A stretch of 64,000 nucleotides of DNA from NCBI GenBank assembly GCA_010093605.1, contig MU004196.1, forward strand, positions 766,606-830,605. The letters are read 5' to 3'. This DNA is from Lophium mytilinum. Lineage: Eukaryota. Position 1 is the stretch's first letter. Each line of letters opens with the position of its first letter. Both the position numbers and the translations under genes were made by a program. Shown here in pieces: positions 1 through 64,000 of the stretch. Under the pieces are notes generated by a model. That model saw only the letters and a program-made list of their open reading frames with translations. It had not been told where the DNA came from and did no database searches.

Positions 1-2154
1 CATTGAACCGATCGTATCTCGAGTAGGCTTGGTGTTGAGTTTCCGACACGAGACGTCGCGAACGGAATGCTTGGCTGCCGAAACACGGCAAGCTGAGACG
101 GGAGAGCACCCGAGTGGTGTGCCTGATCTGCAGGATGAATCGGCCCAGTGAAGAGATGGTGCTACACGGAGAGCGAAGCTTAAAATCGCTTGGGCTGGGA
201 AACATTCCGCACGCTACATCGCTGTCGATATCAGAGTCAGCATCGGTGCAATCTCGCATGTCGGTCGCGAGGGGACTATGCAGGCATTGTTATCAGTCAG
301 CGGGGCGGAGAAATGCTGTTTCTGTTGCAATATTGGATGGCGGTCTCCACTCTAGATGAGCGGCTACGAAATAGGCAGTATACGTGTTCTGGCGTCATCG
401 AGGTCGGGAATGAAGAATATGAATGGCGATGGAAGTGCAGGATGACCAACAATGCAGCGCTGAGAAAGAGGTGATAATGTACTACCAATCTGTTCCGCTG
501 ACATAAGATCCGCATAGCTATTGATAGAATAGCTAGCATGGAGTCCCATGTGTTGGAGGAGGACTGAAGCGAGGAATGAAGCAGGCCGAGCAGACTAATC
601 GTGGCAGCACGAGGTGGCTATGGGTGATGGGATCGAGACGGGGGCAGATGCCGTTCGTGGAATGCGCAAGGACCCCGCTGCGGTGTTGCGGGCGTACAGA
701 TGGGTCTAGAGAGATGAGGGAGGTGGAAAACTGGAACGGGGGAGCAAGGACCGTGGTGTTGGGGTGCTGTGCTGGGGTGGCAAGGGGCCAAGGGCATGGT
801 TCGCATTGCTCACTTTTGGCGAGATGCTTGATTGAGGGCGGCGGTGCTGAGCGAAGAAGACGTGTGCAGCCCGTTCGAAGCTTAAGGCCAGGCCCAAGGG
901 GTTTGGTCAGCGTAGATTTGGTAGCCTGAGGCTCGTTGGGATGGAGCCGCTCGGCCCCTTTTCCATCACCAAGCAAGCGTCAGGGTCCGTGGTGTTGAGC
1001 TTCGGCGAACTGCCACACCGCAACGGTGCTTGCATCGGGACGGCAAGGCTCCTTGGACGGCATCTCGTAGCCGCTGGGACGACGCTTAGCACGCTCGAGT
1101 CGGTGGCTGCCGAGCGTCGCAGGTTGAAAGATTCGGAGATTTTGCCAAGGGCGGCCCTGTCGTGACGACCCCGTGGCTGAAACGATGACGGTGAGGAAAC
1201 GAGGGCGGCCACAAAGGGCGGCGTTCCCATATGGCCGCCAATCGCGAGTCTGTCTCGATGCCACGAGAAGGTGAGCGTGCGAGCTGAGGGCACAGTAACG
1301 CTGGCGGTGGCACACAGCGTCCAGCCCCGAGGGCAGAGCGTCAAAGTCAACGAGAGGTTGCGCGCAATCGAGCTCCCCTCACGGACCCCGGCTGGCGTGC
1401 TCTTAGACCGTCATGGCGCCAGGAACCCGCGGCCGCCCATTCGCTGGCCCGCTCGCCCCCCGGCCAGGGTCGTTGTTTGAGATGGACGATCGTTCTAATT
1501 TGGTGGAGTCTGGGTGGGTCGCCCCGTTGGAGGAAACGAGATGAGAGGAAACAACACCACGCCCTCGGCTCGCAGTCGGCATGCCGGTGCCCAGCGTCGG
1601 CTTCCGCTGGCCACGGCATGGAGAGACACAGAAGCCAGGACAACTCCGAGAGCGAGCTGCCATCGTGTGCGTTGTCGTAGCTGATGCAGCCGGGAGCCAG
1701 CTGGTGCGATGCACGGCGGGAGGGCGCAGCGGCTGGGGCGACGACGGTGGCCGGATCGCGGCCGTTGAGTGGCTTCCAGGGCCTCTGAGCACGAGCCCGC
1801 CGGCGTTGCTAGCCTGTTCCTGGGGCCGCCGGCTTGAAATTGCTCACAGGGGCCTTGCGCAGCCGCTGGACGAGTCTTGGCAGCAATCAGCGTGCGACTT
1901 TTGTTCAACACCCCCCGCTGCCGTCTCTCCTCTTCTCCTTCACCTCACAAGACTTCAGTTCTTCCACACTCGTTCCAGTCTCTTGCAGACGTGCCTCTCT
2001 TTTATCCAACCACAGTCATTCCTTCAGCCCGGCTCTCTTTGCGGAATTGATTTCTGCTCGTCCTCGATTTCACTGCACTGCTCAGCTACGAAACGACTCT
2101 TCCACGACTCCGCATATCAACTGCCCAAAGAACCAGGTCTATATACCCGCAAAC

Positions 2155-4094
2155 ATGCAGCTTATCTCAACCCTCCTCTTCGCCGGCCTGGCCACCGCCA
2201 ACGGCCTCCACGGTCGCCACAACAACCGCCGCCAGGGCTATGGTGGCTACGGCGGAGGTGGATATGGCGGTGGAGTCTCCAGCTCCACCCACGTCGCATC
2301 TTCGAGCACCAAGCTTTCCCCAACCTTCTCCTCGCCCGCGGGTGGCTACGGCGGAGGCGGATATGGCGGTGGACACTCCAGCTCCACCCCCGTCGCATCT
2401 TCGAGCACCAAGCTCTCCCCGACCTTCTCCTCGCCCGTGAGCTCCGTCGTCGTTGTCTCAACCCCGTCTTCAGCGGCTGGATACCCCTCTTCGCCCGCTG
2501 GCTACCCGGTTCCGTCCTCGTCGCTCGCGGCCACCGAAGTCTCGTCTTCCTCTCTCGCTGGCTACCCGGTTCCGTCGTCTTCGCTCGCGGCTACTGGGGT
2601 GCCTTCTTCCTCCCCCGCAGGCTACCCAGTTGGGTCGACCTCCCTCGCGGCCACTGAAGCCTCCTCTTCGTCGCTCGCTGGCTACCCGGTTCCATCTTCC
2701 CCCGCTGGCTACCCAGTTCCATCGTCTTCGCTTGCTGGAACTGGAGTCTCGTCTGCCGTCGTCTACCCGTCCTCCTCTTTGGCCGGCACTGGCGTCTCTT
2801 CCGCGGTTGTCTACCCATCTTCGTCTGCTGGTGTTTTCCCATCGTCGTCTTTGGCCGGTACCGGTGTGCCTTCTTCCCCAGCAGGCTATCCTGTTCCATC
2901 TTCCTCAGCCGGCGTCTACCCGTCGTCGTCTTTGGCTGGCACTGGCGTCCCCTCGTCCCCAGCAGGCTACCCAGTTCCATCTTCCTCTGCTGGCGTCTTC
3001 CCATCGTCTTCGTTAGCCGGCACTGGTGTCTCCTCCGCCGTTGGCGTTCCGTACCCGTCTTCGTCTTTGGCTGGCACTGGTGGCGCTCCTTACCCGTCCT
3101 CGTCTTTGGCCGGCACTGGTGTTTACCCGTCCATCCCTCTGACAACCGGCGGCGTTTCCACTGAGGCCCCGGTCTCTTCCGGTTCCCCAGGCGAGACCTA
3201 CCTCACCACCCACGTGTCCGAGGTCACCCTCACCTACACCATTGGATACGGAAGCAGCGCACACGCCGTCACCACCACCATCCAGGAGACCTCCACTGAG
3301 ACCGTTGTCGCGACCGTCTACCTGACCAAGCCCGCTGGTGGCTACGGCTCTGTCTCCGAGGCCGCTACTCCCACCGGTACCACTACCATCTCCAGCACTT
3401 CGACCACCACGAAGTTCATCACCGTGTACCCCACCGAATCCGCGACCGAGTCTGGCAACAGCCCAACTGAGACCGGTGTCCCTGGTGAGGGCGAGTGCTC
3501 TGCTCCCGTCTACATCACCGTTACCGCCCAAGAGACTGTCGTAAGTTTGCATAGCTCTCCACTTTCTTGATCTCACTAACCTTTTAGACCGTCACTGCTC
3601 CCGCTGGTGGATACGAATCGGCCACCGCTGCCGCTGAAACCTCCCCAGCTGGCTACCCTGTGTACAGCTCCGTTGTCTCCTCCGCTGTGGCCCCGGCCAG
3701 CACCGGTGCTCCTGTGTACCCCTCTGCCCCATACGGCAATGGAACTATCCCCAGCAGCGTCTTCGCCCCATCCGGCTTCCTGACCTACAGCAAGCCTGCC
3801 GGCACTGCTCCTTCTTACCCGGCTTCCTCGTCAATTGGAGGCACCGGTGCCGTTCCCTCCGGAACTGCGCCAGTCTATCCCTCCTCTTCTCTTGCTGCCA
3901 CGGGGGTTGTTCCCTCCGGCACTGCCCCAGTCTACACTGCGCCAGGCTACCCTGCCTCGTCGCTTGCTGCCACAGCCGTTGGTCCCTCCGGCACCCCACC
4001 AGCGTACAGCGCGCCCGTCTACTCTGCACCAGTAGACACCTCGGCTCCCGCTGCTGCCTCCCCCACTGGCGGCTATGGAGGCTACGGCTACTAG
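2155..4094 (+). CDS. Secreted Ser/Pro/Gly/Tyr-rich repetitive (cell-wall/mucin-like) protein, 2 exons
   Basis: ATG 2155 begins a signal-peptide-like MQLISTLLFAGLATANG. Repeats SSPAGYPVPSS and YPSSSLAGTGV. Intron 3541-3587 (GTAAGT..CTAAC..TAG) joins ORF 1834-3570 in frame to ORF 3660-4094. Confidence 0.85.
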
Positions 4095-5015
4095 ACACAA
4101 CGTCTATCAATTTTCTTGCTTAGCGCAGGGGCATGCGCTGGATTGTGGATAACGGGGTGAATGCTCCGCTGAGGGTCAGTGTTTTTTTCTTTCCAATGTC
4201 TAGAGTCCGGGCTTCTGCATGCATATACCTTCTCCCAAGCACATGAGTGCGTAACTTTTTATGTCTTTTGTGGTCTTGGACATGAAGCGCTGGACTGCGG
4301 CGGATGGACGGAATCAAGCGGTCACTTGCAAGGATCTGGATTTGCGTAGGGGTTGGAGGGAAGGAGAATTCAGGGAAAACGCGCCTGTGGAGCGGACTGT
4401 CGGTTTCTGGCAAATACACTATTCTCCTTTGTAACCTCTTGCGCTGTTTTTTGGTCTTGCATGTTTAACGCTTGTGTTTCTCGAAATCTGCTCTATGGCA
4501 GTGTGGATACCAGATAACGTATCCAACGCGTCACGAACCATCCGGCATGGCGGTGGAGTCTCTTTCGATTTTTTGGGTTGGGCAAAAAGGGTGCAGGTGC
4601 GGGCGAGTGTGCAAAGCACAACCAAATATACTGGCATGACCACAACTCTCGAGTCTTTCGTCATCTGACGTGCTTAATTTTCCATGTTATGGTTTTTCCC
4701 TTGTTGCCTCAGCCTCCTTTCTGAAAAAACAAGCATGATCACCGGCATCCCTGTTGCCCCTGCGTCCTTTATGCGTACCCTTGCTCTGTTTCCCGCGGCC
4801 GGCGTCTACCGCGCCATTGCGCGGGTATCTCAAACATGCTATGGAGAGAATCTAAATTCTATGCGACTTTTTCTTCCATCGTCTTCAGACCTAGCTTGTA
4901 GTGCTGGTGTGCTGCCACTCTCACCGCCAATCCAAGTCTTCACACCGCCTATCTGTACAGAACGCCGTGTTACGTAACACGCGTCGCGCACGCAGCACCG
5001 AGACCATAAGTCGAT

Positions 5016-6023
5016 ATGCCGGCCTTGATGGAAGGGTCAAAGTACATCAGCTTCGAAGGTGACAAAATCGACTTTCACGATGGTTCCAAATGGGAAATTC
5101 AGACGCCATTATCGGACACAAGGTTGCAGGAGACCAATCCGCCATTTGAAGCTGCGGTCGTCTACAATTGCAAGCGTTTGAGCGATCCCTGGTCTGCGCA
5201 CGGCGATACAGAAGAAGCTGTTATCAAAATAAAATACCAGTCAGTACACCCGAAATTCGAGAACGCGAATGAGTCTAAGCGCAATTAATAGAATCAAGGG
5301 CGAATCGCGCGCGATTGAATATTACAGAAAGAATTTGGCAAGGTGGCAGGAAGACTGCGGAGACTGCAAAGATGCGTTCGGAATCGGACAGGTCAACACA
5401 GCAATCGAAGCCTACGAAACAGCTCGGAATCCGACGAAGAAGCCTAACCGCTATACAGCCCAAGAGATCAAAGCGCTCCAGCTGTTTCGGACTTGCAAGT
5501 CCAAAAGCGCGCCTTGGTTCATGGCGTGAAAACAAGCTTGTTTGGATGAGCAAAAATACTCCAAATCGGTAGCAATGCTCGATGGGTATATCGTATATGT
5601 TTTGATGCAAAAGCCCCCAGGACGTATCCTACGGGGGGATGATTTCTGGCAGTATCCAAGATCCGTCAGGGACGATATACGAGAAGCTTTCAGAATTGCG
5701 TTGACGTTAGTTTTCCACTCGAGTGGCTGCCTTGCCCTTCAAGAATATTGCTCACTTATTCAATAGGGCTGTCTACTTGTGTGGAGTGATCCCGAACGAT
5801 CCAGCGCTTCGAAATTTATTGTGAGATGATGCCCAATAGACTTGGTAAGGACGGATCTCTGTTAAGCATCATACCAATATCTATCTAACCAAGAGGAAGC
5901 TACATTATCGATTGGGAGTCATCATATGAGAATGACGACAAAACGCCTCCAAATTTCTCAACCAACCTCTATTACCGGATTTGGGGACTGGCCCGCGGGC
6001 GCAAGGGGAGAGAGGAACTGTAG
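5016..6023 (+). pseudogene. Fungal kinase-like (APH/PK-fold) gene with three in-frame stops
   Basis: Introns 5240-5291, 5706-5766 and 5845-5899 give a continuous frame with GYIVYVLM..PG..L..FW..IREAF, D..LRNLL*D, CYIIDWE and WGLA. Stops: TGA 5527, TGA 5822, TAG 5837. Confidence 0.65.
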
Positions 6024-7105
6024 TCTAGGTCTTTCGAGCTGCGTTTAGGATGATTATTTTCTAGAGACTAAAATCTTAATTGTCGTCTCAGTTTATCTCG
6101 GACTTCATAAACCGTAGAGCATATTAATATCAGTTTGATTCGTGAGCATACAGCGCAATGACAGTATAAAACTGTCTCGAAAGCGATCTACTTCTCAACT
6201 CAGCAGACTTTCTCATATGCCGTTCCATCCTGTAGTCTGCTGGTCATAGCTTGCTTGGTATTGTACTCTAGCCTGATCAACCAATCTGCGGCTATCTCCG
6301 AGATACTAAATTCAATTTTCTCTCTGGAGAAAGTCACTTCCAGGCGCCGATGACTGTCAGTACGTAACCAGTCGTGTTTCGAGATCCCTAGTCCGTTATG
6401 CAAGCGCTCAAGCGCTGTGCCGCGTGCCCAGGCCCCACTCCTCAGCCCCGGATCCCACTGCAACATTATTTTGAGTACCTACGCGCTCGGGTGTGTAGAA
6501 GCCAAACGTTGGATGATTCGAGAACACGTCTCACTCAGTACCTGCGGCATATGCTAGTAGGCGCCGTCTCTAGTGTCGTTGCTACATAAATCCATAAAAC
6601 TGTTGGTGTTTCGTTTCATCTGAGGTTATGCTGGCCAATTGACTTACAGAGTATGTGAATTCTCTCCATCTAAGCCACTTCGGAGTGGTGGCAATGGATA
6701 GCGAGGGTTTCAGTCTCCACATACTAGATGTCTCACGATAGAGACGGCGTGCTTCAGATATCAGTATGACAGACGCGATTGAAACCACTTGAAAAAGCGT
6801 AACGCTGCGGCGAAGCTATCTCAAGCCCCTCTTCTATTTTTCAAGAATAGAAAAGTGGGTATGGATGGAATCTCCCTTTGCAAAGCTCCCAAGGCATATG
6901 GAGACAGGGTAAGCATATAAGCCCGGTACAAAGGCTCGATGTTCCTTCTCCTTACCACAGCTTCAAGAGTCGCTATTCTCCGTTCTCGTCGATCTATTTC
7001 ATCTCTTTATCCTCTACGTGGAGTAACTTTCCAGCCCTGCGTTACTGTCAGTCCGTCAAACGAACAAATATCTGCATTCTTCATTTTCGATTGACCCTTT
7101 ATCAT

Positions 7106-7954
7106 ATGGGTGGCATCTGTCAGTACTCAACACACCCAGCACGGCAAGACTTCTTTAAGCTTACATGCCAACAGTCGCGAGCGTGAACTTTCGACTATTC
7201 TTATACTCCCTTCCGATTCCCATACTGCTCTTCTATGGTACGTGAGTAAAGTCCATACATTGAGCCATGCTGAATACGTCATAGTCCTTGCTATCGTAGG
7301 ATGTGTGTCAACTTCTCCGGGCATCCCAAACATATTCCTACTTCAGTTCAAAAAAGGAGCAGACGAGCTGCGATTGAGCTACTTCGGTAAGCCTACATAA
7401 GACCCAGCCCGCCTCTGTATCGCTAACATTCAAACGTAGGCATGTGTCACAAATCCCCTTCGTCCCTGGACTGTGCTCCATCCTCAAAGGCAAACGTCGA
7501 TCAACTGCTACACGCCTTCGCCATTAGCGGCACAAACGCCATCAGCCCCTTCCTCAACTCCGCCTTAACCCTCCAGAACAAGGTATTCATCCCGTTTCTA
7601 GTCGGCGCCGGCTGCGACTTCTTCCTAACCATTGTCCTCGTGGTGCTCTTCAAGCGGCACGAGAAGAAGAGCGCCTGGGAAGACAAGGACAAGCGCACAT
7701 GGGAGAACCTCAAACTCGCTACAATGGTTACCGCATGGTCGAGCACTGCATTCGCCTTCGCGGCCGCATGGGCTACTTCTCAGGCTCTGGCTTCCGTTAC
7801 CCACACGGCGGATATCTTCGCTAAAAGTGGTGGTCTCGATATCACTGCTGGCTCGGCTATTCAGAGATTTCAGAGGACTATTGCGGCGTTGGCACTCATC
7901 TTCTCCTGGAGAATGCATGTCATCACTCATCCAAGCGCTAGTGATGGTAAATGA
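7106..7954 (+). CDS. Fig1/SUR7-PalI (claudin-like) membrane protein, 4 exons
   Basis: Exons approx. 7106-7118, 7175-7237, 7285-7386, 7440-7954. Spliced product has GCVSTSPGIPNIFL..RLSYFGMC followed by three hydrophobic helices, resembling Fig1-family proteins. Confidence 0.7.
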
Positions 7955-8717
7955 GGCCCTGGGGAGAACTTCAGGAAGATGATATTCGTGGTGTGTCTTG
8001 ATTGCAGATTTCTATAGGGGGAATATGTCACGTGACGGCAACTGAGAAAAGGGGTGGCAGGATTCATGGGCTTATCGCGACGGAGTTACGTTCCCTTTTA
8101 TATTGCAGTTATTCTGTGTACCGCTAGACTATATGTACCAACAAGTGAGTCGTTTTAAGCTATTAAACTATTTCTGGTATCTTGGAGGTCGATATTGAGT
8201 TGTTTCGGGTTGACCAGGGAAAAGCCTTGGCATCTATCGTCAACCTAAAGTCTACCAACTTATATGCCTGCACATCGCATTAGTCACTAGCTGTTAAGGA
8301 AAGCATCAGTTCTAGCGCGCGAGTACTGGGAGCCAAGAGGAAATCCACGGCCTGATGCCACCTTGCTAGTTTCGTTGAGTCGTAGCAGTGCAGGCCTGGG
8401 CTCTCGAGTAAGAGATCGGCGAGGCTGATTGGATTAATGTCGATTGAGGAAAAGAACCTTACCGCACGGTCACGAGTAAAACGTGAAAGTGTCATTCATT
8501 CGCTTTCTCATTGGATTACGTGTTCTCTAACTATTCCCTCACACAAGAGACGCTGGAAATGCCCCCACCCCGCTGAACAGCATCCCGCCAACTTACTTTT
8601 CTTTGCAAAGCACCATACGCAGGTGTCATCCGCCCAGGGAACCCCTCAAGGCTATGGAACTGATTTGATTAATCGTTAGAAGTCATTCTATCCTTCCCAA
8701 TTGCTGCTTCTCCGAGC

Positions 8718-11476
<2,759 letters not shown>

Positions 11477-12696
11477 CTCGAGGGGTGAGCCAGCTGCGGC
11501 TCGACACTGCGGTGGGATATCCTTGGTGGGACCGAGGCGCACCCACAGCTATATCGGCGGCGGTGGGGAGATGTTTAGAGGGCAGAGAGACAGCGAGAGA
11601 GGGAGGGGTAAGGGCGCGATGGGGCTTAAGAATAGCTCCTTGAGGACAGCTGTGTGCTTCGTGGAGCAGGCTGCAGAGGCGGGCGTGCTGTGGAGGGTGA
11701 TAATGCCGTACCAAGGGCCAGATTGAAGGTGGGCCTAAAGCGGCTTTAGCGTCTTTGATCGCCCGGCACGTCAAAACCAACGCCGCCGAGTTTTCTCTTC
11801 TCTTCCTCATCACCGCCAGCTTTACAAACACTACTATCGACAGCCTCAATCCTCTCCGTAGGGAGGCTGTTTTCGCGCTGCGCGTAGAGGAGAACTACCC
11901 ATGGCTGGGCGCCTGTTTTCGAGAGGTCGTTCCGACTTCTCTGAGAAATTGGGAATCAGCAGCGGTTACATATATTCTCATACAGAAGTTTTTATTGATG
12001 GCCCTGGGGCTCCCTCGGGCCCTGTCTATCCCTTTAAGCAAGAGAAGGACATATAATGAATGAATTCGTTGACGATGAGGCCACTTTCTCTTTTCCACAC
12101 GTTCAACAGTGAGGATTTTCAGCTGGCAGACACATTATGGAGCCGCTCCATCTCCTTGGACCATAGGAACAATTGAAGTAAGGTCATATAATCAGGCTAC
12201 TGTGTCTATTCCGTCTACCTCAACGTCTTCCATATGTTGATTTCGTCTCGTTGGATTATCGCTGTCTCTTTGGCCGGGCTTTCGGAGAATCATCGGCCCG
12301 CTATTTTCACCCCCTTCCTTCACCCTTCGCAAGTTCTTCACCACGCCCTCTCTTGTCATAGCTTATTCAAGACATCTTATCTATTGTTCAGTAGGTAGAC
12401 AATACCATTCGGGGACTATTGGTACTGTACCGCCGCGATGCTGCTATTAGAAAATCCTCGTCCAAAGCAATGTATTGTTCTCCTGTCTTGCGGCCCTACG
12501 TGCTATTGACCTATTGAATGCTATTGTTCCAATTGCTATTGTGTGTTTTTCCATATAACCTCGCCATGCTCTCTGTAATTTGTTCTTCAGCACCGAAACC
12601 TCATCTTCTCTCACGGATTCCTTCAGACACCTCTCAAACCCACAGAAAGCTGGTCTTTTCTCACAGTTCCGCATCCCAAACCACCTCAGAACCATC

Positions 12697-13637
12697 ATGT
12701 CTCTCAGAGGATTCATCAGCCTTCGCGATCTCCACTCCACCCATTGGCTCACCCACGACATGCCGGACGAGACTGCCTGGGAAGACCGCGTCGGCTTGAA
12801 GATCGACTTCATGGCCATCCAATGGGGACTGATCAAACCCTTGGAAGACGCCTACCGCGCTCAGGAGCTCCTCAGTATGTTCCCTCGCTACCAAAACCAT
12901 CCAAACACAAGCTAATCCAGACCCCAGCGCCCTGGTGGTCCGACCCCGAGCCCGAAATCGCGCCAACTGCTCTCTCTCCAAGCCCGAGCCCACCATCCTC
13001 GGCACCTTCGTCACCCCTCTTCGCGCCCCGATCCCACGCCAAAGTGGGTCCCGCCCCTCCACCACCCACCGCAGCACCGTCCGCCACGACGTCCAATTTG
13101 GGCGTTGATTACGACCACTCCTACAGCGACGCCGAAATCAAGGCCCTGATTTCGGGTTGGTCGGTCCCCGCGAATGCTGGCTGGAGCAAGTCCGCGAACG
13201 AAGCCCTGATTCGCGAGATGATCAAGGCAGTGTGCGGCCCCGATGCCCACACCGGCACCAGAACCGAGCTGTTTGGACTGCTGAGAGACCGCCTCGAGGA
13301 CCGCCACGGAGTGGTGAAGAAGGACGGAGCCGTGCGCTCACACTGGATGCGCCATTTGAGGGCGGTGTGTGGAGTGGACGAGCGGGTGAAGGCAAACCCG
13401 GAGAGTCTGAGAACGTCGCTGAACCCAGCGCAGCAGCGGAAGGAGGGCCTCGAGAAGGCGAAGATGGCGGCAGAGAAGGCGAAGAAGGAGGCTGAGTTGG
13501 AGGCCGAGAAGGCAGCGGCGAAGACGGAGAGCAAGAAGCGGAAGAGGGGAGCGGCGGTTTTGGAGGGAGAGGATGAGGACGAAAGGCTGGCCCGGAAGCT
13601 GCTGCGAGAGGACATGGGGATGAGGAAGCGGAGGTGA
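12697..13637 (+). CDS. Hypothetical protein with basic, NLS-like C-terminus, 2 exons
   Basis: ATG 12697. Intron approx. 12875-12927 (GTATGT..GCTAAT..CAG) joins ORF 12580 to ORF 12744. C-terminus contains KKRKR and RKRR. Confidence 0.55.
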
Positions 13638-13829
13638 TTTGGATGGTGCTGGCGGAGGTGGTGGTGATTGGGGTGATATCGAGTAGTTTCTTTGGTCCTT
13701 CTGATTACTTTCTGAAGCTGGACTTCAATGACAGTGTGTTCCGATTCGCAGGCTGAATCAAGATGTGTTTTGTGTGATTCTACCCATAGTGTTGTCGCTG
13801 TTTGTGGTGGTCCAGTGCTTCATTGAATC

Positions 13830-14710
13830 TCAAGGCACGATGTAAAGATTTCTATAAGTTGAATCAACCCCCGATTAAGATGTAAGTCTTGAACCCTGGT
13901 TGCCACCGTCTGAGTTGCCTTAGTACGTCGAAAATCTCGTGCATACGATGTAAAGATCTCCACGGGCCGAATTGGACCTGTGGAGTCAGTATCAGCAGAA
14001 TCTCGGCAGGCGCAAATCAACGCATATGGGCTCTTCCTTTGCACCTATGCATAAACCCTCCAAGCGCTTTAGGAGGTTATGATAATCTTGGGGAAATATG
14101 TAAAGACTTTGAAGAGCTGAATCAGACTCATGAATATCGAATAAGCGCCGTCCGGTACCGCGAATTCAACAGATATAGACTACTCTTTTGCACACATACA
14201 TGAACCCTTCAGGCGCTTCAGGAGGATAAGAGAATCTTGAGGCAGGATGTAAAGATTTGAACGAGCTAAATCAGACTCATGGATATCGAATGAGCACCAT
14301 CTCCGCTGACGCGAAATCAACGCATGTCCGTTTTTCTTCTGTGCTCATGAATGAACCCTTCAGGCGCTTCAGAACGTTGTAACTGCTTTGGAGGTAGGAT
14401 GTAAAGGGTTGCACGAGCTAAATCTGACCCGCGAATATCGAATTACTGCAATCTCTACAGAAGCGAAATCGACCCACATCCGCGATCCTCCTGCACACGT
14501 GCATGAACCTTTCAGGCGCTTCAGAACCGCGTGGAGAGTACAACGATAGGATGTTGAGGTCCATACAAGCCCAACCAGACCCACGGATATCAGCAGACGT
14601 GAAATCAACTCATTCCAGTTATTTTTCTGCACATGTACACAAAGCCTTCAAGCGCTTCAGGCCGTTGTGAGAATTCTCAAGCAGGATATACTGACCTACA
14701 CCAGCTATAT
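13830..14710. repeat. Degenerate non-coding tandem array, about 150-bp period, 5-6 copies
   Basis: GATGTAAAG-like anchors at 13947, 14097, 14246, 14398, 14550, 14685. CCTTCAGGCGCTTCAG-like motif with GCGCTT core at 14064, 14213, 14364, 14516, 14652. Confidence 0.85.
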
Positions 14711-14718
14711 CAGATCAC

Positions 14719-16389
14719 TCATTTCCCATCAGCTAACCCCTCTACAGTCAGTGTCCCAGTCTTCGTAGTCATATACTCAGAAACCGCAACATCCTTCCCG
14801 GATTCCTTCCCATAACCTGACTGTTTCATGCCACCGAATGGCGATTCAGCCGCGGAGGAATTTCCTTTGACCATTAGTATATTCATCTCAACCGCCCCAC
14901 AGCATACTTACCAGTATTGAGCCCAATCATACCCGCCTCTAGATTTTCAAACAGCCGCCAGATTCGGTCTACATTCTTGGTAAAGCAGTACGACGCCAGT
15001 CCCATACTCGTATCGTTCGCTGCCTTGACAGCTTCGGTCTCCTTCTCGAACCTGATGAACGTGCATATCGGCGCGAATATCTCCTCGGAAGCAATTTCCA
15101 TGTCGTCCGTAATACCGGTGATGACGGTCGGCTCGAAGAAGTAGCCTGTGGTATTTGAAATCTTGTTCCCACCCATGAGGATACTTGCGCCTTTCTTCTT
15201 TGCGTCGGCGACAAGGGAAAGTGCTTTCTCAACCCCTCGGGGAGTGGTGACGGGGCCCATAGTTGTGGCCTTGTCAGCGCCGTGTCCGACGATGAGCTTC
15301 TTCGATTCTGTGTTCCATTTCGCGAGGAAAGCGTCGAAGATGCCGGCCTGTAAGTAGACGCGGTTTGCAGTGACGCACGCCTGGCCCGCATGTCGCCACT
15401 TCAGCGCAAAGAGCTGACCCATTGCTTGATCGAGGTTCGCATCATCGAAGATCAGAAACGGACAATTACCCCCAAGTTCCAGCGTCACTTTCTTTAGCCC
15501 GTCTGAACACAGTTTCGCGATTAACTTACCCACCCGCGTCGAACCCGTGAACGTGACCTTCTTCACTTGGGGATGCCGGCACAGCGCCTCGCTCAACTCA
15601 GGCGTCTTCTCAAGATCTGTAGTGAGCACGTTCAGCGCGCCCTTCGGAAATCCAGCTTTGTCAGCTAGATAGGCAAGAGCGAGACATGTTATCGGCGTCT
15701 CTGGGGATGGCTTAACGACCATCGTGCAACCGGCTGCTAAAGCAGCACCAGCTTTCCTCAGCACCATCGCTATGGGGAAGTTCCACGGCACCAACGCCGC
15801 TGCAACACCTAAGGGTTGCTTGATAGTGAAGACTCGCCTATCCGGGGCAGAAGGCGTGAAAACGGTTCCTTGGATCCTCTCCGCTTCGCCGGCGAACCAC
15901 CACGTGAAGCCGGTGGAGTACTCGAGCTCGCCGTAGGCTTCTGAGCGCGGCTTTCCAGTTTCGTAGACCAGGAGCGTGGCGAGATCTTCGCGGTTCTCGC
16001 GGATCAGAGAGTCCCACTTGAAGAGCATCTGAGCTCGGGAACGAGGGCTGATCTTCTTGTAAGACTCGAAGCAGGTGTGGCAGCTTTCAACGGCAGCATC
16101 AACGTCGGCTGCATCGTTCGTGGGACAAGAAGCCCACGGGTTTCCGGTTCCGGGGTCTTGGAAATGTCAGGATGTGTTCAAGTCAGTGTATGGAATGTGC
16201 TTGCCTATGACTTCGAAGAAGTTCCCGGATTTGGATTTTACCCATTCTCCATGCACAAATGACTCGGTGTGGAAGAGGTCGGGATTGTCAAGCTGTACGG
16301 TAGTCGATGATTTAGTACTCGGAGGTTGAGGTACAAGAAGCAGAAAGCAGATAGTGTACCTTGAAGGGTAGCTCGTACGCCTTTGCCAT
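14719..16389 (-). CDS. Succinate-semialdehyde dehydrogenase-like aldehyde dehydrogenase
   Basis: PWNFP, FTGSTRVG, LELGGNCP, catalytic Cys in AGQACV, EEIFAP, ESPFGGMKQSGYGKE. ATG 16389 (MAKAYELPFK), stop 14719, three introns. Confidence 0.92.
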
Positions 16390-17079
16390 GATTACGAAAA
16401 TGGGGAGAAGAGATGAGATAGAACACTAGATGCAATAGTTTTACGAGAAGTAAAGACACTGTGAGACTAGCCTTTCTGCCTCTGGGTCGTTCTGCGATTC
16501 TGTATATGCTGACTCGAGCTAACCGCCTCGGCCTCGTTGGAGCAGATGGAAGAAGCTGGCTTGTGATGTTAGAGGATACTTCCGCTGAACAGCGTACAGC
16601 GTACGTTGCCACACGTGGGGTGTTTGTAAGTGGTTCTCCCTACGCTAACGACAATCTACTCCTAGTCTCTGGATGGTCATTGATGAAGAGTGGGACGATG
16701 TCGGGAATGGAGGATGGGGAGCCTAGCAAAGCTCCTAGCTGGATCTATTTAATGTCGTAGAACAACTAACTAACTTCACAACGTCACACCCCTTGCCCCT
16801 CATCCGAATCCCCACCTTTATGGTCACCCCGGGAATTGTAAAGCTTCTGGGAAGCTGCTAATTGGATGCTTTCTTCCCATGTAAAGTAGCGACGATGCAC
16901 GGTTCGGAGCTCGAATGAGGGGCAGGAACCCCTCATTCGAGCTCCGACTATGAACTCTCTGAGTTTTGATAGCTTCGGCAACAACAATTTCAAAGACAAG
17001 TAGCCAAGACTGACTGCCTCCGTGGACAAACCACGAACCTCATTTACTCGCCCTATAATTCATACCTCCCATTTCCAAC

Positions 17080-17966
17080 ATGGCGTCAAGAGGCCGCCTT
17101 GAGGGCAAGGTCGCCATCGTAACCGGTTAGTCACTCCCTCTTACGATGACTCTGCTTTAAGTCAAAGACTATATTAATCTCCATCATTTACAGGTGCCGG
17201 TTCAGGGTTCGGAGCGGCGATATCAAAAAGCTTTGCGAACGAAGGCTGCAAAGTCATAGTCGCAGATATCAATCGCGAGGGTGGAGAGAAGACTGTCGCC
17301 GAGAAATCGTCCCACATGGCCTTCCATGAAATGAATGTCACGAAAGCGGCAGACTGGAAAGCTACCATGGACGCGGCTGTGGCAAAGTTCGGAAAAGTAG
17401 ACATTCTCGTCAACAACGCGGGGACGTCGTACCGGAACAAGCCCACTATGGAGGTAACGGAGGAAGAGTTTCAGCGGACCTTCGATGTCAATGTAAAAGG
17501 GGTGTACCTGGGATGCAACGCTTTCATACCTCACGCCATCGAGCGAAATGAGGGCGGAGTGGTAATAAACATCGCGTCTGTCGGAGCTACTAGGCCGAGG
17601 CCGGGGTTGGTGTGGTATAACGCTTCAAAGGGCGCTATATGGAACGTACGGTGCCCTCAATCGGTCTTGGGCTTCTGATGAGACTAATGTACTTCTCAGG
17701 CAACAAAGGGCCTGGCTGCGGAATACGGTCCCAACCAAATTCGAGTCAATAGTATCTGCCCCCTTGTCACAGGCACTGGTCTTTTCTCGTCATTCACCGG
17801 CATGGAAGATACACCGGAGAACCGCCAAAAGTTCATCTTCAATGTACCAATGGGACGGATCGGTGAGGTGGAGGATGTTGCGTCGGCATGTCTCTTCATG
17901 GCCAGCGATGAAGCAAAGTTCATCACGGGAGTCAATCTGGAAGTGGACGGAGGGCGGTGCATTTAG
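17080..17966 (+). CDS. Classical short-chain dehydrogenase/reductase (FabG/TsaC-like), 3 exons
   Basis: LEGKVAIVTGAGSGFG (TGxxxGxG), NNAG, YNASK (YxxxK), IRVNSICP, EVDGGRCI-stop. Confidence 0.92.
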
Positions 17967-18167
17967 CTCTGAGCATGAATTAGAACCAAACCTTTGACAC
18001 ACACGTATGTAGAAGAAGACTCATGCTGTGCAGCCGGGAGCATCATATCTACCCTTGAGGGATTCTAGGTAGTGAAAATATCATAGACCAGAGAGATCCC
18101 GCTTCTACGCCCCAGGATATTCTTACAACATTCGTAGTATATACAGATAGTACAATGCGTGGCCTCC

Positions 18168-18858
18168 TCAGAAAAACCCTGCGTGTGTTCGGACTTCTTC
18201 TTTCGGATACACCTTTCGTTTAATGACTTTAGGAGGTCCTTCCGACTCTTCTTCATGCAAAAGCTCCTCCATCTTTTCGGTCAGCTCTTCCAACTCCTCT
18301 TCTCCATTCTTCCTGTACCTGGTGACTTTGTCGATATTTGTTTGCGTGATCTCGTTGATCGTGTGCTTGTTCCGTCGTACGTTTGCCAAAGTTCGCGCCG
18401 TCATTGCAAACCGCATGTCCTTAGGTCCGTCGACGAGCTCGAGGATTGCAGAAGCCGCCTGATCCTCCTTCAGTGGCTCGATGCGAAGGACACGCGTGTA
18501 TCCTCCCGGTCTCTCCGCATACCGCTCCCGTATTGGGCCGAAGAGTTTGGGTACCATTTCGATAGGTCTCTATAGCAGAGGCATAGAAGTTAGCACTGAG
18601 AAGACCTCTACGACTCAATTGATAATCTAGGGGTCGCCTCACGTAGAATATCTGGTGCGCTCTCCTCCTGCTAGCTTCTGTGTTCTTCTTGCCCAACGTG
18701 ACCAGCTTCTCTGCGAGCCGCTGCGCTTCCTTTGCCTTGTGCCATGTTGTCGATATTGCCTCGTTCTCGAAGAGCGATGTGACGAGGTTCCGGAGCAGCG
18801 CCTGTCGATGCGAAGATTTGCGGCTCAGATGGCGGTATTTCATGTGCCCGCCAGCCAT
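18168..18858 (-). CDS. MRPL8: Mitochondrial ribosomal protein bL17m (yeast MrpL8-like)
   Basis: [57 protein letters not shown]; one intron. Confidence 0.92.
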
Positions 18859-19038
18859 GGCGAGGAGATCAGGCCGAAATCGTCAGCCGCACGTTCGGAT
18901 TGCGGTCGGTAGAGGTGATTGAGGCGGGAAACGGCGGTCGCAATGCAGAGAGGGCTCGGCGGGCTGTAGTGTTGATTCTGTGGACTTCACGGAGGTCCGT
19001 TCGGCAAAGCTCGAACCTCTTTAGCCCATTAGCGGCCG

Positions 19039-19088
19039 CACGTGACTTTTTGTTTCCAAGGTTTGTAAGACGCGCCTACTTAACGCGT
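19039..19088. promoter_or_regulatory. MCB element and E-box in the bL17m/RNR1 bidirectional promoter
   Basis: ACGCGT at 19083-19088, ACGCGC at 19070 and CACGTGAC at 19039. RNR1 is a classical MBF/MCB target. Confidence 0.6.
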
Positions 19089-19181
19089 CGCTGGAAATCT
19101 GCTCCCCTCCATTTCTCCTGCACTCCACCACCAACACCCTTCCTGTCCTCCACCCTCTAAGATATCCAGTCCCCGTTCAAC

Positions 19182-22112
19182 ATGTTCGTCTTCAAGCGTG
19201 GTAAGTGACACAAGCACCAATCCTCCTCGGCCTGCAATTGGGAAGCTCACAATACCCTCCTAGATGGACGCAAAGAGCGTGTCCAGTTCGACAAGATCAC
19301 AGCCCGCGTGTCCAGGCTATGTTACGGCTTGGACCCGGAGCATGTCGACGCCGCTGCAATCACACAGAAGGTCATCTCTGGCGTGTACCAGGGTGTGACG
19401 ACCGTCGAGCTTGACAACTTGGTAAGTCACCGCCCTTTCGACGCGTCACACTCCGAATGATCAGTTCTAATCCATTCCTCTGCAGGCCGCTGAGACGGCA
19501 GCATACATGACTGTCACACATCCCGACTATGCCATCCTCGCTGCTCGCATTGCTGTCTCCAATCTGCACAAACAGACAAAGAAGCAATGGTCCGCTGTCG
19601 TGTCGGACCTCTACCACTATATCAATCCCAAGAACAATAAGCACGCCCCGATGATTGCAAAGGATGTGTATGATGTCGTTATGGAGCACGCGGAAGAGTT
19701 GAACTCTGCCATCGTCTACGATCGCGATTTCAACTACCAGTTCTTCGGTTTCAAGACCCTTGAACGATCATATCTCCTCAAGATCAACGGGAAGACGGCT
19801 GAGCGCCCACAGCACATGCTGATGCGAGTCGCCGTTGGTATCTGGGGTGCCGACATTGAGCGTGTGCTGCAGACGTACAACTACATGTCGCTCAAGTACT
19901 TCACACACGCGTCGCCGACCCTCTTCAATGCCGGTACACCCCAGCCGCAGATGTCGTCGTGCTTCCTCATTGATATGAAGGAGGACAGCATTGATGGTAT
20001 CTATGACACGCTCAAGACTTGCGCGTTGATTTCCAAGACCGCTGGCGGTATTGGTCTAGCCGTCCACCGCATCCGCGCTACCGGCTCGTACATTGGCGGC
20101 ACGAATGGAACTTCGAATGGTCTCATTCCTATGCTCCGTGTCTACAACAACACTGCGCGTTATGTCGACCAGGGTGGCAACAAGCGCCCTGGTGCTTTCG
20201 CCATCTACCTAGAGCCCTGGCACGCGGACGTTTTTGGCTTCCTCGACCTTCGGAAGAATCATGGTAAGGAAGAGATTCGCGCACGCGACCTCTTCTACGC
20301 TCTCTGGATCCCAGATCTGTTCATGAAGCGAGTGCAAGAAAACGGCGAGTGGACGCTCATGTGCCCGAACGAATGCCCTGGCCTTGCTGATGTCTACGGT
20401 GACGAATTTGAGGAGCTATATCACAAGTAAGTCTCTTCCACTCTGTCTGAACCCTTTCTTATATGCTTATGTTGTATGACAGATACGAACGAGAGGGTCG
20501 CGGTCGTGAGACTGTACGTGCACAGAAGCTATGGTATGCCATTCTCGAAGCCCAGACCGAGACTGGAAATCCCTACATGCTTTACAAGGATGCTTGCAAC
20601 CGCAAGAGCAACCAGAAGAATCTCGGAACTATTCGCAGCTCTAATCTCTGCACTGAGATCATCGAGTATACCGCACCGGACGAAGTTGCTGTGTGCAATC
20701 TTGCATCTCTAGCTCTTCCGTCATACATCGACTATGCTCGCGGAGAATACGATTTCGCGAAACTGCATGAGGTGACGCAGATCGTGACTCGCAATCTCAA
20801 CAAGATCATCGAACGCAATCACTACCCTGTCGAGGAGGCACGTCGAAGCAACATGCGTCATCGCCCGGTTGGTCTTGGTGTCCAAGGTCTCGCTGATGTC
20901 TTCCTCGCCCTTCGATTCCCCTTCGAGTCACCAGAGGCCAAGAAACTCAACATCCAGATCTTTGAGACTATCTACCACGCTGCTCTCACGGAGTCCTGCA
21001 ATATTGCTAAAGAGCTCGGCCCTTATGAGACCTACGAAGGCTCCCCTGTCTCAGAGGGTATCCTTCAGTACGACATGTGGAATGTGACCCCCACCGACCT
21101 GTGGGACTGGTCTGAACTGAAAGAGAAGATTGCCAAGCATGGCGTTCGTAACTCTCTGCTCGTTGCACCCATGCCTACGGCCTCCACATCTCAGATCTTG
21201 GGCAACAACGAATGCTTTGAGCCGTACACTTCCAACATCTACTCTCGTCGCGTGCTAGCAGGCGAGTTCCAGGTCGTCAACCCTTGGCTTCTTAAGGACC
21301 TTGTTGATATGGGCTTGTGGTCCGATAACATGAAGAACCGCATCATCGCTGATGGAGGCTCGATCCAACGCATCCCGAACATACCCGATGATATCAAGGC
21401 TCTGTACAAAACTGTCTGGGAAATCTCCCAGCGCACGATTATCCAAATGGCTGCTGACCGTGGTGCGTTCATCGATCAGTCTCAGTCGCTCAACATTCAC
21501 ATGAAGGAGCCTACCATGGGCAAGATCACTAGCATGCACTTTGCTGGCTGGAAACTTGGACTCAAGACCGGCATGTACTATCTGCGCACTATGGCTGCAT
21601 CAGCTCCTATCCAATTCACTGTCGACCAAGAGGCTCTCAAGGTTACCGACACAAACATCGCGAAGTCACTCGGCATCGGCAAGAAGCGAGGCATGCCATC
21701 TGGGGCTTACCCAAGCTCACCATCTCCATCGGCTGTCCCTCGACCCATGTATATGGCGAAGACTCCTAATGGTAGCCCGGCCATAACATCCCCGAATGGT
21801 GTACCCACACCCTCTTCCACTCCACCGCCAACCAACGAGAATAAGCGTCTCTCTACTGAAACCTCCCAGAAGGACAGCGCTCTCGCCTCGAAACCGTTCA
21901 AGGCGGATGTTGAGGAAGGCGAAAGTCCTAAACTCCTCAGTACCGACCCTGAAGGAAAGCCTTTGGCTGGCGAGGAGCTTCCGGAGGCTGCCATGAAGCA
22001 AGAAGAGGACAACGACTCTGAGAGTGGTGCGAGAGAAGAGGACATATACGCTGACAAGGTTCTTCAATGCTCTATCGAGAATAAGGAGGCCTGCGTCATG
22101 TGTAGTGGTTAA
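19182..22112 (+). CDS. RNR1: Ribonucleotide reductase class Ia large subunit, 4 exons
   Basis: ATP cone [62 protein letters not shown]-terminal CVMCSG. Confidence 0.98.
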
Positions 22113-24124
22113 AGTCACAGCTTGATATAATGCGGTGCGATGTATGACTTATGTAGATGGGATTGCAGGCGACTGCAGTCTCCTTTTTGTACGATCTTTG
22201 ATGGATCATGGCGTTTCTCTCATGTTCACTGTTGGCTTGTTTACTTATTGGGTATTGGTTTTGTTTTGAGGCCTTAATAGCTCTCGCTGGTGAGCAGCGC
22301 CGAATGCCGTGCTATGGTTGGCTAGTCTAAATATCGGTGCTCATGATTAAATGCCGCAGTGAACCACGGAAGTGAGATATCTAGAAATCACACAGTTGCG
22401 CTCCGGCGAACCGGTGACCTTTGAGTATATAAGGGAACTCTCCTTCTACATGCAAAGGGTGTTGACTCTTGTGATCTTTGCTTTTGCTACATGACTTTCT
22501 AATGGTGTTCCCGTTCACCTTCGTCTTTGCCGTCCGCCGCCTACCCGGATTAGCTAAGACAGGGTCACGTGCTCGACTCCTTTCTTCCCCACTCGCTCTA
22601 TGCTCTCGTCCTTTCACCAGCAGCCAATCTCAAGGACCTGCGGCTTCCAAGCTTCTCCCACATTAACATTCCATCGAATCGTAGAGCATTCCAAAAGTGC
22701 GCCATACAGACCAGACTGCCTGGCTGGGTCGTCCAATCACTGTGCACTCCTGCTGAAATCTCTTCACGACGACAGGCGACGTCGTTCCATGGAACTACGC
22801 GCACTCTCAACCACGGTCGTTTTTGGAATTTTTTTTCCACGCTCTTCTCTCCTATTCCGAAGCCCTTCACTTAAATTCTCTACATCACGTGACTATATTT
22901 TTTTCGGTCATCATCTGTTCTAACAGTCTATCAAACTTCACATCCTATTGCTATATTAGAGCTTTGACCTTCCAAAATCTATTGCATCTCTCTCTGACAT
23001 CCCTCTATCATATCTGATGGATTTCATCCATTGTTCATATCAAGGTCACGTGACTGTGGCCCCTTTCCTTAGATTATCGAGACATCTCTCTTCAATCAGA
23101 GCCAGGAGCTTGCTACTCAGGCTACCTCAGTCTCATGTCTGCAATGTAGTTGCACTATTGGCCGCCTGCCTAGTCTGCGGGCGCCTCCGCTGACTGACTT
23201 CAAGAGATGTGGCCTCTCATCTGAAATACATTCATAGCATTGTCGTTGAGTGGCCCATGGGTTACAAGACCGCATCGACGGATCCTTCACGTCGCGCGCT
23301 CGCTCGCTGTCGTCATCGTTGGGTGGGTCTACTACTGAACCCGTGGAACGCTCTAAAGGACACGGGCGAACATCAGAACGAGGCCTCTACCTGGCTCTAC
23401 TAAGACGGGATTAAACCACTACGGACAGTAATAAGAGGAGCAGTAGGTGCTGATATCTAGCTGTCAGTATGTTGCTCGTTCGAGAATGGTTGTGTCCCCT
23501 TGTATGCATTCTCGTACAGCAACAGGCCACCAGCCTATGCACACTCGTATGCCACTGCTTGGGGTACACCCACAAGCCTCAAGCATCTAGGTGCAATGTC
23601 AACGCTCATGCAGCAGAAACTGAGCTGCCTCTTGGCTGGCGGGTGTCCATCTAACGGAGGGACTTCTGACAGTGGCGTCCAGCTTCCAGAAGCGGCACTC
23701 GAGCAACGGTATATCCGTGCACGCATACTCCTGGCCTACTGCTGTAGCTTACGCTGGGCGTTTATATTGGACTACCTGCGGCTCAACCTCGTTTCATGGC
23801 CCTCATCGTTGCGGGTCTTGACGTACTGCCCGAGCCTAGGCCTTATCGTGTACTGCCCAATCGTGCCATCTTCGTTGTCCATGGTAAACCGTGGTCTAGC
23901 ACGCATGCTCGCTACCAACATCGTGACTGTGAGAGGCATACAAAAGGCCACAATGGTGGCCTTTCCCCTCTCTTCTGCTTCACGTACACTCACACTGAAT
24001 TGCTGACTCTGTGAACTTCTTCATATATTCCCATACGTGACCACACACATCGCCATTATCTATCTAACGAAAGCCCCTACAAGCCCCTTTCGCTCCAGAT
24101 ACTCATCTTTACCCCTGAGCCACC

Positions 24125-24826
24125 ATGTCGCTCACCTCGACGACCCAGCTCTCGTGGAGGAAGAATGCGGTTCCAAATTCCGCCCCTAGCCTTCAAGTCT
24201 CGTCTCAAAAGCCTACAAAGGCCGCTTTGAAGCCCGGGAAGAGGTTCTTCCTCCCAAAGCTCGCAGATATCACGAGCTCAAGCATCGTCCACGGACAAAT
24301 CGGCCCTCGCGAGGCGGGCAAAATGCCCCAACAATTGACGGAGGGTGCATTCGAGCACCCCGTCATCGTCACTTCCTACAGAAATGACGCCGGCAGCATT
24401 ATCGTCACCTGCCACTCCCTCACATCCTGGAGCGAACGCCGCCTCGAAGACGCGTGGTCCCGTCAACGCGAAAGTTGGACGAAAGTGTGCGCGATCGAGC
24501 ACGACAAGGAGGTCCCTCCCCCGGGCGTCAGGCGCCTCCGCCTCGACAAGAAATCGGCCAAACTCGACAAGAGGTCGTACGTATTCCTGTGGACCTTCGA
24601 GGTCGAGGTCGAGAATCTGCGCTTCGACAACGCGGACGACCGCCACGGAGAGGTCGTGCTCGACGAAACAGCCGTCGACTACCTCGTCAACTACGACCGG
24701 GCCCTCAAACCGGTAGCAAGGAGGACCTCTTGCCCGCTTCCTGCCCGCTCTTCACTTCTCGGGCCGCAAATGTCGCCGTTACTCAACATACGGAAACCCA
24801 GGACTACGCGCGCCCAAAGCCAATAA
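24125..24826 (+). CDS. Intronless hypothetical protein, candidate PemK/MazF-like fold
   Basis: 233-aa ORF, ATG in CACCATG context, C-rich codon usage. Motif order PGKRFFLP..HPVIV..LTS..LDKRSYV..VLDETAVDYL. Confidence 0.6.
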   Translation: MSLTSTTQLSWRKNAVPNSAPSLQVSSQKPTKAALKPGKRFFLPKLADITSSSIVHGQIGPREAGKMPQQLTEGAFEHPVIVTSYRNDAGSIIVTCHSLTSWSERRLEDAWSRQRESWTKVCAIEHDKEVPPPGVRRLRLDKKSAKLDKRSYVFLWTFEVEVENLRFDNADDRHGEVVLDETAVDYLVNYDRALKPVARRTSCPLPARSSLLGPQMSPLLNIRKPRTTRAQSQ

Positions 24827-25620
24827 GGGACGATGGCCACGTACACTCACAATACCGACAAAACCAACAAAACCACCGGAAAGCAAGGAAAAGCTATACC
24901 AAACCCCACGAGAAAGGAAGGAAACCTCAAATCCACCCACCGCTGCTCAAGCCCAATCGCTATTGCTCTTCGTGTCTGTTCTTGCTTCAAACTCGCTCTG
25001 GTCGGTTCTAGTAGGCGTATGCCGAACGGGGGCCAGATGTCTTGTGCGGGCACCAGCGCAAGGCTTGGTTGATTTGGTCTCGGTGCTCGGTGGAAGTTTG
25101 CGTTCAATCAAGACGACGAGCGCCCGAAGCTTCTGAGGGACGAGAATCACATACACTCACCAACCCGACAAAACCCACAAAACAACCGGAAAGCAAGGAA
25201 AAGCTATACCAAACCCCACGAGAAAGGAAGGAAACCTTAAATTCACCCACCGCCGCTCAAACCCAAGACGACGAGCGCCCAAAGCTTCTGAGGGACGAGG
25301 ATCACATACACTCACAAAACCGACCAAACCAACAAAACCACCAGACAGCAAGGGAAAGCTATACCAAGACCCCATCACATACACTCACAAAACCCGCAAA
25401 TCCCAAAAAACCACCGGAAAGCAAGGAAAAGCTAAACCAAAAACCTATCACATACACTCACACCATCATTAAACCCACGGAAACCAGCAGAATGCTATAC
25501 CAAAAGCCCACTACATACACTTGCAAAACCGACAAAACCGACAAAACTCACAAAACCACTAGAAAGCTCTATCAAGCCCCCACGAGAAAAGAAGGAAATC
25601 CTCAACCCCGAACGCCGCGG
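24797..25620. repeat. A/C-rich direct-repeat array: 155-bp unit plus 63-73-bp subunits
   Basis: AAGCTATACC-like anchors at 24891, 25201, 25356, 25429, 25492, 25564. Shared CATACACTCAC..AAAACCACCGGAAAGCAAGG. Confidence 0.9.
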
Positions 25621-25847
25621 TCGCTTATTACTCTGATGGATACGATGTGTTTATATATAGGCGTTGATCATGGTATTATTTACGTACGCACGCCTTACTT
25701 CTTCTGCTTTTCGCGACACGAAGCAGCGCTTTCTACACACCTTGCCTGCTTCCCTAACCCTACGCCTACCCACTACTACTCTTCAAAGTCCCCCGAGTGG
25801 GCAGGGTCCTGTCACAACCCGAACAGATCCGCAGAGCACTTGCCTGT

Positions 25848-25945
25848 GTTGCTTTTGGTGCTTTTGGTGCTTTTGGTGCTTTTTGTATTGTTAGTGCTTT
25901 TGGTACTATTGGTGCTTCTCATACTGTTAGTGCTTTTGTCGGAAC
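25848..25945. repeat. Degenerate 9-bp minisatellite (TTGGTGCTT)n
   Basis: gcttttggtgcttttggtgcttttggtgctttttgtattgttagtgcttttggtactattggtgc. Confidence 0.85.
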
Positions 25946-26059
25946 TTGTGCTAGACGAATAGAAACGGGGTGAACACACACAAACACATATCAGATGCAT
26001 GGTGATACCATTTTGTGAATATGGATAATCTTGTGAAGCATGTCGTGACATACTAGCAG

Positions 26060-26740
26060 AAACGACATCAAAATGTCAAGTTTTGCAGCATGGATATCAG
26101 AGGGCGGATTTTCACTCCTAAGTATAACGCTGAGACGCCTCCAGGCGTATGAATATATATTGATGCGTGATGTAAAGAGTGGCTTCCTGGATATCAGCAC
26201 GGTAGATGTCACATCAGGATGGGATAGCGAACCATCCTCACATGTGCACTTGCAAATTCAAACACGATGTAAAATTATGCAGGTTTCATTTCAGAACCTG
26301 AGAGATTATAAGGCATAGTAGGCTAAACCGCCTCAGACCACATAGAAGAAGGTACGTTCTGAGATGCAACAAATTCCGGCTCAATATCACAACTTGGGAA
26401 ATTGCATAGGTGTGGGGGCTGAGACACTTCTGGGCACACCGGACTGGATGCATAGCTGATGTGAAGGATGATAACCTCGATATCAGGACTTGAGAATGTA
26501 CATGGGGGTGGAAAGCTGAGACTCTTTCGGGTATATTAGTTTGGATGCATAGCTAATGTCAATGATGGCAGCCTCGATATCAGGACTCGAGATGATTCAC
26601 GGAGTTTGCAGGCAAAACCACCTCCAGACATACGATCTGAAAAAGGTAATGAATGTAAAGGGCAACGACTTCGAGATCTAGACCCGAGAACTCATATAAA
26701 CATAGTAGGCCACGGCCCCTCCGGATGTATGAGTCGAGGT
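26060..26740. repeat. Degenerate non-coding tandem array, 96-97-bp period, about 7 copies
   Basis: GATATCAG-like anchors at 26093, 26190, 26287, 26383, 26479, 26576, 26673. GCTGAGAC..CTCCAG-like motif at 26129, 26321, 26418, 26515, 26611, 26708. Confidence 0.8.
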
Positions 26741-27366
26741 CGATAGATCTTCCTTAATTGAGGATGTCTTGCGAGGATGCGGAATGTGGGAGTGCAGAAG
26801 GACCCATCAATGAATATTTCAGGTTTGGAGGACATCGCGCCAATCAGGCCATGTACCGTTTCCCTTTCAGGTTCACGAAGGCGGTGTCATGCTCGCAAAT
26901 TGTATTTCGGGCCCGGTTCATTCGCTAGCTGGGTGGTTGGCCAAAGCCTGAACGCACCTCTTGACGTATGAGACTAGTTCGATACCTGATGGAAAGAACT
27001 CTAGCTTCCGTATTAGGTCCAAGTAATTTAGACGTACAATTCGAAGTCCGCAGGCGATGTTAGTTCGCACGCTGTATTTTGGAGATGTTGCTCTCGCGAT
27101 ATGGGCAGCTAGACCAAGTCTTGAGACGCCTCTAGATGTATGAACGGGAGCTGAATGTTAATGTAAATTTTGGAACACGCAAATCTAATCGCCTTCAGGC
27201 GTGCCTATGCCCAGCGATGTCGGCTTGCAGTCCGCGTTTCGACGGGATTGCATGTGCCATTTGGGTGTAAGGATGCAACACGGAGGCGCCTCTGGGCTTA
27301 TGATAGAGCGTTAGAATGGGATGCAAATACTCGCAGCGCATGACTCGATCGTCGTCACGCTTACGT

Positions 27367-29252
27367 TTACTCCACAGAAAATGACTGATGACTACCGACC
27401 TTCTCAATCTCCTCATTGAACACAGTGCCGTCCATCAACCCGTCTACGTATGCCTGGCCGACAAACTCAAAGCTCTTTACTTCCGTCCGACGACGGAGAA
27501 TATGCGGTGTGTTTGCGGTAAAGAAGACACAAATCGAATCCGATTTTCTCAAGAAATCTGGACCAATCCCAAAGCAGCCATTTCGGGTACTGAAGAAGCA
27601 GGAACACTGCCACGCGCTCTGAATGGCAGCAAAATATCTCGTGCTGGAGGAGTCAATCATAGGCTCCTGTCCGCTTCTTACGGTTGCGCCAAAAATATCA
27701 CTGACAAAGCTGTGGTAGTCCGCAATTGCCTGATGTCTTGGGTATACGTGCCCATCATGCGTCATTCCAGTGACCATGAGCTCTGCAAATGTGAATGGGC
27801 CCGATCTATTTGGATAGTAATCTCCGCATAGTTTAGCTATTTGGCGAAGAATATTGAGGATTAGAGGTGCAGGATCTGATCTGCCAGCCTGGAAGAAATC
27901 TAATGGGACAGTTCTGTCGATTTTGTCGAGTTCTAGTCCGTTGAATGTGATGACGTTAGATCCTGGCATGAACAATACGTGTGGAGGTCTTTGGACCTGA
28001 CTATCATGTCTAAGGTGACCTGCTTTATTTAATCTCCAAGGCGAAAAAAGGTGCTCCGCACGATAGCGGAAATCTGGGCACCACGAAGGAAGCGAAGGGT
28101 GTCTAGCTTTGAAGGGAACAAGGGCCAGTATGTGGAATCCGTCGCTCTCCAGAACGAGCTTAGTAAGGTCCGCGCGTAGGCTCTCCAAAACTCCAATTTG
28201 CTGGTAGATGAGTAGTCTACCTGAATCCGGCTTTGCAAGTTCTTGCTTAAGAGTCCGAGTAGACCGTATACCTTATCGACCGCTTCGGTGCTAAGTTTCC
28301 TTTGCACTGTATTAAAGACGCTGATACTTTTCGTACCTACACCAAAATCTCTGTCCTGGCGCATCTGTTGAATAACTAGCACAGTATTCAAACTATTTTC
28401 CAATGGGATAGTGGGGTTATTGTATTTGTAGAATGTGCCAGGAAATATATTAGCCTTACTGACGTCAACGACGAATTTGACGATAGCTGCCCAGTGGATT
28501 ATAGTGTGACCATATAGGACATCGATTTCCTTTGCCAGAACAGCTTCTTGCAAGACCCAGAGTCTGGAGAACCAATCTCGAAGGAATAGGTGGAGAACAG
28601 CTGGCCAAACGGAATCGTGAAGTTCAGGGAAGCCGTGAGACTTGAGCGTGTCTGCTTCTAGCAATGCCCAGTCTTTTGTGTTCTCGAAGTGATCATTCAG
28701 CTGGCCAATGCCGTCGAGAGCTAGATGGGCGTCTTCCGGGCCCAAGCTGAAACATGGCGGCTCTGGAACTGTGAGCCACTGTTTTAGGAGCCTGAGTGCT
28801 GCCGGAATGAGTTTATAAGGTGCTTCGATTGTCTGGCTGTCATGCTTGCCATCTGTGACTGCACCGTCGGAAGCCGGCCCTAGCCGAATAATCACCCGAC
28901 TTGCGGAAGAGTATATCTGACTCATTTGAGGCACGTGAATTGCCTTTTCTTCCTCGTCTTGCTGATTGAGACATATAGCGTCTATCCAGTAATGAGTTTG
29001 TTTCACCAGCTTCAACGCTCGCAGTCCAGTAAGAAGATGCGGCGACAATGCAAGCCTTGCGCCATTGCAGATGATCGATGCGGTTGGCTTCTCTTTGCCC
29101 CACACATATGACAAAGCATAGTACTCTGGTGGGTGATCCATAGGAAAGCAGCTCAGGCTACAGACGACATCCTCGGACGACGCGTCGATCTCCAGGAGAC
29201 GCAGCGTCGACGAGCTGATCGGCTCATAGCAGTAGGGGGTTGGAAATGCCAT
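27367..29252 (-). pseudogene. HET-domain (HET-6-like heterokaryon incompatibility) gene with a frameshift
   Basis: YYALSYVWG, YWIDAICLNQQD, QMSQIYSSA, WFSRLWVLQE, DKVYGLLGL; second frame has LPSWCPDF and FVGQAYVDGLMDG. Frames switch at CGCGCG 28171-28176. Confidence 0.85.
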
Positions 29253-29593
29253 TCTCAGGGAGACGGGTGACGCGACAACGGCGTGATACTCAGCGTCGAT
29301 GAAAACCAGGCTGACACTGCCGGAGTGTCACGTGACGATATATTCAGGCTGGATGGCAGAATAACATTCGCTCTCGATCCAGGCACCGTCCTGCCGTTGA
29401 TCTCCATAGTACAGCAGAAGCCTCGCTGATGTGGAGATAAGGTTAGGAGGACGTTGAAGAAACGGGAGTGGAGATAACGTTAGGGCTGGGCCACGCTAGC
29501 GGCCGTTGTTCCTGCATTTATCTATCGCCAGCTTCAGGGCCACCTCCCTCGACACCAACCCCACTCCCCTGGGCCTGCGCCCACCTCGACACC

Positions 29594-32500
29594 ATGAGTA
29601 ATGACCCGCTCAAACCGATGACTGACCAGGACGTCGTCGCCCTCGCCCGCGAGGCCATCGAGAACTCGCGCGACGAGCATAAGCGCGCCGTCGCCGAAAC
29701 CCCCGGCGCCTCCAAAGATCTCCGCCAGCAGCCCGGCATCACCATTGACCTGGGCCACAAGAACATCGTCAGCCTGCCCGACGAGGTTATTGACGTGATC
29801 CGCACCGAAATCGAGCGGTACGCCCTTTCTAGGCTGAGAGATCCTAACTTCATGGCATGGCTAACGGTACCTAGACTCGCACTGTCGCACAACAACCTCT
29901 CCAATCTGCCCGCCCGCCTGCCAGAATGTCGCCGTCTGCGCTATCTGAACGTCCGCTATAACTCCCTGCGCGAGATCCCCCTAGCCGTTTGTCTTCCCGG
30001 CTCTGAAGGCAGAAGATGTAGAAATTGACAAAACGTACAGATCTTGCAGATGACCTCGCTCGAGATATTGGACGTCAGCAAGAACAAGATCAAAACCATA
30101 CCAGAGGGAATCTCGAATCTGATATCACTGAAAGTCCTGGCTATACAAAAGAACAAGATCGAGAGGCTGCCCGTTGGCCTCGGAGAAATAAGTAGTCTGC
30201 AGGTCTTGAAGCTCGATGGGAACCCCATCGTTTTCCCTCCGCCGCACGTCTGTACAATCAACGACAATGCCCCTTCGCCCTCAAACGATAATGAGAAGGA
30301 TGCGGTTATTGCGACACAGGTCAAGAAGTATATGAGGCAATACGCGAGTGATATCTCAAACAAGCAGAGGCGGAGGGTAGAGTCTGAGGGTAGCGAGAGG
30401 TTCGACTCATATACTTTGGTTACTTGATCGCCACTGACAACCCACAGCGAGAGTAATGTGGAAACCCCACGTCCTTCCAAACGAGCCGTACCCGGCCGCT
30501 TCCCCGTGAAGCCGAGCATCAGCAATTTGGATATGTTTGCGGGCCCTTTGAGCGAGCAATCAGCGTACCAGACAGGTCTGTACCAATCCGAGCTGAGGCC
30601 AAACCCTTCGCCCGGACCTCCTCCGCCGATACCTACTCGCTCGCACTACCGAGAGCAGTCCCAGCAGAACAGTAGTCTCTCTCGAGGACCCCCGGTTGCG
30701 CCTCTAGTCCTATCCAACGGCAACAATGAGCGAAATCGTAGTCAGAGCGAAGGTGCAGGGTCTGCAACTATCAGAGCCAAGAGAATGGGCATTTACACCC
30801 ACAAAACTTCGGATCTTGGGCCGGTGGACGAACTCAGACGAAACAGCCATTTCCGCGGCTTCAGTCAAGGCCTCGTCTTGTCAAGTAATGGGGCGAACAA
30901 CGGAAGCTCGGGACCAGCCACTGCCGGTGCCTATGGCGATATGGGGACGCAGCGGCCCCTTATTCATCGGCCACTTTCAGATCTGCTGGAACATAAGCGA
31001 CGATCCCGCGCTCCGGATGTCGTCGTTGAGGCCGCTAAGAGCTTTTTGTACGCAATGTCACAGCTGCACGACACTATGCTCAGTCTGATGCGTGCTATCA
31101 AGAAGGATAGGAGTCGAGGTGGATATCGGAGAGAGGAGCTTCCACGCCGGTTTACTATTGCATATCTACAGATCAAGAAGCTCAGCGAACTACTCCGACG
31201 CTTCGATACTCTCGCCGAGGAGGACGAGGACGACGCACACAAGCTCTCAGCTTCCATCCACCAGACTTGCCAGAAGTCTCTCGCTCAATTCCTGCTGGTC
31301 AATGTCCTGATAGCGGAAAACGCACACGCGATCGGAAGTGAAGGAGACCCTCGGTTCATGCGGTCCTTTCTATTCCTGCAGACTGGCAGTATGATCGAGC
31401 TTAGGAAGGCATGTGAGGTGCTAGGTGTAAACTTCAAAGGGACACCAACCACAGGTCGCAAGCTGCAGAGCTCGAATCGGTCCATGCCTCCAGCTCGGGA
31501 GCCTCGACCGCTGGTTGTTAGACGATTCCAAACAACGCCACCAAGTCAGCGAACGGCGCAGTATTCCATGCCTCCTCCAGTATCACTACACAGTAACGAA
31601 AGCAGCCGAACGAATACTTTGACTAGTATCAGCGCAGCAACTCCAAGATCTGGAGAATCATTCCTGACCGCCTCGACTATGTCACGCACCAACACTATGC
31701 AAAGCAGCTTTGACGATCCTGACGAAGAGGCGCAGTTCGATCGCATATATATCAAACTGAAGACAGCATGCGATCAATGCCAAAAGAACGTACCGCAGAT
31801 CCTTCGCTCTTTCCGGAGGACGTACGAAACGGAACGGTCGCGACTTGATTCCGAAGATCTGAAAATGAAGGTCTTGATGAGACTCATTGAGACGGCAGAC
31901 TCGGTCGTTGGGGTTGCTAGGACGTTGAGTGAGAGGCTATCAGAGATAAAACTGAAGGATGCTGTGGCCAGGAGTCAACGGGATTTCTGGCAACAGTGCA
32001 CTCTTCTTACAAAGGTTGGTGCTTTTATATTACTCGGGGTCAGGTATCATCCTATCTTTTAATCTAATCCGACACTCACATTCATAGGCTTGGAACGATA
32101 TGGCAGCTGCTATCGCCGGCGAAGGTCGAAGAGTAGGCCTTCTCGCGGAGGACGTCAAGATCCTTATGAAACCTACCCACCACGCGGTCAAAGACGCAGG
32201 CCTTATGATCAACAACTCGTTATGGTCCTATCTAGCTCACTCAGCCCCTAATGCGGGCGGTCCGATGGGTCCACCTGGTCTCCAATCGCTGACATCAAAG
32301 ACCCAACCACCAAAATTCTACAGTAATCAATCAAGCTTTAGTACCAGTCACGCGCCTGGCTTCCCGGGTCCAATCAACACGTCCATCACCCCAGCTGCAT
32401 CCACCTATTCGGCGATCTCGAATTACTCCGCAACATCGTTTACCAGCCAGAGCAGTGCAGGCGGTAGCTCAATGGGCTACGTCACGCCGGTCCCAGCGAC

Positions 32501-32651
32501 TCCGCTCAGCGCAGCACTCGGAGCTGCGGCGCAAGCAACAGTGCCGAATACCCCGAACCAGCTCCCAGGGCAGAACAACACGGGCCCGTTTGCGGGGAAT
32601 GTGTTTGAACGCGCGGATAGGCTGGCGCAACAGCCGTACCGGCGGATTTGA
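29594..32651 (+). CDS. SOG2: RAM-network leucine-rich-repeat protein Sog2
   Basis: N-terminal LRRs (TIDLGHKNIVSLPDEVI, LEILDVSKNKI, LKLDGNPIVFPP), GRFPVKPS, and C-terminal VPATPLSAALGAAAQATVP / VFERAD; four introns. Confidence 0.9.
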
Positions 32652-33476
32652 GAATCGAACGGAATGAGCTCTCCCGAAGGTATGTTTTGTAGATCTATTT
32701 CCTTTTTCCACACAACTTCCTCTTCATTACATTGCATCTGTATGTTGTTAGCGATGGCGTTCTGGGTCGGGCTTTTACGGGATTCGGAGGGGTATTTGGC
32801 ACGGCAGGCTTGACGGACTGGCTTGCGTACCCGGGTGCCATTGGGCTGGCTGCTGAGCATGGTCATGCGACGGCCAGAGAGCTTTTCGGCGGTCTGGGTT
32901 TAGGATTTTGGGGTGGAGAAGGCCAGGTAGAGAGCGACGATTCTGAGGAGTCGTGAATGGCTGGCTAGCTCGTTTCAAGGATATGGTCGTTTATGGGCGA
33001 GCTCCGCAGAGGAGATCTGCCGAAATGCATAAAGTAATATCGAGACAAAATCATTGAGCACACTCTGTCTCGTGTCTACACTTGCCTGCCACTAAATGAA
33101 CTGCTTCAACGAGTTTCTATGTCGCCTAAAATGGAGAGCTACTATCGCGTACAGATCTCTGGAAATTTGGTAATGCACCCAGAGCAGTGGCATGTACATG
33201 TGAACCCATGGCAGGTTGTGCTAGTAGTAGATCTAGACTTTTTCTCTCTATACCGTGAAAGCTCGCTGGGGGTAACTCTAGTGAGACATGATTGGCCAGA
33301 GCTTGACCACACTCCTTCACGACTAAACACGTCTGTCAAACCTCTCTCTCTCAACCTAATCCAACTCCTATACCTGATCCAAACTCTATCACCACCCAGC
33401 TGCGAGACCCTTCCCCAGCCTCCCCACAACCAAAATCATGCCGATACCTTGAACAATCCATCCAACCTACACCGTC

Positions 33477-34259
33477 ATGCCACCCACCCCCCTCGCCCTC
33501 CTCGCCTCCCCCACCTTCCTCCTCACCACAGCCTTCAGCCTCCTCCTCGCCCTCACCCTCCGCCTCCTCGCCATCCTCCCCCCGCGGCCCCGGCGCCCCA
33601 CCCCGCGCCGCATCGGCGCCCCAACCCGCCTCCTCGTCGTCCTCGGCAGCGGCGGCCACACCGCCGAAATGCTCTCCGCGCTGCATGGGCTCAACACGCA
33701 GAAATACACGCATCGGACCTACGTCGTCAGTTCGGGGGACGACTTTAGTGCGCGAAAAGCCGCGGAGTTCGAGCGCGGGCTAGAAGCGAGCGGAGGGGAA
33801 CCAGCAGGCGGCACGGAGAAAGCGAACACGGGCGCCGGGGCGTATGACATCGCCGTCGTGCCGCGTGCGCGGCGGGTGCATCAGTCGCTGTTGACGACGC
33901 CGTGGAGCGCGGGGAGGTGTTTGTGGGCGTGTTTGGGCGTGTTGTTGAGTGCGAACGGGAAGGGGAAGAGTGGGGATGGGGTGGGGAGGGGGTATCCGGA
34001 TTTGATTCTTACGAATGGGCCGGCGACGGCGGTGGTTGTGGTGCTGGCGGCGTATGTTTTGAGGTTTTTTGATGTTCGGGGTGCGAATTCGAGCGGGGTG
34101 ATGCGGACGATTTATATGGAGAGTTGGGCGAGGGTGACGACGCTGAGTTTGAGTGGGAAGTTGCTGCTGTGGGTGTTGAAGGCGGATAGGGTGCTGGTGC
34201 AGTGGGAGCAGCTCAAGGGGATGGGTGGGCGGGCGGAGTTTCTTGGGGTGTTGGTTTGA
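33477..34259 (+). CDS. ALG14: UDP-GlcNAc transferase subunit Alg14
   Basis: N-terminal TM segment; LVVLGSGGHTAEM; PRARRVHQSLLT; PDLILTNGPAT; YMESWARVTTLSLSGKLL; LVQW. Confidence 0.95.
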   Translation: MPPTPLALLASPTFLLTTAFSLLLALTLRLLAILPPRPRRPTPRRIGAPTRLLVVLGSGGHTAEMLSALHGLNTQKYTHRTYVVSSGDDFSARKAAEFERGLEASGGEPAGGTEKANTGAGAYDIAVVPRARRVHQSLLTTPWSAGRCLWACLGVLLSANGKGKSGDGVGRGYPDLILTNGPATAVVVVLAAYVLRFFDVRGANSSGVMRTIYMESWARVTTLSLSGKLLLWVLKADRVLVQWEQLKGMGGRAEFLGVLV

Positions 34260-34438
34260 GGGCAAGGGAGCATGTGTCTGCATTTGAGTGCGTTCAAGCG
34301 TTGGCGTTGGACAGAGAGAAGGGCTCGATGGATGGACTCGGTTGGGTTCTGCAAAAGAACCTGCTGATGTACACTAATATAGTATCTACATATTATACAA
34401 GAACCCGATACTCCAAGAATGCTGCGGTACATGTCTGG

Positions 34439-35546
34439 CTACGAAGTTTGTGCTGTTTTGGCTTTTTGAGCTGCTTGATTTGCTGCCATAACCTCTCCAA
34501 TCCTTGCCAGCATGTCCTCGGTGAGCTGCGGCTCTCCCCTGGCCGCTTTCTCTGCCCGTTGCTGTTCGTGGAGAAGCTGTATGGGCATTCGCATAGTGGA
34601 CGCCCAGTTGTTCTTCGCGTTCTCCTGTTCCTCCTTCTCGACTAGTTTGGCTATGTAGTCTTCGTCATGCCGTGTCCTGTACTTGCTGTACTTCCCTCTC
34701 AGCTCATCGATAACTGACGGCGGCATTGGCGGGGTCAAAAGAGTCGGAACAAACGTCTGCTCGTCAACTGTGAGTCGCAGCGTATCATCCGGACGGTCTT
34801 CGTACTCGGGCTCGTCGTCGTATGGCCATTCGATTTCGGAATCTGTGCCAGGGACGTACCTCGCCCAGGTCTTCTTTCCTGTATGCTTGTCGGTCTTAAT
34901 CTTTCGCATATCGATCTCCTCGACGATGACGTCGCGTTTGACTCCGGTCTTCTGGTCGCGCATTGTGTGGACAAGACGGACATCTTCGTACTTGACTGCG
35001 ATTTCCGTGGCTGTAATTCTGCTAGAGTCGCCATCGAGCTTGCTGAAAAGCTCTGGTTTCTTTTGGTATGCCTGATCGGAGCAGTCAGTATTCAGTTTGA
35101 GAGTCATGAGCAGAGAAGCCGTTACGTGCCATATTGAGCTGATTGACGATCAAATGATTTGTATCCCTCAGAAGCTGCTTCACTATGCCAATCTCGCCCT
35201 TGTCCAGTCCTCGCAGTAGGACAACCCTGTCTCCCTCAACAATATTCCAGTCTTTTATTTGGAGAGATTCTGGGAGCGGCAAAGGGCTGACGGCATTGCG
35301 GTCTACTCCACCAAACGTGTCTCCGTCCGTTCCATAATTCCGATTCGGCGCAAGAGGTCCCAGTCTCCAGTCTTGCCGGTGGGCATCGCGCGCGAATTTG
35401 AGCTGTTCGACTTGTAGTGCCCGCTGCTGTTTCTTTTGACTTCGCAGCTGGAGACGCTCCGCTACGAATTCCGTCCTCTTTTTCGCAGCTATCTTGCGAG
35501 CTTCTTGCTGATGAAGCGTCGCGGCGCGCCTGAGTATCCGTTGCAT
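34439..35546 (-). CDS. MRPL40: Mitochondrial ribosomal protein uL24m (KOW motif; yeast MrpL40-like)
   Basis: DWRLGPLAPNR; WNIVEGDRVVLLRGLDKGEIG (KOW); TFVPTLLTPPMPPSVIDELRGKYSKYR; one intron near 35075-35125. Confidence 0.88.
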
Positions 35547-35944
35547 CGTGACCAGAGGTGTATCGTCAGTTGAAGGGAGGGGATGGGTGCGCAGGGATGC
35601 GAAATCGCTGCACTCGGTGGTGGTGCGGTGAATCGGGGGTCTTCACGAGGAACTAGGGCCACGCCAAGACATGAAAGTGAGGAGTGAGGTAGTGGATCGA
35701 GCACAATGGAACAGACGACAATTTAGTAGATTTGAATAGAGCGAGCGAGTGAATTCCTGACGATGGGCCCGGTACAAATCAACTCGAAGTCTCTAGATGG
35801 TCGGGAATTCACGCATCTCTTCTCTGCCTCACTCCCAAAATTTATCGCGCTGCGCTGCCGCTTCCCCGACCGCTTAGAAAGTACTGCCCGCCGCCGAGTC
35901 ACGTCGACACGTTCATGTTCAGAAACATTCTCAACACCAACAAT

Positions 35945-37843
35945 ATGCCCCGGCTCTTACGGCGCAACCTCACTTGCTTCTACTGCGGCGGCAGGAGCCC
36001 AAACTCACAGACAGGCCAGGTGCGACAATGGCACTGCCAGAAATGCGACGCCGTCAACCATCTGGACGAGGTATGTTCTCTGCCCAGAATGCCTACCTAT
36101 ACACTGCTAACAAGTCGACAGAACGGCCAGATCACCGATCCTCCCGCCTCTGAAACTCAAAACCCCGTGCAATACGCTCACGTCCCTGCGCGCTCAACTT
36201 CTCCGGAGCTGGCCTCTGCGGATCGCGAGCTGTTCTGCAATACCTGCCAGAAGAATCAATACCTCCTTACCGAATCGCTTGCCAACTATCTCCCCTCCCA
36301 AGACGACCCGAACTACGCCAAATATGAAGCTGCGGCTACCGAGTACAGGAAGAGCTTGGAAGAGCGCTACCCCCAGGTATGCGAGAACTGTGTCCACAAG
36401 GTCCGCGACCGCATCAAACTCGCCTCATACGCCGCGAAGACGGACAACATGAGGCGCGCATTGCAGCAGACCAGGCAAAACGGCGTCTTCGACACGGCTT
36501 CTTGGGGTTGGAAGAACATTATCGTGTTTGCAGGCGGGCAGGCCTACTTCCTCAATCTAATTCTCAGCCTCCTATGGCATACATTTGGAGCGCTATTGAC
36601 CACGGAGCCTGAGGATGGAATGAGCCCTGTGGATATTCCTGGCTATCAAATGTGCCTCACTCAGGCGGCGACTCAGTACGGCGTTGAACCAGCCTGTTTC
36701 TCGTTAGTGCTACCACTGGCCAAGTATGCCTTCATTTTGGCTATTTGCTCCGTCTGGTGGAACAGCTCATTGCAGAGCTGGGTTCGCCGATCAAGGGGGC
36801 GAATGGTCGGCTTGAATGATCATATGAAGCTTCAGCTATTGGTTCTTTTTGTGAGAGCTGCTAGTCTCTATTACTTCCAAGAAGTTGGATTCATGGCGAT
36901 GGCACTGCATGTTTTCAAGGCCGCCCATCTTTTCATGATCGTATTTATTCTGCTCACGAGCATCATCTCCATCCGCATGGTCCGGATCGACAGGAAACCG
37001 AAATTCACTTTCAATGACTCTATCGACCATCTCCTCCCAACGGCACCTCGGAACCAAAACTTGAACGGTGCACACGCACACCCTGGATCTAGTTTTGACT
37101 CTATGGCAACATCTTTTGGTTCCTCTTTTCCCATCAGTTCACTAGCGCCTCCTTCGCCTCCCACATTTCAATATCCTGCCTCTCCCACCATCCCATCATC
37201 TGCGTCAGTTCATTCAGAGACTGAAACTACCTGGACGACCGCCACTGAGAAGGAAAATCGCATGGACTGGACACCCACGCCTCCGTCGCCTTTCCGACCC
37301 CGGCGTCCTATGCAGCCAGTTAGGCGCGTTGAGCCGGTCCAGCCCCAACAGGAACAACCTGCTGTGCGATCTCCTTTCTACGGAACAATTCCAGCCGCAC
37401 CCAAGATGCCCTTCCAGAAGCACATAAACCCCTGGCCACAGCCTGTTTTCCAGCGGGCTTCGGCTACCTCTCAGAGCGACTTCTTTTCAAAGCTAAGATT
37501 GGAGACCGCAGGTGCTGGATCCGGAGGCCAGATCGGCAACGGAATGTTCACTCGTGCCCCTCGAGAGGAGTTCGAGCTTCGTGAGGCACAGTTCCAGTTC
37601 AAAGAAGGCCCGGTTGACACTGGTCTCGAGGCGATGTTTGGGACGGTCTTTTCGATCGGAGATGAACCCGCAGAGATCAGGGCGGCACAGGCACAAGGAC
37701 GAGGTCAGGCCAACGAGGATGTCACTAGAATTTGGCCTAAGCTTCTGCTTGGCTGTCTACCTATCGGCATCTGCGCAGCTCTGACAATCTACTCGGGCAA
37801 GTATGATGTTTCATGGACGAGCCTGGGGGCCATCCTGGGGTGA
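35945..37843 (+). CDS. IMA1: Inner nuclear membrane protein Ima1 (Ima1_N domain)
   Basis: LTCFYCG..WHCQKCDAVNHLDE/NGQITDPP..FCNTCQKNQ..LEERYPQVCENC, then several TM helices. The 51-nt intron 36071-36121 is in frame. Confidence 0.9.
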   Translation: MPRLLRRNLTCFYCGGRSPNSQTGQVRQWHCQKCDAVNHLDEVCSLPRMPTYTLLTSRQNGQITDPPASETQNPVQYAHVPARSTSPELASADRELFCNTCQKNQYLLTESLANYLPSQDDPNYAKYEAAATEYRKSLEERYPQVCENCVHKVRDRIKLASYAAKTDNMRRALQQTRQNGVFDTASWGWKNIIVFAGGQAYFLNLILSLLWHTFGALLTTEPEDGMSPVDIPGYQMCLTQAATQYGVEPACFSLVLPLAKYAFILAICSVWWNSSLQSWVRRSRGRMVGLNDHMKLQLLVLFVRAASLYYFQEVGFMAMALHVFKAAHLFMIVFILLTSIISIRMVRIDRKPKFTFNDSIDHLLPTAPRNQNLNGAHAHPGSSFDSMATSFGSSFPISSLAPPSPPTFQYPASPTIPSSASVHSETETTWTTATEKENRMDWTPTPPSPFRPRRPMQPVRRVEPVQPQQEQPAVRSPFYGTIPAAPKMPFQKHINPWPQPVFQRASATSQSDFFSKLRLETAGAGSGGQIGNGMFTRAPREEFELREAQFQFKEGPVDTGLEAMFGTVFSIGDEPAEIRAAQAQGRGQANEDVTRIWPKLLLGCLPIGICAALTIYSGKYDVSWTSLGAILG

Positions 37844-38888
37844 GACAGGATACTGACGCTACGACGAATTTCTTTTATTGGAGGGTGGTTTTTGTTTTGA
37901 ATGCATTGCGATTGGGTCTGCATCTACGGTACGGCAGGCGTCTTGATATTTGGCGGATACCCTTACTGTTGGAAATGTGCACATGTTTGCACATAATATC
38001 ATCATTCAGACGGCTTGTTAAGCTAATGATTGTTGACGAGAGCTGCTCTGGGGTGTTGGATGTTGTTCGAGTAGCATGTTTTTACAGCCTGTCCTGTTAC
38101 AGCTTTTCGAAGCTGATCATTGTTCTGGAGAGCTGGGCGCTTTAAGTCTCTTCTATATTGTATTGAGCATCGTATTAGCCTCCCCCAAAATTAGACAAAG
38201 TTAATAGTCAAGCCAAGCCAAGCGAATCTCTCTTGCAGATGCCCAGAACGCCACAAGAATGCTTGTAGTGCTTACGTACTGTCCAGTCCAGCTCACACTC
38301 AATTACAGCCCTACTGCATGTAAATTCCTACTACAATATGCACAAGCGGCTTGCGATATCTTCTTGTTTAAGCCCACGCTCTCCAATGCTGGGGCCGGTA
38401 AGCTGCTGATCATCATTTGATCCCGATACCACGGGATGAGCCGCCCATCGAACTCTCTGGCACCCCAGCACCAATCTGCCTACCACGTACCGTCGTACAG
38501 ACGTACGCCTTGCGACCTTCCTGACCCAAACCCAACTGTCGCCCCGCTCGGTCTCCGCAAGTCCGAGGCAGCCGAAGGGGGAAGACGCCGTAACTCTGAT
38601 TGGGCGATTGCGCATCCACAGGATGAAAAGATCTGCGCCGTGCGGAGAGCAACAGCGCTAGACAGCGGAGACTAGCCATTATTGCCACCAATTGACCAGT
38701 CAGAGAAGCGGGGCGAGGGAAGGGAACAGAGCACAATCCTGGCCGACTTCGGTCCGGGTTTGTTTAAAGACGGCACCGTGCCTTGGAGCTGGGACGTCAC
38801 TTGGTCAGTTGACACTGTGGTGGATTTGAGCCTTGCTGCGGTTCCTTGAACTTTTCTTCTGTATTATCTGTTGTAACAATTGTTTGAG

Positions 38889-40717
38889 ATGTTCTTTCGG
38901 GGTAGTGAGAGTAGGTCATCCTTGTTATATGACTTCGTGCGAGGCTGCTGTTCTAGAGCACTGATACCATACAGAGGCGGAAAAGACGCACGGCGCAGAC
39001 TCGCCGCCGCAGTATCCGTATGGCACCGATGAGACGGGCATCGAGTACGACGATGATCTTGGTGCTGTGTGCCCACCGCATACCACAGAAAGACGGCTGG
39101 TCAACAAGATTGATTGGCATGTTCTTCCTTTCTTGTGCATCATGTATCTTCTAGCCTTTCTCGACAGGTGAGTTAGATCCCATATGAGCTTCTTTGAGTA
39201 GTATATTGACCCAGGAGACAGAGTGAATATATCGAATGTATGCGCGTCTTGCCCGTTCGAGTCTGCCAGTTGCTTACCAAGATTTCATAGGCAAACGTAT
39301 TTGGTCTCTCTGAAGACTTAGGAATTGTCGAAGATAACAAGTATAACAACGCCCTTGTCATCTTCTTCGTGCCATACATTCTCTTCGAGATCCCCTCCAA
39401 TATGCTTCTCAAGAAGTTAAAGCCGCATATCTGGTGTAAGTCAGGCTCCGTGCTATGCCAAACCAGGCCTGTATCTAAACGATATAGTACCGTCATGCAT
39501 GTTCCTATTCGGTCTCACGACCGTATGTCAAGGCCTGGTCCAGAATTACTCCGGCTTGCTTGCGACTCGTGAGTAATGCGAAACCACTTCTGATAGCAGC
39601 TCCTGACATATGAATAGGATTCTTTCTAGGGCTGTTTGAGACGGGCATGTTTCCAGGATGTAAGATGACCTCCCTTTTTTAATTAGCAGAGCAACTCAAT
39701 AACAAAATAGGTTTCTATCTAATTGGCATGTGGTATCGCCGGCACGAAGCCCAGCGTCGCTACAGCTTCTTCTTTAGTAGCACAACTCTCGCAGGAGCAT
39801 TCGGCGGTCTTCTTGCCAGCGCCATTGGAAAGATGGATGGTATGCGAGGATACAAGGGCTGGAGATGGATCTTCATTCTCGAAGGCACCTTGACCTGCGT
39901 CGTCTCTCTCTCTTTCTTCTTCCTGATCCCTAGCTTTCCCGAAGAAGCGAAGTGGCTCCAGCCCTCCGAGCGTGAATACATCGCCGCTCGCCTCCGTCTC
40001 GACCAAGGCCGCTCAGCTGTGGAACGCAAAATTACACTCCAAGATGTCAAGAACGTCTTCAAAGACCCCAAGATTGTTGTCGGCGGCTTCATGTACCTGG
40101 GCCTAATAGTTCCCGCATACGGCTACGCGTACTTCTCGCCCGCCATCATCAAATCCTACGGCTACTCCCCCATTCAGACGCAACTGCACAGCGTGCCTCC
40201 GTGGGCAGCAGCTTTCGCTTTCGCCATGATCATTGCGTACGTCAGCGATAAAACCCGGCACCGATTCCTCTTCGCCATATTCCCTATCTGCGTCTGCATC
40301 ACGGGCTTCGCGATTCTTCTCGCCGTGCACGACAAGAAACATGTGCAGTATGCGGCGCTCTTCCTCGTTGCCATGGGCGCGTACGCAGCGATGCCAGTCA
40401 TCGTGTGCTTCTTCAACATGAATCTAGGCGGCCATCACCGGCGCGCTGTGGGGTCCGCGTGGCAGGTTGGGTTTGGAAACATCGGCGGCATCATCGCTGT
40501 GTACGCCTTCTTGAAGAAGGATGCGCCGAAGTACACGCCCGGGTATAGTATCTGTGTGTCTTTTGTGTGTTTGAGCATGCTGGCTACGACACTGTACTTC
40601 TTTATGTGCTTGAGGCAGAATCGGAACAGGGATAAGGCTGGACGAGATCTGAGTCTTTCAGAGTCAGAGAAGACGGAGATGGGCGATATGAGTCCGGATT
40701 ATCGATATATGTTGTAG
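38889..40717 (+). CDS. MFS transporter, anion:cation symporter (Dal5/Tna1-like) family, multi-exon
   Basis: KIDWHVLPFLCIMYLLAFLDR/VNISN; FEIPSN; GWRWIFILEG; FGNIGG. The start codon is tentative (ATG 38889 with intron 38911-38974). Confidence 0.88.
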
Positions 40718-41037
40718 GGAGGACTGCGAACGGGCGGCAGGTATCTTAGGAGATGCCAGAATCGGAAAAGTGTTATATTTGTAGTAAACTCTCATCAAGG
40801 TTTGAATGCAAGTCTTGTTATGTAAAGTAAATTCTGTTCAAAGCTTCACAAACATAAAATGAATATGAGCTACCTGGATTCCTTAACTAGATGTCAGATC
40901 TAGCAAGTACTAGCGCCGATCTCTTCCGCGGAAGTGGCGCGGGGTGTCTCACAGCTTACCTCCAAGCTTCCCCATGGAGCTCAACCTCATCGCCAATCCC
41001 TCTTCTCTCCCGCGCCCTGAACAACCACCCTTCCATA

Positions 41038-41955
41038 ATGGCGTCCTCGCATCCAAACAGCAACAACTTCCCCCTAACAAAAACAACATCCAACCGTCTC
41101 GCCCCCTCCCTCTTCGTCGGCCCCCCTTCACGGAATGCCTCAAACACATCCCTCCTCCCAACAACCACCAACACGCCCACCCCGCGCATCCCTCTAAACC
41201 GCCAACGCTCCCTCCTCGATCCAAAACGCCCCACACCCACCTCCAACCCCCACGATCCCACCACCCCCTCCGCCAACACCACCAGCACCGCCGGGACCGG
41301 CCCTTCCCCACAACCTCCCTCCTCCATCCAAGACCCGACCCTCCTTCCCCCCTCCTCAAACGCCGCCACCGCACCCACCAACCCTAACAATGCAGGCTTC
41401 TCGCGGCGCCAGCACGCGCAGGCCGCCGCCGCGGAAGCGCAGTCGGCCGAGCGCACCGACGCCATCTGGGCCGAGATGCAGAACACACTGGAGGAGGTGG
41501 AGCTGAGCGCGGAGGGGCCGCACGGGGCGGACGGGGGCGTCTTCGGGGTGCGTCACGAGCGGGCGCTGGCGGGGCTGCGAGACGCGCAGATTGCGCTGGC
41601 GGAGGCGTGGGGGCGGAGCGAGGGGGAGGTGGAGGGGGAGAGCGCGAAGGAGGAGGATGGGCGGCAGGCGGGGGAAGGGCAGGGGTTGGCGGATGTTAAG
41701 GGGCGGATGGCGCCGGCGGAGGGGGTCGGGGAGGGGGGAAAGAGCGCTTTGGAGGAGGAGACGATGAGGGATGTCGAGGCGAGTCGGAGGAGGAGGGAGG
41801 CGAATGAGCGGTATTTTCGGAGGGTTAATGCGGGGGTGTTGGAGGTGGTGGAGAAGTTGGAGGTTGTGGCGAGGATGATGAAGGGGGTTGAGTTGGAGAG
41901 TAAGGAGATTTGGAGGGATTCGGAGAGTGTGGAGACGGGGAGTATGGTGTCGTGA
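41038..41955 (+). CDS. Conserved fungal hypothetical protein (disordered N-terminus, coiled-coil; DUF5315-like)
   Basis: PSLFVGPPSRNAS; TDAIWAEMQNTLEEVELSA; VFG..H..AL..LRDAQIALAEAW; RRREANERYF..V..GVLEVVEKL. Family name recalled, not searched. Confidence 0.7.
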   Translation: MASSHPNSNNFPLTKTTSNRLAPSLFVGPPSRNASNTSLLPTTTNTPTPRIPLNRQRSLLDPKRPTPTSNPHDPTTPSANTTSTAGTGPSPQPPSSIQDPTLLPPSSNAATAPTNPNNAGFSRRQHAQAAAAEAQSAERTDAIWAEMQNTLEEVELSAEGPHGADGGVFGVRHERALAGLRDAQIALAEAWGRSEGEVEGESAKEEDGRQAGEGQGLADVKGRMAPAEGVGEGGKSALEEETMRDVEASRRRREANERYFRRVNAGVLEVVEKLEVVARMMKGVELESKEIWRDSESVETGSMVS

Positions 41956-43771
41956 GGGTTGTAGGAGGGATGTATTCATATTACGGGAGCAGGAGACAGC
42001 ATCATCGCTAAGGTCATGTCTTTTCTGTAGAAGGTCCTAGAATTAGGACCAAGGAGCCAGCGTGCGAAGTTCTCAGTAAATCAAGATACCCCTAGAGTGC
42101 TTCAATGCTCTAATGTACAATTCGTCCCCTAAGACCAATCCTCGCAGCTTAAGAACAGTCTCCATCCCGCTATGAATCCCAGCCGATGTTTACTCGCTGC
42201 ATTACGAACAAGACCATGTTTCATTCTCTGTTTGCTACGAGGAATCACAAGCAAAGATACTTCCCACCGCTACACCTGATCACACCAAACCCTCCTCCCA
42301 CCCACGTGACAGTAAGTCTTCGACAACGTATAGAAGATTCCTCTTCTCCCGCCAGTCTCAAAGATTAAGGCGGGGGCAATGTCTGCAGCATAAACAGTGA
42401 AAACTACTTCACCAAATGGCTGTAAAAAGCAAGCCGGAAGAGACAAATGGAGGTTGTGCTTCGCGGGCAGCAAAATGCAGCAGGACCCCCAGGAATGGAC
42501 TGGCGGCAAAGCGACAGTACCAGCAGTGATGATGCTGAGCGTCAGGTCCAGTAGTTGTATCTCAATAGAGGGACAGTAAAGATGCCTACCATATTAGGAC
42601 AGTGGCGATGGGCCTCATCAATAGGTGAGCAAAGTTTAGTAGAGCGAATATAGGTTCCCTGCTCCACCATCCAAAACCACGGCCATCCACCTATGAAAAG
42701 TGGATGGAATCCGTCTGGTCGAAGGAACGCGCGACGGAACGGATCTGACAGTCGTGCAGCGTCAACGGCCATAACGGCTATCCCTCGAGTCTCTGTTTGG
42801 TGCGTCCATAGCCTAGCCATTTCCTTATCATGCATATAATGCCCCCAACCCGATCTCCTGGTATGCGTCTCGATTTCGGCCTTGACATCAGGGTGGGTAT
42901 TGGCTCCATAGGCAGCTTCTTGCGGGTTCGCTAGGGCTTGTAGGCTGGCTTCTATCGTGATTCGTGCGCTGACTTCGATGATGCACCCGGTGGCGCGTAG
43001 AATGGCGGGGCCTGGACTATGGCTCTCATAGTGAGGAGGAGGCTTGCTTCGATAGTTTATTTTCTGTTGAATCTAGCTATAGTCGGGCATCGAAGGTAGA
43101 TGTAGAATGAGTACGGCAGAATGCATAGCGGGGAAGTCAACGCAGCGTTTGCTTGAGGATAATTAGGATTCGCTGAAGAACGCGGTACCTCTGGTATCTG
43201 AAGCCAAAGAGCAAGTATGGCGGGCCGCGGGAAACTCTTTGAGGACAACGTCAAGTCAGGCTCCTTGAGGTTTCGCTCGGGGCTTGTCCGGTGGGAATAT
43301 GGGCGCCATCGCCCGCAGAAGCTTAGGTGCAGCGACATGGCGAAGACAGCAAGACAGCAGTGAATGAAGCGTAGACGAGGCAAGTAGTCCACGTTTGGGT
43401 CTCTTCAGGTGAGATGGATGGGGCTTCGCTCTGGTCACGGGAGGTCTGGTGAGGCGGAGGCGTTGGACGACAGCAACACCACTCCACATCAGAGGCCATC
43501 GTGTTTTGCTAAGATTGCTCGTCAGCGGGATTCATAGATGATGAAGGGCTTCATAATGTAGGTACTCTAGCTATGTCTCGCCCACAAATGTTAACCCAAG
43601 GCATCGCACAATGGCGGTCAAGGGCGTTAAATATTGCGACCCCGCAGGCCAGCCCACGGTCGCAGCCAGCATCAACACCACGACACCATGTCGGTTGCAG
43701 AGATTTGCAGCAAAGCAGTTTCTTCTTCGAAGCCCCAGACAAGCTGAGAAGTTCAATGAAAAAAGATAGAG

Positions 43772-44013
43772 AGTTCGCGTCGGCCCGAGGCAGTGCAATA
43801 CGAGCGACACTGTGTTCCTGAACATAGGCAAGCCCAGCGGCCCAGAAACGGTTTCCAAAGACTGGATTAATCTTGAGAGATCCCGTAGGATCGTTTCAGA
43901 GATTAAACTGAAAAGAACAGATACTACACTTGATCTAAGCCAAAAGGCACTATAAAAATTGTTAGCAAAAGCACAAAACTTTGGGGGGAAGTGTCGACTT
44001 ACAAGAGAGCTGA
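43772..44013 (-). ncRNA. U2: U2 spliceosomal snRNA interrupted by a 53-nt spliceosomal intron (43950-44002)
   Basis: Minus strand reads CAGCTCTCTT|intron|TGCCTTTTGGCTTAGATCAAGTGTAGTATCTGTTCTTTTCAGTTTAATCTCTGAAA, with the branch-recognition GUAGUA and the stem-loop IV loop TATTGCACTG. Ends are approximate. Confidence 0.95.
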
Positions 44014-44661
44014 AAAAGAAAGGAAGGTCGGGGGGCGGGCTGGGTGATATACTTCGAAAAGATTGAGAGTCTTGGCGCTGACTCATCAGCGCTAGACCGT
44101 TTAACTGGGGACAGTTTAATTGGGGTTCTCCAGGCAGCAGCGTGGAATGTGGTGGAACTTTTCGACGGGATTTGTGGGGGTGCATAGTCTCACGTGCATA
44201 AATGAGCACAACTGTTTGGGATGCTTTGAAGAAGTCAATTTCCTTGGTACGTACTTGATCGATAATATCATTCTCAGATTCTCGCAAAAGTAGCAATCCA
44301 AGAATCTGGAACTCCTTCTACTTTTGGTATACATGCACTCTGAACTTGCCTAGCACCGTTTGAAGTCCTCTAAAACGCCAGGAAGAACTAGGAAGCGACA
44401 AGTTTCACAACCTGAGAGGGAGTCGTGTTACACTGTCTCTCTATGTTCCACAGAACCTCACCGCTTGCGTCTCCAGCCACCTGTCCTGTAGAATCTTCTC
44501 TCCTCGTCCAAATTGACCCTACTGACAGGAAAGACTCTACACCTGCTTAATCTACTTGCATCTGTTCAACGCTGTGTGTGATGCTACGACAGATATCAGA
44601 ACTTTGAGCAAATCTCACATTGACCGATCTGTGGAGTCAATCAACACACCGACATATCAAC

Positions 44662-46227
44662 ATGAAGCTACTACTGGACCTTCCGCCCGAGCTCCTCATT
44701 TGGACAGTTTCCTCGCTCGATCCAGTCAAGGACAGGCGAACCCTCTACAATCTCTGTCTTACGTCCAAGGCCCTTCGTCCAGTAGCCCAACCCGTATTGT
44801 TCTCCATCTTTGCCCACTACGACGAACGCCGGGAGAAACATTGCGAGGATGAGCTTGTGCCATTCTCTACACCCAAGCTGCCACTGTTCCAATTTGCGCG
44901 CACTCTCATCCTTCGTCCAGACCTGGCGCACAAAGTGCAGACTTTAGACACAAGCGCCATACGCTGCCACGAGTTCGATGGTCGTGACGAAGTAACCGAT
45001 GAGGACTTCGACATCTTGACCCAAGCTGTCCTTGGAATGTCAAGCGCAGCAAGCTGGCAAGAATACCTGAGGAATTTCGACCTTAATGCTTGCATAGGAC
45101 TCTTGATTTGTCTCCTCCCAAAGCTGGAAACCTTCAGATTCGCCGTCACCGAATTCAATACCGCCATCGCCGAAGAGTCACTGTCGTACCTAGAGTCATG
45201 GCCCGGCTCTGTCGTTCAGGGAACCGCTCGCCCTTCTCCCTTTTCTTCTCTGAGGTCCCTCCATATTACTGGGACTGGCGAGACCTACGCGTTTAGCAAC
45301 GCATTCGACCTGAACATCATCGGCCCAATCCTCTCCTTGCCCACGTTAGAGATCTTTGAGGCGGAAAATTGCTTTCGGGACGATAAATATGAATGGACCG
45401 CCGAAACCTTTCAATGCCCAGCACGTTCGTTAAACATCTCTACTCTCACCTTCACGAATAGTGCCGTCAGCAGAGCATATATGGAAAGATTGATTGCCGG
45501 GTGTCGGTCGCTGAGAAAGTTCGAATATCAAAGACGGAAGGACACTGGAAGTCTTGGATATCCCCTAAGACCTTGCAGCCTGGATGAGATATGCTCAGCA
45601 CTTCAATCCCATGCTGCATCACTCTGGCAAGTTGGATTGACAATCGATGAGGTGGAAGATTTTAACTTGAATCTGGAGTCATGCCAATACCTGAAGACAC
45701 TGCGGCTCTGGGTATATGGCGGTTCAGCTCTCAGGGCCCAGCCACTACCCCAATCACTAGAACAGCTATGGCTTAGGGGTAACCACCCCGAAGTAGAGGA
45801 CGTGTTCTCAATCCTGGACTTCCCGCTGCAGAAGAGAAGGCTTCCTTCGTTCGCCACGATTGAAGTTGACGCCACCGATTTCGGGAGCATAGTTCCGTCA
45901 GACTTTGAACATGGCGATTGGTCAGACGCTTGCTGTCGGCCACCACTCACCGAATTAGAAACTCTGAAGATGTACTACACGTGGAAGGAGGCTTGGCTGG
46001 ATGGAACGGATATAGAGCTTGTCTTCCTCAACGAACCAAGATTTCCTAATTTCGACAGCTCGTACGTTCCGTCGCCTGAAGGACTTCAGATATTTCAGAA
46101 AATACAGGACGAAGGCGTGTCCGTGAACTCCAGTTACTCTTCAGATGAAGACGAGGAAATAACGCATCTACAAACTTGTCGATTTGTGCAACGAAAGCAC
46201 GATAGCAAAGAAGACTGTCACACTTGA
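44662..46227 (+). CDS. F-box plus LRR-like protein, intronless
   Basis: MKLLLDLPPELL..LYNLCLTSKALRPVAQPVLF (F-box-like), FARTLILRPDLAHKV, and repeated LxxLxxL segments. Confidence 0.8.
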   Translation: MKLLLDLPPELLIWTVSSLDPVKDRRTLYNLCLTSKALRPVAQPVLFSIFAHYDERREKHCEDELVPFSTPKLPLFQFARTLILRPDLAHKVQTLDTSAIRCHEFDGRDEVTDEDFDILTQAVLGMSSAASWQEYLRNFDLNACIGLLICLLPKLETFRFAVTEFNTAIAEESLSYLESWPGSVVQGTARPSPFSSLRSLHITGTGETYAFSNAFDLNIIGPILSLPTLEIFEAENCFRDDKYEWTAETFQCPARSLNISTLTFTNSAVSRAYMERLIAGCRSLRKFEYQRRKDTGSLGYPLRPCSLDEICSALQSHAASLWQVGLTIDEVEDFNLNLESCQYLKTLRLWVYGGSALRAQPLPQSLEQLWLRGNHPEVEDVFSILDFPLQKRRLPSFATIEVDATDFGSIVPSDFEHGDWSDACCRPPLTELETLKMYYTWKEAWLDGTDIELVFLNEPRFPNFDSSYVPSPEGLQIFQKIQDEGVSVNSSYSSDEDEEITHLQTCRFVQRKHDSKEDCHT

Positions 46228-47541
46228 CACTAGAGGCATCCTTGCGAGGCCACCGAATGATCAAGCTAGTTCTCTACCATCTCGTATCAACTTATTGAGA
46301 ATCTGTCGAACAACCTAAACATTTCAACCCATATCTCTACCTATGGCCCAACCCGAAACTACGAACTCATCGCTACCTCACCCGCAAACACGCCTCCAGC
46401 CACAAGCTACCCCAAGTATCCTACTCCTCTGTCGTGGTCTGCCGAGGAATCTCAGCCCTACAACACACGCTTCCACTACCAACTCCCCCTAACATCCGCT
46501 CTTGCCCCATACCCCTCCGAAACTCAAACCCTATAACACACCCACCGCCCTCAACCCCCCTCCACCCCATCTAATCCAGCCCCCAAACCCACCCCCTCCC
46601 ATCCCGCCCCCAACCTTACCTCATCACCGTCAGATCGGGCCCCCCGCCAAGCTCCCTAGGGCATTTCCACTCACCACTTCGAGGGGGCAAGCGCACGCGA
46701 GCTGAGATGCGGGTCGGGGGCCTGAGCTGAAAGCTAGCGCCTCGCTATAAGTAGGGGAGGGGAGAGTAGGCTGTGGCTGAGCCCGAGAGATCCGAAGTCA
46801 GGTTTAGATTTCGGTGGCGGGTAAGACATTAATGCAGAGTAAAGGTTCTTGGCGGACAGATGCGGTGCTGGGACGGAATGTTGTGGATCTCGTGGCTGCC
46901 GCTGTTTGGGGAGGGAGAGGTGTTGACAGATTCAGAGAGCGGAAGATGTGTAGATTATTGTGTGCTTCTGGGGGTTAGTAGATAAACCAGGTCGTCCGAG
47001 CAGACGCGGCGAGTTCAATGGGCTGTTTGTCGAGAGACTTCAAAAACACAGGACATGATAGATCAGACCAAAACTTCCATAAAACCTCTCGAAAAGCTCA
47101 CGTCTATTCATCTATGGATCTCATTTATTCCCACACACCGTATGCCTTTCGATCAAAAATAGGTAAAAAAAACGCCTTAGGTAGTAGTAGTTATCAAGCA
47201 CATAAATCTCCTCCATAACCGTTAAAACTGGTGAACCCCCAAGAACCCCCGCCCTGTCATCAACCGTAAAAGCTTTACCCACGCAAGGCATTCATTCTAA
47301 CCCCAGTGCTAGAAAAACCCGCAGTGTTGGAGGAAAGTGGTATCCCAGGCAAAGAAAACGAAAAAAAAACAAAGAGGTGCTGGAAAGCAAGAAACGAAAG
47401 TCATGAAACAAAAGCATACAAGCCTGAGCGTAAACGGCGCCGTAGTCAAAACGCAATGCTCGACAGTGAGGAAGAATTTAATGAATAGCGGGAAGAAAAA
47501 GACATGGAGAAGAGTGATGGTGCACGGAGACAGGGCAAGCG

Positions 47542-49859
47542 CTACCTGCTGCCTTCATAGTCACTTGCCCATCCGCCTGCTGCGTACACGCCCGAAGCAT
47601 TGGGTTGCGCGTAACCATCGTCTTCCTCTTCGTAGTACTCGCCGCCGCTGCTGGCGTCGAAGCTGCTGCGGCCGCTGATCTCGCCTTCGACGTCGTCGGG
47701 GCCGCCTGCTGGGAGCTGGTCCCATTGGATGCCGGCGAGTGCTGGGTACTGGGCGAGCAAAGCCGCCGGTAGGCCATATTGCTGAGGAGCAGGCAGACCA
47801 GTTTGGTCCATTCCACCAGATGCTGAGGGGTAGCCCTGGTAGCCTTGCTGTTGCGGAGGCATCATGCCGTAGCCGGAAGGCTGCATATTGTTGCCGAACC
47901 CGTTGCCATTGTCCATCGATTGCTGGCTCTGCGGATCCCACGACCCGCCCTTCTCTTGCGCCTCCTCTTCTAATAGAGGTCGAATGCAGACACGACCAGC
48001 CTCGGAGCGGAAATGGCGTCCAAGGGCATCGGCGCGGGCAAACCGCCTTCCGCAGCCCCAGCTTCCATTATCCTTCAGCACCCCTCGACAAACAAACTTC
48101 TTCTCTCCCGAATGGAGCCCTTCGTGGCGTTTTCGATCGTGCTGGCGAGCAAAGGCTTTGCCACAGACACTGCAGACGAAAGGGCGCTCATCGGTGTGGG
48201 TGCGGAGATGAGATCGAAGGTTGTACGCTCGAGTAAATCGCTTCGGGCACAAGTTACACTGGAAGGTTGCCGGGTGCTTTTGGGTGCGCTTCGCACTAGA
48301 TCCAGGACCTTCAGCGGGTCCTCCCGCAGAAGTCGGCCTCGAAGGATCCGCCAAGTCCAGGATGTAATCCCGGTGAGGAATGCTAGATGTTGAGGATCGG
48401 CGAGAGGACTTTGTAGAGGGCGAAGGAGAGCGCGACGATGGCACCTTGGCGGCATTTGGAGAAAGCGATCGGCTGGGATCCGAGTGGCCACTCGCTGGTG
48501 TGGAGGCGCGGGTGCTTGCGCCACTGAACGGGTCCGACTTGGCACGCATACGATTGCGGCTTCGTGCTAAGATAACGTTTAGACATTATTGATAACGAAA
48601 GCTTGAATTTACTCACATCGATCTGGCGGGCTGAGGGCATCAGTCTGCGTTTCGGGTCTCGCAGGCTCGAAGCTCGCTTGCCGTGAAGGAGGCGCAAAGT
48701 CAATATTGATCTCTGGGGGAGACATCGTATCGGCTTGGCCAAAGTCTCCGCCCTGGTTTATCGTAGGGAATGGCTCATGGCCTGGTCCTTGATACATTTC
48801 CAGTCCTTGCTGTCCACCATACTGATTGTTCATGGCCTGGAGACCATAGCTGTTGCTTGAGGTGAAAGGAGGCAGCGATTGCTGCTGCGGCATGAGTCGA
48901 GGCGAGATGTGTGGGCTGTGGCCGGGGCTGATATGCGACTGATTCTCTGATAGCGTGAACTGGCCAAACTGCAGCACCTCCTGGAACAAGGCGGGGTCTT
49001 GCTGGGCGGCCAGCAGCGGTGATGGGTTGTCATTCGGCTCGAAGTCGCTGTTGCCAAGGTACGGCGAGGGCTGCGCGGAGGACGAGACGTCAGAGTATGT
49101 GTCGGACGGTGCCCTCCGGTGGCCGTGGAAGCCCATGCCACCCCATTCCGGGCCTTGAGGCTGCCCGTATGCTGCGCTGGGGTCTAGTGACGCATGCCGG
49201 GAGTGGTTCGGTGACGGGAATGCGCCTTGGTTCATGTTCGGGGAGGCATGCGGGCTGCCGTTGGGGCGATTCATGTGGGGCTGGAGGAGATGGGGAGGAG
49301 TCGGGGAGTGCGCCTGCGTGGTCGCCATCTGGTTCATAAGGTTGGAGGGGTCTACCGAGTGGTCCTGCGGCTTCGCGTCGAGCAGATGCGGATCCAAGGT
49401 ACCGAGGAAAGAGGGATCGATTGACTGCTCTTGATTGAGGCTGTTGCCTTGGTAGAACTGGTTGAACTCGTCGTTGTTGCCGCCTTGGTTGTTGATATCA
49501 AGGAGCTCAGGCGCAAAAAGGCTGCCTTGCGGCCCGAACTGCGGACTGGGCGCGTGCTGGTGGGAGAGGCCGCCCTGTGCCTGGAGGAAGGACTGGTCGG
49601 CGGGATTGTGCTGCGGGAACTGCTGGTTCTGGCCGGCGGTGAGGTAGTGCGATGAATTGTCGAAGCTCTGGCCGGACAGATTGGTGTTGTTGTTGTTGCT
49701 GTAGGGGTTGGTGGCGTAGGGGTCGGGCGACAGCGATTGATCGAGGCCGAGTCCAGGTAGGGTATTGTGGTAGGGCGCGTGAGGGGACGGGGAGGGCGAA
49801 TGTCTTATATTCTGCTGGTGGCCCTGCGAGGGCGACCTGCCCCGCTGGTGGGGATCCAT
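47542..49859 (-). CDS. crzA: Calcineurin-responsive C2H2 zinc-finger transcription factor CrzA/Crz1
   Basis: [57 protein letters not shown]; PxIxIT-like PEINID; intron 48567-48616. Confidence 0.95.
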
Positions 49860-51897
49860 GGTGCTCGAGGCGTGTTGCTTTTCTGGGAGACAGGACGGGC
49901 CGCTATGACCATGGATCGCCGCTTAAAGGCGACGCGGAGGCACTTGTTGGGGCTTCCAGTGAGCGGTGGACAGGGTCGGCGTGCGGTGAGTGGTGAGCAG
50001 ACAGTCGAGCCGGGCTGTGAGGCTCGTGAGATCACGATAGAGGAGGATCAGGACGGTGGTGGAGGGGCTGTGCTTGCGCCGTCGGCAAGAGGGTTAAGGT
50101 AGGGCCGTGCTGGGGACGCTTGCTGGCCTGGTCCGCAAATAGACTGCGATGCGCGCGGGGACCGTCGGCACCAGCTTCTGTCCACAACGACTGGTTGCAC
50201 GCGCGCGAGAGCTGTTTCAGCGGCCCAGATGAAACAGAGGGTCGTTGGGGGCTGCGGCGGTGCGGCGGTGCGGCGGGTGCTGCCAGCTATGCGGCGTCAG
50301 GACAGCGCAGAGAGAGCCAGATCGCGGGACGTGTTGGTGGCCTAAACGTCGTCTGTCAGGGCAGCAGCGCGACTACCACGGCCGCAGAAGAGGTCGCGGG
50401 CGGCGTGGATACTGTTCTGTTGCTGGAGACGTTGTCGAGGACTTCGGTGCGAGGGAGCGGGATAACAACGAGCACAAATTGGACGTGGATGCTCAAGTCT
50501 AAGCCTCGCGCGGTGCGGTGGCCTTTAAGCAGTTCACGCACCTCTTCAGTCGTCGCCGTAAGATTAAGGTATGGACAAGGCATTAGCGACCGCCCTCTCT
50601 GCTGGGCGTTTAGGCATGTTGGGCGTGGGATGGTCCAACAATGCGCCCACAGCAGGCAGGCCCGTCAGAGCCATCACCACTGCATCACGGCGCTGCATCT
50701 CAGAGCCGCGCGCCGGACGACTGTCTCGAAACATCTATTTTCACCGCATCAACAGCGCTCTGCGTCGAATCACAGAGGACGGACGCGCGAATTGAGCAAT
50801 CGGTCGTCGGACCACGCCAAGATGCGTGCGCCTCGCCTGAGAGCACTGCCACACCTCAAGGCTGACCCGGGGGGGCCCTCAACTCCACGAGGCAGACTTC
50901 TCAGGGTCCGTCCCCACGACGTCCACCACACCGTTTCTGCCCTGTGTTCCTGGTTCGCGGGACCTGCCACCTCTTCCGTTGCGTCACTCCGTGTCGTGCC
51001 ACAGTTAATAATAGCACCGGGTGCCTGGCCTGTGGCTCCACCCGCTTGCTAGCGGCGACAGGTGGGATCTAACCTATGGGGCCTGTTAATCTATCTGTAA
51101 ATGTGCGCACTTGCAGCACGACATGCGCAGATGAAGCCGTCTGAGTAGCCCGACGGGTTTCCAGACTGTTGAAACAATAGCTTCCATCTATTCTGATCCT
51201 ACAAGTGCATTAGGGCATGCACAGCGTGTAAGCAAGACTTGGGAGTGCCTGCTTCTATGTATCCAAAGAAACCTGCGAATTAGTGTGAGCGAAAAGAAGA
51301 TTGCATAGCAGCTCTGCAGCTAGCGCCATTTGAGGTAGCTTAGCGGATTGAGTGTTGCGCAAAGTACTTAAGTTTTCTCTCGTCCAGATTTGCAGTAGTG
51401 TATTGAAGGACTTTTAATGGGCGAGTACATACAGTCATCGTATCTGCTTGTAAGTTTCCTTTCTGCCGCTGCTTCAGCGTTCAGACCTAATTAGAGAAAC
51501 GTGTGGGCCTATTGAGGTTGAAATGTCAAAACAATCGACAGGCGCCACTGTTTGAGGTGACTTGGTGAGTTTACCGGGAGCATAGAATAGTCAGATGGGT
51601 CTTGTTAAGATTGCGACAGCGCATCGAAACCTTCAGATGGTGACAGCCAAGTGCACAGATATTTCGGAAATTATATTACGTCACTCGAGTCCTGTTTACA
51701 TCCGAGGGCTTTGACGAATATCTTGGTTTCATGATCGAATGTATGCTGGTGCTAGGCTTGAGTCAGTACCTAAAGGCATTCCACCTAGCGACAGACAGGT
51801 ACACAAGAACAGCGGGTTGGTAAGGTACCTTGTGATTGTATAAATATGCAAAGCTCAGATCTGTCGCTCGACTAGCCGCCCGATCTAACATCTCCAC

Positions 51898-54723
51898 TTA
51901 TCCAAACTTCAAGCCCTTCGCCGCATCCCACCGCCCATCCTGAGGAGGTCCTGCAGTAGGCCGCGATCCTGCTGGCGCAGCCGGTGCTCCTCCAAACCTG
52001 ATACCAACCTCAGGTGTCCACATGCCAGTAGTAGGGCCGACTGCTCTAGTAGGTGTCGGTGCTGCCAACGGCTCTCCAGCGTGGACGTTGGCGCCGTACT
52101 GGGGGTTTTGACTCTCCGCTTGCCGCTGTTGTTGTAATGAGTTGGTTTGGAGGTTCATGGACGACATAGCCGTTGCAATGTCACTGTCCTAATGTTAAAA
52201 CCGCAGGAACAAGGGCATGGTGTGCACTTACTTCTCGAGCTGTGAAGCCTCCGCCTTCCTCTGGTACGCAAAGGTCCGACAATCGTCTCTAAACCTACTC
52301 ACGATCTTGGCTAGGTCGTTGTAGAACTTCCTCCCAACATCCAGGTTCGAGATAATCTCCTTGTACTTGAAAAACGAATTCTCCAAGCTCTGCAAAGCCT
52401 GTTCTCGCTGCTTTGTCGACTGATCGCCTTTCCGAGCCGTCACAAAAGCTGTGTTCGCCTCCTGAATTCGTTTTATGACATCTTGCTGCTCCCGCTGCTC
52501 ATCTTGAACCATTTCTTTATCCACATTGTACATCTCCAAGTGCTTATCAAACAAGTCCTCGAACTGCACAGCCTCAATGCTCTGCATCGGAAATTCTTTC
52601 TCTAAGCGTGCCGTTTCGCGGCGCAAATCTGGGTCTTTCAAACTGTCAGTGGTTGATCAGGTCACCAAGTGTGATATACTGACTGATTTCATCCTGCTTT
52701 GCTTTCATTTTGAGAGCCTCAACCTTCCGTCGCCTCCTACTATCCAGACGGTTGAGCTCATTCAGGCAGCCCCTAAGCTTTCCAGCCTCCCGGTCTACGA
52801 CTGTGTTGATTGTGGGCTTCCGCCCACTAGGAACAAAATTCTCAAGGTCTCGATCCGGACCGCTTAGCAACTGAATGTTACGCTCGTTTTCTCTTAGCTT
52901 CGTCTTGACAATGCTGTCGCTATTCACGGCAGCTTTGAAATAGCCATCGATCTCGCCGATCTGAGCAAATAGCTTTGGCGCAGCCGCTTCTGCGGTTGGC
53001 CGATTCCAGCGATCGGTCCCGTACTTCCGCCGGACCGCGTCGTCTTCCGCAGCCTCTGTCCTCAGAATCTCACAGCCTTCATGATATATTGCCTGATCGC
53101 TCTTCTTCAACTTCTTGGTGTCTTCCATAGAGCGATGGAGGCGATTTAGACCATCGTGTTGTCTGATTTCTTCAGCGTGAGCGGTGAGGCCTGGAGGAAG
53201 CCCTAGCGGCTTTTCAAGGGCTTGCAACGACCCTGGTAGATTTAAGCTGTTCAGAACTCTAGAAGGCTTGTTAGTTGCCTGTAATGCTGGCCATGGTAGA
53301 GGAATCTTACTCGTGGATCTTGTTTGTCAAACCCTCCAGCTCGTTGATTATGGTATTATTAATGAGTCGATCTCTCCGCTCCTCGTAAATGCTAGCTGCC
53401 AAGTGAACTGAGTAAGGAACCAATTGGGAAAACAATTGACGCCCCAAGGGATGCTTGTCTCCAAGCATAGAATTTGAGTCAGAGACTTCCTTGGGAACTT
53501 TGGCGGTTACCATATTGGCGCGATCGAGGGTTTTCAACTCCGATTTTGGCGGGACAGGGACTAGATATGGCATATGTTAGTCCACAATATAAACGCATGA
53601 AAAAGGGGCAGGTATGTATACTCAAATAGATCATGTCATTGTCCTTTTCAGCCCGCTTCAAATCTTCCGTAACGCGATTCTTCAAGCCGTTCAAATCCGC
53701 CAATACGGCCTTGTTAATGTAGCGTTGCTCTTTCAAAGCCTCATTTACACACAATAGACTATCCCGTAACCTCGCGACCTCTTCTCCGTACTTGCGCTTT
53801 TCCAGGCAATCGCAAGCAGCTCGATATTGTGCAGCCGCAGCGAAGTGGTGATGCTTGGCCGTCATGTGGTGTATCCACTCGCTACTTATTGCGTCCGACC
53901 TGATTCCAAGGTCGCCTGCTTCCGAATACAGATCCGAGACCCTCGCTGCTAGCTTCGAAATAGAAGCGTCTTTCAGGCCGTCCTTGACAGCCTTTTGCCA
54001 GAAACATTCTTGAGCCTGTGCTAGCAATAGCTTTTCGATACTCTCCAGTGTCATCGGATCCATGTCATCGGGAGGCGAGGATCGCATTTCGGGGATTATG
54101 TCGGTTCGAAGGTAGGAGAGGACTCCAGCACCGAGACAGAAATTGTTGGCAGCGGTCCGCAAGCCATCTGACGTGCTTCGATTCGATGCCATGGCGAGCT
54201 GAGAGTATAACGCAGCAAGGTTGTAGATGATGTTTGCCAACTCAAATCGGATGTTATTTTGCGATACTGTCGTTTGATCAGCCTCGCTCGAGTAGCTTTC
54301 TGAGGGGCATTACTTGGACGGTTTGTGTTATACCCCAACGCTGGATACCACGAGAAGTCAACTCCTATCTACAATTTTCGATTAGCCCATCTGTACCAGA
54401 ACACAGTGCGATCGTGGTGCGTGTCCTACATCTATTGGAAATTTCCCTCCTAAAAAGACAAGCTGGGCAGCGTATGCCTGGAGCTTTGGAATGTTGCTGT
54501 TATGGGCATCTTGCGCGTGTGCTGCCGTAGAGCGTAGTTTGTCGATCGTCTCTAAGTCTTCCTTGAACATATCCGGGTGCTGGTCATATTTGGTTGATAT
54601 GTATTGCTTGATAGCTTCGGAGAGGGAAACAGAATGAGTCCGTCGAAACGGGAGGAAGAGGATGTTGCTGCAACCTGTTAGTACAGAGCGCGCAGAATTG
54701 TGATAGCAAACTCACGAGGCCAT
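51898..54723 (-). CDS. palA: pH-response Bro1-domain protein PalA/Rim20
   Basis: MAS/NILFLPFRRT..YDQHPDMF; LLLAQAQECFWQKAV; YGEEVARL; AEKDNDMIYL; LQALEKPLGLPP; GRKFYNDL; C-terminal WDAAKGLKFG. Confidence 0.93.
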
Positions 54724-55301
54724 GTTCAGCGTGCTCCGGTGGCGTGGTGGGAAATTCTGTGGTGTTGTTTACTGCGGGCGTCAAAAAGCGACGCGGGGTG
54801 CCGGTGACGTTGCCTCGAGCCACAGTCGGTACAGGGTTGGTGAGAGTGGCGGACGATTGCATGGGCCTAGGTAGCTCACAACCTGAGGACCAAGCAGTGA
54901 AATCCATGCACTCTGATAGGAATATCCGATGCCTCTCCGGATGAATGCTCGACGCGGACCATGCCCATGTTGAATGCCATGCCAAACACGTGTGAGGCCA
55001 AAGCGAAACTGTAGTGAAGCTAGTCCCAGACGCCTTGCGTGCTCAGGCTCACCAATTTTGTCAGCCTCCTGCGACAAAGCAGCGGCGGCAATAGTAATCT
55101 ACGGGACCTAAAGTAGCACTGCAACGACCCTGCCCGAAACTGCCTCATACCCCTTGCCCTGACCGCTCAGCTTCTACATAAACTTCGACAGCCCTCTCCA
55201 TTCTCCGCCAAAGACCCAACCCAAGAAATCAACTTCCCAACCCCACTTCAGCTACTCTCTTCAGCTTCAAGCCAGCCCGACGTCTCCACCGAACCGCAAA
55301 C

Positions 55302-55637
55302 ATGTCCGCCGAACACAACTACAAGTTCGATGTCAAGATGACCTGCGGCGGCTGCTCCGGCGCCGTAACGCGAGTCCTGTCGAAGCTCGATGGTGAGTCT
55401 ACTGCCAGTCAACATCTGTGGAGCCCCGCCTCCCGATTTGCGTTGGCTTTCTTGAGGATACAGTGAGACTAATGTAGTCTGCCAGGTGTCAAATCCTTCG
55501 ATGTTTCCCTCGAGAAGCAGACCGCCGAGGTTGTTGCCGAAGAGTCCCTCGATTACACCACCGTTCTTGAGAAGATCAAGAAGACCGGCAAGGAGGTTAG
55601 GTCTGGAGAGGCGGATGGCAAGACCATGGAAGTTTAA
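55302..55637 (+). CDS. ATX1: Copper chaperone Atx1 (HMA domain), 2 exons
   Basis: MSAEHNYKFDVKMTCGGCSGAV (MxCxxC) and VLEKIKKTGK. Not present in the ORF track because an intron splits it. Confidence 0.95.
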
Positions 55638-56987
55638 GAAGTAGAATCGGGCTGCGTTATACCAGGAGTTTGCGGCATTGCGGGGAATTGGAAATCGGTA
55701 CATATGTCTATCAGTCTGGAATGAAGCCGTCCTTAAATCATACCAACCTTAAATTCGGTTCCTGTGCCAGCTACGGGAGCTTTTTAGTGTCCAGGTTGCG
55801 CCTATAACGAGAGGCTGTTATTCTTGAACGTCGAGCCCCGTTGAAGCTATTCGTTGCTGACTACTGCCGCTGATGGTGGGAGCTTCTAGACTGACGATGC
55901 GTGTGCCTTAATAAACTTGTCTACACTTGCCTATAAATCATCAATGCGCTTCAACGCACTCAAAGGAGTCTGAATGGTCTATGCACCAATGGTCTTGAGC
56001 AATCCGTAGATTCATTGGGCTTCCTCAGACCGCGCCACGTGAAGCTGTAGGTACAGACTCTCAGGTCTTTGCGGATACACTGCAGCACTGACGACAATCA
56101 ACAAAGCTTGCTGGAGCATTAGATCGGGTTTCTAGCTTTTCCCGAAGTTCAGGACACAGTTCATTGACCACAAGCCATAAATAGCTTCTGATCACGGGTA
56201 CCTCAGGCCAACCGACATTCGCCGAAATCGTTGACTCACCTCCCCCATGACCACTCCCAGGCCCCCGAAAGAGATCCTTATTTCAACCCCCATGAGGGTC
56301 GCTTCGTGGGGCACGGCAAGCGGCAAATGGCTTATCAGATGGAGTCATCCACGCCAAAGCTGGATGTCTGCAGGGTTTCGCGTTGGCAGGACGCGAATTT
56401 CCCGAGTGCGAATGCCACTCAAGCCACTCGCCGAGCAGAGAATACTGCTGCCTGAAGGCTGCCTCCAACGCGCGTACCTTGGGGTACTGGCAACTTCGCA
56501 ATCATACCTCGAATAGCGATTTAAGCATACGCACGAACATCTTCCAGGTGGCTTTTGAGGATGTGATGACGGCTTCGACGTGGCTGGTGAGGATAGTTCG
56601 GCATCCCCGGTGCCTGTCAGGCTCAAACGAGCTCCACGAACGGCTCCGCTGCTACCATTCCTTCGGTTTTGACTCGTATTCCGACGGAGGAGTTTAATCC
56701 GCACGCGAGGCTGTGGTAGCCCATTGAGCCTGTGAATCACTGTCCTCATGACGCGTAAACTTGAGACGGACCAAAAGGGTAGGTCTGTTCCATGCTTTGC
56801 GCGGGCCCGGACGTTGATGGACATCGCGGACTTATATAAGTGATGACACGGTTGCCTGTTATTGAGGATATGGAGATGTTATGTGCTCAATCCTCTACAA
56901 GCTCCTAATCTCAAGATCACATTCTCAATCAGTCCTTCCTTCTGTATTTTATTGTTGTTAGTTTCTATCGAGTCGCCCTAATGGTCA

Positions 56988-57998
56988 ATGTCTCCTACTC
57001 CAGGGACTCCATACACGCATCTCCCCTCTCAAGCGGACCTCTTTTATCTTTGCACGACTTTCTCCCAATCAGACGACGCGCTGACCTTCGACGTGCCTCC
57101 ACCATCAAATCCCTCTCTGCGGCTGGGGGTTCTCCTTCTCGGCGACGACGACATTCCCTCCTTGGACCTTGCATGTATTGACGTACTATCAACCCTTACG
57201 AAGCGACGACTTGAAGCACTAAGCGCGCCTGGCCACATATTGGAGCTAGGAATTGACTTGGACATTTGTTATTTGAGCGAAAATAGTAATGAGACGTTCA
57301 CGTTGACCAATGGAGTCCAGGTTACGGCAACAGTGAGTTGATTCAGCCATCAACGCTGGCATCGTAGTCTCTCTACTATATATGCATCAAACCTACAGCA
57401 ACTCCTCAGGAAGCGTTGGAGGGACAGATGCGCGGGTTGAGTCCAGTCCGGTTCCACAAGACTCGAGGGCGGCAAAGGAGTCTTTGAAACTGCCAGGGCT
57501 CCAATTCGAAGGTGTGCGACTACGATTGCCTTTGTAAGCCCCTAGTCCTATATTACTGCAGAATCTGACGTCGATGAGTAGGAATCTCTGGACTCTTGTC
57601 AGCAACTTGATATTCTCATGGTCCCGAGCGTTAGTCCGTACTTCACACCTTCTCCCTCGACAGCTACGTCTCTGGACTCTCGCGTTTCTGAGCCTACGAC
57701 GACAATAATGACGCTCTCTACCGGGAGCATCCCCGTACTAAACTCATCCGCCACGTTCATACGCTCAAGAATCGCCGCCACATCCCCTTCCCGCCTCCTA
57801 TCACTCCGGCAGCACTTCCCAGAAACGCAGTGGGAAGAGAGGCGATGGGTCAACGATGGCAGACTGTGGAGCTGTAGTGGAGGCATGGCGGGGCCGCAGA
57901 TGATTGCAGTTTGGATGAGGGAGTACTTCTGGGATCGAGCAGATGCGGTGGAGTGGGTGCTTCAAGAGACGGGTTTACTTGGTGGAGGAAGAAGATAG
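56988..57998 (+). CDS. DJ-1/PfpI-family protein, likely catalytically altered
   Basis: LRLGVLL..LDLACIDVL; LDILMVP; LSTG at the usual xCTG elbow; RRWVNDGRLWSCSGGMAG. Intron 57333-57581. Confidence 0.7.
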
Positions 57999-59122
57999 CT
58001 GTGTTGAGCTGCTACAAGGTACGAGGTAATGAACGTTGCATTTGTATTTGTGCTTTGTATTATATTGTACTGTACCCCACTCTGGCACTGGACGGCCATG
58101 AGGCGTGGATGACGGCTACGGCCTGGATGGGTTTGGGAATTAGACGGGATGGGTTGGGAAGGTACTCAGCTTAAATAATGGCACTTCATTACTCTGGTAA
58201 ACGCTTGTGGAAAGGGTGGATTTCTTCGTGTTGGAGCGATATGCTGATTTAGGATATGAGATGATAGTATGTGAACACCCTTGTGCCATCGGTGCTTCAA
58301 CCTACTTTCACGAATCCAGCATCAACTTGATCGACTAGTAGGCTTACTAGGCCACTTCGAACAGCGGTAGACAGATGTCCGCAAACCTAGAGTTCAAGCC
58401 ATTAGTCTAGCTTACTAAAAATATGAGAAAACAGAGACTCCTTTCTTAATGACAGGTTCTGCTCATCACAAGACTGCTACCTAAAGACAGAATATAGCAG
58501 ATAGCAGAAGGCCGTGACTGGATAACCACAGCCTCAGATAGCCTCGCACGAGCTATGATGGAAGACTTCTGGGTCTCCGGAACTAACTCCACGGTGACAC
58601 GTCCCCAGAACGTCATGCGCAGGCAAAGCAGGGTCTACGGGACGACACGGGGAGTGGGAACGTCAGAGGCGCGCTACTCTGAGTGCAGGGCGAACCAAAG
58701 ATCTGGGCTTCGAGATCTGCGGTCTTCAAGCGCGGCCTGCCGTTGGCCAGCGAGGGCCTTCGGGCATGCACGGCGATTTCTGAAAATCCTGACGCTCCAG
58801 CGTTTGCGGACCGCTGCTGCTCGCATGCCACAAAAAGAGGCGTTGCTGCTTCCCTTCACCCACGATCCCCACACTCCATCCGCTGCACCTCGATACCCTC
58901 TTATTTCCTTAGGTCATTCCTTTCAATATCAAAGAGAAGAGTAGTTGCACAGTCTTGTGCCTCATTCACGCCTCACCGCCAGCCAATCACATCCTCCCGA
59001 TACTGTCTACTCGGCTTTCCAGCCGCTGGCCCTAGCTTTTGCCGAACGCGCCTCCGAACTTTTTACGACTCTCCTTCCTCACCGACAATCCACCCACACA
59101 CGACCACCAACACACATCCAAA

Positions 59123-59769
59123 ATGAAGGTCTTCGCGACAAGCACCGACTTCGACTACTCGTGGGAGGAGGTCTCGACCTCTAACTGGCGGAAATACGGG
59201 CCATGGAACGAGATGACGCCTCATGTCATCGCCGTGGACACCCTCTCGCGGACGATAGATCCCGCCACTGGCATCGTGAGTCTCCCATTGCAGCATACCC
59301 ATCAGTGACCAATTGTTGACTTGCTCCCGATTAGCTACGAACTGAGCGCCTCATCACCTGCAAGCAGACGGCACCCAAGTGGGTGAACACACTGCTGGGC
59401 AGCAAAGACACATCCCACGCCTACGAGACCTCTTACGTCGACCCAATAGCAAAAAAGGTCACGATTTGCTCCATGAACATGACCTACTCGGATCTCCTGT
59501 CGGTACGAGAAACCGTTGTATATCGGCCCGCGTCCTCCAACCCCAGCGCGCGCACAACCATGGAACAAAACGCGAAAATAACCGCCTTCTGCGGCGGCTG
59601 GCAAAAAATAAAGAACAGCATCGAGCAGTTCACGGTCGAGCGCTTCCAGCAGAACGCGGCGAAGGGCCGAGAGGGATTCGAGATGGTTTTGGAGATGAGC
59701 CGGAAGGTCTTTGCCGAGCAGCGGGAGCTGCGGATAATGCAAGAGGCCAAGACCGCCCTTGCTCCATGA
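59123..59769 (+). CDS. UPS2: PRELI/MSF1 mitochondrial lipid-transfer protein (Ups2-like), 2 exons
   Basis: MKVFATSTDFDYSWEEVSTSNWRKY..HVIAVDTLSR..LRTERLITCKQ..ERFQQNAAKGREGFEMVL. Confidence 0.9.
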
Positions 59770-61100
59770 GCCAAGTTGGAGGATACCACTTCGACACCAA
59801 CCCCCATCGAACTTCACATGACCTCGGACCTTCAATCCCGTCTCTCTCGATGTTACTTCGACTTCTATACATACTAGCATCCACCCTCGATCCACCATCC
59901 GAGCCCTACTGTGCGCTCTTTACTGCGTTAAAGCGATTCCTATTACCTCCGGCGGCGTCTTTGTTTCTGGATAAAAGCAATATACCGGGTTTTTCGTTCC
60001 TGCATGGCTCATTTCAAGCCTCCTCTCCCAGTCGGAGACCATAGACGGCGAGCTTTCGCATGCACATGATAAGACGCAGTATAGACGATAGACGCATGCT
60101 TTTAGACATAGATTTAATTCAATCACTCTGAACACCTCTTTCCATTTGTGTTGTGTAAACTGACTTACCACCACTTGGAGTGCCTTACTACATTCCGAGG
60201 TTTTGTATATGCTGGTACGTGAGCATTCCTTTATGCTTTGAACTTCCTGGTATATAGCAAACAAAGGCTTACCTATTCAGATGCTTCACAAGCACACTGG
60301 GCGTGAAGAACGGGATACTTATGGAAACACTGTTTCGCGCAGCCATTTGTATATTTGTTTGCCACTGCTTGAAATTAGGTACTCCAATGGGTACCCACAT
60401 AAACCGAAGCGGAGAGGTGCCACCCTGCACCCCGTTCCAAACTCTAAAATTACTTCGAAGCGCCACAAGCCTGTGGCATATACCCGCACGTGCATCACGG
60501 CAGCTTATCCTAGGAATCAGAGTACCATCTGTCTTATTTCCCACCTGACAAGATGCTCAAGTAAGAGATAGTACCGCACTAATACTGCTTGGTGCTGTTC
60601 AATGATTCAGTAGGATATTTCAACCGTGGTTTTGGTTCATGTTGAAACCACGGTACCAAATCGCTTGAGGCATACTCGATCGGACACCAACTTTTAGCAA
60701 CGTAGTAAAACTCAACTACAGCAGGAGGACCTCGCTTAAAGCGAGCTCGTACTCGAGCTGTATAGCATTGGCTTTGCGTATATCCTGCTGCAATTATTCG
60801 TCACGCCAGTATTTGGATGGCAATTATGGCCATATCCCTTGTACCATCCCACTCCCTGGTACTCCATCATGCTATCCATGGATTTTGACGGCAGCTCTGA
60901 TTCGCAATCCACCACCCTAGCTGCTATGATTCGCAACGTACCGTACATCACAGACGCTCTAATGAGGCATAAAATGATTATATATTTCCGCTCTTCGCCC
61001 TCTGGCACACACTCCAAACCCGAACTTTTTCCTCCCGCAAACCTCTTTCTCGAAGCTCTCCAGGCCGAAGCGACATAACTGAATACCTTGCCCAGCTTCA

Positions 61101-61496
61101 ATGGATTGTAACAGCAGAAACACGAACCTTTCCACGGCTCCCACCCCAAGCTTCCCCAAACCCGCCCGAAAGGCCACCTCACTCAGCCGCGACAACAACG
61201 GCACTTTGAAGAAAGAAGTGAAACGGGTCTCCTTCACCAGCCAGCCCCCTACCGTCATCGACATCCCCTTGAAGAAACCTACCAAGAGGGTTTCCTTCAT
61301 CGACGGTCCTACCGTCCACTACATCCCCCGAAACTACGTGACCGCTGTTGAGGAGGCCGACAACAGAGGTGTGCGTAGCGGACACTACCTTAAGCACCCC
61401 TTGGAAGACGTTGAAGAACGGGCAGAGAGGCCGAAGCGTGCGGCAGTCTCGTGTACCGCATACTTTCGAACGGTGCCCGCTGCTGGATCTCAGTAG
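61101..61496 (+). CDS. Small hypothetical protein with tandem KRVSF (RVxF-type) motifs
   Basis: 131-aa ORF with an internal duplication KKEVKRVSF..PTV..IP / KKPTKRVSF..PTV..IP. 3' structure is uncertain. Confidence 0.4.
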   Translation: MDCNSRNTNLSTAPTPSFPKPARKATSLSRDNNGTLKKEVKRVSFTSQPPTVIDIPLKKPTKRVSFIDGPTVHYIPRNYVTAVEEADNRGVRSGHYLKHPLEDVEERAERPKRAAVSCTAYFRTVPAAGSQ

Positions 61497-62129
61497 CTTG
61501 TTCGAATTCTTCTCGGAGCGTGCGGAGGAGAAAGGAGAAAGCAAGAGACACTCACCATGTCTGCTAGAAGCGAGTCAGTGAGTTCGGAGGGGACGATCAG
61601 AGGGGACGAAGAGAGCGACAGCCTCCCGAGGAACGAAGAGCAGAATACAGAGACGATCGAATGCCAGGGTGAGAGCATTGGTTTCACAAAGGATGATTCT
61701 AGCTCTTCAGGCGGCCACTCGCTGGCTTTCAAGCGCAAATACGATGATGAAGGCGAGGTTGGCGCTATGGTAGCCCGTCCGGTGAATATATCCCAGAAAG
61801 CATACTGGGTCAAGCGTATTCGAAGTATCCTCGGCAACGAGGAGCAAAAGGCCAGGCCCAACAGCTACCAGGAACGCTCTCCACAAAGGTTTGTGGAAAC
61901 AAAGGCAGGGCAGGTTGAGACATCAACAATGTCTAACGTTCCTTTCGTTGATTACAACCGTTCGCCTTGTAACAATGCGGGAGGCTTGTTTAAAACTGAT
62001 TCGATTCACTATTCTACACACCAGTAGCAGAATCCTGAGAATCTCCTACATCCCTCCGTTGTCAATCACACTAGCAACCCTCAACTTCACACACTGGCTT
62101 CATACCAACCCTACAACAACATCAACCAG

Positions 62130-62885
62130 ATGGCCCCTATGGAGTACTATGACGAGTGCTCACCCGACGAAATCATCGACAGAGTACAGCCAAACCCACG
62201 GAGGAAGTACGCCCAAGTGGGCGACGCCTCGGTCTATTCAGACGAAGTTGCAACGGTGGAAGATTTCGATGGCTGGCTCACCGACTCAATCATATACCTG
62301 TACCAGGAAATCCTTCACTCGAAACTCACCCCCCTCGAACGCGATACCATCTACATGATGTCGCCATGTACCGGGGCACTTTACCGCCGGGAGTACCTCG
62401 ACATCTGCCATGATACGGACCTGCTAGAAGAACGATTCGCTTTTCTCGCCGCAGCGTCGGAACAGCTGGACCGCCGATGGATCGTCTTGCCTGTCTCCGA
62501 TGGCGATGGCTTTTCAGCCGTCTCCGGGACTCACTGGTCGCTTCTGATCTTTGACCTGAAAAAGGAGATCGGTACCGCCTACTATTGTGATAGCATGGGC
62601 ACGGTAAACGAAAAAGTGGCGGGTGAGTTGGTAGGGATGATGTCGTGGTTGGTAAAGAAGGGCATACGTGGAGAGAAGATGCGGACACCGCAGCAGAGCA
62701 ACGTCTGGGACTGCGGTGTGTATGTTTGTTGGATGATTGACGCATTGGTCAATAACTATATGGCCGATGAAGGGGGTTCTCTCACGGATTCGTCGCTGGT
62801 GCCTTTGGCAGGTGACATCAACCCACGCCAGTATCGGAGATTGATTCTCAAGATGATGGCGAAGCATCTGGCTGTCGTCAGGTAA
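62130..62885 (+). CDS. Ulp1/C48-family cysteine protease, NEDP1/SENP8-like
   Basis: GWLTDSII; LPVSD..SGTHWSLLIFD (His); YCDS (Asp); TPQQSNVWDCGVYV (Gln, Cys). Triad intact, intronless. Confidence 0.85.
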   Translation: MAPMEYYDECSPDEIIDRVQPNPRRKYAQVGDASVYSDEVATVEDFDGWLTDSIIYLYQEILHSKLTPLERDTIYMMSPCTGALYRREYLDICHDTDLLEERFAFLAAASEQLDRRWIVLPVSDGDGFSAVSGTHWSLLIFDLKKEIGTAYYCDSMGTVNEKVAGELVGMMSWLVKKGIRGEKMRTPQQSNVWDCGVYVCWMIDALVNNYMADEGGSLTDSSLVPLAGDINPRQYRRLILKMMAKHLAVVR

Positions 62886-62998
62886 GAAGTCTCCTAGCCC
62901 TGACAACGGAACAAAGACGCTGACGCCTAGATAGCCCGCAGTCATCCCAAACTTCATCTTCACCATCCCTACCAAGCGATCAGATACAGGCTCAGCCT

Positions 62999-63373
62999 GT
63001 GTCAGCCTCGGAATGGCAGTCAGAGACGGACAAAGAACTGCACGCGAATGAACAGCCGCGTACGGAAGCAGAAAGCAGCGAGCAGTGCCACATCAATGAA
63101 GGAGAATGCACAGCCAAGGAACCGAACACATACGAGCAGCCTCAGATGGACGAGCAGTCGCTGTCAGACGTGGAACTTGATTCAGACGAGGAGCCTTTCT
63201 TCAACAAGGTCTCTACTCCAAACGAGCAGCTCCTGCCGGATGACAACTTAGACGGCGACTCGGACGACGACTCGGACGACAACGAGGACAACTTGGACGA
63301 CGACTCACTTCCCAGCAACGAGCCACCACCATACGAGCAGCTGCCCCTGCCAGAAGAAGATCTTCAGACATGA
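62999..63373 (+). other. Acidic low-complexity ORF with repeated (N/Y/D)EQ motifs; coding status uncertain
   Basis: Repeated ACGAGCAG motifs and a GACGACTCGGAC duplication; no ATG at the called start. Confidence 0.3.
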
Positions 63374-63870
63374 CAACGCTTGTTGGGATATCTCAATTCA
63401 GAAAAGCATTTGCAGCGTTGAAACTTCGTCAGGGCTTCCTTTTCAATACCCTCCCTGGCATAGCCCCATCATCTTCTTTTCCTCTCCCAGCTTGACGCAG
63501 GGCTCCCGAGCTCGGGATATAGACACACAGACAGTTTCCCAATGATAAACATCTTTGTTGGTCCACTTGACTTTTCCTTTGCCCTTTGCGGTACTAGTTC
63601 TTTCCGTGATGGATGGTGTGATCTTTATGTTATTCACCCCGCCCTTGAGATAGCCTGATGTCTAAAGCCGTTCATATATGGGGCCATCAAGATGGCCTTG
63701 GATCGTCGCTTCACTGCTCTCTTAGCTCTTTACCTCCTTCTCTTCAGGAACATAGCCTCATTCCACCTCTTCCTCTCCGAACTTCCAGTACACTTCACTG
63801 CCCTCATACCAATCAGACCACGAACACCCAAACGCCTAATCCAAATCACCCAAAAAAACAAACCCCTACC

Positions 63871-63999
63871 CTACCCATCACAAATCAGATCAAAATCCGG
63901 AAACGCCGGATCCGGCCCAATATTCGTACTCTGCACCGTGTCGAACGTCTGCGTCGTGGCGCTCGCCTGAGCCGCCTCACACTGCGCTATACAACCCCA
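63871..63999 (-). CDS. Possible 3' end of a gene extending beyond the window
   Basis: Open frame WGCIAQCEAAQASATTQTFDTVQSTNIGPDPAFPDFDLICDG-stop; G-rich on the sense strand like other gene 3' ends here. Confidence 0.3.
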   Translation of the reverse strand, partial: WGCIAQCEAAQASATTQTFDTVQSTNIGPDPAFPDFDLICDG

Positions 64000-64000
64000 T

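Follow-up and report, generated by a model that had tools for sequence, protein, structure and literature searches.

A U2 snRNA gene of Lophium mytilinum with a probable spliceosomal intron close to its 5' end

The window, i.e. the whole 64-kb stretch of Lophium mytilinum DNA that was analysed, matches a single Rfam family. This family is U2 snRNA (RF00004), which cmscan locates at 43962..43769 on the minus strand with 128.8 bits against a gathering score of 46. The match spans model positions 1-192 and is reported as complete and untruncated. Within it, the branch-site-pairing GUAGUA (GTAGTA at 43927-43922) and the conserved GAUCAAGUGUAGUAUCUGUUCUU block are identical to the RF00004 consensus. 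The Sm-site region UCUUUGG (43861-43855) and the 3' stem-loops are aligned with high posterior probability, the U run of the Sm-site region being slightly weaker than the consensus. The predicted 5' end of the gene (44011) lies 62 nt upstream of the U2 body. On the minus strand, TTTTTC is followed there by a putative first exon, AGCTCTCTT, then by a putative intron reading GTAAGT CGACACTTCCCCCCAAAGTTTTGTGCTTTT GCTAAC AATTTTTATAG, and then by exon 2, TGCCTTTTGGCTTAGATCAAGTGTAGTATCTG.

An earlier note on this DNA had described such a split of the U2 gene on the minus strand, at 43950-44002, with GTAAGT, GCTAAC and TATAG as landmarks. Our reading agrees with it to the base, with an exon 1 of 9 nt, and the canonical donor, the branch site at 43961-43966 and the acceptor that it had named can all be read on the minus strand. 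The features of the locus, all on the minus strand, are listed below in the order in which they would be transcribed.

44090..44094, minus strand: upstream TAGCG box, a candidate snRNA promoter element, 83 nt before exon 1
44046..44051, minus strand: TATA-like box TATATC, 40 nt ahead of exon 1
44012..44031, minus strand: pyrimidine-rich tract (90% C/T), just before the putative transcription start
44003..44011, minus strand: putative exon 1, AGCTCTCTT, 9 nt, its start at A 44011 inferred from promoter spacing
43950..44002, minus strand: putative intron of the spliceosomal type, 53 nt, recognised by its sequence signals
44002-43997, minus strand: 5' splice site GTAAGT
43988-43983, minus strand: C run within the intron
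43966-43961, minus strand: branch motif GCTAAC, in which the branch A (43962) is 12 nt away from the 3' G
43952-43950, minus strand: 3' splice site TAG, exon 2 beginning at 43949
43769..43949, minus strand: exon 2, the U2 body, from the RF00004 alignment, its 3' end being the end of the model
43949-43934, minus strand: the part of exon 2 that forms the rest of stem I, from the RF00004 alignment
43717..43765, minus strand: conserved hairpin of the 3' flank, just beyond the Rfam 3' end of U2

A 241-codon open reading frame at 43571-44296 on the minus strand overlaps the entire U2 gene and is almost certainly spurious. The adjacent 535-codon open reading frame at 44620-46227 on the plus strand resembles ascomycete F-box/LRR proteins, a similarity that assigns the window to Ascomycota.

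By its signals the putative intron is of the U2 type (GT-AG), with a GTRNGT-like 5' splice site, a CTRAY branch motif and a YAG 3' splice site. Its GTAAGT fits the consensus of the 5' splice site at all six intron positions, and the branch motif can pair with the GUAGUA of U2. The 64 kb contain a single match to a strict pattern, GTAAGT-N20-50-CTAAC-N5-20-YAG, and this match is the putative U2 intron. For the shuffled window the expectation is 0.13, and at least one match was obtained in 10 of 100 shuffles. Since these shuffles match the strict pattern as well, the splice signals alone are only mildly unusual. The exact 11-mer AGCTCTCTTGT, in turn, has a single occurrence in the window, at 44011-44001. 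Simple arithmetic gives a chance of about 62 x 4^-11, i.e. about 1.5e-5, for finding it in the 62 nt that precede the U2 body. It is the placement of exon 1 together with the signals, and not the signals themselves, that exceeds chance, and the argument depends mainly on the comparative data described below.

When the unspliced precursor (44011-43920) is folded to minimum energy, the stretch CUUGUAAGUCGACACU, which covers exon 1 and the 5' splice site, pairs with UUGGCUUA of exon 2 and with CAAG of stem I. Folding of the precursor has a z-score of -1.80, and 7 of 200 shuffles fold equally well.

The effect of removing the intron was assessed with an nhmmer profile built from 28 distinct uninterrupted fungal U2 genes. 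The window was scored both in its unaltered form and with 44003 joined to 43949. The unspliced DNA yields 151.9 bits, in an alignment that begins only at profile position 10. The sequence spliced in silico yields 166.3 bits over profile positions 1-192 and starts exactly at A 44011. Hence the conserved 5' end of U2 is not contiguous with the body in the DNA, profile positions 1-9 sitting 53 nt upstream. Removal of the intron gains 14.4 bits and restores the fungal U2 5' end, as the earlier note had claimed, and the same 13-mer results in 20 other loci listed. That note had also expected that the score would not worsen upon removal. This expectation holds, here with the fungal nhmmer profile in place of the covariance model.

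A gene without any intron would have to start transcription inside the putative intron, at about 43962, and the upstream AGCTCTCTT with its splice-like signals would then be due to chance or be a relic. Such a gene would agree with the complete cmscan match over 1-192 that starts from 43962, and the matches of the strict pattern in 10 of 100 shuffles speak in its favour, too. In the cmscan alignment the lower helix of stem I can also be formed with UUU from the intron's own 3' end. Because acceptable stem I pairs arise in this way, the covariance model alone cannot discriminate between the two possibilities. However, the first 12 positions of the RF00004 model are placed over ACAAUUUUUauaG at the 3' end of the intron, an unrelated sequence with few identities and a 3-nt insertion, and positions 1-9 of the fungal profile are left unmatched in the unspliced DNA. 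If the intron is real, cmscan hides the split 5' end, because the match is reported as complete while it runs into the intron. The earlier warning that so small a first exon is easily missed by annotation pipelines is illustrated by this apparently complete match. Here the covariance model takes up a piece of the intron at the expense of the true 5' end, and U2 5' ends are probably wrong in many fungal annotations.

The spacing of the promoter elements is a further argument against a start inside the intron. In uninterrupted genes, a TATA box recognised by a regular expression lies 37-57 nt before the first nucleotide of U2 (A1) in 27 of 33 cases, compared with a distance of about 90 nt that a start at about 43962 would impose on the TATA-like box of the window. 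Among the 21 intron-bearing genes, the regular expression matches in only 9, which we counted against the intron, and in these the box lies 38-45 nt before A1. TAGCG is present at a distance of 50-110 nt from A1, on its upstream side, in 20 of 32 fungal U2 loci that are uninterrupted and in 14 of 20 that bear an intron, with a chance expectation of about 0.06 per locus; the median distances are 70 nt and 65.5 nt, respectively. The 20 nt before A1, which form the pyrimidine-rich tract in the window, consist on average of 91% pyrimidines in uninterrupted genes (n=34). If transcription started inside the intron, an extra 50-66 nt would separate the promoter elements from the body in comparison with uninterrupted genes, and this is not seen. 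In intron-bearing genes the promoter elements are spaced from exon 1, not from exon 2.

At the other end of the gene, the T-rich arm CTTTTTCAT of the 3'-flank hairpin pairs with GAAGAAGAA around an inner stem-loop. An alignment analysed with RNAalifold shows the hairpin in 16 of 16 ascomycete-type loci (the window and 15 others), with an inner stem that varies by compensating changes. BLAST alignments of many loci extend to about 43716-43720. The hairpin may be a signal for 3'-end processing or an extra terminal stem of the mature RNA. RNase III-type processing of hairpins is part of snRNA maturation in yeast.

Related genes were sought in public metagenome contigs with a 34-mer of exon 2. This search required the intact 34-mer and found at least 116 loci with at least 118 matches; the 34-mer spans the reported site of the U2 intron of the Rhodotorula hasegawae type, and the scan is blind to introns there. 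The 118 matches listed fall into four classes according to their 5' ends.

Basidiomycete-like, uninterrupted: 47 matches
Ascomycete-type, uninterrupted, with AGCTCTCTTTGCC or near variants: 43 matches
Intron-bearing: 20 matches
Other or cut off: 8 matches

With the window and the 20 intron-bearing loci among the matches listed, 21 putative introns can be compared. They measure 51-66 nt, end in AG without exception (21/21), and in all of them a CTRAY branch motif precedes the 3' end by 10-19 nt. Their 5' ends read GTAAGT (9), GTACGT (5), GTCAGT (4), GTATGT (1), GTTCGT (1) and GTCCGT (1). Exon 1 comprises 11 nt in nine genes, 6 nt in five, 7 nt in three, 9 nt in two (the window and locus L029), and 5 nt and 10 nt in one gene each. 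In all 21 genes joining of the exons restores the 13-mer AGCTCTCTTTGCC, which is the 5' end of 34 uninterrupted loci. That six different cut points give one product is difficult to account for by anything other than selection on the RNA after joining. An exon 1 of 5-11 nt is very short, which we counted against splicing. Nevertheless, a U2 gene of the window without an intron appears extremely improbable to us, given that the 20 further loci among the matches listed, with their six positions, all restore the same 5' end.

For the structural context of the cut points we used the structure line of RF00004, in which A1 of the uninterrupted relatives aligns to model position 3. The cut points, which follow nt 5-11, are all located within the 5' strand of stem I or immediately ahead of it; that of the window falls between the bulged U9 and U10. 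This agrees with the earlier assignment of the intron to the region of U2/U6 helix II and stem I. The 5' strand of the stem I region of U2 forms helix II with U6. None of the intron sites coincides with the helix I or branch-pairing nucleotides of U2.

Judged by its sequence, the locus is very probably a working ascomycete U2 gene, in which a 9-nt exon 1 and a 53-nt intron precede the body and splicing yields the normal fungal 5' end. Most likely, RNA polymerase II would start at A 44011, about 40 nt past the TATA-like box. The resulting capped U2 precursor would carry the 9-nt first exon and the 53-nt U2-type (GT-AG) intron. The major spliceosome would then remove the intron and join AGCUCUCUU to UGCCUUUUGGCUUAG, and the mature U2 would have a length of about 190 nt. 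In this RNA the 5' strand of stem I, the partner of U6 in helix II, would be regained. New U2 would depend on existing U2 snRNPs, and this would be a positive dependence rather than an obvious homeostat. A requirement of U2 for its own production, as predicted from these genes, would link the snRNP supply to splicing capacity; autoregulation, as proposed in the earlier note, would be a conjectural use of this link. The intron would belong to a widespread set of U2 introns near the cap, carried by fungi whose U2 has the AGCUCUCUUUGCC-type 5' end. With a 5' splice site this close to the cap, one may ask how the U1 snRNP and the cap-binding complex share the space, and whether the C-rich block found in these introns helps.

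The locus could also be a minor, variant or decaying U2 copy, with the U2 of the cell supplied by an uninterrupted gene elsewhere. Both uninterrupted and intron-bearing U2 genes do occur among close relatives, and fungal U3 paralogs within one species can differ in the presence of an intron (PMC5832005). Against this stands a body that scores 128.8 bits and has all conserved elements, together with promoter boxes and a conserved 3'-flank hairpin that have been kept. In the 20 other loci among the matches listed, the splice signals are constant over introns that have otherwise diverged, and three tandem copies on one contig (L062-L064) all have introns. We therefore consider a minor or decaying copy improbable and continue with the reading of a working, spliced gene.

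The three tandem genes just mentioned lie about 1-1.7 kb apart on a metagenome contig of 17.5 kb. Each has its intron after nt 11. The lengths of these introns (66, 51 and 63 nt) and also their sequences differ.

An alignment of the 21 introns with MAFFT shows constant ends and a constant branch motif around a variable middle, the interior of the intron in the window being 32-55% identical to the others. A common layout is nevertheless discernible across the position classes. In the MAFFT alignment, which includes the introns L004-L115, a C-rich block, which begins about 12 nt past the 5' splice site, is combined with a branch site of the (T)GCTAAC type. CCCC at +7..+30 is found in 16 of 21 U2 introns (16 of 20 distinct sequences) and in 1 of 37 intron-like candidates of the window that were defined by loose signals. 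The C-rich block is equally well placed with respect to the transcription start and to the 5' splice site (standard deviations of 3.5 and 3.3 nt, respectively), and it may act in the DNA or in the RNA. That the introns have this block in common points to shared descent or to a shared function. Locus L029, which has the same cut position as the window, can be aligned by BLAST from 44035 to 43709 through the intron, with 70.4% identity over 341 columns. The BLAST alignments of two position-7 loci (L028 and L050) reach 18-27 nt into the position-9 intron of the window.

An origin of the intron from a duplicate of the gene's own segment between TATA box and transcription start was considered as well and rejected. 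The local alignment of each intron with its own upstream region scores 12.4 on average, compared with 12.3 (standard deviation 2.8) for the upstream regions of other loci.

A maximum-likelihood tree was calculated from 65 U2 bodies. It is based on 185 columns and leaves 34 of 60 inner branches open, and for this reason it cannot settle the number of intron gains. Eight of nine position-11 genes belong to one supported clade. The window is located in a supported clade of 16 rows, which mixes uninterrupted genes with position-6, position-7 and position-9 genes; therefore, the presence and the position of the intron change among close relatives. The window and L029, both with position 9, are not sisters in this poorly resolved tree.

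Regarding the origin of the U2 introns, we lean modestly towards one or a few old gains that were followed by losses and by small shifts of the boundaries (from nt 5 to nt 11). Independent insertions at six positions, for instance by reverse splicing of excised introns into U2 within the spliceosome, seem doubtful to us. In their favour, position classes other than nt 11 are scattered on the U2 tree, where the window and L029 are separated. Moreover, reviews cite snRNA introns as support for reverse splicing (PMC5855946), and intron sliding is called rare in yeasts (PMC5832005). On the other hand, the C-rich block, the TGCTAAC-type branch site and a length of 51-66 nt are common to all position classes, and the C block is nearly absent from the ordinary intron-like candidates of the window (1/37). 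Alignments of the position-7 loci run into the position-9 intron, and the tree contains too little signal to force separate origins. The site in helix II and stem I lies away from the catalytic nucleotides. Given this location and the apparent kinship of the introns across position classes, a common explanation for snRNA introns, namely their reverse splicing near the catalytic core, has no specific support here.

A more far-reaching version of the preferred history is that a large part of the filamentous ascomycetes produces U2 by splicing a precursor with a first exon of 5-11 nt, that the intron in it is one ancient element which slid across at least six positions within 7 nt, and that the conserved C-rich element is needed for splicing near the cap. 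We put this forward tentatively, as a possibility that falls short of an even chance. Sliding is conceivable since a non-coding gene has no reading frame to keep. If it took place, the U2 supply would be coupled to the activity of the spliceosome throughout a major group of fungi, and Rfam-based annotation would mis-set the U2 5' end in all genomes concerned. Six cut points within 7 nt that lead to one mature RNA are in any case a rare natural series for comparing intron sliding with repeated gain, free of the constraints of a reading frame.

Full-text literature searches, which leave out most subscription journals, revealed no 5'-terminal intron in a fungal U2 gene. In the basidiomycete yeast Rhodotorula hasegawae, Takahashi et al. 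are said to have found in 1993 a U2 intron just downstream of the branch-site-pairing sequence. As in R. hasegawae, the gene of the window has a canonical spliceosomal intron in a fungal U2, so that maturation needs splicing. In contrast to that reported location, the introns described here lie 5-11 nt from the cap in ascomycete-type genes, and they occur in many lineages and at shifted positions. In PMC5855946, spliceosomal introns are assigned to U6 of several fungi, with those in U2, U1 and U5 attributed to R. hasegawae only, and most snRNA genes with introns are described there as lacking experimental validation of splicing.

The U3 snoRNA genes of fungi, with their 5' intron, offer the closest parallel (Myslinski et al. 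1990; Canzler et al. 2017, PMC5832005). The latter work describes U3 introns in most Pezizomycotina, almost exclusively in the 5'-most stem-loop and at clade-specific positions, and reports that their splicing was shown in S. cerevisiae and N. crassa (PMC5832005). Like U2, U3 is a small RNA that is transcribed independently, from a TATA-type promoter, and has a trimethylguanosine cap and a canonical intron near the cap. The intron position of U3 varies a little between clades, close relatives differ in intron presence, and both sliding and repeated insertion are considered. U3, however, belongs to another RNA family and acts outside the spliceosome, so that no self-dependence arises.

Fungal U6 introns resemble those of U2 in that a spliceosomal RNA gene is interrupted by introns with canonical signals that are otherwise unconserved and vary in presence and position (Tani and Ohshima 1989, 1991; Canzler et al. 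2016; cited in PMC5855946). In contrast to U2, U6 is a polymerase III gene, and its introns concentrate near the catalytic core, i.e. at the ISL and the ACAGA box; this concentration is the reason for the idea of reverse splicing (PMC5855946). The U2 introns described here are located at the extreme 5' end and have internal features in common across their positions. According to PMC5832005, frequent interruption by an intron has so far been known, among small structured RNAs, for U3 and U6 only. The U2 genes extend this group beyond U3 and U6.

Several further loci deserve a short description. The 47 basidiomycete-type loci (e.g. L002, L009 and L020) have the 5' end CCTTACCACTCTGGCC, which is uninterrupted in all 47. 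About 15-20 nt ahead of their TATA box stands a conserved GGTCCGTGCGC box, which is probably a lineage-specific snRNA promoter element. In L059 (1-153), a branch-like GCTAAC and an AG stand directly before GCC, and the contig opens with GTACAA followed by a C-rich block. L059 may contain a 153-nt intron, the first exon of which was lost at the contig end. In L047 (300-400), TTCAG precedes a divergent 5' end. On each of the contigs of L032 and L056, two uninterrupted U2 genes are arranged head-to-head in inverted orientation, about 230 nt apart.
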